A DNA stretch of 64,000 nt from Eutreptiella sp. 'Long Island Sound 2002' (Eukaryota > Protista > Euglenida): positions 132,370,001 through 132,434,000 of the forward strand of contig OZ038378.1 in the NCBI GenBank assembly GCA_964036045.1. Reading direction: 5' to 3'. Positions within the stretch are counted from its first letter, which is position 1. Each line of letters opens with the position of its first letter. Below the pieces are notes generated by a model that did no database searches, had not been told where the DNA came from, and was given only the letters and a program-made list of their open reading frames with translations. Both the position numbers and the translations under genes were made by a program. Shown one piece after another: positions 1-64,000 of the stretch.

Positions 1-319
1 GTGTGGGCGCCCGCAGCAGACGGAGCTACGGTGCTCTGCGACGGTGCCACTTGTGCACCCGGAGAAGAGCACACTCTAACCCTGGCCGGCCCCCAATGTC
101 CTCAACCTGCAGGTGCGAAGGTGCGCCGTTGCTGGCCTAGGCTGGCCTGTGTCGGCGGAAGCCATTGCGCGCGCGCACGGAGAGCATGAATGTGCCCCAT
201 TGAGGCCCAAGCGCTGGCGGCTTCTGGGCAATCGCTAGTGCGCCCTTTTGCCCGCTTGCATTAGAAAGTTCTGTCCTTGGAATAGATCATGACGGCCTCC
301 TTCGCACGCATTGTTGCCA

Positions 320-556
320 CAAGAACACAGCATGCACAAAAGCAAATGTGTCATAGCATTCCAAATGGGGCTTCCAGAAGCGGCTCAGATTCTGAGATTG
401 AAGTGCACCGGGTGGGTGGGTGGGTCCGTTGTGTATGTAAAGGAAACAACACACTGACACAGAAGAATATACATGGTGCAACACTTTAGTGTGTGCAACT
501 TGAGTTTTGCCTCAAGAACACAGCATGCACAAAAGCAAATGCGTCACAGCATTCCA
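320..556. repeat. Pair of ~44-bp direct repeats (320-363, 513-556)
   Basis: caagaacacagcatgcacaaaagcaaatgYgtcaYagcattcca occurs twice, 193 bp apart. Confidence 0.85.
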
Positions 557-569
557 GATAGGGTTCAAT

Positions 570-1500
570 GCATGTTGAAGGGGAAAACCAAGCTGCATGC
601 ATACGTATCAAGTTGGTTAAGGACAATGCTCGGGAGCGTCCGAAAGCCTACGCACGGGCATTCACCTGGCGTACGTGTCCTTGACAATGGCCACGGTGGG
701 TCTATGCACATGCTCCCGGGCCACCACTGGGTGCCAACAACGTGCCTGCGGCGACACCCGCTGTAGCAACGGTGGTGCAAAGGCCACTGCTGCAAGGCAG
801 CAGGGAAAAATACCAAACCTCCCACACATCTTGGAGGCTCTGTTGTACCGCCGCGGCTGCTACGTCCTGTAACGGCGCCTCGCGCACGCCAACCAGCCTG
901 AGGCAAAGAGACCGGTCACATGACCCCCTTGGAAGCCAACATGCCTGGGCACCATCCGACAAAAAGCATAAGCCTACTTTGTGGGTTAGCCCACCAAATT
1001 GGAGGTACATCATGTTGATCCCCCCGGACATGAGGTTGCGATTGGTCCCAAAGGGCGCCAATGAAGACCCTTATCACAACCCACCTAGCGCCCTGACCAT
1101 AGTGGAGCCTTGGCGCCCTCCATGAGGTTGTGGTCCCTTGGGCGTACCGCCACCATAGCGCTTCCATGACTGCCGACGGCGCCACGGCCAAGCCGGCTGC
1201 TGTTCATTGCATGACCACTCCGTAGTTGGCTGCTCCGGTGCCCACGTAGGGCTTGAATGCCCCGACGAACAAGGCGACCACGTCCACGACGCCAGGGTAC
1301 AACATGCACACGCTGTACACCACACAGGCAGCAACACATATGCCGTCCCAGGACTGCGGCCCAGTAACAGCGGCGGACAAGGCGCGGGCCCACTCGCGCA
1401 GCACCGGCACAAGGTCCGCCTACGCCCGCAGCTGGCGCCGTTGCTGGTCCCACCGGCCCCAGTCATGCTGGCGGGGCCGGCGCCCCGGGTGTATTGGGGC
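570..1500 (-). pseudogene. Decayed coding region, possibly a LINE ORF2 thumb/C-terminal fragment
   Basis: ORFs 1204-1410, 916-1191 and 565-906 share one minus frame broken by single stops. SWRAPRLHYGQG loosely matches HWGPWEHGCQG in the LINE at ~44.15 kb. Confidence 0.3.
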
Positions 1501-1749
1501 AGCAAGAGGCATCGGGTAGAACAAAGGCAGCGTAACTAGTCGGGGCATTACAAGGACGATGGCTAGTAAAAAAGACAAGGGAATCCCCCGCAGGGATTAA
1601 CCCTCCCACACACACAATAGTGCGCAGGGTTATCCACCTATCATCACCCTGAGGAAAGCTGCAAAAGGCAGCAAGGATGCGGAGAGAGAAAAGGGCCCCT
1701 TGCCATGTTGCACCATTTGGTGGATGACTATCCTGGGCGACTCCCGAGA

Positions 1750-1815
1750 GGCAACGGGATTCGATCCAGCCACTAGCGCTCTACTGGACGAGTGCATGAC
1801 CGACTAAACTAGAAG
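1750..1815 (-). pseudogene. tRNA-derived segment (tRNA pseudogene or SINE head)
   Basis: Minus strand has an A-box-like TAGTTTAGTCGG (1811-1800) and a B-box-like GGATCGAATCCC (1767-1756) at tRNA spacing. The acceptor stem does not pair. Confidence 0.4.
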
Positions 1816-2399
1816 AAGAGGGTACTACATAAGGTGGCCACGCAACATAGAAACAATTTGCACGCAGTGCTTCAAGAAACAGCAGGTACGTGCAACCGTG
1901 TACGCCACGGAGCTGCATGTCGCCATTGTCACCAGGCCGGCCAGACCCGGCCCAAAGTAGAGGGAGCCGACGGCCTCACCCACACCGCAATTGTGGCACC
2001 GCCGGAGTAGAGCCCCTGGTTCGGGCGGAGTCCCCCGTTGTGTTGCGTTGCGTGCACCAACGTACCCCACCGCAGCGGTCCACATGATGTTGTGCAGGAT
2101 CGGCCTTGTGGCCCCGCATTCTCCCAGGCTAGGCTGACAGTTCAAAGCCCGACCAGTTACCCGGTCGCCGTTTCAAAGGCCATATGTGCCCGCCAATCAT
2201 TCCACAGCACCCCAGGCAGCCAATCGCACCGGCTTGGCCCGCGGCGGTCCTAAGGTCCATCCAAACATGCTTAACGGCCTGTGGTCCTAAATTCCGGAGA
2301 CGACCATAAATTGTCTCCGAGCACATGGTAGCCATGGTTTCACCACCACAACAAACATCAGCAACCCTACTCCACAGATTTGCAACATTATACTCACTG

Positions 2400-3640
2400 G
2401 GCACCCGACACAGATACAAGGATGTGCGAGCCGCAGACCAATTGAAGCTCAACCTCCTGAGGACACGGTTTTGTGTAGACAGGCCCAACCACGCCAGTGC
2501 ACTCGCAAACATCTGCAGAACCGCAAAGTTATCAACCACTACTGAAACCCCCGGCTAGCCCACCGCCCAAAAGAAGATTGTGCCGAAATCCCGGGCGCGT
2601 GGCTCGACTAATTGCTGGTTGCAAAAAAGTCCGGGGCCAATGCCGAACGTCCCCCCAACCCGGGCGCCCACAGTCCCACCCTCCAGCAACTTGCATCTGG
2701 ACCGCCGTCGAAAAAGACTTCGGTGTCCCGCCTCTTGGACGGCGACCGTATTATGGGGACAACCTAGCTCCTTGCCGCCATAACGATGGGCTTCACCAAA
2801 GAGTGGAGCAACTTGCGCGGCGTGTGATTCAAGTGTATGGGGGCCCACACAATGTGCGCCCACATGGACGCCAGAAAAGGCAAAATGTCCCAAGACGGCA
2901 TGGCCTCCCACAAGATGCGCAATACTAGCCGAAACAAACCCTTTTGCAAGCAAAAACTCACGCTGAAAAGAAGCCATCAAGCCACCAAGGCCGACCACTT
3001 GTCACTCGACCATGAGATAATAGCCCCCCCCCCCCCGAAACGGAATTGCTTGCCAATCCACTCAATACAGCTCAAGAGATTGAATTTACTCTTGGGGCTC
3101 ACCAAAGCGCCCTCGGAAACCGAACGGGTTACAATGGCGTCCGCCGCAAGCCTGGACGCGAGCGTTTGGAAGACCGATCACCAAAATATGATCATGATAA
3201 ACAAGGACGACAATGTCGCGCAATCGTGCTCTCTGGACTCCTTCGGTTAAAACCTCCCGGCATATCACTGGGTTGCATGCCCAATCGAAAGGCAACGCCT
3301 CGAATGCATACACCATGTCATAAACTCGAATATGGAAAGATTGGGGGTACCGCGGAGGCAGGACCAAACTCCAAAAAAATTACAGATATGAACATGACAA
3401 TCGAGAATCCCCCTCGCCAGGCATGCAAAGAAAGCAGCTCCCATGCCACATCGATGCGCGAGTCGGAATCGCCCTTCACCCTCGGCGGGGGGCAGTGCAG
3501 ATTTCTCGAGTCTTGCACGAGCATTAAAATAGGTGTCAACTCCACCGGCGCCCAATTGGGGAACGTTAGCACGCTGGGCATCTTTTTTGCTCTGTGCCCC
3601 ACCGGTGGCCTTTTAGGGGGTGCACTAAGGGGGCACATTT
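2400..3640 (-). pseudogene. DIRS-type reverse transcriptase + RNase H of element 1
   Basis: NFFWSLVLPP (after a frameshift), YAFEALPFDW..NPVIC, VLVYHDH (YxDD site, 3199-3188), LVSPKS...IEWIGKQF. RNase H motifs: VFFDGG (~2716-2701), NQQLVE, VVVDN, RVPSEYNVANLWSR. Confidence 0.85.
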
Positions 3641-4544
3641 CCCGCGGCTACTTGGGCGCGTGCTGTGCTAGAGACCCGTGCTTTCAGCTACTAGGAGCAT
3701 CATAGTGACCCCTGGCATAGGTTTTGACTTCTAACCACCCCCCGCCTCCAAGGGGCCTCCGGTCGACAGTTAGTTTGGGGGGGTAGTTGGCGTCCAAAAC
3801 CGAGCGGTCGCCGCACCCAAGTTGTGGTCTCAGGGCTCGGGGTTGGCTTGAAATTGGTTTGCTGCTGTTTTTGGTGAGGGGCTGGCAAGCTGCATGCGTT
3901 TTCGGTCTTCCTCATTTTTTGGGTTTGTTTTGTGTGGCTATGGACTCCTTCACTACGGAATTGTGGGCATGCTTCTAGCGTGCCAGCCCCAACCTGTTAA
4001 TTGCTAGTTATCGGTCGGATCCTCCGCCCTGGGTTGGGTCTGGTAGGTTGTATACACATACCCATCAGTATATGACCGGCGAGCGGGGAGGGAAATATTA
4101 CGGATTATGGCACTTGCACTCATTGGGCGGGGAGTACTAACACCTGTCCATGACCCAAACCCCCCCCCCCTCCTCGTAAACCACAACCAAGCACGGGCAC
4201 CACGGTTTCAATATAACAGTCACAGGGACTGTCACCATGATTCCCAACTTCTTCCCATGTCCGTCTCCACAACCTCCCACGGCAACGTTCCTTTTCGGGC
4301 ATCGAGTGATCTTCAGAAACGCCCGCTCCAGTCGTGACATGCATGTCCACGAGCACGGGCCTTGACTTTGGCTCTCTTCGCTCCAACACTCGGTCACCGT
4401 CCACGGGGAGAGGGGATTTCTCTGGTGAAGTATTGCGAGATTGCAGAGGACCACAAATCGAAAGGAGTGAGGGTCTTCCTCTTGATATTGGTGTACCCGA
4501 ACGGCCAAGGCAGTGCGCACTCCCCCTGATGATGAAGTGGGGGG

Positions 4545-5459
4545 GGGGGGGGATGTAGTCCGCTGCAACGCGGCGGGACCCCCACCTGCTTCAGCACTGG
4601 CCGACATCGATGGGTACCCCCATCCACTTGAGCAGGCGAACGCCGCCCCTACGCCAGCAATGCCACCAGTGCTCTTCGTACTCCGTTCCCGCGAGTGCCC
4701 GCGCGATCCGCTCCTCCAGCCAGGCCGGTCCATAGGGGCAAATGAAAATGGATCCTTTCTCACCGGTTAATCTGTGCTTGTTAAGCCGGTTGGACCACGT
4801 TGCCGCATAGGTGGCGAGGTCTCTTGTAAACAGCCTCGGGCTATTCTTAGCACACCTGAAACACATTGTATCTTCACCAAGTCCTCTTTGGCGCACTGAT
4901 ACCATCTCCACGACACGCAAGGCACCCACGAAGGAGAGCACAGCGAGTCCACAGAAGGACTAGTCCATTTTTTCGTTCAAAACTCGGATATAAGTTGCAG
5001 TGTCTCCCATCCCCCAAGCGTCCGCCGGCCATCATCGTCCCCTAGCAGCGAGTACTTGGCCATGCGCCACAACTTCCTGCTGACGATGGGCTCGACGAAT
5101 TCCATATCCTGGACCGCGCGGAGTACGTTGATGGCCCCTGGCACGGTGGTGTTTGGCGCCCGTTGTCTGTACAGCAACTGTATGTAGGCCATGACCAGTG
5201 TCTCTGGCTCCCGGTACTTCTCATCTCGCTGTAGGTTGGCGATCGCCCAAAGGTGGGTCGCCATTGTGTCCGTAAACCTCGACTGGCACGACGCGGCTGC
5301 CAGGGTGTCAAAGTCTTCATCTGGGCTGGCCCCCTTGAGTCCGCACCACCAATGTACCACCTCATCCCACATCCCGATTCCCGCTTTGAGCCGGAAAGCT
5401 CCCGCTTGCGTCTCTTCCACCTGGCTTTTTGCGCCCACCAGCAGCCGCGCGTCCCCCAA
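4545..5459 (-). pseudogene. Tyrosine recombinase of element 1
   Basis: SAM-like N-terminal ORF 4977-5459, then LSFVGALRVVE (box I R), HWWHCWRRGG (HxxR) and RWGSRRVAADY (catalytic Tyr at ~4557-4555). Confidence 0.9.
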
Positions 5460-5539
5460 CTCGATGCCATGGCTCCATCACCCAAAATGGGGGCAAGCCA
5501 CAAAGCACTGTTGCCCCCCCCCCCCCCCTTCCCTTGTTT

Positions 5540-6520
5540 GCGGCACGACTTAGAGTCTGTTGTAGGCGGGTCCGCTACATCGAGACGTTCACCTCCTTTC
5601 CAAAAGCCGAACATTGCGGACCTGGAACTTACTCCGGATGGCTTGTGCACGTCTCAAGATTTTGCCCAGCAGCACTGACGTGTCACCGAAGTTCACCTAG
5701 GCACTTTGCAAGACACCGGTGTCAAGCGCAGGGCCCATGTCTCCACCCCCGAACTACGTACCGTACACCTTGAGAACGCAAGTGACGATATAATAGAGCG
5801 CCTCCACCTGTGAGAAGTACATCACCACGAAGGGGCTGGTCACATCCGTCATAGGCTCTTCCCCCTTATTGCTCGCTAGGGTTGACGGGAGGCACGTATC
5901 AGGGCAGCCCGATGCGCCCTCAGCGGTAGGGAAAGACCCTTGTGCCGGTGTGGACCAGTCCTTGGTGCACCGCACGTCGAACAGAATGGGCGGTACCCCA
6001 ACCGGGGCGCTGTGGAACATATTTAGCGCACACAGGACCCACTGCGGCTTAGATTTGATGGCCACCAACTTCGCAAATTCAGCCGATCAGAGGGTGGAAA
6101 TCTGCACATCCTGCGCCTCGCCATGAACCCCAACGGCCTCCAATTTCTTGGTAAGATTCTCCATGGCCAATCCTTGGGCTTGTACCTGGTGTAGTAGTTT
6201 TGCGATTGTCTGCTCGGTCTGGGAGGGCCGGGGGGACGTTGGGGAGGGTTGAGGAACTGTTTTCTTGGCATGTCAAGACGTAGCCCATTGAGGGCAAAGA
6301 AGTACACTGCCGCCTCCAAAAGATCCTCCGGTTTCTACGAGTATTGCGCGGAGGCTGCAAATTCCCGCAACCACGGTGCTCCCCACTCCCCTAATAACTC
6401 AGGGTCGCGGGGTTCGGCTGCCCTAACCCAAATGACGTCACAAGGCGGCACCGGAGCCATCGAAGCTGAGTGGGCGTCCCCATTTGCGTTGTCCGGGAAA
6501 CTCCAAGGTGGAGTGGACAT
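5540..6520 (-). pseudogene. Gag-like ORF1 of element 1
   Basis: VPPILFDV...PFVVMYFSQV and FWKGGERLDVADPPTTDSKSC align by eye with LPSLLIDV...DFSVMRYVQV and FWSKESQRWIDCTNPPEVPCSKC of element 2 ORF1. Confidence 0.6.
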
Positions 6521-7859
6521 GCAATGCGTTGTGTGTGTAAAGAGAACAACAAGCTGTCAGAGAAGAAATTACATGGTGCAAAACGTCACTTTCGGTGTGT
6601 CAAGCTGTAGATCTAGGCAAGAGCTGATGGCCCCAAGCTTAGGCCACGCAAATTGCCATACTAAAAAATGCCGTAGGCGTCCGACCAACAGCTTGAACCC
6701 CAGCTGGGGCCGGAAGCTTGTTGGGGGTCCGAAATGCCAATTTTTCTGTGGTCTTTTTGAGACGTGCAAAGAACTTTCCAGATATAGGGGGATCAAAAAG
6801 TGTGTACCTTGTTTTGGGCATTTGATTGATAGTACCGGATTGAGCTTTTGGTCCCGCAAGGATGCAGGAAAAGAGGCATAGTGGCTAAATTCTGCATACT
6901 TTTTCCGGGGCACCCTAAGGGAGGTGTTGTGGGCTGCAAACTAAAAATGTGATTGCGTGTACTTCTGGTGATTTGTAGAAGGCGCGTTGCACGTGTCCCC
7001 GGATAGTACACGCGCACTAGTTGGGACCATTTCTATTTGCAAGGGGAGACACAACGAAGCGAACACCCAATGGTCCCTTTGCTGAGAAGCAGTTGGGGCT
7101 AGCTGATTATAGCTAAAAACGGGATCTGAAAGCAGGAAAAATGAAGTAGAACAACCGGGGCAAGCTGCGAACCAACAAAATATGCATCTGAAGGTATCAG
7201 AGGTACTGCTACAAATGCAACACAGGGTGTACATGTGCAGAACACCTACATGCCACAGCTAGAGTGCACGCAACAAAAAGAATCGAAAAGAGGGCTAGAA
7301 GGCACATGCATGCATAGGTCACTTCGAAGGTGTGGCAGCCTGCTGCTTCGTGCTCCTCCATCCATCATAACCAAATTCCTTTGGCTTCGGACTCTCTCTA
7401 GGCTCCCACACAGTCGGCTCGATGTCCTCATCAGCAAATTTCTTTGCATTACCCTTCTACGTACCTGTGCCAGTTCTTGCTTTCCAACCACGCTGGATTG
7501 ACTTCGTGGTAGATGTGTCAAACGAACGTACTCTGTCCAGCTTCCGCTTGCCTCGCTTTCTAGGTTTTTCTCTCTAGACCTTCCGCGCTTCAGCCTCAGA
7601 CTTTCACAATTCCCCGGGTTCCTCCCCAAGATCATTGTCTTGCTTGCCAATCCTTTTAAGCTTGCCATGGCTATCAATAGGTGTACCGGACATCATCAGG
7701 TTGTGATGCTAGAAGCTTGTTGGCTTCCCTACATCATGCGATGACCTGCTGTAACAAATTAGGAATGCCTTGGCCACCAAGACAGCCAACAACGACAGAC
7801 GAAGGAGGGTGCTGGGCTCAAAGGAGGACAAGCAGCGGGTGAGGCAAGCGGTACTACCT

Positions 7860-7998
7860 TAGTAACCCCCCCCCTTACTGACTCAGTAAGGGGGTTCCCA
7901 ACCCCGCCTTGCTGAGCCAGTAACCCCCTTACCGCCATATTAACCCCCCCTTACTGACCGCCTTACTGCCTCAGTAACCCCCTTGCTGACCCCCCTTA
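7860..7998. repeat. Intronic AGTAACCCCCCTTACTGA-type repeat cluster
   Basis: Several copies, including the near-perfect hairpin cccccttactgactcagtaaggggg (7870-7894). Confidence 0.85.
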
Positions 7999-8604
7999 TT
8001 GAGTTTCAACCAAAGGAACAGTTCATATTCTTCCTTTTGCAATAGCCTTTTACGATGGAAACAGCGGTTGACGAGTTTGAGCTGCGCCTGCAGCGGTTCA
8101 CCCTCACACCCATGGAGGCCCTTAAAGACCCCAAGACTAAGGCGCAACGCAAGAAACTCCTTACGTTTGTTGCCGGGGCCTTGGTAGGCACGCACATCAA
8201 CTTCGTGACCATTACGGGCACGGGAATCACCCTTGGCATCCCAAGCGAGGACGGAGACGACACTGAGACCCCATTGGAGGAGGCTGCATCCCTTGTCGAG
8301 CGCATGGTCGACATCCAATGCAGTGTGCGACAATTATATCAGCTGCCGCGCACTTACACATGGGCCCATCTAGACCGCACCCGCCGCGAGATGTGGCCCT
8401 ACATGGCCTACCCAATAGCACTTTTTGGCAGTGGCATCTGAAAAAGAGTTGCCGCCACTGTCCCACTATGGGACGTGGTGAGTGCCCAAATTGCATTGGC
8501 GCAGCATTGCCACCCTACGGACATGAAGATCAAGGTCATCATGGCCCTTGATGCCACACCCTTGTGGCGCACATCGACCACACGCTGTGATCTCTAGGTC
8601 CACT

Positions 8605-8722
8605 AAGGGGGTCAATGATCCCCCCTTACTAAGTCAGTAACCCCCTTGGTGAGGCGGTAAACCCCCCCTTACGGACCGCCTTACTGACACAGTACTCCCC
8701 TTACTGAGCACCCTTACTGACC
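8605..8722. repeat. Second cluster of the same AGTAACCCCCTTACTGA repeat
   Basis: Same motif repeated in the next candidate intron. Confidence 0.85.
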
Positions 8723-11634
8723 ATTGAAATCACATACCCGGAGCAGTAGTTTTCCTAGGGGTTGAATACTCTTGCGCACTTGTGCATCGTATGACAAGCA
8801 ACGGGCGGGGTAGGTAGGTGGTGGTGTAGCCTGTAAAGAGGACAAGCAACGGGCAGGTCACCAAGGCTCAAAGGGCACAAGTTAGTGTACTGCGAAAGCC
8901 CCAGTGAACTTCTAGCGTGTACCAAGGGACGTGCCAAGTGCACGGCATGAATGATTTCGATTGTGCATCAACCATGAATGAGCAGAACACTTCAATATCG
9001 GGTGGTACATGTCCTTGAGAGCAACACACCTCATTGACAGTCATGAGGTCCCCACAGGTCTCCGTCATTAGCATGGCCTGGACTCCTTTGCATCCACAAA
9101 CAATGACCAATACCGCTATTGGACCATATTGCTTGTGCATATTGGCCTTAGCACGGGGAGCTGGGGCTTTGTGCTTGGGGTGGGGAGCTTACGTGGCGAT
9201 TGTGAGTGTGCACGCGGGTGGTTGTAATAGGCAGCACATGCACACACTCATGTGCCATTCATGGTACTCAAACCACCATTTACGCAAAGACTGATGAGAT
9301 GGTGCACGTTGATGAACTTTTTCTCATGATCGCGTTCAAACTCGGTAGCTGGGTCACCACCCATTGCGATATGCAGGCTTTATTGGAAGCACAAGGAATA
9401 TCAACAGCAGTGGTCCAAGAGAAGATGGTTACTGCAAAGTGTGCGTGGGAAGAATCACAGAAACAGCGGGCTTGCTTGGTTCTGTTGACTTGTCGGCGTA
9501 CCGGTCTTGAAGCCCTCCGAAGTGGTGCATCTGGAGTTGAGAAGAATGAGAGGAATGGGATGGGGGATAAGAAACATGCCACATCATACGGTGTTGAGCC
9601 TAATACACCAATGTCAAGCGGTTTAACATGGCCCAATCAAGCACTGTATGACCTGAGAATTATGGCCGTGCATGGAAGTCTGTGCAACCTAGCATCTGCT
9701 CAGATTGCTGAAAAACCTGTGTCACAAAGACCATGCGGATTACGTTGCTGCCCTCAACCATTTCTCCGAGACTGGGCTATATGTGGTTGTTCGAACCATA
9801 GGAAGTACCTCCAACGTGACACCACGGACAATACACCCTGCATGGGTGTGTAGCATTACGGACCAGGCAAGTCTAAGATGGGCACTTGGAATTGCTACGA
9901 ACTTTGCATCCCCCATGTGATGGATTATTGATGTTGGCCCCAAGCCAAATTACGACACCCCTTTGCACCTTGGGATCCTGGAGGAAGCTTTTGCATAGGA
10001 CAAGGCTCAAAAGCTGCACCCGCCAGTGAAGCAATACCGCTTGCATCACACCGAACCTCCCAACAGTGAAGTGCCAAACAAACTTGCAGCTACGCAAGTG
10101 CATACTTGCCCAGAACGGTGCGAGATGCCTCCTAAGATAGTAGGCGACTGTCAACTCCGGATCCCCTTGGGCAGATTGAGTGTGTCCCTATTCACGATTC
10201 TCGCCATCTGTATTGATTTATTGAGATTTCCTGATTTGTTGCAGCTGTGATGGGTTAAACCTTACAAGAGACATGGAAGCTCTCCCACCGTTTTTCTGCG
10301 ATGTGCTTGAGCGTGTTCGTCATGTAGTCGTGCAGGTGTTGATACAAATGCATGATCAAGGAATAGAGCTACATTGTATGAGCAACAAACTCGATGATTT
10401 GGAGCAGTCCCTTGCTGCCGCGAACAGGCAACCACAAAGACTCCTATCCTCATCCCGGATATATGACACATGCATGTCCCTAATCTGTCTGACGTCATCG
10501 GCCCTGAAGAGGGTGGTGAGTTGGAGTCTGCTTTGACCTCGGTGTTTATTGATAGCCATTCCGGTGATGCGTTCTTCAAAGAGCATCCTCGAGGGATAGA
10601 ACTTGATAGATTGAGGGATGCATTGTATGATATAATCAGGTTCGATAGGTGTTGGGGTCGGCCGTGAAAGGTTTTTTGAGATACAGCCGTCGTATGGCAG
10701 TGGGATGCTATACGACACGCAAAGATATCGCGTTTTGTACCTGCTGCACACACCTTGTTTCCGACCGACGATCAAGATACCCTCTTACGTATGGCTCAAC
10801 ATACCCTTTGGGTGAGTCGAATGAGGAAAGGGTGAGACCACTACCTGTTAGCAAACTGCTTGTGCAATACTATGTGCTTGTGTCACCGTGGAATACGTCG
10901 ACATCCCATTTCATCTCCCCCATGAGTTGCTGTCAAGATATTGGTGCACTCCCGTTGTCTACACTTCATGACGTCACATCTCACAGTGGGACCACGTGTT
11001 TTGTGAGACCCATGAGAGTGAACTTATATGTGCTAGATTTGTCGGCGTTTGATGTTGCTTTATGTGGTCCCCACGCTTTCAAGGTCGTGATACGGTTAAA
11101 TAGGGCACTCACTTGGGTCGCAACATGGGAACAACGAGGGCGAGCCGCCCAACTGTGGGGTGTCAACATGGTAAGGTGGACAGTGTAACAATTGCATGAT
11201 GATTCACAGACTTGGTCAGATGCGGCTGTTCGCAGGAAATTTTATACAGTTGAGTTTGGGGTACAACCCAGTTTGATATATGTGGGGACACATGTGTTAC
11301 AGCCTTAGAAATTTTCCGCAGGCGAAAAGTGCAGAAAGCATACTACCACCCCGCTTGTGCACATGCATCGCAGCTATCCTCCCAAGGTCCGTTGGATGCC
11401 AAGGGTCCGCAATGCTATGACCCGAATAATGTGGATATGTTTTTGAAAAAGTGGAACATCGTAGCTTTGCAACGTACACAAATCCGGATGCAGAAACAGA
11501 TCAACTAGGACGCTCTGCAACACACACTGCAGGAGTCGAATATGTTGTCATGGTCCCCGAAATGAACATTACAACGCATCGCAAGGCTAGCCATGGAGCC
11601 CCTAAATGGGGACATGGCTAAGGCTTGCAGGCTA

Positions 11635-14600
11635 AAAAATGTCATGTGTGGCCCATGCCCCTGTACGTTGGTCAACAGGCTGCATTCCTAGCGTGTGGTC
11701 CCTGCTCATGTGTTATCATGAACACCTCCGTTCAACACCTGCTCTTGCAAACCATTGTTTGGGGCTACAGCACCGGCGGAGAAAAAGCATGCTTTCTTTC
11801 GGCAAGTTGACCAGCTTGATGGGAAAGCATGGGCCGGCACCTGTCACTATTGTCGGTCTACAAATGTTGCGAGACAACCAACACGGGGGCCAGCATAAAG
11901 GTTGGTGGGGCAGGGCCTTGTGCCCCATATTGAATCGTATCTTACTTTTCGGGGGTGTTGGTACCATTCGGTGTGCACCCTTTGCGAACGGCCGGTAAGG
12001 GAAGTTTTGAATGGGGTGCCAAAATTGTGCAAATATGGGTGCACCAATGTACGATTTTGGCCGGGAAGGACCATTTTCATAAAGTTAAGATGGTACAAAA
12101 GATTTTTAATATTTTAAAACCATTAGAATCCGGGTATCTACGAAAATAAATGGCCCCTTTTTGAGGCGGTACGGCACGACAGTGCCGCACAAAATGCCCT
12201 ATTCCAACCGCGGGCGATCCTTGTGTTTTCCGTGCCATTGCGAACGCGCATATACACCACATTTGCGCGAAAGTCGCGTGAAATTGGTGCGACTTCGCAT
12301 TCATTTCCGCGCACACGCACACCTCCGACGCGTGGCGTGCATCAACTCAAATACCAGCAGCCACGACAAGCCATGGTCGCATGCGGGCATGTCCTAGGCC
12401 CGCCGTTGGCGGTTTTCGAAATGTTGTGCGAGGACATGTACATGGATAAGGTCATTAAGTGGCGTCTTGCGAACTCTCCCTGATTTGCCGCACTGTCATA
12501 GCCCTTTGTTCACGATGGACCTCTTGGTGACATCCCACCCCTCTCAACGGAGGCAGTCATTTATGGTGTTGTTTTCACCGCAACCTGCACACCTAGACGT
12601 CCACGCAGGAGGCTTAGTCCCCCACTATTGTACAGCATGCGCTTTAGCCGAAGGCGGCTGACTTCCATCGCAAAGCATGAAAAATTGAGGAGGATTGTCT
12701 CCTTGCGGGCAAAGAAATACCTGTGGTGAATCCACAAATGTGACCAGAACAGCTTACGCCACTGTAACAACAAGTGGGCTTTGCCCATTCTTATACTACA
12801 TTCCCGGAGCCTGCGTGCTTACACCGCGTATGGTGCCCCGAGCTTTCGGGAGACGACGTCTTCAAACGACTTGAGTCGCCGTGCCTTGTGCTGTCAGGAC
12901 TTGATATGGCCGAAGGCGCTCCTTCCCTTAGCTCCAGTGCCACGGGGAATGAAAGTACTACAACACTGGCAAGAAACAGGTGGCAAAACTCGGAAGGTAC
13001 TTCATATTGTGTAGGGTGCAAATTGTGGCGGTTTACAATGGACTCGAAGTGCAACTCAAAACCATCCAAAATTGCGCAAGAAAATTGTTCGGTAATGGCG
13101 CGAAAATTGCCGTTTTCTATAAACCTCGATTGCAAGTGCACGCGATTCAATGGATAAGGCTCGCAGGCTGATAAATGTCATGTGTGGTCCATGCCCCCGT
13201 ACGTTGGTCAACAGGCTGCATTCCAAGCGTGTGGTCCCTGCTCATACGTTATCATGAACACCTCCGTTCAACACCTGCTCTTGCAAACCATTGTTTGGGG
13301 CTACAGCACCGGCGTAGAAAAAGCATGCTTTCTTTCGGCAAGTTGACCAGCTTGATGGGAAAGCATGGGCCGGCACCTGTCACTATTGTCGGTCTACAAA
13401 TAGTGCGAGACAACCAACACGGGGGCCAGCATAAGGGTTGGTGGGGCCGGGTGTTGTGCCCCATATTGAATTGTATCTTACCTTTCGGGGCTGTTGGTAC
13501 GATTCGGTGTGCACCCTTTGCGAACGGCCGGTAAGGGAATGGGGTGCCAAAATCGTGCAAATATGGGTGCACCAATGTACGATTTTGGCCGGGAATGACC
13601 ATATTCATAAAGTTGGGATGGTACAAAAGATTTTGAATATTTCAAAAATATTAGAATCCGGGTATCTACGAAAAAAAATGGCCCCTTTTTGAGGCGGTAC
13701 GGCACGACAGTGCCGCACAAAATGCCCTATTCCAACCGCGGGCGATCCTTGTGTTTTCCCTGCCATTGCGAACACGCATATACACCACATTTGCTCGAAA
13801 GTCGCACGAAATTCGTGCGACTTCGCATTCCTTTCCGCGCACACGCGCACCTCCGACGCGTGGCGTGCATCAAATCAAATACCGGCAGCCACCACAAGCC
13901 ATGGTCGCATGCGGGCATGTCCTAGGCCCGCCGTTGGCGGTTTTTGAAATGTTGTGCGAGGAAATGTACATGGATAAGGTCATTAAGTGGCGTCTTGCGA
14001 ACTCGCCTTGATTTGCCGCACTGTCATAGCCCTTTGTTAACGATGGACCTCTTAGTGACATGCCACCCCTCTCAACGGAGGCCGTCATTACTGGTGTTGT
14101 TTTCACCGCAACCTGCACACCTAGACGGCCACGCAGGAGGCTTAGTCCCCCGCTATTGTACAGCATGCGCTTTAGCCGAAGGCGGCTGACTTCCATGGCA
14201 AAGCATGAAAAATTGAAGAGGATTGTCTCCTTGCGGGCAAAGAAATACCTGTGGTGAATCCACAAATGTGACCAGAACAGCTTACGCCACTGTAACAACA
14301 AGTGGGCTTTGCCCATTCTTATACTACATTCGCGCAGCCTGGTTGCTTACACCGCGTATGGTGCCCCGAGCTTTCGGGAGACGACGTCTTCAAACGACTT
14401 GAGTCGCCGTGCCCTGTGCTGTCAGGACTTGATATGGCCGAAGGCGCTCCTTTCCTTAGCTCCAGTGCCACGGGGAATGAAAGTACTACAACACTGGCAA
14501 GAAACAGGTGGCAAAACTCGGAAGGTACTTCATATTGTGTAGGGTGCAAAATTTGGCGGTTTACAATGGACTTAAAGTGCAACTCAACACCATCCAAAAA

Positions 14601-14680
14601 TGCGCAACAAAATTGTTCGGTAATGGCGTGAAAATCGCCGTTTTCTATAAACCTCGATTGGAAGTGCACGCGATTCAATC
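11635..14680. repeat. Tandem duplication of a ~1.53-kb unit
   Basis: atgtcatgtgtgg at 11639 and 13175 (period 1536). Paired near-identical ORFs, e.g. 11639/13175, 12161/13689, 12774/14302. Copy 2 ends at ~14680. Confidence 0.97.
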
Positions 14681-14699
14681 GGGTAAAAAAAGAATGATT

Positions 14700-15577
14700 T
14701 CCCCGATGTCGTTGCCCAATTTAATGGTACAAAAGTTGCCATCGTCGCGACACCCGTGCAAACTCAACCCACAATGGTTCGAAGTGCGCTACGGTGAATC
14801 GTGCCTCCCACTGCTGCCCGTCCTAGAGCCCGCGGGAGCTTTGAGCATCGAAGAATCGGGGGTGCAGGCGGCCTCCACAATGGTCTCTGTGGGGTACTTG
14901 GAGGTCACATTGTCATGCACGTCCATTGTCTTCCCATAATCGCGGAGGACATTAGGGAGGACCGGCCCCTCGCTGCGAGAGCATCAGTCGCAAGCTCGGC
15001 GGCCTCCGCATGTTGCCGCCAGTCTTGGGCACTAGCAAAGAGGTGCCGCATTCTCTCCTCCTCCTTATCCCTTCCCCGCCCCGTTCCCCCCCCTGGTCCC
15101 CACCCCCTGCTGTTGCTGCTGCTACATCGGCCCCTTTGGCTTGCCTGCCTCCAACTCAATCATCCGCGCGCGAAGCTGGTCCCACTCCGCCTCAACCGCC
15201 TTTGCCGCGTCCCGGGCCCACTGGGCATCCTGCTAGGCCTCTTGCTTGGTAACGCGTTGCTTCCCCCTCGGCTTCAAAAATTCCCCCTCAGCCACCACTG
15301 CCCGCTGCTGCCATTGTGGTTGGGCATGCTGCTTCAGCACCCAATCCACCACTTGAGCAGTGGGGTAGGCGGTAGGGACACTAGGGAGAGGTGGCCAATC
15401 CGGTATGCGGGAGCTGCTGATATCCACCGAGAAGGTGGCACAGCCTGTTGAACGGAATTTCCACTCCTGCGACATTGAGTGAGCTGAACGTGAGTGTGGG
15501 GTATGCCTGCGGGCGCGCTGTGGTGGGGTCGGGGGGCGGGGGGCGGTAGTGGGTTGGCAGGGTGGGTTGTGTGCCAT
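14700..15577 (-). pseudogene. Decayed ORF with a coiled-coil/Q-E-rich segment (gag/ORF1-like, unassigned)
   Basis: ORF 15233-15577 continues through single stops into AKAVEAEWDQLRARMIELEAGK and ORF 14905-15159. Confidence 0.35.
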
Positions 15578-15599
15578 GGGGCGATGCGAGCGTTGCAGA

Positions 15600-16270
15600 T
15601 GTAAGACCCGAAGTGGTCGTCTGCTGGACTATTTCCCTTCAGGAGTATAGCCCTAGCTCGCTTTCTAGTGCACGGGACCACGAGAGGGCTGCTCGCTATT
15701 GGGGATACCACCTTCTGATGAGCTCCCCTTCTTCCAAGGAGGGAGTTGCCCTGCTTGTACACACATATGTAGCACCCACCACCCCAGCCATGAAAATACA
15801 CGTCCCGGGCAAACTGATCTCTGTGCAGCTCCCGCTGCTTGGTGACCCCCTCCTACGTGAAGTCCGTGTGTGCTCCTTCTACGGGCCCAACAGGTCCAAG
15901 GAGCGTCCTCGATGTGAGAAGGCCCTTGCGCCTCTCCTGCAAACCTGCTCGATAATTTTGCGAGACTATATTGGGGTCACAGTGAATACCGACACCACAG
16001 CCATACAGCCTAACCTGTGGCCGTGGCTCATTGCACGAGAACGCTCTGGAGCCATGGTCGACCTGGTGAGGCCCCAATGTGCATCCACGCCTTACACCCG
16101 GGTGTGTTGCTACGGGGGCACCAAGAGCTACCTGGAACGTGCTTACGGTTCACGGCTCTTCACCTCACTCTTCAGGGTATCTGACGCAGCCCCCCCTGAT
16201 TTTTCTACTGTGCACGGCATACAGGACCACACACCTGTTCTGGTGCATACCCAACCGTGGCCCCAACACC
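15600..16270 (+). pseudogene. APE endonuclease domain, LINE A
   Basis: SLQE, GVALLV, FYGPN, ILRDY (GDFN-like), PYTR, SYLER, QDHTPV. Confidence 0.9.
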
Positions 16271-16807
16271 GACAGCCAGAACCACGCTGTGCACTGTGGA
16301 ACAGGAGGGACATATGCCACTATAAAAAAAGGTTGCTGACCTCACTGAAAATATACCATACCCCAGGGACGCAGCACCTGTCGAAGCGACCTACGCTGCC
16401 CTGTCTGCATGCATGCTTGAGACTATGCACGATACAAAATCGAAAAAAAGAAACTGCCAAAAAAAGACATTGATGTCACCGACTGGTCTGACGTGGTTAG
16501 GCAGCTGGCAAAACAAGCCAAACGACGGTCCAAGGTGTTTTACCGTAGAGTAAAACACACACTCCTCGTCCCGCCATCCCCCTCTACCCTGCCCACCCCC
16601 ACAAGGAAGATTTACCGCATCCTGCAGCGCAACAAGCCCTGGTCTGCGCGCGCACTCACCTGGATACCCAACTCACCGCGATTACACGACCCTGACCCCC
16701 CCACAGTTGAAGAACTACGTTCCCTCGCACGTGCCCCCCGCCGCAAGTCCCGAGGCCCAGATGGAGTGCCACCCTTTTTGTTAGCGTCGTTGCCTGATTA
16801 GGTCTTT

Positions 16808-17491
16808 TTGTTTGTGCACCACTGTGTTTGTCTATGCTACCTCGAGGGAACCCTCCCCACGCCCTGCCTGATTAGTGAAACCTTGTGTTTGTTCAAAGGT
16901 AAAGGGCAGTGGCAGGACCCTGACAGATGGAGACCCATCGCCATGAGCAACTCCATCTACCGCCTCATCATGCGATGGGTTTATAAATCCATATACCCCC
17001 TCCTCTCCCCCCTCATACACCGGAAACAATTCGGGGGAAAACAAGGAGTGTCAACTGCACACGCCACACACACATTTCTCGATGACCTGCATGCCATAGG
17101 ACCCATGGAAGCCATCTTAGCCTTTGACGTTTACCATGCATTTGATAGTCCACCGAAATACCTCGTTTTCCACATCTTGGATAGAATGGGCACCCCGCTC
17201 AAGCTACTGCGCTTGATTTCCCTGGTGCTAGAGCTGTGTGCCACTTTCATTCGAGGTGCTGAACATGAGGTCTTCAGGACCACGCGAGGGTTCAAACAGG
17301 GATGCCCCATATCATGTTTTCTTTTTGTCATCGTCTTCGAGATCCCATTGCGGTTTTTGGAACATCACGGCCTCTGCTTCTCTGCCTTCGTCGATGACAT
17401 CTCTTCTCCATCCCCCCCATGTGCAGCCAGCGCAACGCCTCACTGGTCCAGGAAGCGCTCAGCCTCATTGGGTGTCAAATCAATGTCATAA
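16808..17491 (+). pseudogene. Reverse transcriptase domain, LINE A
   Basis: WRPIAMSN, QFGGKQG, FDVYHAFD, GFKQGCPIS, FVDD (17387-17398); frameshift into 17419-18360. Confidence 0.95.
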
Positions 17492-18244
17492 AGAGTGAAG
17501 TGCTGCCATTGGTCACACACCCCCCACCTATCCCCACCTTGCCCAAGTACCTCCACCCTGTCTACGTTGTGCAGGCCTCGAATTCAATATGGTCCACCGA
17601 TGAAGCCGATGCTCCGCATTGGGCTGATGTTTCTGAGCGACCTTTCAGCGGTGTCTGGTATCTTATGCATGTAGGGCACCCCCTGTCGGCTTCCTTTCGC
17701 CTATCACCGGCCGTGCGCATCGTCGTGGAGGAGCTCAGAGCCCAGCTCAGCGAACTCTACACACACCCTATTCAGGCCCTAGACAGGGTCCTTGTGGTGA
17801 ACACCCTCGTCTTGCCTAGGCTCCTGTACAGAACAGAGTGCCTCCCCCTCTCTGCTACCGAACTACAACAGCTCACTTCACTTCTGGAGCGTTTTGTGCG
17901 TGGAGTAATGGGGTTGCTGACGTTGATCGCTACGAAAACCCTGTACACGCATCGATCCAAAGGGCTAGGCATGGGATACTTCCCAGTCCTGCACCCCACC
18001 CGCCTCCTGGATTCCCTGCAACGCAACCCCTCCCTGCAGGCATTCTCTGTCCGCCCCCGCCTACCCCTGGCCCCTTTCTCACTATTCCAATCTGCAGTGG
18101 CCCTGCTTGGGTCGGCGCCTACGTCCACCCTCTCACCCGTCACTGTAACTTGGGATGCCCAACCCCTTCAGCGCGATGCCAAAGCTGTTAAGTCGATCGG
18201 TGGCCTGGTTGTTTACCTCCTACCCACTCATCTTCGCCCAGATA

Positions 18245-18915
18245 GCACATACACAGATGGTAGTAAAATGGGTTCCCCACCCTCCTCTAGGGGTTGCTGC
18301 AATCATGCCCAATGGCCTTGTCGTAGTATGCCGTGTCCCGGGCATTCCCACTTCGTATAAAGCTGAGCTAGTTGGGTTACTGCTAGGGTCCCACTTCTCT
18401 GGAGAGGGAGACAGACTGCAGCTGGACTGCCATGGGGCTATTGCGTCTGCTCTCAGCCGACGCCGTCCCATCCGCCAAGCGTATTGGGTCTAGGCTGTGA
18501 GACACGGCACCAGCGCGAAGTCTCAGAGCCTTGACTGGGTTGAAGGACACTGTGGGCATGCTTTTAATGAAGAAGCAGACAAATATGCCAAGATAGGCAC
18601 TGCCCTCCCCCCACCCCGCCCAGCCCGCTACCCCGTGGGACGTGATACATCATGGTGAGCTGATCCTGCCACCCCATAAAGCCTGGAGTCGTGACCTTGC
18701 GCCCCACCACTCCTACACTGGTTTCCACCCCCTGTCGGGGAGGCCTCTGCGTTTCCGGCGCCTGGCCTGGTACAAATGGCGTTTTGGACTCCAATCTAGG
18801 CTGGGTTATGCCCACTACGCAACCTGCTGGTCCGAAAAGACCCCGCCCCATGTGTGAGCACACTGTGGACGCCGGCACAATCTCAGTGTACATGGATTCC
18901 TCGCCCACTGTACAG
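18245..18915 (+). pseudogene. RNase H and C-terminal Cys/His knuckle, LINE A
   Basis: YTDGS, SYKAELVG, LDCHGA, WVEGHCGHAFNEEAD; CEHCGRRHNLSVHGFLAHC. Confidence 0.88.
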
Positions 18916-20879
18916 AGAACCACCCCCTGGTATCCAAATGGATTAATGCCTGGCCCCCCCATGCACATGCCTCCGTCTGGCGCCAACTAGCCTAGAGAGC
19001 TGATCTGCGGATCGCTGGGCGCCTCGCAATCCCAGTCAAGCTCTATCGCTTCCTTGCTGCCAGGTTAGGGGGTGTAGCTCCAGCGCGGCGAGCCATTTCC
19101 CAGTTTAAGAACTCGGTACTCGACCTTGTCACCTCTGTGCTGGAGTCCAGTGTCCCGCCCTCCTCCAAACGACCCAATGCATTCTCCCCTCGAGACTGGG
19201 ATGCCCCCCCATCGTTGGTTTAGCGTGTACCCAGCTATCCGCTGCCCTTCTCCCTTCACGCCAGTCCGCAACGTAGCCGATTCCCCGAACCCCCGAGACG
19301 TCAGCGAGCCCCTTCAAGTAAGCCTCAATGCCCCATGGCCTGTAATTACGTTTCAGGCCAGTCATTTGTTGACTTCGCCAATTGATTCCTCTTGGTTGTT
19401 TTTCTGTTTCATGAATGCCCTGCCTCGCGTGCTGAACCTGTGGTCCACCCTTGTCCTCCCTGATACGCCCTGCCTCCAACTTCCTCCCCTTCCCCGTTAC
19501 TCCCTTATGCTATTTTTCGCAGGGGAATCCCCCCTGTTTGGGCTGACTGCCCACTGGGGTTAGCGGTGCGTGTGGGGAGCCACCCCCTGCTGATTTTTCT
19601 TCGAGGCTCTACCACTGTGAGACCAACCAGGCAGTGGTACAGACACATAACTCCTGGAAGAGCAGTGGCACCCTCGAACCCACGCAACCCCTGCCTGCAC
19701 CCCCCCACCTCAGCACCAAGGCGCCCTCCTGGGTAAATAAGTGCCCCTACCCTCGTGTTCTGTTTTCTTGTGAAATGGGAATCCTGCTTTGGGTTGCTGC
19801 CCACGTGGAAAGTACCCCTGTTTGCCGCGTTGCCCCAGTGGCCTCGTGCAAGGGCGATTACCCCATGAAACCCCCATAAATATTTCTTTTGTATTTGCAC
19901 CACTCATATCTTTGCCTCACCTGTGCGGGCGGCTAGCCCTGCGACTCCTGACCCTACCCCTGGGATGAGGTTCAGGACTGTATGATGGGCTGATGCTCTC
20001 CTGATTTGGACAACTTCGTGAGACTCAGATCGTGTATTTTCAAAAAAAAAAAAAAAGGAGGCCCATCTGGTAGGCCTTGGGCGGCCGCACCGGCCCCGTC
20101 GAGCCCCTGCAACCCCCGCTCATGGCCGAGCGGGCATCATCATTGTTGTCGGTGCCCCCACCTCTACCGCCCCCAACTCCCCTGAGTGCAACCGGGTCTG
20201 CCCATGCGCATGGGAGCACATCATAAGCCATGCACGTTCCATGTGTACCTCCATGCAATCCCGGCACCCCTTCACCCTAGTGATCAGTGACACCCCATGC
20301 CGGACCAACCATCCCTCAGCCACGCCCTGCCATCCCCGAACTGACGTCCTCATTACCAATGGCCCCCTCGCAACCCCTACAGGTAGAACACCACAAGCTG
20401 CTCCGCCTCCTTCAGCCGCACCCCCGACGCCATGGTGATGGTCGAGAGGAATGAAATGCGGAGGAGGGGGGGGGGTGCTCCCCAGCCCGCATCTCCACCT
20501 CCATCTCCCACGTGGCGGCCACAAATTCCACCCCTGCCCTTTTCCGCCCAAGAGTTCCAACTTCTAGGCGAAGGGGGGCTGCACACATAGCTTTGACAGG
20601 ACTGTGTTGGCGTGGGCTTCGGCCAGATACCCGGTGGCACCCTTGCTACACGCGACAAGACCCCATTTCGCTCTAGCCTAGAAATTCTAGCCTAGAACAT
20701 CTACCCTAGAACCAAACTAGAACTAGATTTTGGTAAAAAAATTCACGCATGTTTCGCAAATAACGGCCGCCAATGTGGGAGAGGGGGCGTTTCCCCAAAG
20801 TGTAGGACGATTAGCAGTGTCGCAAACAAGTGCCTCAAATGCACCAATGACATCTACCTCCTAGCTAAGTCCCGATAGA

Positions 20880-21900
20880 AGTCTTGATTACCGAGCTGGG
20901 TGTACCTTGTCGAGGTTTTACACCCTTTCTCATAGTCTCAAGGTGATCAACACCTTTTAGCAAGAAGCAGCAAGGGCACACGACGGCAAGTAGCACAAGC
21001 AAGAAGGTGGGCAAAAAAACCTTTTTGTGCATTGTGTCCCGGAACCGGCATGCAAGTAGCTCACAACGACGGCAGAGGAAACATACATTTAGAGAAACAA
21101 GGGTTGTGCTTTTTTTAGCCGTCTCGCCCGCGCCTAGTATAAGCCTTGATTACCGAGCTGAGTTTACCCCATTGAGGGTTTGAGACCCTTCATAAGGGTC
21201 CGCCTGTGACAAAACATTTTAGCAAGCAGCATCAAGCAGCAAAAAGCAGCACCAAGCGGCTAAAAAGTCCTTGCAACGAGGCCGTGCCTCAAAAGCAGCA
21301 TCCATGTGGCTTCAAACGACCGCGCATCACCACAAACAAGTATTGTGTTACGTTTAGCCCGCTGCCCGCTCTATGACCGATTAAGTGCCCAGAATTGTCC
21401 GTTTTTGGGCTATTTTTAGGACCACCGTTTTGAACGTTCAAGACCATCGTCGGTGTGTGAAGGGGGCATTTTCCAAAGAAGGCCGTTCTTCTTCCATAGG
21501 TATGGGGCAATCAAAAAAATGCAAACGCCCGCTTTATAAGGTGTGCACAATGCCGTTGTGCGCAGGCGGTGGTCAATTTTGAGGTAAAAATGAGCTCTTT
21601 TTGGGCCTCTGATTTAGGACACATATGCAAAGAAAGCGGTTTTTGTCCACAGTGATGTCCCATGCCATGTGCAAAACTAGGGCCCAGCTTGGTCTTGGTC
21701 ACAACTCTTCATTATCGAGGTGGGATTTCCCCTTTTGAGGTTTTACACCCCTTCTTAGGGTCGAAGGATGAGCAACACATTTTACCAAGCAGCAAGCAAG
21801 CAGGCGGATAAGAAGTCTTTTTGTGTATACCATGTGTCGAATTTGATAGGCAAATAGCTCAAAGCGACCAAAGCGCAAACACACATATGGAGAAACAACT
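20880..21900. repeat. Three diverged copies of a short module
   Basis: cttgattaccgagctg...gaggttttacaccctt...acattttagcaag at ~20883, ~21145 and ~21708. Confidence 0.6.
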
Positions 21901-24900
21901 TTTGTTTTGATTCGAGCCGTCTAGCCTGGTGTATGGCCAATTTACTTTCCCAAAATTGCCTTTTTTAGCTTGTTTTGAGACAAACTTCAGGACGCTCGTC
22001 CCGAAAGTTGAGGAGCATCACCAGTGTCTCTTGAAGCCAGTAGTCAAGTAGCTTAAAACGACCGCCATGACGCATACACACATAGAAACAAATGAATTTG
22101 GTACATGTCTGGTTATGTGCGCTCACACACACACACACACATGCATGCATGCACGCACACACCGACACACTTTGACATAGGCATACGCACCCCGCCCTTC
22201 AAGGCTTGGTGGTGTTGGGGGGATGTTGTTCCTTTTGTCACATGAAATTCACCCAGGGGGGGGGGGCTTGAGAATCACTTGGGGGTTTTCCTTCGTTGTT
22301 TCATAGGTCACCCCAAATGCACTGAAAGATATGATGCAAATACAATAAAAAAAATGCACTTCAAGTTGCACGTGTTCCATGCTATGCTACGCAGTGTTGT
22401 GGTGTGTTGTGGCCTCGTAAAGTGGGAAGTGGTGTCATGTGGTCTGGTGTGGTGTCATGTGGTGTGCCACGGTGTTGTGTTGTGTTGTGGTCCTTTGTGG
22501 TGTGTGATCTGCTGTGGTGTTTTGTACGATGCAGTGGCGTAGTGTGTTGTGGTCACATGAGGTGCCCCGTGCTGTGTTGTGTTGCAATGTGGTGTGGTCT
22601 GGTGTCATGTGGTGCGCTGTGCCGTGTTGGGGTGTATTGTGGTGAAATGTGGTGTGCCATCTGCTATGGTGTGTTGTTCTGTGCTTTCAAGTAGTGTGTG
22701 GTGGTCGTTTTAGGTGCTGTGTTGTGTTTTGGGTTCATTGTCGAACTAGCGGCATTCTAGGGAGCCTTTCCAGCGGTGTTCCGGCGAGGCTCCTCCACAA
22801 CAGTGCTAGAAAGGCGCTAGAAGGAGAAGCGACATCACTCGCCACGCAACAAAACAACAACACACAACACGAGAGGTCCCAACATGACATGACACAACAC
22901 GGCACACGACAACACACAACATGACACAACACAACACGGCATGTTAAGGCTGGACATTACAACACACAGTAGCACATGACGGGACACGAGAACATTCGAT
23001 GCAAAAACAAAACGCAACATCAAAGCAATGTGTTATGCAGAACAGTACAGGGCTTTTGCAACCAAGCGGTTGAAGTGCAGTGTTGCGAAGTGCTGTGGTA
23101 TGTTGTGGTGTGTGATCTGCTCTACTGCGTTGTGCTGAGGGGTATTGTGTGGTGGTCACATGAGGTGCATGGTGGTGTGTTGTGTTGTCACATGGTGTAT
23201 TCGGCGTCATTTGCTATGGTCTAGTGTCATGTGCACTTGTCCTTTGTCATGTGGTGTGCTGCCATGTGGTGTGGTGTGGTGTGGTGGGATATCCTGCGAC
23301 AGGGGTGGCTGTTTGGTTTGTTGAATGGTGGGTTGGTTGCTTGTTTGATTTGGCTTGCTGATCGTGTTACGTTGAGTTATTTGGCAGATTGGGTTGTTTG
23401 ATGGGTATGTTGCTCGTTTAGCCGGTTGTGTCCTGATGTGTGGTGTCCGCACCCAATGTTGTGTGGTGTCGTGTGCTATTGCATGTTGTGAGATGTCATG
23501 TTTGTGGGTATACATGTACTTGCTCCAATTTTCAAGGGAGGGGGGGGGATTGTAATCATCTAATATTTTTGTTCTAGCGGGGTTCTAGGGATCTGTTCTA
23601 GCGGCGTTCCATAGGCGATCTAGCGAGCGGCGCTAGATTGGTGCTAGAACGTCGCTACGACAGTTCCCTAGAAGGCTGTTAGAACAAGAATGTGAAATGC
23701 TTACTATCCCAGCCCCCTCCCTTTGAATGGCTGCAAATATATGTGTGGCCACAAACACAACATCGGAACGCATACAACACCATACCATAGCACACACCAC
23801 ATGGTGCAGACACCACAGGGCATGGCCAAACCGGCTAAACACCCATCAAACAACCCAACCTGCCACACATCCCAACGTGCCAACAACCCACAGCAAGCAA
23901 GCAACTAACACACCATTCAACAAACCAGGCAGCCAACCCTATTGCACAATACCCCACCACACCCCACCACACCACATCACACCACACCACATGACGACAG
24001 ACCACCGCACATGACACCCGAACCAAAGGTCATGACACCAAACCATAACACACCACAACACACCTCATCTGACCACAACAAACTACCCCCCACCCCGCCC
24101 GAATACTACGACACACCAAAACAGATAACTCACCACAACAAAGTACAACACACCACACCACAGCACACCACACCACGCCATATGACACCTGAGTACTCCC
24201 CAGCTCTACCCATGCGCTGGGTGCCGGGTGCGAAGCCCCCGACGGCAGGGCCCGGTCACTGCCCTTAGAAAGTGTACTAACAGTGTCGGGTGCCTGCACG
24301 CCCCAGTGCCAAGCACCATCTCCAGGGACCCCGCGGCCCCTAGTACCTCCTGCCTCGACCTTGGGAACGGTCAGCGACCCCTGATGAGGACGGCTGGCCT
24401 ACCCTCCCCCTCCTCTCCTCCAGCGCCCCCCCCCCCCACGCACACACGGCCGGCTGCAGACCTCTGCATGCGCCTCCCCCACACTGAGCGCCGCCCCTGC
24501 TGCCTGCCACCGCCCGTGTGCGCCCCCGATGGCTCCCACCCCACATGAGGGCCCCGCCGAACCCAAGCACGTGCCCCCTCTGCGCTAGTGCTGCTGCGCC
24601 CCCCGCCCCCCCCCCCCGGCAAAAGCCCCCCGCCCCCTCTGCCGCCCTTAATGGTGCCCAGCGCCGAGCCCCCAACACCCCCTTTCGCCCCGCTCCCATG
24701 TCCCAGTGCCCCACCCCCTACCCCCTACCTCAGGTGTGGCAGCTCACAACGTCGGGGCCCCCGTACCCGGGCTCCAGCGAAGCGGCGGGACCGGGACGGG
24801 TATGTGCGGGTGTGTGAGTGGGTGAGAGAGGCATGAGAGTGTGGGGCCCCAATGGGACGGCCTGCGCCGGGGCCCATACTTTCTTGTTCTAGTTTATTCC

Positions 24901-27900
24901 TCCCGTCTATTTCTTCCTCTTTTGTGTGCGACTACCTGTAGGGGTGAGAGCCGCATGCAGGAGCCTTAGGGCCTTTTAGCGCCTTTCCTTTGGGTTTCTC
25001 TTCCTTTGTTAATAGGCAGAGTGAGACGAGTGGCGCCACAACGCCCCAAAAGGATTGTGCCTCAGTCACGCGCGGGGGGCCTCAACCACCAAACCCCGCG
25101 TCAGTACACGGCCTCTAACCACCAAAGTCACAGCTAACAGGACTACCGAAATTCACTGCCGGTTGGCGGCTAATGAGACATTGCCGAAGGGGGAGGGGTG
25201 CTTTTGTGTTGATTCGAGCCGTCTAGCCCGGTCTATGGCCAATTTACTTTCCCAAAATTGCCTTTTTTAGCTTGTTTGGAGACAAACTTCAAGACGATCG
25301 TCCTGAAAGTTGAGGAGCATCACCAGTGTCTCTTGAAGCCACTAGTCAAGTAGCTTAAAATGACCGCCATGACAGATAAACACATAGTAACAAAGGAATT
25401 GGGTACGTGTCTACTCATGTGCGCTCGCACACACACACACACACACATACATGCACGCACACACTTTGACATGGTCACACGCACCCCCCCCCTTCAAGGC
25501 TTAGTGGTGGTGGGGGGATGTCGATCCTTTTGTGACATGAATTTCACCCGTGGGGGGGGGGGGCTTGAGAACCACTTGGGGGGGTTTCCTTCTTTGTTAC
25601 ACAGGTCACCCCGAATGCACTGAAGGATACGATGAAAATACAGTAAAAAAAGATACACGTGTTCGATGATATGCTATGCAGCGTTGTGGTGTGTTATCGT
25701 CTCGTACAGTGGGAAGTGATGTCATGTGGTGTGGTGTGGTGTGGTGTGCCGTGTTGTGCTGCGTTGTACTCTTTTTGTGGTGTGTGACCTGCTGTGGTGT
25801 TTTGTACGATGTAGTGGTGTAGTGTGTTGTGGTCACATGAGGTGCCCCGTGCTGTGTTGTGTTGCAATGTGGTGTGGTCTGGTGTCATGTGGTGCGGTGT
25901 GCCGCGCTGGGGTGTGCTGTGGTGACATGTGGTGTGTCATCTACTACGGTGTGATGTTTTGTGCTTTCGAGTACTGTGTGTCGTGGTCGTTTTAGGTGCT
26001 GTGTTGTGTTTTGGGTTCATTTTCGAAATAGTGGCGTTCTAGGAAGCCTTTCTAGCGGTGTTACGGCGAGGCCCCACTGCAACAGTGCTAGAACGGTGCT
26101 AGAAGGATAAACAAAATAACTCGCCACGCAACGAAACAACAACACACAATACGATAGGTCCCAACATGACATGACACAACACGGCACACGACAACACACA
26201 ACATGACACAACACAACACGTAATGACAAGGCCGGACATTACAACACACAGTAGCACATGACACGACACGACGACAGTCGACGCAAAAACAAAACGCAAC
26301 ATCAGCGCAATGTGTTACGCACAACAATATTTGGTTGTTGCAACCAAGCGGTTGAAGTGCAGTTTTCGGAAGTGCTGCGGTATGTTGTGGTGTGTGACCT
26401 GCTGTGCTGCGTTGTGCTGGGGGGTATTGTGTGGTGGTCACATGAGGTGCATGGTGGCGTGCTGTGTTGTCACATGTTGTGATCCCGCGTCATGTGTTGT
26501 GGTCTAGTTTCATGTGCAGTTGTCCTTTGTCATGTGGCGTGCTACCATGTGGTGTGCTGTGGTGTGGTGGGGTATCGTGCCATTCCAAGGGAGGGGGGGG
26601 ATTGTAATCATGTAATACTTTTGTTCTACCCGGGTTCTAGGGATCTGTTCTAGCGGCGTTCCACAGGCGATCTAGCGAGCGGCGCTAGATTGGTGCTAGA
26701 ACGTCGCTAGGACAGTTCCCTAGAAGGGTGCTAGAACAAGAATGTGAAATGCTTACTATCCCAGGCCCCTCCCTTTGAATGGCTGCAAATATGGGTGAGG
26801 CCACGGACACAACATCGGGGCGCATACAACACCATACCACATCACACAGCACATGGTTCAGACACCACAGAGCATGGCCAAACCGGCTAAACACCCATCA
26901 AACAACCCAACTTGCCAAACATCCCAACGTGCCAACAAGCCAAAGCAAGCAACCAACCAACACACCATTCAACCAACCAGGCAGCCAACCCTATTGCACA
27001 ATACCCCACCACACCCCACCACACCACATGACACCACACAACATGACACCAGACCACCGCACATGACACCCCACCACAGGTCATGACACCAAACCATTAC
27101 ACACCACAACGCACCTCATCTGACCACAACAAACTACCCGCCCCCCGCCCGCATAGTACAACACACCACATCAGATCACACATCACAACAAGGTACAACA
27201 CGCGACAACACACCACACCACACCACACCACACCACGCCATGTGACACCTGAGTACTCCCCAGCTCTACCCATAGGCTGGGTGCCGGGTGCGAAGCCCCC
27301 GACGGAAGGACCCGGTCACTGCCCTTAGAGAGTGTACTAACAGTGTCGGGTGCGTGCACGCCCCAAAGCCAAGCACCGTCTCCAGGGACCCCGCGGCCCC
27401 TAGTACCTCCCGCCTCGACCTTTGGAACGGTCAGCGACCCCTAGTGAGGACGGCTGGCCTAGCCTGCCCCTCCTCTCCTCCAGCCCCCCCCCCCCCCTGG
27501 CACACACGGCCCGCTGCAGACCTCTGCATGCGCCTCCCCCACACTGAGCGCCCCCCCTGCTGCCTGCCACCGCCCGTGTGCGCCCCCCATGGCTCCCACC
27601 CCACATGAGGGCCCCGCCGAACCCAAGCACGTGCCCCCTCTGCGCTAGTGCCGCTGCGCCCCCCGCCCCCCCCCCCCCCCGGCAAATGCCCCCGGCCCCC
27701 TCCGCCGCCCTTAATGGTGCCCAGCGCCGAGCCCCCAACACCCCCTGTCGCCCCCCTCCCATGTCCTAGTGCCCCACCCCCTACCTCAGGTGTGGTAGCT
27801 CACAACGTCGAGGCCCCTGTACCGGGGCTCCAGCGACACGGCGGGACCGGGACGGATATGGCGGGTGGGTGAGTGGGTGAGAGAGGCATGAGAGTGTGGG

Positions 27901-30900
27901 GCCCCAATGGGACGGCCTGCGCCGGGGCCCATACTTTCCCGTTCTAGTCTATTGTTCCCGTTTATTCCTTCCTCTTTTGTGTGCGACTACCTGTAGGGGT
28001 GAGAGCCGCATGAAGGAGCCTTAGGGCCTGTTAGCGCCTTTCCTTTGGGTTTCTCTTCCTTTGTTAATAGGCAGAGTGAGACGAGTGGCGCCACATCGCC
28101 CCAAAGGATTGTGGCTTAGTCACGCGCGGGGGGCCTCAACCACCAACCCCCGCGTCAGTACCCGGACTCTAACCACCAAAGTGACAGCTAAAAGGACTGC
28201 CGAAATTCACTGCCGGTTGGCGGCTAATGAGACGTTGCCGAAGGGTGAGGGGTGCTTTTGTGTTGATTCGAGCCGTCTAGCCCGGTCTATGGCCAATTCA
28301 CTTTCCCAAAATTGACTTTTTTAGCTTGTTTGGAGACAAATTTCAGGACGCTCGCCCTGAAAGTTCAGGAGCATCACCAGTGTCTCTTGAAGCCACTAGT
28401 CAAGTAGCTTAAAACGACCGCCATGACACATACACACATAGTAACAACCGAATTTTGTACATGTCTACTCCTGTGCGCTCGCACGCACACACACACATAC
28501 ACGCACACACTTTGACATAGTCACACGCACCCCCCCCCTTCAAGGCTTAGTGGTGGTGGGGGGATGTCGATCCTTTTGTGACAGGAATTTCACCCGGGGG
28601 GGGGGGGGCTTGAGAACCACTTGGGTAGTTTCCTTCTTTGTTTCACAGGTCACCCCAAATGCACTGGAGGATATGATGAAAATACAGTAAAAAAAGGTGC
28701 ACGTGTTCGATGATATGCTATGCAACGTTGTGGTGTGTTGTCGTCTCGTGAAGTGGGAAGTGGTGTCATGTGGTGTGGTGTGGTGTGGTGTGCCGTGTTG
28801 TGCTGAGTTGTACTCTTTTTGTGGTGTATGATCTTTTTTCTTTTTTGAAAACACATGCCTTGAGTCCTTAGTGCAAAGTTCCAATCCGAAAAGGGCCAAC
28901 CCATCATACAGCCAATCACCCACATCCCCGAGGGTCAGGGGTCAGTGTATGGGGGGGCCATACAGAGGAGGTACATGCTGAGAAAAGCGTAAATAAACAG
29001 GGTGGCATAATGCGGGTGATCGCCCCGTGCTGTGGGCCCTGAGGCCAAGGCAGCTAGTGGGGGTACCATGCATTCCGGCAGTGGCCAGTGCTGTGAGTCC
29101 CAGAGAATGAGGAGGGTAATGGTGGGGGAGGGAGGGAGATCGGGCAGGGAGTGGACATACAGCGGATCCATGCAGCGATACGGGCGTGGGGGGGGGGAGA
29201 GAGAGTGGCATTCCACTCACACGACAGCGATGTGGGCGTGAAAGGGCCATGTGAGGGCCAACCTGCCAATGGTTGGTGCAAAAATAGAGACATTGTAGGC
29301 AGAAACACTGAGACGGGGCATGGGGGACAGGCTCAGGCTGATCAGGCTGTATGTGGTCGCCAGGGGGTAGGCTAGGCAGGGCAGAGGTACAACAACACAA
29401 CAAACGGATGTCTTGCTCAGTGTCCAAGGGGGCTGAAGCAGGGTCCTGTGTGGGGGTGCCGGGGCTATGGGGCGTCATGCAGGGGCACAAGCAAATCAGA
29501 AACACCAGAAGAATGTCGAAATGGTGTATAAGCGCCGGTACAGAAACTTCTGTGATGCCCTGATGGCAATGCGCACATGCCATGTGTTAGTTTAAGACGG
29601 GGGCATGCTGACGAGATTGAATCGATCCGTGCCTCGCGTGCTCGGCTGCCTCCTGCAGAGATGTGGTGTATGATGTGATGTGGTGTTTTGTACGATGCAG
29701 TGGTGTAGTGTGTTGTGGTCACATGAGGTGCCCCGTGCTGTGTTGTGTTGCAATGTGGTGTGGTCTGGTGTCATGTGGTGCGGTGTGCCGCGCTGGGGTG
29801 TGCTGTGGTGACATGTGGTGTGTCATCTACTACGGTGTGATGTTTTGTGCGTTCTAGGAAGCCTTTCTAGCGTTGTTCCGGCGAGGCTCCACTACAACAG
29901 TGCTAGAACGGTGCTGGAAAGAGAAACAACATCACTCGCCACGCAACAAAACAACAACACACAACACGACAGGTCCCAACATGACATGACACAACACGGC
30001 ACACGACAACACACAACATGACACAACACAACACGGCATGACAAGGCCGGACATTACAACACACAGTAGCACATGACACGACATGACAACAGTCGACGCA
30101 AAAACAAAACGCAACATCAGCGCAATGTGTTACGCAGATCAATATTGGGCTGTTGCAACCAAGCGGTTGAAGTGCAGTTTTCGGAAGTGCTGCGGTATGT
30201 TGTTGTGTGTGATCTGCTCTGCTGCGTTGTGCTGGGGGGTATTGTGTGGTGGTCACATGAGGTGCATGGTGGTGCGCTGTGATGTCACGTGTTGTGATCC
30301 GGCGTCATGTGTTGTGGTCTAGTGTCATGTGCACTTGTCCTTTGTCATGTGGTGTGCTGCCATGTGGTGTGCTGTGGTGTGGTAGGGTATCGTGCCATTC
30401 CAAGGGAGGGGGGAATTGTAACCATCTAATAGTTTTGTTCTAGCCGGGTTCTAGGGATCTGTTCTAGCGGCGTTCCACAGGCGATCTAGCGAGCGGCGCT
30501 AGATTGGTACTAGAACGTCGCTACGACAGTTCCCTAGAAGGCTGCTAGAACAAGAATGTGAAATGCTTACTATCCCAGCCCCCTCCCTTTGAATGGCTGC
30601 AAATATATGTGTGGCCACGGACACAACATCGGGGCGCATACAACACCATACCACAGCACACACCACATGGTGCAGACACCACAGGGCATGGCCAAACCGG
30701 CTAAACACCCATCAAACAACCCAACTTGCCAAACATCCCAACGTGCCAACAAGCCAAAGCAAGCAAGCAACCAACACACCATTCAACCAACCAGGCAGCC
30801 AACGCTATTGCACAATACCCCACCACACCCCACCACACCACATCACACCACACCACATGACACCAGACCACCGCACATGACACCCCACCACGGGTCATGA

Positions 30901-32022
30901 CACCAAACCATTACACACCACAACGCACCTCATCTGACCACAACAAACTACCCCCCCCCCCGTCCGCATAGTACAACACACCACAACAAGGTACAACACG
31001 CCACAACACACCACACCACACCACGCAACGCCATGTGACACCTGAGTACTCCCCAGCTCTACCCATGGGCTGGGTGCCGGGTGCGAAGCCCCCGACGGCA
31101 GGGCCCGGTCACTGCCCTTAGAGAGTGTACTAACAGTGTCGGGTGCCTGCACGCCCCAGTGCCAAGCACCATGTCCAGGGACCCCGCGGCCCCTAGTACC
31201 TCACGCCTCGACCTTGGGAACGGTCAGCGACCCCTAGTGAGGACAGCTGGCCTAGCCCCCGCCTCCTCTCCTCCAGCGCCCCCTGCCCCCCCGCACACAC
31301 GGCCCGCTGCACAGCTCTGCATGCGCCTCCCCCACACTGAGCGCCCCCTTGCCGCCGCCACCGCCTGTGTGCGCCCCCGATGGCTCCCACCCCACATGAG
31401 GGCCCCGCCACACCCCCTCTGCGCTAGTGCTGCTCCGCCCCCCGCCGCCCCCTCTGCAAATGCCCCCCCCCCCCTCTGCCGCCCTTAAGGGCGGCCAGCG
31501 CCGAGCCCCCAACACCCCCTGTCGCCCCCCTCCCATGTCCCAAGCCCCACCCCCTACCTCAGGTGTGGCAGCTCACAACGTCGAGGCCCCCGTACCGGGG
31601 CTCCAGCGACACGGCGGAACCGGGACGGGTATGGCGGGTGTGTGACTGGGTGAGAGAGGCATGAAAGTGTGGGGCCCCGATGGGACGGCCTGCGCCGGGG
31701 CCCATACTTTCCTGTTCTAGTTTATTGCTCCCGTTTATTCCTTCCTCTTTTGTGTGCGACTACCTGTAGGGGTGAGAGCCGCATGCAGGAGCCTTAGGGC
31801 CTGTTAGCGCCTTTCCTTTGGGTTTCTCTTCCTTTGTTAATAGGCAGAGTGAGACGAGTGGCACCAGTGGCTCAGTCACGCGCGGGGGGCCTCAACCACC
31901 AACCCCCGCGTCAGTACCCGGCCCGCTCCTGACCCAGCCTCTAACCGCCAAGGTGACAGCTAAGAGGGCTGCTGAAATTCGGTGCCGCTTGGCAGCTGGA
32001 GAGACATTGCCGAAGGGGGAGG
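21900..32022. repeat. Three tandem copies of a ~3.0-3.3-kb composite unit with TGTGG/CACCA pentamer microsatellite blocks in alternating orientation
   Basis: The anchor gattcgagccgtctagcc occurs at 21909, 25211 and 28265. Triplicated ORFs, e.g. 24228/27288/31081. Confidence 0.97.
28833..29661 (-). mobile_element. 5'-truncated LINE insertion with a 13-bp target-site duplication
   Basis: Absent from units 1 and 2. TSD TGTGGTGTATGAT at 28820-28832 and 29662-29674. A-rich tail at the low-coordinate end; CAHCHQ...HH knuckle remnant. Confidence 0.9.
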
Positions 32023-33111
32023 TGTTCCTGCAATCCCTTAGAATGGGCAGGGTGGCCCCGCTGGTGGAGCGTATCGAGGCCACTCCGCGCCTGCGCCGCG
32101 CGGACCTAGCTTTGCTATAAGGTGAGTTCATGGAGAATGTGCGCGTACGAGAGCCCGCATCACCAGAACACTTCCTCCCGTCCGGTTGGACGCCCCCAAG
32201 GCATGGTATCCAATTATCCTTTGAGTATGGGTAAGGTATAAGGCCCCCCGGCCACCACCCCATCGCCCACAGCAGGGAGGGCGTGGTAACAGTCCCCGAT
32301 CCCCCAAGGGCAGCCCCAATGGTGAGCGCACCACCGGAAGGGGCATGTCTGCAGGGTAATCTGGTATATTACCTAAATAACGCAATCCCCCTCCCTTTAC
32401 TGCCGTAAATGATGCTTAAAGGGCTAAAGAGCACCCCCCATGCCGAGGTAAGTGCGTCCCCCAGAGCCGGACTCAACCGACCGCGTTGGGGCGAGCCCGA
32501 AGTCTGGGTATGACCGGCCACACTTTAAGTGCTGGTGGTCACGCATCTTCGCTTCCGGGCGGGCTTAAATTGAACAAGGGGGCCCTAAGTACCATACTGT
32601 TCGGGAGTTAAGCCCCGGTAGGACGTAGGGTTTGGATTAAGAGGACTCACGTAGAGTCCCTGCTACTGCTACCCCGGAGTTATGGCCACCGATATTGCCT
32701 GCTTACTTCGCCTGCTTGCTGCTCACGATAGCTGCGGAGGGGTGCAAGGCTAACCCATCATAGGGCTCACGGAGGCGGGGAGTTAGTACGGTCTTTCGAC
32801 CGGAGAACCCAGCCCGGGGCTCTGCTGGTGGGGCGGCCCGACGCCGAAACGGGAAGGGACCTCCGATCAGGGCCAGTCGCAGCAACGGCCGCCAACTGGA
32901 AAGGGCTTTGAGGCTCCCCAACCGGCGAGCACGCGCCGCTGCAGACTACTGCCCCCTGGCGGCACCCACTTGGAACCAGCCGCCGTCTGAGTAGGGCCCC
33001 GTGCCCCCGAGGCCACTGGGCCCGGGCCTTGGGGACGACAGCCCCTCGGAGGCCATCCTTGAACACCCGCCACCGCCTGGACACGACTCCCCGTCGCCAC
33101 AACGGAGTGCA

Positions 33112-34058
33112 GCCCGGGCACACCAGCCCGAGGGGACGGGAGATCGTGCCCAGGCGGTGGTTGGCGCTTAAAGAGGGTTGGCGGGGGCAGCCTAGGCACA
33201 CCAGCCTGAGAGGACACCGCGACCAGCCCAGGCGGTGGTTGGTGCTCTAAAGGGGCCCGGCGGGGGGCAGCCCGGGCACACCAGCTTGAGGGGAGAGGGT
33301 GTCCTGCCCAAGCGGTGGTCGGTGCTCAAAAGAGGGCTGGCGGGGGCCCGCCCAGGCACACGAGCCTGAAGGGACAAGGGAACTGCCCAGGCGGTGGTCG
33401 GTGCTTAAAAGAGGGCCGGTGGGTGGAAGCCCGGGCACACCGGCCTAAGGGGACGGGGAGCCGCGCCCAGGCAGTGGTCCGTGCTCATATAGGGCCGGCA
33501 GGGCGCAGCCTGGGTACACCAGCTGGCCCTCTTCCAGCGCCGACCATCGACTGGGCACGACTCCCCGTTCCCTCAGGTTGGTGTGCCCGGGCTACCCCCG
33601 CCAGCCCTCTTTAAGCACCGACCACCAGCTGAGCACGACTCCCAGTCCCCTTAACCCGGTGTGCCCGCGCAGCCCCCCGCCGGTCCTCTTTTGAGCACCG
33701 ACCACCGCCTAGGCAGACCCCCAGTCCCCTCAGGCTGGTGTACCCGGGCTGCCCCACGCCGGCCCTCCATAAGCACTGACCACCACCTGGGCACAACCCC
33801 CCGTCCCGTCAGGCTGGTGTGCCCGGGTGGCCCTCCGCCGGCCCTGTTTAAGCACCGACCACCACTTGGGCACGACTCCCCGTCCCCTCAAGCGGGTGGG
33901 CCCGGGTTGCTCACCGGCAGCCCACTTTTGAGCACCGACCACTGCCTGGGCAGGAACCCGTGTCCCCTTAGGCTGGTGTGCCCGGGCTAAGCCCAGTATG
34001 CCCTCTTTTGAGCACCAACCACCGCCTGGGAAGGTCCCCCTATCCCCTCATGCTGGTC
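33112..34058. repeat. Fold-back array of ~79-bp units (~5 forward, then ~7 reverse)
   Basis: Forward units start at 33112, 33190, 33270, 33350, 33429 and 33508. Reverse-complement units end at ~33592, 33670, 33749, 33828, 33907 and 33988. Confidence 0.92.
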
Positions 34059-34429
34059 TGAAACCACGGCTTGCTCCCGAAACCCCCCCCCTTAGTCATT
34101 GAGCTCCCAGTCGAGGGCTCGGGCAACTGAGGGCGATGCGCTTGGAGAGGCGCGACTGGCGCGGCCCCTTGTGGGGCACGCCGTGGCGGCTCCAGTGGCC
34201 AGTGAGCGGGGCTTGCCCACGGAGGATGCTTGGGAGCGCCCTGAGGTGGGGGAGGGGCTGGCCAAGCCAGCGCAGAGCTGCTGCGTGGCTCAGAGCGCGT
34301 GGCCCCTTGTGCCCCCAGTGGGGCTGGTGGGGGTGGTGCAGCCAGTGCTGCCCCCAGGGCCTCGGTCTCGGTCATCTCGTCCTGCAGACAAGGATGCGCG
34401 AGAGAGGCCAACCCTACCCAGACACTTTG

Positions 34430-34539
34430 TTCCGGCGACGTTCCAACAACCTGTTCCAGCGACGGTCTGGCGACGTTCCAGTGGCCGCTGGAACGTCGCC
34501 AGAACGTCGCCCGAGCAGGTTGTTGGAACGTCGCCAGAA
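34430..34539. repeat. ~110-bp imperfect palindrome (GGCGACGTTCC motif)
   Basis: The arms ttccggcgacgttccaacaacctg...tctggcgacgttccag and ctggaacgtcgccaga...caggttgttggaacgtcgccagaa are reverse complements. Confidence 0.92.
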
Positions 34540-34632
34540 CAGTGGAAAATAGACACAGTTCCGCGCGCGCACAAGGCGCACTGCGTGCATCACGGCCCCA
34601 TGGGGGGGGGGGGCATCCACTACAAATGGCAC

Positions 34633-35432
34633 AATTCTAGCCCCTTTATGGGCATGGGGCAAGAACAATGACTGGGGGGTTCTTGGGTTTTCCCCTTCCC
34701 ATCAACAACAAAGAATCCTAGCCCCTTTATGGGCATGGGGCAAGAACAATGACTGGGGGGTTCTCGGGTTTTCCCCTTCCCATCAACAACAAAGAACCCT
34801 GACCCCTTTATGGGCATGGGGCAAGAACAATGACTGGGGGGTTCTCGGGTTTTCCCCTTCCCATCAACAACAAAGAATCCTAGCCCCTTTATGGGCATGG
34901 GGCAAGAACAATGACTGGGGGGTTCTCGGGTTTTCCCCTTCCCATCAACAACAAAGAATCCTAGCCCGTTTATGGGCATGGGGCAAGAACAATGACTGGG
35001 GGGTTTTCGGGTTTTCCCCTTCCCATCAACAACAAAGAATCCTAGCCCCTTTATGGGCATGGGGCAAGAACAATGACTGGGGGGTTCTCGGGTTTTCCCC
35101 TTCCCATCAACAACAAAGAATCCTAGCCCCTTTATGGGCATGGGGCACGAACAATGACTGGGGGGTTCTCGGGTTTTTCCCTTCCCTTCAACAACAAAGA
35201 ATCCTAGCCCGTTTATGGGCATGGGGCAAGAACAATGACTGGGGGGTTCTCGGGCTTTCCCCTTCCCATCAATAACAAAGAATCCTAGCCCCTTTATGCG
35301 CATGGGGCAAGAACAATGACTGGGGGGTTCTCTGGTTTTCCCCTTCCCATCAACAACAAAGAATCCTAGCCCCTTTATGGGCATGGGGCAAGAACAATTA
35401 CTGGGGGGTTCTCGGGTTTTCCCCTTCCCATC
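34633..35432. repeat. 81-bp minisatellite, ~10 near-identical copies
   Basis: Unit starts at 34633, 34714, ...; it translates as a 27-aa repeat [27 protein letters not shown]. Confidence 0.98.
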
Positions 35433-35565
35433 CATATTCATCAAATTCCTAAAGGGCAAAGAGCGAAATGGACACAGGGGGGAGCGGGGGGAGCAGGGCA
35501 ACACACAAGACACACAAACCCAACGCACTGATTTCCACTGCGCGCAAAGCGCGCCAAAGCATACA

Positions 35566-35757
35566 CCCAAACCCAAACCCAAACCCAGGCCCAAACCAAA
35601 ACCCGCACCCGAACCCACACCGAAACCCCAGCCCAACCCCAAGCCCAAACCCACACCCAAGCCCAAACCCACACCGAGGCCCAAGCCCAAACGCGAGCCC
35701 AAACCCCCACCCAAGCCCAAACCCGCACCCGAACCCAAACCCGCACCCAAGCCCGAC
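35566..35757. repeat. Degenerate hexamer array (CCCAAA/CCCAAG/CCCGAA-like)
   Basis: 6-bp periodicity; translates as PKPKP or GLGLG. Confidence 0.9.
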
Positions 35758-36095
35758 CGCATTTGCAAACCTGAATATTCTTGGTGGCCTTCAGAAGCGC
35801 CAACATCATTTGCATCATATCTGCGCTGACGGGCACGGCCATGGATAGGAGCAGAAGAAAGAAGAGAGCCGAGGAACGGCGGCGGTGCAGAGGGGGTGGT
35901 CTCTAGTGCAGCTCTGGGAACACAAGGCACATGTCGAACAGCATCATGTTGGTGGGGATGAATGTGAGAGTACAAGAAAACCCATTGCAACACTTGCCGC
36001 AGGGCGTCGGCGTCCGAATCACTGGATGCCTGCGAGCGACCGCAGCTGGCGGTCCCAGTAACCGTTTGCCGGCCACCGCCCCGGGCACTGTGCTC

Positions 36096-37775
36096 CTAGA
36101 AAGCCTGCTTCAGGAAGCGGTTAAGGCTTTCGACAATGTCATTGGAGAACATTGCCAATCCGAACGGCCAAATGTCATCCAGTACCCGATCCGCATCCTC
36201 CTCCAGGAACACGAGGTAATGGGACGCGGACCTAGGAGCACAATGCTCCCGGAAGGCAGCTGCCGCTGCCCGGCATAGGGGATGCGTACCCACCTGATAT
36301 ATGTGGTACAGGTCCTTCAGGAGCTTCGCCATCCCCATCACAGCCCTATAGAGGGGCTCCTCCGGCCCAACCGACAGCAACAATGCAACATCGGGCCAGG
36401 CCGCAAACAGGCGCGACGTCTCCTCACCATCCCGGGAACAATCCTTGCCTAGGCGGCACCCAGTGCGATGCTCATTCAATACCGCCTGAATCGCCGCACG
36501 GGAAACCTCATCGCCCCCGGCTAGCCGTTCTGCCGCCAACCGCTCAATGTTGGTCATTTGCAACCAGCCCATCGCCATGCAACAGTGCAGAATGCACATG
36601 AGAATGCAGCACCGGGCAATGACCACCATTGGTTCCATGGAACAACCTGCGGCCTTCAGCGATGGTGTTCCCAACAACAACGACGTCCGCTGTGCGTGGT
36701 CCGACTCGGTGGTCCGGACCACGTCTTTGCCCCGCCACACAGCGGCGTCGGAGTCCCAAATCCCATCGTTGTATAGTGACCCCACTTGTGGGGCCGGTGT
36801 GATCCCGATAATGCGGCGCACCCACGGGGAATCACCACCGAGCCAGGCATCGGCCGCTTCCTCATGGGAACTGAAGACCAGCCGGTGGGTGTCCACGACC
36901 TCCTGGATGGCCTAAGAAAAAAACATCAATTTTGTTTGAACAAGGTTGTTCCGGTGGCGGTTCCAACCAAACACTTGAAAGTCGCCGGAACGTCGCCGAA
37001 ACAAGTTATCGGAACGTCGCCGGAACAACACGGTGTGTGCGCGGCACACCTTAATATTGTCTTCCCAAAGGGTTGCTAGGGTCGCCATCGCTTTGTCCCC
37101 GCAGATTGCGAGGCCGATGACCCACACGCAGGCGGGAATTCGTCCCCAAAGGCCCATGTTGGAGATGGACACAGACAATTGGGACCACTCCCCGCCTGCG
37201 CAGGGGTAGCCATCCCCCCTGACAATGAAAGTCAGGGGGAACGACCAATGGATCATGCGGCACAACGGGGGCTGGCTAGCAATGTAGCGCAGCCATGATG
37301 CCCACGGCCAATTGATGCCCGTGGCCTTGGGATCTGAAGTGCTCAGCGCGGGGGCCAGCTCCAAGGGGGCCAGTAGATCTTGCCAGCGCTGCTGGAAAGC
37401 CCTCTCAGGGCAAATCGGACGGGCGAATGGAAGGCCCGTGGTCGCGGTGGACTTCAGCCCCCGGAGGGTGTATACTTCCGAGAGCGTGCGCCAAGCGGAT
37501 TTGGGCGCACGCACGTTGAGGATGAGCCCGCAGCACTCATCCGGGGGGGGGCCCCGGGAGGCGTACTTGGCGATTGCCCCGTGCTGTATCTCTCGTACAC
37601 AGCTTGGTTGGGCCAAGCGCACGGCCACCGCAAATTGGCGGCGGGCGTGTGGAGAGGAGATGGCCCATTCCGCTATGAGCTCCCCAACAAGATCCCCGTC
37701 CCAGAGGCTAACAGCACCAGCCAAATGGAGGAGGTGGGTGGTTAGTTGCGCAACACGGGTTTGCGATCTAGGCAT
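36096..37775 (-). pseudogene. DDE transposase with RAG1/Transib-like motifs; one GT-AG intron (37049-36912); premature TAG at 36096
   Basis: ATG at 37775. The intron AAG|GTGTGC...TTTCTTAG|GCC joins EDNIK to AIQEVVD in frame. Motifs FIVRGDG (D), WLGGDSPWVRRIIG (D), CILHC, NDIVESLNRF (E); past the stop, EHSARGGG...RQVLQWVFLY. Confidence 0.75.
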
Positions 37776-40700
37776 GATGAAGCTACAACAATGAACTACG
37801 AAGCGAAATTTGGCAATCCATACCTCTAGGGGAAGATGCCCGTAGAGCCACCGAGCATTCAGGCAAGGAACAAATACCAAAATGGGACCCTAGGCATGGC
37901 CACAATGCACAAATCAAACGGGAGAACGTGGACGCCAACGTTGAAAAGTCATACAACGCTGCGTCTGAACTACAAGCAACAACAGGCTTGCAAATGGATA
38001 CGAAAGGTTCGAAATGGGTACACGTAGTGGAAGGTGGCACCAACGGCCCACAACATGTCAACATGGCCCCGATGGGAAAGACAAGCCTTGGACGCGTTAC
38101 ACATGCAAGAAAGAGACAAAAAACATCATTTACGAACTTGGAAACTCATGGTGATGGATCTGGTTATCTGGCCTGCGACACTTCTTCCAGTGGTGTTCCC
38201 AAAGAAATTGGTCTGGCGGGAATCGTTCCCATTGGGAACATTCTAGTCGGGAACAACATTGGGTTTCAAACGCGTACCAAGGGCACTACCCCTTATGCAC
38301 GGCGCCCCCCCAGGGGGCCCGCATGTGCTGCAGCTAGCAGGGTCCCCAGGCTACAGCGGGACTCCCCCCCGATATACCCATAGCCCCTACAGACCCCAAC
38401 AGCCACTGCTACAGATCCACTCCCAGGCGGCCTACCCCGCGTAGTATCTGCGGGAACCGCGCTATGGGCTGCCCGAGCCCCCCACGCCGCCCTCACCGCT
38501 GCCAGCAGTACCGCCCCCTGATCACCAAGACTTGAAACGCCTACCTGCGAGGCCATGTGGCAGGCCTCGACCGCCGCTCTGAGAACCCTACGCCCCCTCA
38601 CCGGGCTGCGTAGCAAGCACTTCCGGCACGACATGAGCCCAGCGCCGTTGTGGCCGGCGGGACGGCAACGGGAGGACCACCGTGCCGTGGCGCCCGCACA
38701 AGAGCCGCAAGGCCCCGAAACCTCCCCGCTGCCGACCCCCTTCCCCCGCCGCCGCGGGCGTATGGAGAGCCGGGAGCCCAAGGCCCAGCCACCTACTGGC
38801 ACCCCACACCGGCCGCGTACTCACAACCTCACGGGCAACCAGACAACACCAGGCCTCATGGCCCCCCGCCCACCAACGACGCAATTGCTCCAAGATGGGC
38901 ACCCGCACACGCCCCAAAAGCGGCGTGCCGGGACAACGGAGCCTACCGCGGCTCTCCGAGGTCCAAGCGACACCGCCCCAGAAAGAGCGTCGCAAGCCCC
39001 GCAGCAACCCCGCAACAAGGATGCGCCCACCGTCCTGCATATACGACGCCTCCCGGCAGGATGGTCCCACCCTGATTCGGCAGACCCTTTTATGTGGATG
39101 GATGGGGCGGTGGGAGTAGCGGAGGCCTTCTATGGGGAAGAAAATCATGGATACCTCACCATCCGCTCCAACACCCAAGTGGTGGCTGTGTGCTTTGTGG
39201 TCGGCGCTGCCCTAGGGAAAGCAGCGCCCCCGCAGGGGTGGTTGCCGGCGGCTATCCATTGTGTACACTATGATGTCATGTGTGGCCTCACGGTGTACAA
39301 ACGGCACGACACCCCGGCCGAGGGCCGTCGGGAAACGCTGCCCTCGGAGGAAGCTCCCCGGAGAACCGATTGGCCGCCCCTCACAGAGGCCGACGTCAGC
39401 GCCTCATAGTTGACGCCGTTCGCCCACCGCCGCGTGTGGTACCTTCACCAGTTAGGCCGCCCACAGAAATACCCACAGCTCGCGCTCCGAACGATGCTGT
39501 GCGACCCCTACCGGTCGGCCCGCCCCCCCCCGGTGCTCCCGGCTGCAAAGCCAATGCAACCCTCCCCGGGTCCAAATCCCCCGCAGCCAAAGAGCCAGGC
39601 GGGAATGCCAGCACTGCAAAGGGAGCCACCTGCGGCTCCGGTAGACTCACCGTAACCTAAGGCGGCGGGCGCAGATGGGCGAGGTAGCCAGCTTCGCTTG
39701 AGCCTTCCCAGTAAGATCTGGCAAGCCCCCTGCCCCCGCGCTGTGCAAAGCTCCGAAAGGCCCTTACCCAGCGGCGCCGTGGCAGATGCCCCGCAGTCCG
39801 GCCCCCTGGAACGCCCGCCATTAGCACGGGTGAGGATGTGCCAGGTCTTGATTGACAAGGACCTCCCTATGGCGTACCAAGCGCCTGCGCCAGCAGAAGC
39901 CCAGCTGGCCCCCCCGGCTGACGCCTCTCAGACGACCCACCAGCCCACGGCCCCCCAGGCCTCGAAGGGAATCCGGAATCCGGATGCCCTGATGCTGGAA
40001 GGCGCCGCGGAGGAACAGGCCGTGGAATGGTGTGATGCCTGCCACTTCTGGCGGCCCCGCCCTTGTGGCCAGTGCCCCCCGCGGCCAAACTCTCTGGCAA
40101 CCAATGAAACTATCGCGGAGTACGCCCTCGGGGGCGGACCAGCATCAGAGGCCGCTCACGATGATCGGCCCTATGCCGCCCCACCTGCCTTGGATGCGGA
40201 GGCCCCACGCATTATCGCCTCCCTCCAGCCATCCCCCATAGACGTGGACGCCTCCTAGTGCACGGCCACCCAGTTAGCCATACTCATGGGGGATGACGAT
40301 GACGGCCTCAGCCCTCCCGACGCCTCGCAGCCGGGCGCATCTGATGAAGACCCCGAACTGCGTGCTGAAGGCCCCCTCGAAGGCACCCTAGGCAATGTGC
40401 ACCCGCATGAGTCCCGCCTAGCCGCGCTCATGAATGACACCTCCCTGGAGGAGGCATACCGCTGCAGGGCCATGGACGTCGTTGTCTTCCTCAACGGCGA
40501 ACGCTTGTCGGGGGAGGAACGCCGCATGCGTGCGGCGGGCAAGGAGACCATCCCTGTCCCCGGCCCCCATTCCCCTGAGAGTGACGGCCTCTCCCCCCTC
40601 CTGGCACAGTATGCCAAGCGGACCCGCGAGCTGCTGCAGCTCGTGGAGTTCACCCTGGGGGTCCCCTCCTTCTCCCTCTCCAGCTAGGAGGGGGATGCCG

Positions 40701-41439
40701 TCCCGACACCCGAAGGGAACACACGCCCTGAGTGGTGGCTCCAAGCCATGGCATATGCGTATGCGTGGTCTGCCCCGCCCCCAGCCCGAGCAGTGCCCGC
40801 AGAGAGGCGGGCTTTGGTGTTGGTATGCCAATGCCCAGTGCATGTCCCGCGAGGTACCCAAGCTACCGCCCCCCGCCCCGCCCGCACAAAAAATCTCCGT
40901 CAAGCGTGGGGACCGGTATGCCCCGGTGGACACGGAGCGGCTGGACCTCGGGGACCACCAGACCACTCTCACCTCGCCCGCATGCACCCCTAGTCATCGC
41001 CACGCCCATGTCAGCAAAGGCCATCTGCAACAAGACCGAGGTGGGACTGGTCCTGGTCCCCTCGGGCCCGGGAGCCCAGCAACTCAGGGACGCCGACTAG
41101 AAGGGCTGAAGCGCGATCTGGCTGAGCTACATCCCAGCCCTCCAGCCGGCCAGCCCCACACGTTGCAAAGTCTTGGGAGTGCGGGCAGGTCCTCTGAGAC
41201 TGGATAGTGCCCAGGCTCAACGGCGAACGGCCGGCAGGGACCCCTTCCCTGAGCAGTGTCCTCAGCCTCATAGGGCGTGACCTGCGTGCCGCCCAGAAGG
41301 CAGCCAACAGCTGGGCACCGGATGTGAGCCCCTAGGACGAGCCCAATCCTGCCGACCGGCGCCGGGTGCCAGAGGACCACGGCCCCATGCCGTCCCAGAA
41401 TTGCGAGCACGCCGGAAGACGCGCATGCCATCGGGTAGG

Positions 41440-42115
41440 TGTGGCTCAATGTCCGCGGTGGGTACCCGTGGCAACACCCGCTGGCGCGGGCTCTAGACAT
41501 GGCGGCACACCGCCCCACGATCCTCATCCTCGCCGAGGCCCAGTTCAAGGCGGGCCTAGAGGACCACCCTTTCCGGGACTACACCACGCACATCGTGCTC
41601 CCTACCCATGGGAAGACGAGGACGGATTTCGATGTGTATGTGCGCACCAGGATTACTGGCCGAGCAACCCTACTCTGGGGCAAGGAGGACGCGGACGACC
41701 TCCTCATGGAAGTGTTGACCCCGTGGGAAAAGCACCACATAATGGCGGCCCATGCCCCCCGAGTCAACATTGGCGTGAAGCCATATGTGCGATGGTGGGC
41801 GCCCATCTGGGGCGAGGTCACATGCATCGTGGACCCGGCGACCATCCTGGTGGCGACCAACACCAACTCGGCGGCCCGACTGTAGGACCGGAAAACTCCG
41901 CGCCCTGATGACACAGGCCACCGCACGTTCCTGCAGGCCTTCAGCCTCAGTGACCCGCTGGACCTGCACCCCGTCCCGCAAGGGACGTACTCCTACTTCC
42001 AAGGGACTGCACGCTCCCGCATCGACCCGGGTGCCTGCCACAGCGAGGCGCAATTCACCCTAGCTTCTTACCACTACTAGGGAAGCAGCCTCCTCTCAGA
42101 CCACCGTGTCCCCCT
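41440..42115 (+). pseudogene. APE endonuclease domain, LINE B
   Basis: WLNVRG, ILILAE, AHAP, TYSYFQG..SRID, LLSDH. Confidence 0.88.
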
Positions 42116-42989
42116 GCTCTTCACCGTCGCCTTTGCGGTGGTCCGGCTGGACAAACCCAGCCCTCATACAGTCTCCTGCACGCCGGAGTACCACTTGGGC
42201 TCAGTGGCTTTGTACCCAGCGGACGCAGCAGATTTCCAGGGCTCGATGCTCCCCAAAAGAGACATAGACCCCCATGTCGCCCCAGCCCGGTGGCACAAAG
42301 GGCTACAAAGGGCAATCTACGATTGGGTGCATGCCACAGGCAGGGTGCGGGCCCTCCGATTCCGGCACTACCGCCTCCGGGCCCCCCCTACGGAGCGAGC
42401 CCCGCCTGGAAAGGCTCCCCAACCGCCTTTCCCGGCGCGTAGTATGCTCCCCTTCGTGGGACGTCTGCCGGCGGCAGCCCAATACATGTTTGGCACATCC
42501 GTGGCGGTGGGGCACGCACTCAAAAGGAGCCTTGTGGCGCTGGGGACGCCAAGCGCCAACAACGCCTCCGGGATATCAATGAGCAAGCTTTCTCGCCCAC
42601 GCAGGAGACCCGCGACCTCTGTCGTGCCCCAGAGCAGTGGAGGGGGGTGCAACGGCGCAGCCGGGGGACCCCGCGGGATATCTCGGAAATCCCCTTGGAC
42701 AGCAAGGCACTCCCAAACCCGAGTGAGACATTGTGTGCCTGCTACTTGAGCCGCATGCGGCTCCAGCGCCGCAGCTACCGGATCCGGGACGACCCCGAAT
42801 TGTGGGCCCGTTTCAAACGACACCTGGAGCTTTTGCCGCAGCATACCCCACCGGCACGGGCTGCCTATGTGGAGCCTCGCCACCTCTGGGAGGTGCAAGG
42901 CGGCGAAATATGCGGCCTAGACCTCCTCTTCTCCGAGGCGGACGTCTGCATGGACATCTCCTAGTACCGGCACCAAACGGAGGCGGACC

Positions 42990-43900
42990 AGGTGGCTGTT
43001 TGCCCCATCGTGCACAGACCCCTAGTATGCCGCACGGTGGGCAGGCGTGCACGGGTGACCCTACTCGTTAGAAACCGAGACCAACCCATCGAAGAGGCCA
43101 ACCTCCGGGGCATTACCATCTCCTCCCACGTCTCCAAGCCGGAGCCTACGTCCTTCTATGCCCTGGCGACACATATCTACGGTGGGCTCTAGGGGGCCCC
43201 TGTCTCGTAGGAGGCATGCGCGGAGTGTCCCTCCAGGAAGTGGTCCACGCACTGCACATGAAGTTGGACCCCGCGAAACTTCAACACTGAGTGGTGGACG
43301 TCCTAATTACGGACCTCGCAAAGTACTTAGAAGTAATCGCCCAAGAGGTCCACCCAATCGTGGGAGCCCGAGTGGGCATAGGGAAAGCGGACCACCTTGC
43401 CACCGACACCGAAGGGTTCTCGTACACCCTGCCATTAGGCCCCTGGCAGTCGAGTACCCTGACCCAGCTCTTGGATACTCCCCAAGGCACCATCCAGGGG
43501 GTCCATGCGGGCGCCACGGCGGCTCTCCCATTCTTGCGCCTCATGGACATTGCATATAGGGCCTTTGCGGTGGAGCCGTTCCGCTTCCCAGGGCTGCTGC
43601 GCGTGGACGACACAATTGTCCTCCTGGAACTGGGCGAGGCCCGCCCTGTATAGGGGGTCCTGCTGGATCAGCGGACACACTACCAAGGCATCTTGCGGGT
43701 AGATGTCCCGGACCGCAAAATCTAGCACAGGTCGAACTCAGACCGCCGGACCCTGCGATCGACCAATCTGGCAGCCGTGGCCTGCCACGAGGGCCGCACG
43801 TGGGTGACGGATACCCCGGGGCAGCGGGAGGAGGCGCTAGCCGGAGCCCCGGAAATCCAGCCCTGCCGGGTTCTTCGCTATATGGGGACGGACATCTACT
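42990..43900 (+). pseudogene. Reverse transcriptase domain, LINE B
   Basis: NLRGITI, TDLAKYLE, GTIQG, LLRVDDTIV (43600-43611), LRYMG. Confidence 0.85.
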
Positions 43901-45152
43901 CCAAGGCACACTCGCGGTCCCTGAAACCTGCAAGAGATCCGGGCGGCGATATGGAGGCAACTCTGCTCCTAGCGTCTCTGCGCGGACGCGGCCATGGTGG
44001 TGCTAATGGCAAAGCTCCCGAGTAAGTTGCTCCCCCTAGCCAGGGTCTACCACCCAACAACCCAGGTGCAGGCAGCCAACAACGCCCTGATGGTGAGGGC
44101 TAACGTGCACATCACGGGAATCTCCCGCCATGCCCACACGGAAGTACACTGGGGGCCTTGGGAGCATGGTTGCCAGGGCTTGACCCGGTCCACACTCGCG
44201 TGCCAAACCGCGGTCGTCCGAGAGTGGGTCCGGCAAGGGGCCTGGGCCAAGGAGGAATTCCGGGACTCCCAATCCTTTGCCCTCGAAGCACACCGGGCCC
44301 TCAAGGGGGGATGTCCAGCGGTACTCACCCAAGGGTAGTACACCCACCACCCGAGGTGCCCCCACCTCATCGCCACGCTTCAGCGGGTAGTGGACGATGT
44401 AACCATGCCCATGTGGATGCCGGGTCCGTGCTTAGGAACGACCCCCAACTTGGTGCATGGCCCCGGCGGGCCCCGGGAGGGCGTAGCAGCGGCCCTTGCC
44501 CACAGGTGAAGATGTACCCAACTCATTATGGCGATGTCGTACAAGTGATCCTCCCCCCGACGATCTACGAAACGGTGCAAGACCTAGGGTACCATGACTT
44601 GGGTGACGTGTACACTAAGGACTGCCGTGTCAAATGGTGACGTACCTTGAAGGAGAGGGCACCGACCCGCAAGGGTATCCTTGGCCTTACGGTGTGGCAG
44701 ACCCGCCACGATGCCGTCCTGGCGCCCCTTCTGAGGGTGCGCCCGCAGCGGAGGCAGGCCGTGCCCAAGGACCGGATCCCGGGCGCCGTACTTCCAAACC
44801 CGCCGGAAGTGGTCATCGGAGGCCGAGTGGCCAAGACCACCCGGATGGACACCGTATACCACGGGGGACATCCAATCCAGGTGACCACGGCCATGAAGGA
44901 AACGGTGGAGGCCGCGGACTAGGAGCCGGCGCTGCGAGTGTGCTGCCAACCTCCGAACACAATGCCAAGCGACACCGCGCTGCACCGCCTCCTCGGGGCC
45001 CTCCTGAACGTCCAAGTAGAGGTCAACGCGCCCCTGCATGCCATGCTATGGGACGAACGCCCGGCGTGTCCGTGGCCAAACTGCGAAGCGAAGGGGTATG
45101 GCTCCCCATCATCGTGTGGATGTCCGCGCCCCCGGCCAACGCCTACTAGCAG

Positions 45153-46241
45153 TTGGCCCAGGCGTTGCGGACCCTCCTAATCACCGTCACCGCGGCGATC
45201 CCACGGTTCCCGTGGATAGCCATAGCCCCAATGGCACTGGCAAAATTCAAGTACCAAGCGGAGTGTGTGGCACGCAAATGCGCGGGACACCCGAGTAAGG
45301 GGGCCCTCTACAACTCCCTCAATGCGGCGGGTACAGTACCGGCGGAGCAAGGCCGTGCCATGCGAACCCACCTCCAGCAGCACCACGGCGACCTCTCGGC
45401 GCCGCACGGCCGGGCTACCGATCCCTCGCAAGCGCTAGCCCCCAAAGTCGGGCCCGGTATTTGGTTCCATGGCCTGCCGGCGCTAGCCACTAGCACCGTC
45501 GCCGCGGCGGATGTCAGAACCAGGCAAGCATGGCAATCAGCCTCGAGGGTGGTCACCTCCCAAGAGGGAGAGGCCATGATCCTCCTCTCGTACGTCCGCA
45601 TGCTAGAGCAACAGCCAGGAGTATATTGGCTGGTGCCGGACTCCGAGGTAGCGATTGGGGCCCTCCGCACGTACCAGGAGGGGGGCCATGGTGGGGATGG
45701 AATACATCACCTCTACGCCGCAATTCACGAGGGCAAATGCCTCTCCCCGAGGTGGGTCATCAATGTGGTTCCGACGCCGTCGCACTGGATAACGGGATTG
45801 AACGTCCGTGCAGATGCAGCGACGCAAGAGCCACCAGAGGTAGACCTTACATGGCTCCTCCGGCGCCCTTTCTCCTTGCTCCCTCCGGTAACCTACGGGG
45901 TTCAGTGTCAGTTCTCCCCGACTGCACCAAGCGACCGGTTGCAGGATCGAGCCAGCGTACCGGCGCAGGCCGGCTATGAGGCTGGGTGGGGATTGAACTA
46001 CGTGTCGGGAGACGGGCTCCCCCTCGACTGGTTCATTCGTGACCAGCAGCGCCACATCACGGCGCACCGCATGGACAACATCCCTACTATGACTGTCCTC
46101 GCGAATCGGTCCTCCCACGAAGACACGGTGCCGCACACCACGCGTCTTCTCCGTTGGTCGCAACCCGAGACGGTACGCCACCTCCGGACCTGCTCGGCCC
46201 AGTCCCATGAGTGGGAGCCAGCCCGCAGACAACTCGCGTAA
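45153..46241 (+). pseudogene. RNase H and C-terminal region, LINE B
   Basis: EGEAMIL, VPDSEVAI, PSHWITGLNVRAD; ETVRHLRTC knuckle remnant. Confidence 0.8.
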
Positions 46242-46390
46242 TGGCTCGACCACAAGGTGGGGACCTGGGCAACCCCGGTGCGCCACCAGCTGTGGGAGCC
46301 AGGTGTATTGGAGCGGTGTGCAGCAGCCTTGCGGACCCCCTCTTTGCAGCAGGCCCACATGGAGTGTCTAGGGCCGCACGCGCTGAGTTC

Positions 46391-46825
46391 AAACCGGCTG
46401 TCGGTCGCAGGGCAGTCAAAAGCAACAAACATGCAAGCAAAGGACGTATAAGACATTCCACATGCAGACCAAGCTGCCAACCCAGATGCAGACCAAGCTG
46501 CCAACGTCAAAGATCCCAGGCTGCCTGGGTGCGGCGCTATGTGCCAGTGTACGCGCCGAAAAGATAAAATCTCCGGAAGGGCGAGTGCGCCTGTCTGCTC
46601 ATGTAAAAATGAAAAGCAGACTGCACAGGGAAAAGGAAGCAACGTGCAGTCCAGAATTACAGTCATGGCGGAGACTGCTGCTGTCCCTGCTACCGACAGC
46701 CTCCATCAGAACTTCAATACAGCGTATAGGGGTTTAAACCGGCTGTCGGTCGCAGGGCAGTCAAAAGCAGCACACATGCAACCAAAGGACGTATAAGGCA
46801 TTCCACATGCAGACCAAGCTGCCAA
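46391..46825. repeat. 3' split-direct-repeat block (B2, spacer, A2, B1 on the + strand)
   Basis: aaaccggctgtcggtcgcagggcagtcaaaagc...gctgccaa occurs twice; the A copy matches 52337-52480. Confidence 0.95.
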
Positions 46826-47154
46826 ACCTTATACGGGCGAATGCGAGAATCATCGCAGACGCCATGCAAACCTCTGGAGAAAATGGAGACAAATAAAGCG
46901 ATTCGGCACACCTTTCCAAGCTGCCTGCCGGCGCTTAACACTGTCAGTTACATCACTGTGCGTGTGAAAGGATCCTAGCCTACTAGGCGGGTCTGCAGGA
47001 TTCAAATCCGTGCTCACCCTGAAAACGCCCATAGGGCGATCATTCCAGCTCATGAGTCAGAAGAGCTGGCGAAATAGCCTCTGCTGCCTGCGCAAAAAAA
47101 TTCCCCCACGCATGCCTAAAATATGTGCCCTACCGACGTCGCTGTCTGTGGCTA

Positions 47155-47896
47155 CTACAACATAAGGCAATCGCATATAGCAACCCAAGCATACAGCTCT
47201 GCCTGCTGTAAAGTACTGATCCACGTGGGTGCCTTACGGCAGAGCCATCGCCTGCCCTCCCTCACAATCCCGATCCTGTACCTGCCCCTCGTACTCCTCT
47301 CAGCGGCATCAGTGAAGAAAACACACTCTGCCGCAGGCAACTGAGGCAACCAGGGCGAAGGTGCAAAGCACTGCGGGGTCAGGGCAAGGGCAATTGCAGT
47401 CATCAGCGCCCTACGCATGCCTTTTCTAAAATCACAAAAATCGCCCAACTTCCAACAGTGTCCCCCAGCAACAAATGGGGCCAGCCCTGCATTGGGCCTC
47501 AGAGCCCACTCAAGCTTGCCCAACAGTCGCGCAGCCAACCGTGCGCTCAGCTTATTTTGGACAAGGCCCAAAAGCCAGAGTGCAACAACTCCATCAATAA
47601 CCCCGGGCTTATTCTCTACAGTCATGGCAGCAGCAGAAAACTGCTTCCCAATAAAATCCAAGGTCTGGACAGGTTCAATCACACTCTTAGGGTTAATCAG
47701 GAACCCTGCCCGGCCCAAAACACGGCTCACGCGGCGCGCAGCAACGCGGTGATGGTGTCTACCCACAGCAGACAGCAGGACATCGTCCAGGTATGTGACT
47801 CCTCTCGCCCGTAAGTCACGCAGGGCCCTCCTGCCTAGGGCGGAAACAAGCTTCTGGCAAAGCACTGGCGAGTATTTCTACCCAAAGGGCAGACAT
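47155..47896 (-). pseudogene. RT C-terminal half + RNase H of element 2
   Basis: CLPFG*KYSPVLCQ, TYLDD (47793-47782), GFLINPKS, FIGKQF, FFTDAA, QQAELYA. Confidence 0.95.
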
Positions 47897-48645
47897 GGCC
47901 TGGAGCAGAGCACCACGAGGGGATACGCGGCAGCACTCCGGCGGCTGCGGAAAGGAAGTCGGGAGCAGTTTGGGGCGAGCCCACGCCAAGTTCTGGAGTT
48001 GGAGATCAAGGAAACGGTGGCAAGTGAGAACGCGGAGGGAAACCTCAAAACGTTATTGTCCGCCTGCAGGCCGTTGGACAAGTTACGGCTTCATCCCAGC
48101 ATTGCCGAGACAGGTGACTGGCAGGTGGTCAAGTGGTTGGCCAAGTGACGGATACGTGGCAAGTCAACCCTGGTAAGCTGGGCGCCGATGGAATTGTTAG
48201 TCTGCCTGGCGGAGCAGATTGTGGACCCAGCAAGCGCCGAAGTGGTGGCGTTGGCCTGCATCAGCGTGGCATGCCTGCTGCGAGTGGGAGAGGCGGCCAC
48301 AGTGCGCACCAGTGCACGTGGAGACGTCCGGTTCAACGGCAAAAAAGGACGGCCGGGCATCTGGGATGTGGAGGTGGGTCCGTGGACGAAATGGTGGGTG
48401 CCGTTCCTCTGGAAAATATGACGGCTCAGGCACGGGCCTGCCGACTTGCCCTTTTCCTTCCATGACGCGACGAAGTTACAGGCAGGAGGGAAAAAGATTG
48501 TTGGAGGGTCGGATTGCGAAGGGTAAAGGTGGCATGCCCTGCGCAGGTGTGGAGTGGCGGTCGTGTAGTGCTCGGGAGTCCGCATCCAGACGGTCATGCT
48601 CGCGGGAGGATGGGTCATCCCCAGTGTCGCCAAGGATTACTGCCA
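47897..48645 (+). pseudogene. Tyrosine recombinase of element 2 (within the inverted segment)
   Basis: QSTTRGYAAAL (SAM-like), CLLRVGEA, RWHALRR (~48527-48547), AGGW...AKDY (Tyr 48638-48640). Confidence 0.92.
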
Positions 48646-49241
48646 CCCAACGCACGCGTTGTCCTGCGAGAGAAGGATGCAGCTCCCGGTTCCGATGCAC
48701 TGGTTGGGGGGGGGGGAACAGGCGGCGCGTTCCAGTACAGGTCAGAAGAACAACCTGTGGACAGTCTGTGGGCGCGATGGATCCGAGCGGATCTGCGAGA
48801 GAGTGCACCTCAGCGATGCCCTGGAACTGAGGCGAGTGCGGTCGACACAAAGAGACGGAAAAGAACCAAATCCTAGAGCCCACGAGTGCCACGCGCGCAG
48901 AGTACGACAGCGAGTCAAGCAGCGAAGGAGAATACCGGTTCATGGAGTGTGACCGCTGACGAATTGGAGGGCTGCGGCAGGCAAGTGGAAAGACTGATGC
49001 GGCTGCCGGATGCCCCGCGTAGGCAAGAAGGCCTTGTGGCAGGAGGGCTGCTGGCGCTGGGCAGGCTGGCGGCTACTACTGACCCGCGCAAGGGGTTGGG
49101 AAGACTAACACGGGCCCTGGAGACCATCTCGGAGGAGGGCCTCAGTCAAGCGTCGGAGGAGTCATATCATGATGATGAACAGCTGGAGCCGGTGAGCCTG
49201 CAGCTTGCAAGGCGGGGGATCGGAGAAGTGGGCAAGGTTAA

Positions 49242-49673
49242 ATGGCGCATACCATTTGGCGGCGTTGCGTGCCGAGGGACCTGTTGCGTACGTACCAGGC
49301 ATGGGACAAGAAGTATGCCAGTGGTATACCAATGGTGGACAGCCCAGCCGTGGGTGACATGCTAAGCTCTATCCGCAAGGCGGGACCTTTGAAGAGGTGC
49401 AGCGAGGCCGGAGGTACCAGCAAAGCGAGGGTCATTCCTAAGAACTCGCAGACTTGTGCACTCATTTTTGAGTGTGTTGGTTTGAACGACGCAGGCTGGC
49501 GTAAGCCGCCCAAATTCCGTTTGCCCCAGGTAGAACAAGTGACTCGCCTGATGGCGAATGCGGGACATAAGGCTTTTCTAGGGAAAATAAACCTCAGCAA
49601 TTGTTTTTGGTCTATTCGCATGCCGTACCGGTGGTGTCGGGTTTTCTGTGTGAACACGCCCCAGGGCTGTTTC
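49242..49673 (+). pseudogene. RT N-terminal half of element 2 (within the inverted segment)
   Basis: ARVIPKN..CALIFECVGLN, PPKFRLP, KINLSNCFWSI; it stops at PQGCF just before the expected LPFG. Confidence 0.9.
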
Positions 49674-49794
49674 GACAGCCACGAGTGCCCAGGCTCTGAC
49701 TCGATGGCATCCAGGTACTAATGCGCGGCCTTAGGGAGTACGAGACCCCCTCTGTCCACCTCATCCAATGCGCCCCCCCCCCTTGCTCCCGTAG

Positions 49795-51846
49795 TCAGGC
49801 CCCACGGCCAAAGGCCTCGGCCTCGTGGTACCACTGCCGTTGCCCACACTTGGAGCATGGCACCTCTGGCGGGTTGGTACAATCGATCCACCGCTGGCTC
49901 TCCTTGGACCAAAACTCCCGTTGCCCGTCCGCGACCCTGATTGCCACCTTTCCTTTGTTTCCGGCGCTCGCAGGCTGTGTGGCCTTTTGGCGTCCACTTT
50001 TGCCATTGGACTGGGAGGATGACGAACTGTCCGGGCTGTCACTGAACTCGCTGGAACTTCCGCTGCAGGAGTCAGTATCCCTTGACTTGTGATTCTTACC
50101 CTTCTTGTTCTTGTGGCCAGCCGTTTTCGCCTTCTTGCGTTCCATGCAGCGCTTCTTCTTTTCTTTCTTGTGCTTCTTCTTCCATTCTTCATTCAAGTAA
50201 GCACTCCCCTGGCGATCCATCTTCCGCATGACTTCCCATATGGCATTTGCCAGGCTATGCTCGTCCGCTCTCTCCGGCTGCTGCAGGTAGTCACGAAGGG
50301 CCTTGGTGAGTCTTACCGTCCATTTGGCTGCACCCGGTCGCTTCCTGATTTTGCGCACGTTCTCCAAGTTCAGGACCTCGTACAGGCTCTCTTCCTTGTC
50401 GCTACTGTCAAGCTCTCGTGGGTGCTCATCGTGTTCTTTTCTGTTCGCTCCTTCCAACCTGACCTGATGCTCGAGCTCGTCGTACTCTCTGCGGGCCTCC
50501 TGCAATGCATACCGGTCATCAGGGTCGTGGTACTCCTCGCGGCGAACTTGCACGTACCGCATCACGGAGAAGTCCAACAGGGCGCCTGCATACGTCTCAA
50601 AACATCCCGACAACATCCACATATGCTCTGGCTCCAGCCCCGGGCAGTTGATGCTGACGTCTATCAACAGAGAGGGCAAACTGCCTGCAAACCTGCCTAT
50701 CATCTTTTCTATGGCTCGTGTCAATGCCCCGGCTGTCGTCGGCGAACCCGCCAAATACTCCCCCCAGGGTTTGTACTTCTGCACACGGAAGACGGCCAGC
50801 GCCGCCATCGGGTGTGAGTCCCCAGCTCCCCCCGTTAGACGGGCCCTCATTTCCAACAGCATCCCAGGTATGACACCGAGGTCTCGCAAGCTCACGTTTC
50901 TCACCAACATCGTAGCCCCCGCAATAAAGATGACGTTCGCAAGCTGCTCAGGACAGCATGCCGCAAACTACCTGTAGTCCTTGTCCAGCTGCACGGGCAC
51001 CTGGTGCACGGCTCCGCGCAGGCCGCGCAGTAGAAGGTGGCCATCCCATACAAGCAATTGCCCTTCCGGGTCCAGTGGCCGCTCGTCTGCACCCTCCGGG
51101 AAGAACACCGTCTTGTATACCTCAGCGAAGCCGTCACCATTCTGTACACTGTCCCACTCATTAAGCACCGTGTCCGAGTGCCAACCTTCTACTTGGTCTT
51201 GCCACCATTCCACGAGCTCTTCCTCAGCCGCACAGTCCACACCCCCAAAATCATCTTCCCCTGCTACAGGGGGGCTACCAGGCACATCCATGCCCAGCTC
51301 TACCTCGCTTTTGCCGCTGCTGCACTCCCAGGGCTGCCGGACCCCGCCCAGATGGGCACGCATCGCGCTTGGCGAGCAAGGGCGTAGGCCATTCCCCTGG
51401 CAAGTGTGCACAATTGCCCCCTGTGCGTGTGTCACCGCCGTGGGGCCATAAGTCACCTGCGTACCCAACTCGGCTGCGCTCCTGCCGCCGCTGCACCCCC
51501 GCCCTTGCCAGCAGCCGTCACCACTGGACCGGGATCGAGGGGGGCCAGACCTGATGAGCCTCTCACCGTCGTCACAGTGGATTCCTTCAACCGGTCGGCC
51601 TGCTTCGCGGGAAACACCGGCGTGTGTCGCCGGTGTGGGGTCACCACACACCTCCATACCAAGCTCCACTGCTCTCCTGCCGCCGCTGCACCCCCGCCCT
51701 TGCCAGCAGCCGTCGCCACTGGACCGGGACCGAGGGAGACCAGACCCGGCGAGTCTCTCATCGTCGTCACAGTGGATACCATCGCCCGGCTGGCCTGCTT
51801 CGCGGGAACCGCTGGCGTTTGCCGCCGCGGGGGGGTCACCAGGCAC
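49795..51846 (-). pseudogene. ORF1 of element 2: repeats + acidic region + ubiquitin-like domain + gag-like region + K/S-rich tract + CxxC knuckle
   Basis: ORFs 50968-51846 and 49795-50910 are in frame, separated by one TAG. Ends PPEVPCSKCGQRQW. Confidence 0.8.
50827..51042 (-). other. Ubiquitin-like domain (~71 aa) ending in RLTGG
   Basis: HLLLRGLRGAVHQVPV...IFIAGATMLVRNVSLRDLGVIPGMLLEMRARLTGG parallels the ubiquitin pattern QIFVKTLTGKTITLEV...[34 protein letters not shown]. Confidence 0.75.
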
Positions 51847-52010
51847 CTCTGTACCCAGTTCTCTTGTGCTCCTGCCGGCGCCGCATGGCCGCCATCGCCT
51901 GCAGTCGCCGTGACTGGTCTTGGTCGGGGCGGGGCTGTCGTCTGATCAAGCGAGTTCCTCACCGTCATCACCGTAGGGTCGATCTCCAGGCCGGCCTTCC
52001 GCGCGGGCCT
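51440..52010. repeat. 195-bp (65-aa) tandem repeat, ~2.5-3 copies, in the ORF1 5' region
   Basis: cgtcgtcacagtggat at ~51567 and ~51762; a diverged third copy at ~51957. Confidence 0.85.
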
Positions 52011-52484
52011 CACCGGCTTGTATCGTTGCGGGTGAGGTACAGGGCACACCTGCACCATGCTCCCCGCGGTACTTTCTGCCTCCGCATCCCCGTTCGCGCC
52101 CCCAATTGCTTCGAGCGGGCTGTGCTTGAGGCAGGCCGCTATCGATGTCGCCCACGATCACTCCACTGTCGTCGTCACGACGCCCACCGCGGGGCGGCCC
52201 GGCTGCCCCCGCGTCCTAATATCCCAATCGGCCGGTCTGGTCATTGTCGTCCTTGACCACTTCTCCACGTTGGCGAGCCGTCGACGCTCCTACGGCATGA
52301 GAAAGGCACCCGTAGTCGCGGGGTGCCTCCCATCGGGCCTGTCTGCTCATGTAAAAATGAAAAACGGACTGCACAGGGAAAAGGAAGCAACGTGCAGTCC
52401 AGAACTACAGTCATGGCGGAGACTGCTGCTGTCCCTGCTACCGACAGCCTCCATCAGAACTTCAATACAGCGCACAGGGGGACA

Positions 52485-52780
52485 GAGTTCATACAACACG
52501 TGATGGAGGAGTCCATTAGACTCTGGTACGCCCACGCCAAGGCGCGTGCCACGTTGCTAAAAGGCCGCCTAGCCCCGAGCAGCGCGATGGCGAGGGTGTT
52601 GCAGCAGCTACGCCTGCACCAACAAGCTGAAAGAGAGGGAGTTCACCGGGAGCTCCTGGGATGACGACTGTCGCGAGGGGGGTGACATCTAGGTTCCCCA
52701 GACTCCCCCTCATTCCGCCCCACAACCACACACTTACGCACGGCGCGCAAACAACTCACACAGCCCTCACGTTTACGTGA
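52485..52780 (+). mobile_element. Displaced 3' end of LINE B
   Basis: Joining at GAGTTCA restores the frame ...GVSRAARAEF|IQHVMEESIRLWYAHAKAR...ELLG* (stop at 52664). The 3' end is approximate. Confidence 0.8.
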
Positions 52781-52829
52781 CCCGTGGGTAGAAATCCCAG
52801 CCATTGCCTTCCGGTAGCAGCGCCTTCGG

Positions 52830-53260
52830 CACACCACATGACACCACTTCACACCTGAGAGCACCACAACACACCACAACACTGCATAGCGTACCACGGC
52901 ACACATGCAAGCTGAAATCAGGTCTTTTTGTGGAATTTTCATCATATTTGCATGACGGAATGCACCTTTGAAACAAAGAAAAGAACAGCATCCCACACCC
53001 CTGAGTTGAACCCCCCCCCCAAGACAAGTCCCAACCCCCCCCCGGTAAAAATGTGTTACGAAAGCACGGGACGCCCGCCCACCCCCCAAGGGAGGGCAGC
53101 CCCAAAGTGCCTCTGCCTATGTCCAAATGTGTGCTTGCATGTGTGTGTGTGCGTGTGGTGTGAGTTTGTGGAAGCACATATCACAAGATATACACCAAAT
53201 GTAATGGTTTCTATGTGTGTATGTGCTGTCATGGACCCCCCCCCCTCCCACATTGGTGTT
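52830..53260 (-). repeat. Diverged inverted copy of the head of the 22-32 kb repeat unit
   Basis: The reverse complement resembles 22100-22450 (CA tract, tttgacataggca, poly-G, TGTGG pentamers). Confidence 0.6.
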
Positions 53261-54059
53261 TGTTACTTGCCAAACCTGTGTGCAGGTTTTTGTTCAAGCC
53301 TTGTTCTAGCGAACTCTTCTAGCTAGGTTGTAGCGATCGACGATAGAAGGTCACTAGAACGGTTGTTTTTGTCGTTGAATTTTAGGTCAAAATTGTGTTT
53401 TTCCGAAAAATAACGTAGAGACCCCCAAGTACGGTAACAAGGGTCCAAATTGCACCCGTCAGACCCACCCCCTATGCCCATGGGTCGGGGAAACAACCAC
53501 TTTTTTTCATACGAGACTTCTAGCGCCATCGAGGCTAGAACGGGCTTGGGTCTTCTAGCGTGTACCTAGGGCATCCGTCTTGGCATCGGGCTAAGCCACG
53601 GTTAGCATCTTAGACGTTGGCGGGTCGGCCGGGGCAGCCGGAACGGCAGAAGATCCCGAGGGATGCTCAAGGGAATGTCCTCTGCTTGGCGAAAATGGAC
53701 GCGACACGCCGTGCCACCTGTGGGATCTGCAGCGTCACGGGGCCCCGTTGCCGGGGAAATCGCCGCTGCGTGCGGCGCAATGCCCGGGGCTGAGGCTCCC
53801 GTGAGTGCCACGTCACCTTGACACAAATCAGCAATCAAAGAGATCGCGCGAAAGCCAAAGAAGTAATAATATCTGAAATGACGCCACAATCGCGCGACCT
53901 TGGCGCGAAGATCGCAAACAAGAAGGGACTAGCGAACAGACAACGCACTGCGCACAGACAACACAATCGCGCCAAACTCGCACGGCTTTCGCCCAAATTT
54001 GCGGTTCGGAAGCGAGCACATGTTCGCGTACCTCCCATTCGCATGGACATATAATACTC

Positions 54060-55180
54060 CATCACCCACGCTTGCCTTCCTTGGCGTGCGTGAACAGCGG
54101 CGCGTCATTGTTGAGCTGCGAGACACTAGCGGACCGTGGACGCGGCAGGGTGATGCCAATCTCCCACTCCACCACGGCATCGGTGTCCGTGTGCGCATCC
54201 TTTGCCAGCTCGAGCTGGAAACACAACCGCAAGAGGAAAATTCCGGGCCGCCGACCGGCACGGTGTTGAGACGCGACGCACAGCGGGTGACGAACCAGGG
54301 GTGGTGGGAGCACATGGGGGGACGCGCTTGTGCCGGGGAGTCTGGGGGGTTGAAGCCATCATTCCGGAGGTCCCCCACTGCCAGCCCCAAATGGGCCTCC
54401 AACCCCCCCCCATAAGAAAAATGGGCGGACCAGCCTGCTGCTCAAGCGTCCCGACAAATTTTCTTCAACGGCGGGTCACTGGGGGGGCTCAAAGAAGGTG
54501 GCATTGCACACCACACATGCATGCTTCTTGTCGGGGGTCCAATGGTGAACATGGCCACTTTCATGTCTTGGCCACGGGGTGCTAGGAGACCATGGTGGCG
54601 CGCGGTGCTCACCACGGTGAGGACTTCCGGTTCGTTGAGAAGAACCTTGTCCCACCTCTCGAGCTCGGCCTGAAACAAGGCCGCTCGCGCCTTAACGCTC
54701 AGGCGGTGTTGGGGGGGGGAACCACAAAGGTGGAGAGCTGGCAGTCCGACTTTGACCGGTCGGACGTTTGGAGGTAGTGGAGGGCGGAGGAGGTGTCCAT
54801 GTGGGCCCGTTCACCGCCGGACTCCACACCGGACACAATGACGGACCCCGGGGGCTTGGCATGAACGGATGCGACGGGGTGAGGCATGTTGTGCTTCACC
54901 TTGTTTCCGTTTTTTGAGAAAACGTTACCAACCACGGCTTTTGTCGTAGAGGGTCTAGACTAATAGGGCTGGGGCAGGGAGGGATCGGCCCTTTGTTGCT
55001 GCACGGTTTTTTTGTTAAACAAAATAACTAATCGTGTTTGTGGCCTCCTTGAGCGTGTGCGGGCGATGCGGGAGGCCAAGGAACTGGGCCTGTGTGTCGG
55101 TACCGGGGTTGGGCAGCTAACATGTTGCGAGAGGGCCGTAGGAAAAAAATTTAGAGCTGCCCAGGGGGACGAAAGCATGG
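54060..55180 (-). pseudogene. 2OG-Fe(II) dioxygenase-like pseudogene, copy 1
   Basis: ILFNKKTVQQQRADP, SGGERAHMD (HxD 54803-54795), LSTFV, VLLNEPEVLTVVSTARHHG (distal His ~54597-54592). Confidence 0.6.
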
Positions 55181-55318
55181 TAAGCTGCTAAACTTAAGAA
55201 AGATGCCGCATTTTGGCGCAATCTTGGCAGGAATGTGAATTACACGCAAGCGCGAACGAGACATGCGTACAACGATGCCAATATGCGCGTGAATTGAACA
55301 ACCTTTTGTGAATCTCCC

Positions 55319-55672
55319 TTGCATCAACAACCACTCGAACTATATTTTGTATGTTTTTAATTTTCTTTGTTTTTGGGTAACGTAAGCAAGGCGAACGGGA
55401 ACAGAGACACATTATAACGGGCAAAATGGGTCAAAGGAGAGCGACGTGCGCATGTTTATTCAAAAGGGGGGTGCACAAAGGGTACATGGACATCTATGTT
55501 GCACAAGCAACATATGTGTACCCTTTGTGCACCGCACTTTTGAGTGAGCATGCGCACGTCGCTCACTTTTGACCCGTTTTGTGCGTCATTTGGTGTCACT
55601 ATGCCCATTTGCCGTGCTTACTTTGCTAAAATTTAAAAACACGCAAAATGTAGTTTGAGTGGATGTGTTGCA
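55319..55672. repeat. ~350-bp imperfect palindrome (core 55423-55580)
   Basis: aaaatgggtcaaaggagagcgacgtgcgcatg...gtgcacaaagggtaca pairs with tgtaccctttgtgcac...catgcgcacgtcgctcacttttgacccgtttt; the outer arms also match. Confidence 0.92.
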
Positions 55673-56179
55673 CGCATTCACATATAACTCCCATTCGCCG
55701 GAAGATCGCCTTAACATCCGCGAATGTTTTTTTCAACTGGGGCACCTTTCCATGCCTTCTCTCTCTCTAATATCTCTTGCAATGCCCTTCTCGTAAAAAG
55801 TTATAGCCTTCCCACCCTAGCCGCCAACACCCACTTTAAAGCCCTCACCGCCACCTGCACCAGCTGGAGGAGGCCACTTACACGGGGTGCTAGGTAGTGC
55901 CGCAGGTGGTGGAGTGGGTGGCGGATTGGCACCCCTCCTCCACTCTCATCCACGCTGACATGGGGGAACCAGAGCTTGCGGGTGCACTCCGCAAGCAGGG
56001 GTGAGCCAAACAACGCTAGCAACAGCTGCAGCTGGCCCTCCCCGGGTTGCGGGCCGTCCGCCTTATCCCAAGAACCAAAGCGGTTGACTGCCTCTAGGGT
56101 GTCATGTCTTTGCACAGGGCGGCGAAGTTGAATTCGGAGGTTTCCACCAACTACCCCACAACTAACCTCTTTCACTGCG

Positions 56180-57580
56180 CATGGATATGATCGTTCTGAA
56201 CGAGTACTTCCATGTTGCTGATCTGCAAGGGGGCATTCCTCTTTCCCCTTTCGGTGGCAGACCGCCTCGGCTCAGTGGCGGGATCACTTGGGGAATTTTC
56301 CCCCCCCACCGTGAGATGCCCCCCATCCAGCACAACCCCGACATCACTCTTCCCGGGCTAAATCAAATGAGTGTGTTGAGTTGGTATAGGGAATTGGCCC
56401 CCCTCCCTTCACCAACCCCGTAACCCCTTTGCGAACCACCCCCTTGCCGGACCCGGCCGCCTATGCAGGGCCTAACCCCTCCCTCCTACCCGGCCGTCCT
56501 GCACCAGCCATGGGCACCAACTTTCCTAATGGGCTTGGGTATACGGTCGACGAAGACGACTGGGGTCCCGCTGCCCGCAACGTGGCTTGCGAAAGGATGG
56601 AAAAAATTTGGGGCGATGGGGGGCAACAAAGTTCCAAAGCATTTCGATGCTGTGTTTCACGGGAAAAAAAACGGTAGGACAACAAAGGCCTGATCCCTGC
56701 ATGCCCCACCACTACCAGTCCATGAGCTGTAAGACAGAGGTCCCGGCTCGTACTGCGTTCCAAAAGGTCCTCACCAAGGTAAAGGAAGGGATGCATGACC
56801 CCCTCGAGTCCATTTACCCCATGCGCCCCAGTTCGGTCATTTTGTCGGGTGTGGAGTCCGGCGATCAGCTAGCCCACACGGACACCTCCACTACCCCCCA
56901 CGTCTTCCACCTGTCCAACCGGTCAAAGTCAGACTGCCGCCTCTCCACCTTTGTGGCCCACTCCCCCAAGTACCGTCCAAATAATCCGGCAGGAAGGGCC
57001 TTGGGGGAGGCCGAGGTGGAGAGGTTGGTCGAGGTCCTCCTCAGCCAAAGGGACATCCTCATCGTGGCGAGCAGCACCGCCACCACTGTCCCCACGCCCA
57101 GCCAACCCAGACATGCAAGGGGCCTTGTTCACCCAGTGGAACCCCAACAAGAGACATGCAAGTGTGGTGCCCAACGCCACCCTCCTCAATCCCTGGCTGA
57201 CCCGTTACTGATGATATTTTTGAGGACGCTTGATCACCGGGACCTCCCCACGTATGTCCACCTCCTTTTGCGGGAAGCAAGGTGGGGGGGAGGCCCATCT
57301 GGGGCGGGCCGTGGAAAACCTGCATGATGTTGTCTTTAACCCCCCCCCCCCCGACCGAGGGGCACAAGCATGTCCCCCAATGTGCACCTACGACCCCACT
57401 TTCCTCACCTGTTCAACGGCGGTGAGATCACCCTGTCGTGGGGGCCCTATCGGATAGAAGTGGCCAAGGTCACGCGGATGGACGGCGATGCCTTGGTGGA
57501 GTGGATAATAGGCAGAACCCTGGTGCCTGCACGGCCTGCAAGCGCGTGGCAGCTTGTGAACGACGCGCGATTGTAGAGAT
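56180..57580 (+). pseudogene. 2OG-Fe(II) dioxygenase-like pseudogene, copy 2
   Basis: KKTVGQQRPDP, SGDQLAHTD (HxD 56875-56883), LSTFVA, VLLSQRDILIVASST. The downstream module DALVEWIIGRTL...QLVNDARL matches copy 1 DAVVEWEIGITL...QLNNDAPL. Confidence 0.6.
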
Positions 57581-59199
57581 TAGAATTTTGTTGGCTCCAA
57601 AATTTGCGCCTCCGAGATGTTTCTTCTTTCGGATTTGTGTATAAGTGACGTGGCATTGCTGGGAGCCTAGCCCCCGCACATTGGACCATAGCAAGCAACA
57701 ATTTCACCCTTCTACGGGGCCCCGTGACTCCGCATAGTCCACATCTAGCACGCATGGTGGCATCCACTTTCACCATGCGAAGGATCTTGATTTCCCTGCT
57801 GCCTCCGCGGATGCCCCGCCACCTTCCTGGGCTGAGCCGTGAGCCCAATCTGCCGATGCCAAGTCGGGTGCCACCAGGTACCCTGGCAACGCCCTCGCCA
57901 TCACAGTCCTGCCGATGTTGTGTCTGTAGCCCGCCTTTGCTCGGAAGTTGGAGCTCGCGGGATGAAAAAGGGCTAGGGTTGAGTTTGTGTCCTCCATGTG
58001 GGGATTGGACGTGGAGACCCAGGCTAAGGGGCAGAATGCCCCGCCTTTGTGCGGGATTCATTCCCCTATGCTACCACCATGGCAACAGGGGGTCCAACTG
58101 ACAAAGGGGGAGCAGCTCCTGGGGCTGTATCACCGTTTGCGGGGGGGGGCGTTGGAAATGGGAAGTGCTGTGCTGGGGCGGCATGAGCGAGGGGAGCCAT
58201 CGCTTATAAAGCAAGAGGTGTCTGTGTGTTCTTCTATGGGAGCTTTGTTTAAGTTCAGCGACGAGTGGAATCAGAAACCTTGACCTTCTTTGTCCGGGGA
58301 GCATCTGAGTGCGGATCGAGGTCACTTGCCTCTTCTATCTATCTTCGAGGGCCCGAGGCTGCATAACACAAACTAGGGCGTACAGCACGTGGTAACCGGC
58401 AACAAAAGGGGTACAATTTTGCTCAGACCTCCAACTGTAATACTCTCCGAATTGGAATCCGTAGTGTCATTGTAAGCAATTCAATCGTAAGGAGGCATAC
58501 CAAGGAGGAGAAAATAGCATTGAAGAATATGTTTTGTTGACCTTTGCGTTATGAAGAGCACATCAATATCAATGGAAAAGAATTGAGAGGTTATTCGCGA
58601 CGATTTCACATTCGAGAGCTGCCCACAACACACAACCAAAGAAGGAAGAAACAATTTGTGAATTGGGTTTCCTTACTAAAATGATGCATGATATTGGTCA
58701 TTCACCGAATGTTGTGCCTTGTCAAGATGAATGGCTGCAAGCTGTTGTAGACATTGCACTTCATGGTGACGAATTGGCTTCGAAGCGCTCCGTACCAAGC
58801 AACAGCGTTCATACCCTTGAGATTGGCATCTCTAGCTCATGTTTTACATGCTGCGCCTGCACAAGGATTACAATGACACCATAAAATGCTCATGTTGAAA
58901 ACCTCCAAATTCACGTGCCAGATTTGCATGGGGAAAAGGGACACTTTCTAACCTGCCCTATTGGGTCGGATCGAAGGTAGCAAGGGCTAGCCTCATAAAG
59001 CAGCTAAGATTGAAAGGTGAAAGGTAGACCCTCAAAGACGGTGTTTGGCCCTTTCCCGAACTACTCGCTGAAGCGTGGCATACCGGTTCAACAAAATCAC
59101 CTACACGGCCACAATGCAGAGCACGCGTGTTACACATAAGTGTGTTGGATTGCCCACAAGGGACACCAACCTTGGGGGCAGTGTTGGCTAGTACCATCA

Positions 59200-60300
59200 C
59201 ATGTGGCCGAACTTTAATGGGGAATTCTGAAGCACAACAATCACCAATTGAAGAAGTTGTGGCAAACTGGCAAGCAGAAATGGTCATGTGGCGATAAGAA
59301 TATGATGCTTTAGGTCCACAACATGATATTACGACGATTATTCAAGGTGTGAAGCACATGGTGGAGACAATGGTGCGTAAAATGCAAGTTGCTGTGCTGC
59401 AACGGGTGTTTTCGGTTATGTGGACCGATCTCTGTACAACATGCGCAGTCGAAAGCAAACAAATGTGGCACCGTGGCCGATCAAGGCAGAAATTTTTGGA
59501 AGATACCCCAATCAATAAGTTGATGTTGGTGTGTATTGACGGCTCATCCCAAGATGCCAGCAAGAACCCTACTTCCCGTCGCACAAAACACGTGACTTGC
59601 TTACTGGCTGGCAGCCCCCAAAGCCACCGTGCAATGATTGTGGACATGTGCACTAGCACTGGTAATTTGGGCATGTATGGATATAATGAGCAATTTGCCC
59701 GCAAGCACCACGGGCCGTGTGCACGGAGGACTGGTGGGGCAATGATTCTGTGCATCGCCGGCGAGCCTCTCCCCCCACCTGAGTCCGATGCCATCCCTAG
59801 CACCCTATCCCCCGAGGCCGTCTGCCCGAACAACCGCCTAGCCCAGCTTGTGGAGGACCTCTAATAGACTCTGGAGAGGTTGGCAAAACTTCTGCTGCTC
59901 GTGTCGAGTGCGGCAATAGTAGTGCTCGCCAAGACCATTCGCAGGTCGCAAAACACCACGCACGACAAGTACACGTTCTCATACGAGACCACGGCTTTCC
60001 GGAGTATTTGCAAACACATCTTAGAGTGCTGCAGCACGATTTCTCCGCTGCACTTTCGCATATGCCCCTGCTTAGTTGTCCTTGACCGGCTCCCCCCGCA
60101 ATATCACGATCTACGTCTTGTAAATGAAAACAAGAGATGCACGGGGGGGGGGGGATACTAGCATTGCGTGCATCGATGCTCTGGACTAGCTTTTCTAGTG
60201 AACCTAAGGGCTTGTCAGTGGCAGCGGAGCTGTAGGTGTCACTGAAGTTTACGTGAGGAGCAATAGACTGCTCACAAGCACGGTCAACCATGTGAGCACC
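59200..60300 (+). mobile_element. YR retrotransposon 3 remnant (gag C-terminus + YR); RT not found
   Basis: WQPPKPPCNDCGHVH*HW (~59615-59662) matches the ORF1 knuckle of element 2. Also TLERLAKLL..VVLA and GY*HCVHR (HxxR-like, ~60153-60176). Confidence 0.55.
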
Positions 60301-62862
60301 CCCAACGCCATCCCCCATTCACTCGCCCTCCCCCAAACCACGGCCACCTACAAGACGCCGACGAGACCGTCGAAAGCCATGCTGGACAATACTTAGCTGC
60401 GCTGCGCCTGCGAGGGGCCACCGCAACGTACGCGGCTGCACAAGCTCATTAGCCCTGCCGCCGGGACCTTTTTGGCAAACAGCAAAAATCGGCTGCTGAG
60501 CAGTTCCTTGTAAGGCTACCCTCGCCAACAGTACCACGGAGAGGAACGGGAAAACACAACCCTCGAGGCGTGAGCCCGGTAAACGTGGTGGTGTGGTCAA
60601 TGGTAATGGGGGCAACCAAAGAGGTTGAAGCTGTACAACATGCAAAGACAAGTATGAGACGGGCTCTAAAGAAATGACAACGCGCATGGCGTAGCTTGTC
60701 ACGTAGATTTTTTGCTGCCATGCGTGTGTGGGCCAACGTGCGGCAAATGTCCATACCCGAACCTTGCTCCAATGCCTTTGGGTGGATCTTTACCCTTAGG
60801 AACTTCTCGTACACAGAGGCATGCCTGGGTGCCCAACACCCAAGGATTCCATACTGTGAATGTAACACTCCGCCAGCGAGGATACTCTAGCATGGCCCCG
60901 TAGTGCAAAATTGGAAACAGGTGGAGCAAAAGGAATGACGGCATGTGCATTTCCGCAGAAGGGCCAACACGTGGCGTATTGAGACTTTTAATATCCGACC
61001 CGTTGTCCACAGTCCAATGGCGCGCACTACACGGGGATTCTCATTGTTGCATTGCCTAGTGAAAGGGATGCACAATCCCCCACAACTCTCGATGACAACT
61101 GCTTCGGGATCCACTAAATGTTCCCGCGTGGCGTTCTCTACGTGGTGGTGTCGCACCACTCCCCTCCACTTCCCCTTGATAGGCATGTATAGCTTGAGCC
61201 CCGGGCTGCTCTCCAAAATTGCAGCAATCTCCTTTTTCAAGGATCTTCTGTAATAGATGGGAGAGGTGCGACTGTTGGTCCCCTCGCTGGAACCCATTGG
61301 CGGAACCCCTTACTTTGATGGAAGCCTCTGCTAGAACTGTTGCTCGAAGCACTTCTGGCATTGGAACCCCATGCTAGAACTGCCTTCTAGCGTACCCTCT
61401 GAGTGCTTGAAACCCTTCTAGCACCCCTTCGAGCAACCCATTGGCAATACCGCACGCATTTTCCTCTACCATTCTAAACAAAGGTGGTAACTTCATACCA
61501 TACCCATTGCCTCCATCCACCCCTAGACCCTTAAAGAACGCTTTGGGGCATTGTCCCAACCACTTTTCTCTCAACCATTCTAAAAAAATGATGTTGTTTC
61601 ACTGTATGTGCATTCTGTCCATCTGCTCCCCAACCCTGTACACGCCACACCATACAAGAACGGCAAGGCCCAAGGATGTAAGTCTGGATGGAGTCCGCAA
61701 GGGGCATGCTATGTGAAGCAACCAAGTCCTCACACCACCTTCTGCACTGTGTGCACAACCGTGCCAAAGTCCCCCGCGAGGCCACGCGGACCCTGAAGCA
61801 CCGCAGACAGAAATAAATGTCTCATTCTGCACCGCGGCACAATGCCAATAGTGCGATCGCACGCCCGTCTACATGCGCGCGTGTGCCACTCCAGGGAACT
61901 GCCCGGTCAAAGCACACTTCCACTGCAACCAAAAAGCAGGCAACCGCCTTTCCAAGCGTCCCCGGGTCTTACCACGCGTCATCAAGCGCCTAGGCCTTCT
62001 TGTAAGTGCCCGCCATCACCACCAGCAGGTGCTCTGCTTGCTGCCCTCCCTCGGTGGTCCCCCTGTTGCTCTCCAACAGCTATTTCTTGACGCTCTCATC
62101 TTCCAGCTCCAACACCCTGACCCATTTCCACTCATGGTCCAGCGGCGCCTGGGTTGTGGGACACCCAGCGCGCTGTGTCTCAAGCTACGTTGTGAGACAG
62201 CCAACCAACGTTTGTGCCTTGCTGTTGGAGAAGTACATTATCGCCTTTGCTAGCACCCAGGGGAAGCAGTCGTTGAAGGTCACCATTATTTGTTGTGCCA
62301 TGGTGGCCATGCATCGCTATCCTCTCGTCTGCCACAACATTAACGGCAATCGTCCATTGGGGCTGCATCGACCATTCCCATTGCTAGGATTGAGACGATT
62401 GTTGTGACAACTGGGCAGTCTGCACCTTCTACTTGCTCTTCTCTTTGTCCTTTGGATTCTCTTTTAGCTGGTCCTTTGGCTTGTCCCACCGATCATCCTT
62501 TGGCTGCTGGTTGGGCTCGTCTGTCATCTTGTTTGTTGGCTTGTCCTTCCTCTGGGCCGTGTCCTCCGCTTGGTCTTCATCTCGCTCAACCTCAATTGTA
62601 GCGCCCCTTGTGAGCCTCTAGCCACCAACGAAGTTGCCCTTGCACCTAGTCGCACATGCGCTATACAGATGCATCTGAGAGTGGGGAATCTCATCCCCTC
62701 CAACACCTTGCAGCCCCCGCAAAGCGTACTACACACTCGTTATGGTATATCTGGTAGGTCCAACATCGGTGCCTGAAAAGGTACACGCTCGGCGTGTTGC
62801 GGACGTTTCGGGTGTTGTCTTTGTTTCTGTTCTTGTAGCCAGTACCAACCGTCCTATGTGTT

Positions 62863-63520
62863 TTGCGTGTTGCGCGCGTTGTCTCTAAGACCGTCCCTGG
62901 CGGTGGTCATCCTGTTTTACACGTTCTTTGCGTCCTGCCTGGGGCAAAAAAGCACAAGAAGGAGAAAAAGGAGAAGAAGAAACACCGGGCAAAAGACAAG
63001 AGCAAGGTTAAGGTGGTAAAGGAAGACAGGGCGGAGGAGAGGAGAGAAGAAGCAACGCTGAAGAAGAACAATACGGAGGAAAGGAAGGAGGAGGAGAAGA
63101 AGGACCCACATGGGGGGGTCAAGGAGGATTGTGGCGGAGGACGATGCTCCAAAGGAGGTCCTGGAGATCAAAGCGGAGCCAGCGCGGATGGCTGCTCTCC
63201 CTCGACGCACCGCTCGCTCTACACACCTGGAGGTGAAGGATGATCCGCCGTCACCATGTGGAAGTGCAAGCGGCAGCAGCTTCAAGACTGGCAGCAGCAA
63301 CAACAGCACGAGTGGTAGCAGCGACAGCTCGAGCAAAAGCACCGAGAGCAAGGACAGGGTGCAGATGAGCCCAGTGCATTACAAGGGGGCCTTGAAGGCG
63401 GCAAAGACAGGGGCGCCGGAGAAGGGGGAGGAGAGGGCGAAGCCCCTTTTCCTTGTGGAGACCCGTGGCCGCTCCCAAGCAAGCTCCACGTTGGCGTGTC
63501 AAGGCAGGGGACGTTCACAG
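62863..63520 (+). pseudogene. Low-complexity K/E-rich then S-rich coding segment, possibly another ORF1/gag
   Basis: KKHKKEKKEKKKH... and GSSDSSSKS resemble the K/S tract in element 2 ORF1 in composition; one frameshift. Confidence 0.3.
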
Positions 63521-64000
63521 GATCCGCACAACATGTGTGATCCATCCAAATCCTCAACACCTTTTTCAGCAATGAGTACGCCTTCTCGCTGGGAATTTTC
63601 GTCCTCTAACACAAGAATTGCGGCGAGCAGCCGAAGTCGGCAACTGCGGCTAAAGGTACATGTGTGCATTGCGTTCGGAGTGATGTGCATGCAGTCTCTC
63701 CATTTGTCCCTAGGGTCCGTAGGCCGGGTTCCCCGCGAAGAATTCGTTGCGCATGTTGTATCCGCATTTGTCCCTGGTGACCTTCGTGTCGTTTGGCGCG
63801 TATTTTGTGTCATGCACTGCGTCAAGATCTGGGCCTTGCGGCCACGATGGTGTGCCGCGCCGAGCCCCGGGAATTCCAAGCTGTGCTATCCTGTGGAACG
63901 AAGAACTGCATTTCGGCCACGAAGGCAATGGGGGTTGTACCCAACCGCTCGGTGAGAGGGCGCCGCCACGAGTGTTCTTTGTCGCGTTTGCGATTGCGTC

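Follow-up and report, generated by a model that had tools for sequence, protein, structure and literature searches.

ORF1 of a family of YR retrotransposons in the euglenid Eutreptiella sp. 'Long Island Sound 2002' contains a conserved segment of 83 codons, which ends in Gly-Gly and is joined in frame directly to a gag-like core. This segment is a selected protein-coding domain and not a chance ORF. With moderate support, it probably has the ubiquitin (beta-grasp) fold. We give about an even chance to the reading that ORF1 is a precursor composed of a leader, a diverged ubiquitin-like domain (UBL) and gag, and that a host ubiquitin or UBL hydrolase cuts it after the Gly-Gly. The copy from which the analysis started is element 2 of the window (the whole stretch of 64,000 nucleotides analysed: assembly GCA_964036045.1, contig OZ038378.1, positions 132,370,001 to 132,434,000). 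Its features, together with those of element 1, are as follows, in window coordinates.

49795..52350, minus strand: ORF1 of element 2, 851 codons, from ATG at 52350 to TGA at 49797-49795, interrupted by three premature stops
52218-52216 (TAG), 51948-51946 (TGA) and 50970-50968 (TAG), minus strand: the premature stops of ORF1 in the window copy
51259..52350, minus strand: N-terminal leader; its start, MSRQ..., is kept in all subfamilies and is followed by low-complexity 195-nt repeats
51076..51258, minus strand: end of the leader, acidic and Trp-rich (EELVEWWQD...DEWDSV...), kept in all subfamilies
50827..51075, minus strand: conserved block of 83 codons (LDPEGQ...RLTGG), the probable ubiquitin-like segment
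51045-50827, minus strand: the part that aligns with ubiquitin residues 1-76 in the profile alignment
50968..50970, minus strand: TAG inside the probable UBL, a C>T mutation in the window copy
50827..50832, minus strand: Gly-Gly codons at the end of the RARLTGG tail, where cleavage is proposed; Ala follows
49798..50826, minus strand: gag-like core, 343 aa, with homology to ORF1 proteins of other gag-YR-RT elements
46928..50006, minus strand: remainder of element 2 (YR start, inverted block, RT/RNase H)
50006-49673, minus strand: YR start
47867-49691, plus strand: inverted block with YR and RT pieces
47892-46928, minus strand: RT/RNase H
5459-4594 and 3379-2980: detectable YR and RT, respectively, of element 1

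Translation of the minus strand from 51042 to 50827 gives the sequence reported in a preliminary description of this DNA, with TAG at 50970-50968, RLTGG at 50841-50827 and then AGDSHPM. The conserved block begins at 51075, however, 11 codons before the start given there (51042). A single TAG had been counted. This is correct for the stretch from 51846 onwards but not for the full ORF1, which has three premature stops when read from the ATG at 52350. With these stops and an inversion in pol the window copy is a dead member of its family, and natural copies with an open ORF1 are present elsewhere in the genome. The gag-like core includes a motif KRPGA(P/A)KW and a stretch rich in Ser and basic residues, and its end (49881-49798) resembles a Cys/His knuckle. 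No gag is detectable in element 1 of the window, although its YR and RT are.

In the 2.28-Gb assembly, the window sits on contig 1, which is of chromosome scale. A 501-nt probe identifies at least 442 candidate places in the genome, of which 42 were scored, with identities of 84-92%. Using a protein probe, hundreds of near-identical copies, many with open frames, were located on contig 18 between 15.2 and 20.3 Mb. Within this young chromosome-18 cluster dS is approximately 0.02. The assignment to the YR retrotransposons, already proposed in the preliminary description, agrees with the presence of Pfam RVT_1 and RNase_H domains, a YR ORF with HxxR...GGW...Y, and split direct repeats. A full natural copy (L031) carries ORF1, a YR ORF in another frame and RT/RNase H (Pfam RVT_1, 3.8e-15; RNase_H, 6.3e-4). 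Its split direct repeats are of 150 nt (1591-1740 and 7388-7537, 97% identical) and 99 nt (7293-7391 and 7617-7715, 99%). The RT of the window copy is 88% identical to that of L031 and matches RVT_1 at 0.014. The YR signature of L031 (ORF 4068-5480, ...WHALRRCGAA...GGW...Y) was spotted by eye; the Pfam Phage_integrase match of this ORF is weak (E 0.053, profile positions 110-169), and the YR region matches those of element 1 of the window and of a second family (L074, see below). Another ORF of L031 (3835-6051) was considered as a long N-terminus of pol and rejected, as its first 560 or so amino acids appear to be out of frame and YR lies in another frame. No integrase domain was found by Pfam in the ORFs of L031. 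Nor is there a peptidase family among the Pfam hits of any ORF of the window copy, L031 or L017, in agreement with the expected lack of an aspartic protease (a highly diverged protease would escape this search).

The UBL-bearing homologues found in the databases all belong to an ENA assembly of the same species, and a scan of JGI metagenomes yielded none. The sole RNA trace of the element is one contig of 164 nt from an estuary metatranscriptome. Three read runs carry the element at genome-like depth, probably as DNA, while the RNA run yields only this single short contig.

The 83-codon block (51075-50827) is collinear in all copies. At the position of the internal TAG (50968), 25 of 29 other genomic copies carry Gln (CAG), two carry TAG through the same C>T change, one has Arg and in one the codon is deleted. 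Since most copies read Gln here, the open frame is the original state, and programmed read-through of the TAG can be ruled out. A short intron around the TAG was also considered and rejected: the sole GT..AG pair covers 28 nt, and in the other copies the frame is open as it stands. The Gly-Gly is intact in 27 of the 29 copies and in every listed copy of the young contig 18 cluster, so that the conservation of RLTGG, like that of the open frame, is upheld. When natural copies of three subfamilies are compared pairwise (at dS of 0.4-0.6), dN/dS is 0.13-0.21 for the 83-codon block, 0.17-0.25 for the 41 codons that precede it and 0.10-0.15 for the first 42 codons of gag. The constraint on the block thus resembles that on gag. 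These values are conservative because dead copies contribute neutral changes. All comparisons in the analysis use natural sequences, and the pieces of broken frames were searched separately. The ending itself, in the form RLxGG or KLxGG, is found again in relatives at 40-50% identity: diverged lineages of the same genome retain KLHGG followed by Ala, RLSGG followed by Val and RLKGG followed by Ala. Of eight diverged lineages, most of them decayed, four have lost the first Gly (DG, RG, AG and AE).

The preliminary description had called the segment ubiquitin-like. Profile comparison lends this moderate support, whereas searches of Pfam and the PDB with HMMs are negative and AlphaFold is uninformative. 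Using hhalign, the family profile was compared with a profile of host ubiquitin (from L033 and five other loci of the same genome). The local alignment (score 21.1) places the last 34 columns on ubiquitin residues 43-76, with the Gly-Gly at 75-76. The global alignment (score 14.4) extends over ubiquitin 1-76 with one gap of four residues in the helix. In 100 column shuffles the local score is 10.3+/-2.2 (maximum 19.8) and the global score 3.4+/-2.3 (maximum 11.4), and none reaches the observed value. In this alignment, 13 of the 16 buried core positions of ubiquitin are hydrophobic, and L8, G10, L56, D58, R72 and L73 are kept, as is a motif S/T-L-x-D-hydrophobic-x-V. The tail differs from that of ubiquitin in having Arg in place of V70, Ala in place of L71 and Thr in place of R74. 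A HMMER profile of the family ranks three independent ubiquitin domains, in register, roughly among the top 25 against 1503 unrelated decoy ORFs. In a language-model look-up with one member of the family, the named neighbours (0.86-0.89) all belong to the PF00240, Rad60-SLD or TUG families; a 45%-identical relative gave no match. A leader sequence, MRARLGG, was also considered as a duplicate of the UBL tail and ruled out, there being no nucleotide similarity.

The segment might instead be a domain of some other fold that is specific to this family and forms the N-terminal part of gag or a linker, or be largely disordered, with its LxGG ending a coincidence. Several results favour this. The probability that HHsuite itself assigns to the ubiquitin alignment is only 2-14%. 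None of 18 family members matches Pfam PF00240, even at E<=10, and the same is true of the pieces from the window (one member matches another beta-grasp family, YukD, at E 0.17). A PDB search with the family profile is empty and one with the whole ORF1 returns nothing meaningful. AlphaFold2 twice gave no confident fold (pLDDT 38.6 and 42.3, with alignments of 22 and 32 sequences). These alignments are shallow (Neff approximately 2.4) because every homologue in the databases is from the same species, and the failed folds consequently neither refute nor support a fold. The weak model has an order of elements, E-E-H-E-3(10)-E, that fits ubiquitin without confidence, and Foldseek finds no match for it. 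We nevertheless consider a non-ubiquitin segment unlikely: it would leave to chance an end-to-end alignment that is in register and outscores all shuffles both locally and globally, the retention of the hydrophobic core and of the S/T-L-x-D-hydrophobic-x-V motif, the rank of the three ubiquitin domains among the decoys, and the presence of a true ubiquitin at the same place in a sister family.

The sister family (L074 and P0127-P0134) has the order UBL-gag-YR-RT, as does the window family. Its UBL is recognised by Pfam as ubiquitin (PF00240, 3.1e-12, 46.5 bits), is 39-40% identical to host polyubiquitin, and ends LLGRVRGG, followed by MPEAG, straight before the gag region. In a third element (L070), a repeat leader is followed by ubiquitin (5e-21) ending RLRGG, then Val and a different protein. 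A leader precedes ubiquitin in all three of these families. The UBL of the window family is no closer to that of L074 than to ubiquitin. The hhalign score between the two UBLs is borderline, at 15.8 against a shuffle maximum of 15.6, which is a further point for a segment unrelated to ubiquitin. Alignment of the two gag cores is confined to the C-terminal knuckle. Since the two UBLs are no closer to each other than the window-family one is to ubiquitin, repeated capture is plausible; the sequences would fit separate captures as well as very fast divergence.

The strongest part of the case, stronger than the evidence for the fold, is the junction with gag. The segment ending in Gly-Gly stands in frame and directly before the gag core. 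An exhaustive HMMER search identifies distant gag homologues (24-40% identity) that extend over the entire gag core, N-terminal helices and Cys/His knuckle included, and have no UBL. In these the Met start occupies the position that follows the Gly-Gly of the window family, which substantiates the earlier suggestion that the module is lineage-specific. Two examples were verified on the contigs that carry them. L075 has a stop three codons upstream of the Met, and its protein begins M-AGPNFDE... where the window family has GG-AGDSHPM.... L076 also has an upstream stop, and the first Met that follows it is at the equivalent place. A third relative of the gag, from a metagenome contig (P0083/L067), carries a 2A motif, GDVETNPGP, that is aligned within eight residues of the Gly-Gly of the window family, and another 2A further upstream. 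The gag core of the window family itself has no conserved Met: at +7, one subfamily has Leu in place of Met. The residue that follows the Gly-Gly is A, S, V, T or M and never Pro. A language-model look-up with the gag core gave no usable match.

We propose that ORF1 of this gag-YR-RT/RNase H element would be a three-part precursor, consisting of a leader (about 120 aa in the young subfamily, which is without the 195-nt repeat region, and about 445 aa in the subfamily of the window copy), a UBL with the ending R-x-R-L-x-G-G, and the core of gag. The cut behind the Gly-Gly would be made by a C-terminal hydrolase of the host that acts on ubiquitin or UBLs (of the USP/UCH or ULP type). Cleavage would free gag with an N-terminus, Ala-Gly..., that is the same as that of the homologues without the module after their initiator Met. 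The UBL would therefore be a cleavage module operated by the host, as is ubiquitin in the ubiquitin-ribosomal protein precursors, and would fill the role that 2A has in the relative. Cleavage, the hydrolase responsible and what the leader does are all inferred. Because the equivalents of V70, L71 and R74 differ, standard deubiquitinases (DUBs) may refuse the tail and a specialised protease may be needed.

The same deviations, which may block DUBs, also speak for a UBL that is real but uncut, that is, an integral domain of gag that, for example, recruits ubiquitin-binding machinery (ESCRT-type, proteasome shuttle or autophagy receptors) or aids the folding of gag. Many eukaryotic proteins contain integral UBL domains. 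These are usually without a terminal Gly-Gly, however, and uncleavable N-terminal ubiquitin fusions are degradation signals (the UFD pathway). Ubiquitin fused to a retroviral Gag can reportedly stand in for late domains in budding (PMC2958808), and this also favours an integral domain. Such a domain would not account for the recurrence of RLxGG or KLxGG across diverged lineages or for the coincidence of the Gly-Gly both with the natural N-terminus of the homologues that lack the module and with the 2A site in a relative. We regard this reading as improbable. It is very improbable that the leader-UBL is the active product after cleavage, as a transposon-encoded modifier whose exposed Gly-Gly is conjugated by host E1/E2/E3 to gag or host proteins: the leader found before ubiquitin in all three families, for which a pure cleavage role has no obvious need, and the conserved equivalents of R72 and L73 would suit a modifier, but it is unusual for a modifier to carry an extension of 120-445 aa, and the length of the leader varies threefold between subfamilies.

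Returning to the cleavable precursor, a wider reading is that the protease-less YR retrotransposons of this protist lineage have repeatedly come to rely on the ubiquitin system of the host for processing their ORF1 polyprotein. We hold this tentatively, at somewhat less than an even chance. At least three families have a leader and a ubiquitin or UBL ending in Gly-Gly before a structural protein, and relatives have a 2A at the same boundary. The UBL would then be an exchangeable 'cut here' cassette, and the leader-UBL perhaps a second product. The maturation of ORF1 products in YR (DIRS-type) retrotransposons is poorly understood. The placement of a UBL ending in Gly-Gly exactly at the gag N-terminus, with a true ubiquitin and a 2A at this point in relatives, leads to a simple question that can be tested: are host deubiquitinases needed for gag? 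If the proposal is correct, a retrotransposon would join the few genetic parasites known to employ captured ubiquitin for cleavage, a host factor limiting the activity of these elements would be indicated, and the diverged UBL could serve in seeking its cognate protease. For annotation purposes, this is an example of a domain missed by Pfam.

Judged from its sequence, the window family appears to be a YR element of a known kind with an unusual ORF1. It resembles the VIPER/TATE- and Ngaro-type elements (order DIRS) in having a gag-like ORF1, a probable YR and RT/RNase H, with no protease or integrase found. It shares the order gag-YR-RT with VIPER and TATE; this order, and the YR retrotransposons in general, are described in PMC6681497. 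Further likenesses to YR elements are the split direct repeats of L031 and the Cys/His knuckle-like end of ORF1. What is called 'gag' in the YR (DIRS-type) elements owes the name mostly to its position, and these elements have no known protease (PMC6681497). The words ubiquitin and protease do not occur in that article, and we found no description of a ubiquitin or UBL domain in the ORF1 of a YR retrotransposon, or of the UBL-gag arrangement, in the full-text literature searched, whose coverage is incomplete. What distinguishes the window family from VIPER, TATE and Ngaro is the leader and the probable UBL ending in Gly-Gly in front of the gag core.

Among devices for separating fused proteins, 2A 'ribosome-skipping' peptides are alike in that upstream and downstream products are separated without a protease, and one is present in the gag relative (L067/P0083). 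They differ in that 2A acts by co-translational skipping, whereas post-translational hydrolysis is proposed for the UBL module. 2A has been reported in non-LTR elements; no report of 2A in YR elements was found in the literature searched.

The ubiquitin-ribosomal protein, FUBI-eS30 and polyubiquitin precursors provide a parallel to the proposed arrangement: a domain ending in Gly-Gly is fused head-to-tail to an unrelated cargo, the mature N-terminus directly follows the Gly-Gly, the residue after it is not Pro, and no dedicated protease is encoded alongside. In the window family, by contrast, the UBL lies behind a leader of 120-445 aa and below the level of Pfam detection, the cargo is a transposon gag and cleavage is putative. 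Pestiviruses are another parallel: captured ubiquitin allows host hydrolases to make a protein terminus that the virus's own enzymes do not. As in the cytopathogenic pestivirus insertions, a genetic parasite would here make use of captured ubiquitin. Those insertions are sporadic RNA-virus recombinants with near-identical host ubiquitin, whereas the module of the window family is fixed, diverged and under purifying selection. Finally, the L074-type element of the same genome shares the gene order and the leader in front of the UBL, which likewise ends in Gly-Gly straight before the gag region; it differs in that its UBL is clearly ubiquitin while that of the window family lies beyond the reach of Pfam.

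The ORF1 leader of the element that fuses a ubiquitin-like segment (UBL) to gag differs between subfamilies. In the window subfamily it includes about 320 aa of 195-nt repeats (51259-52150), which are entirely absent from the young chromosome-18 subfamily (L053 and L057). The only leader parts common to both are the first ~68 aa and an acidic, Trp-rich stretch of ~52 aa that precedes the UBL. Directly upstream of the 5' repeat of the full natural copy (L031) lies the following feature:

L031:663-1589, 84-nt tandem repeat in about ten copies, followed by an inverted repeat of 44 nt

The arms of the inverted repeat are 95% complementary, with a 2-nt spacer. The tandem array contains no stops in a six-frame reading and 'open frame' lengths are therefore inflated.

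The UBL-gag element is present in hundreds of near-identical copies on contig 18 of the host assembly (G000:C18:15.2-20.3 Mb, loci L051-L066). These occur in both orientations with a dS of ~0.02, and ORF1 is open in many of them; some partial ORF1 copies are spaced at 1602 nt (L059). The cluster may reflect accumulation at a centromere-like site, or a segmental amplification that happened recently.

Ubiquitin is also fused to other proteins in this genome, in an element distinct from the UBL-gag family (L070) and in a single long ORF (L068):

G000:C15:12135000-12142000, 5756-3420 and 3549-1, minus strand, L070 element
G000:C22:23909000-23916000, 6831-3160, minus strand, L068 ORF, 1224 aa, intron-free

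In L070, a Pfam ubiquitin domain (5e-21) ending RLRGG|V stands between an upstream repeat leader of 295 aa and a downstream protein of ~400 aa. The next ORF, of at least 1183 aa, gave no match in Pfam or PDB; by eye, it has a YR-like tail and candidate H...D...C motifs of the Cys-protease type. L068 is another internal ubiquitin fusion, of host type: the domain (ending RLRGG) is preceded by a kinase-like N-terminal half and followed by a C-terminal region that, by eye, resembles a 2OG-dioxygenase.

The host also carries very large polyubiquitin arrays at G000:C15:29.319-29.380 Mb (loci L034-L044), with others at C14:38.30-38.33 Mb and C27:18.72-18.74 Mb. They comprise more than 100 head-to-tail ubiquitin units of 228 nt, and the frames stay open for as much as 1701 aa. 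The ubiquitin of the host contains PSDSIDNVKQKIQ, where it differs from the animal sequence, which makes a protist genome probable.

A distant gag relative was found in a metagenome contig:

L067:441-2288, JGI metagenome contig, single ORF with two 2A motifs

The motifs (GDVEINPGP and GDVETNPGP) stand one on each side of a ~150-aa piece, the second being at the gag N-terminus. This piece contains CWCNPPF, by eye an N6-adenine methyltransferase-like motif.

The other YR element of the window, element 1, comprises:

5459-4977, minus strand, YR N-terminal domain
4959-4594, minus strand, weak YR match
3379-2980, minus strand, weak RT match

Neither gag nor UBL is detectable upstream of these domains in element 1 (2980-5459, minus strand). 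It has in common with the UBL-gag element the order YR then RT.
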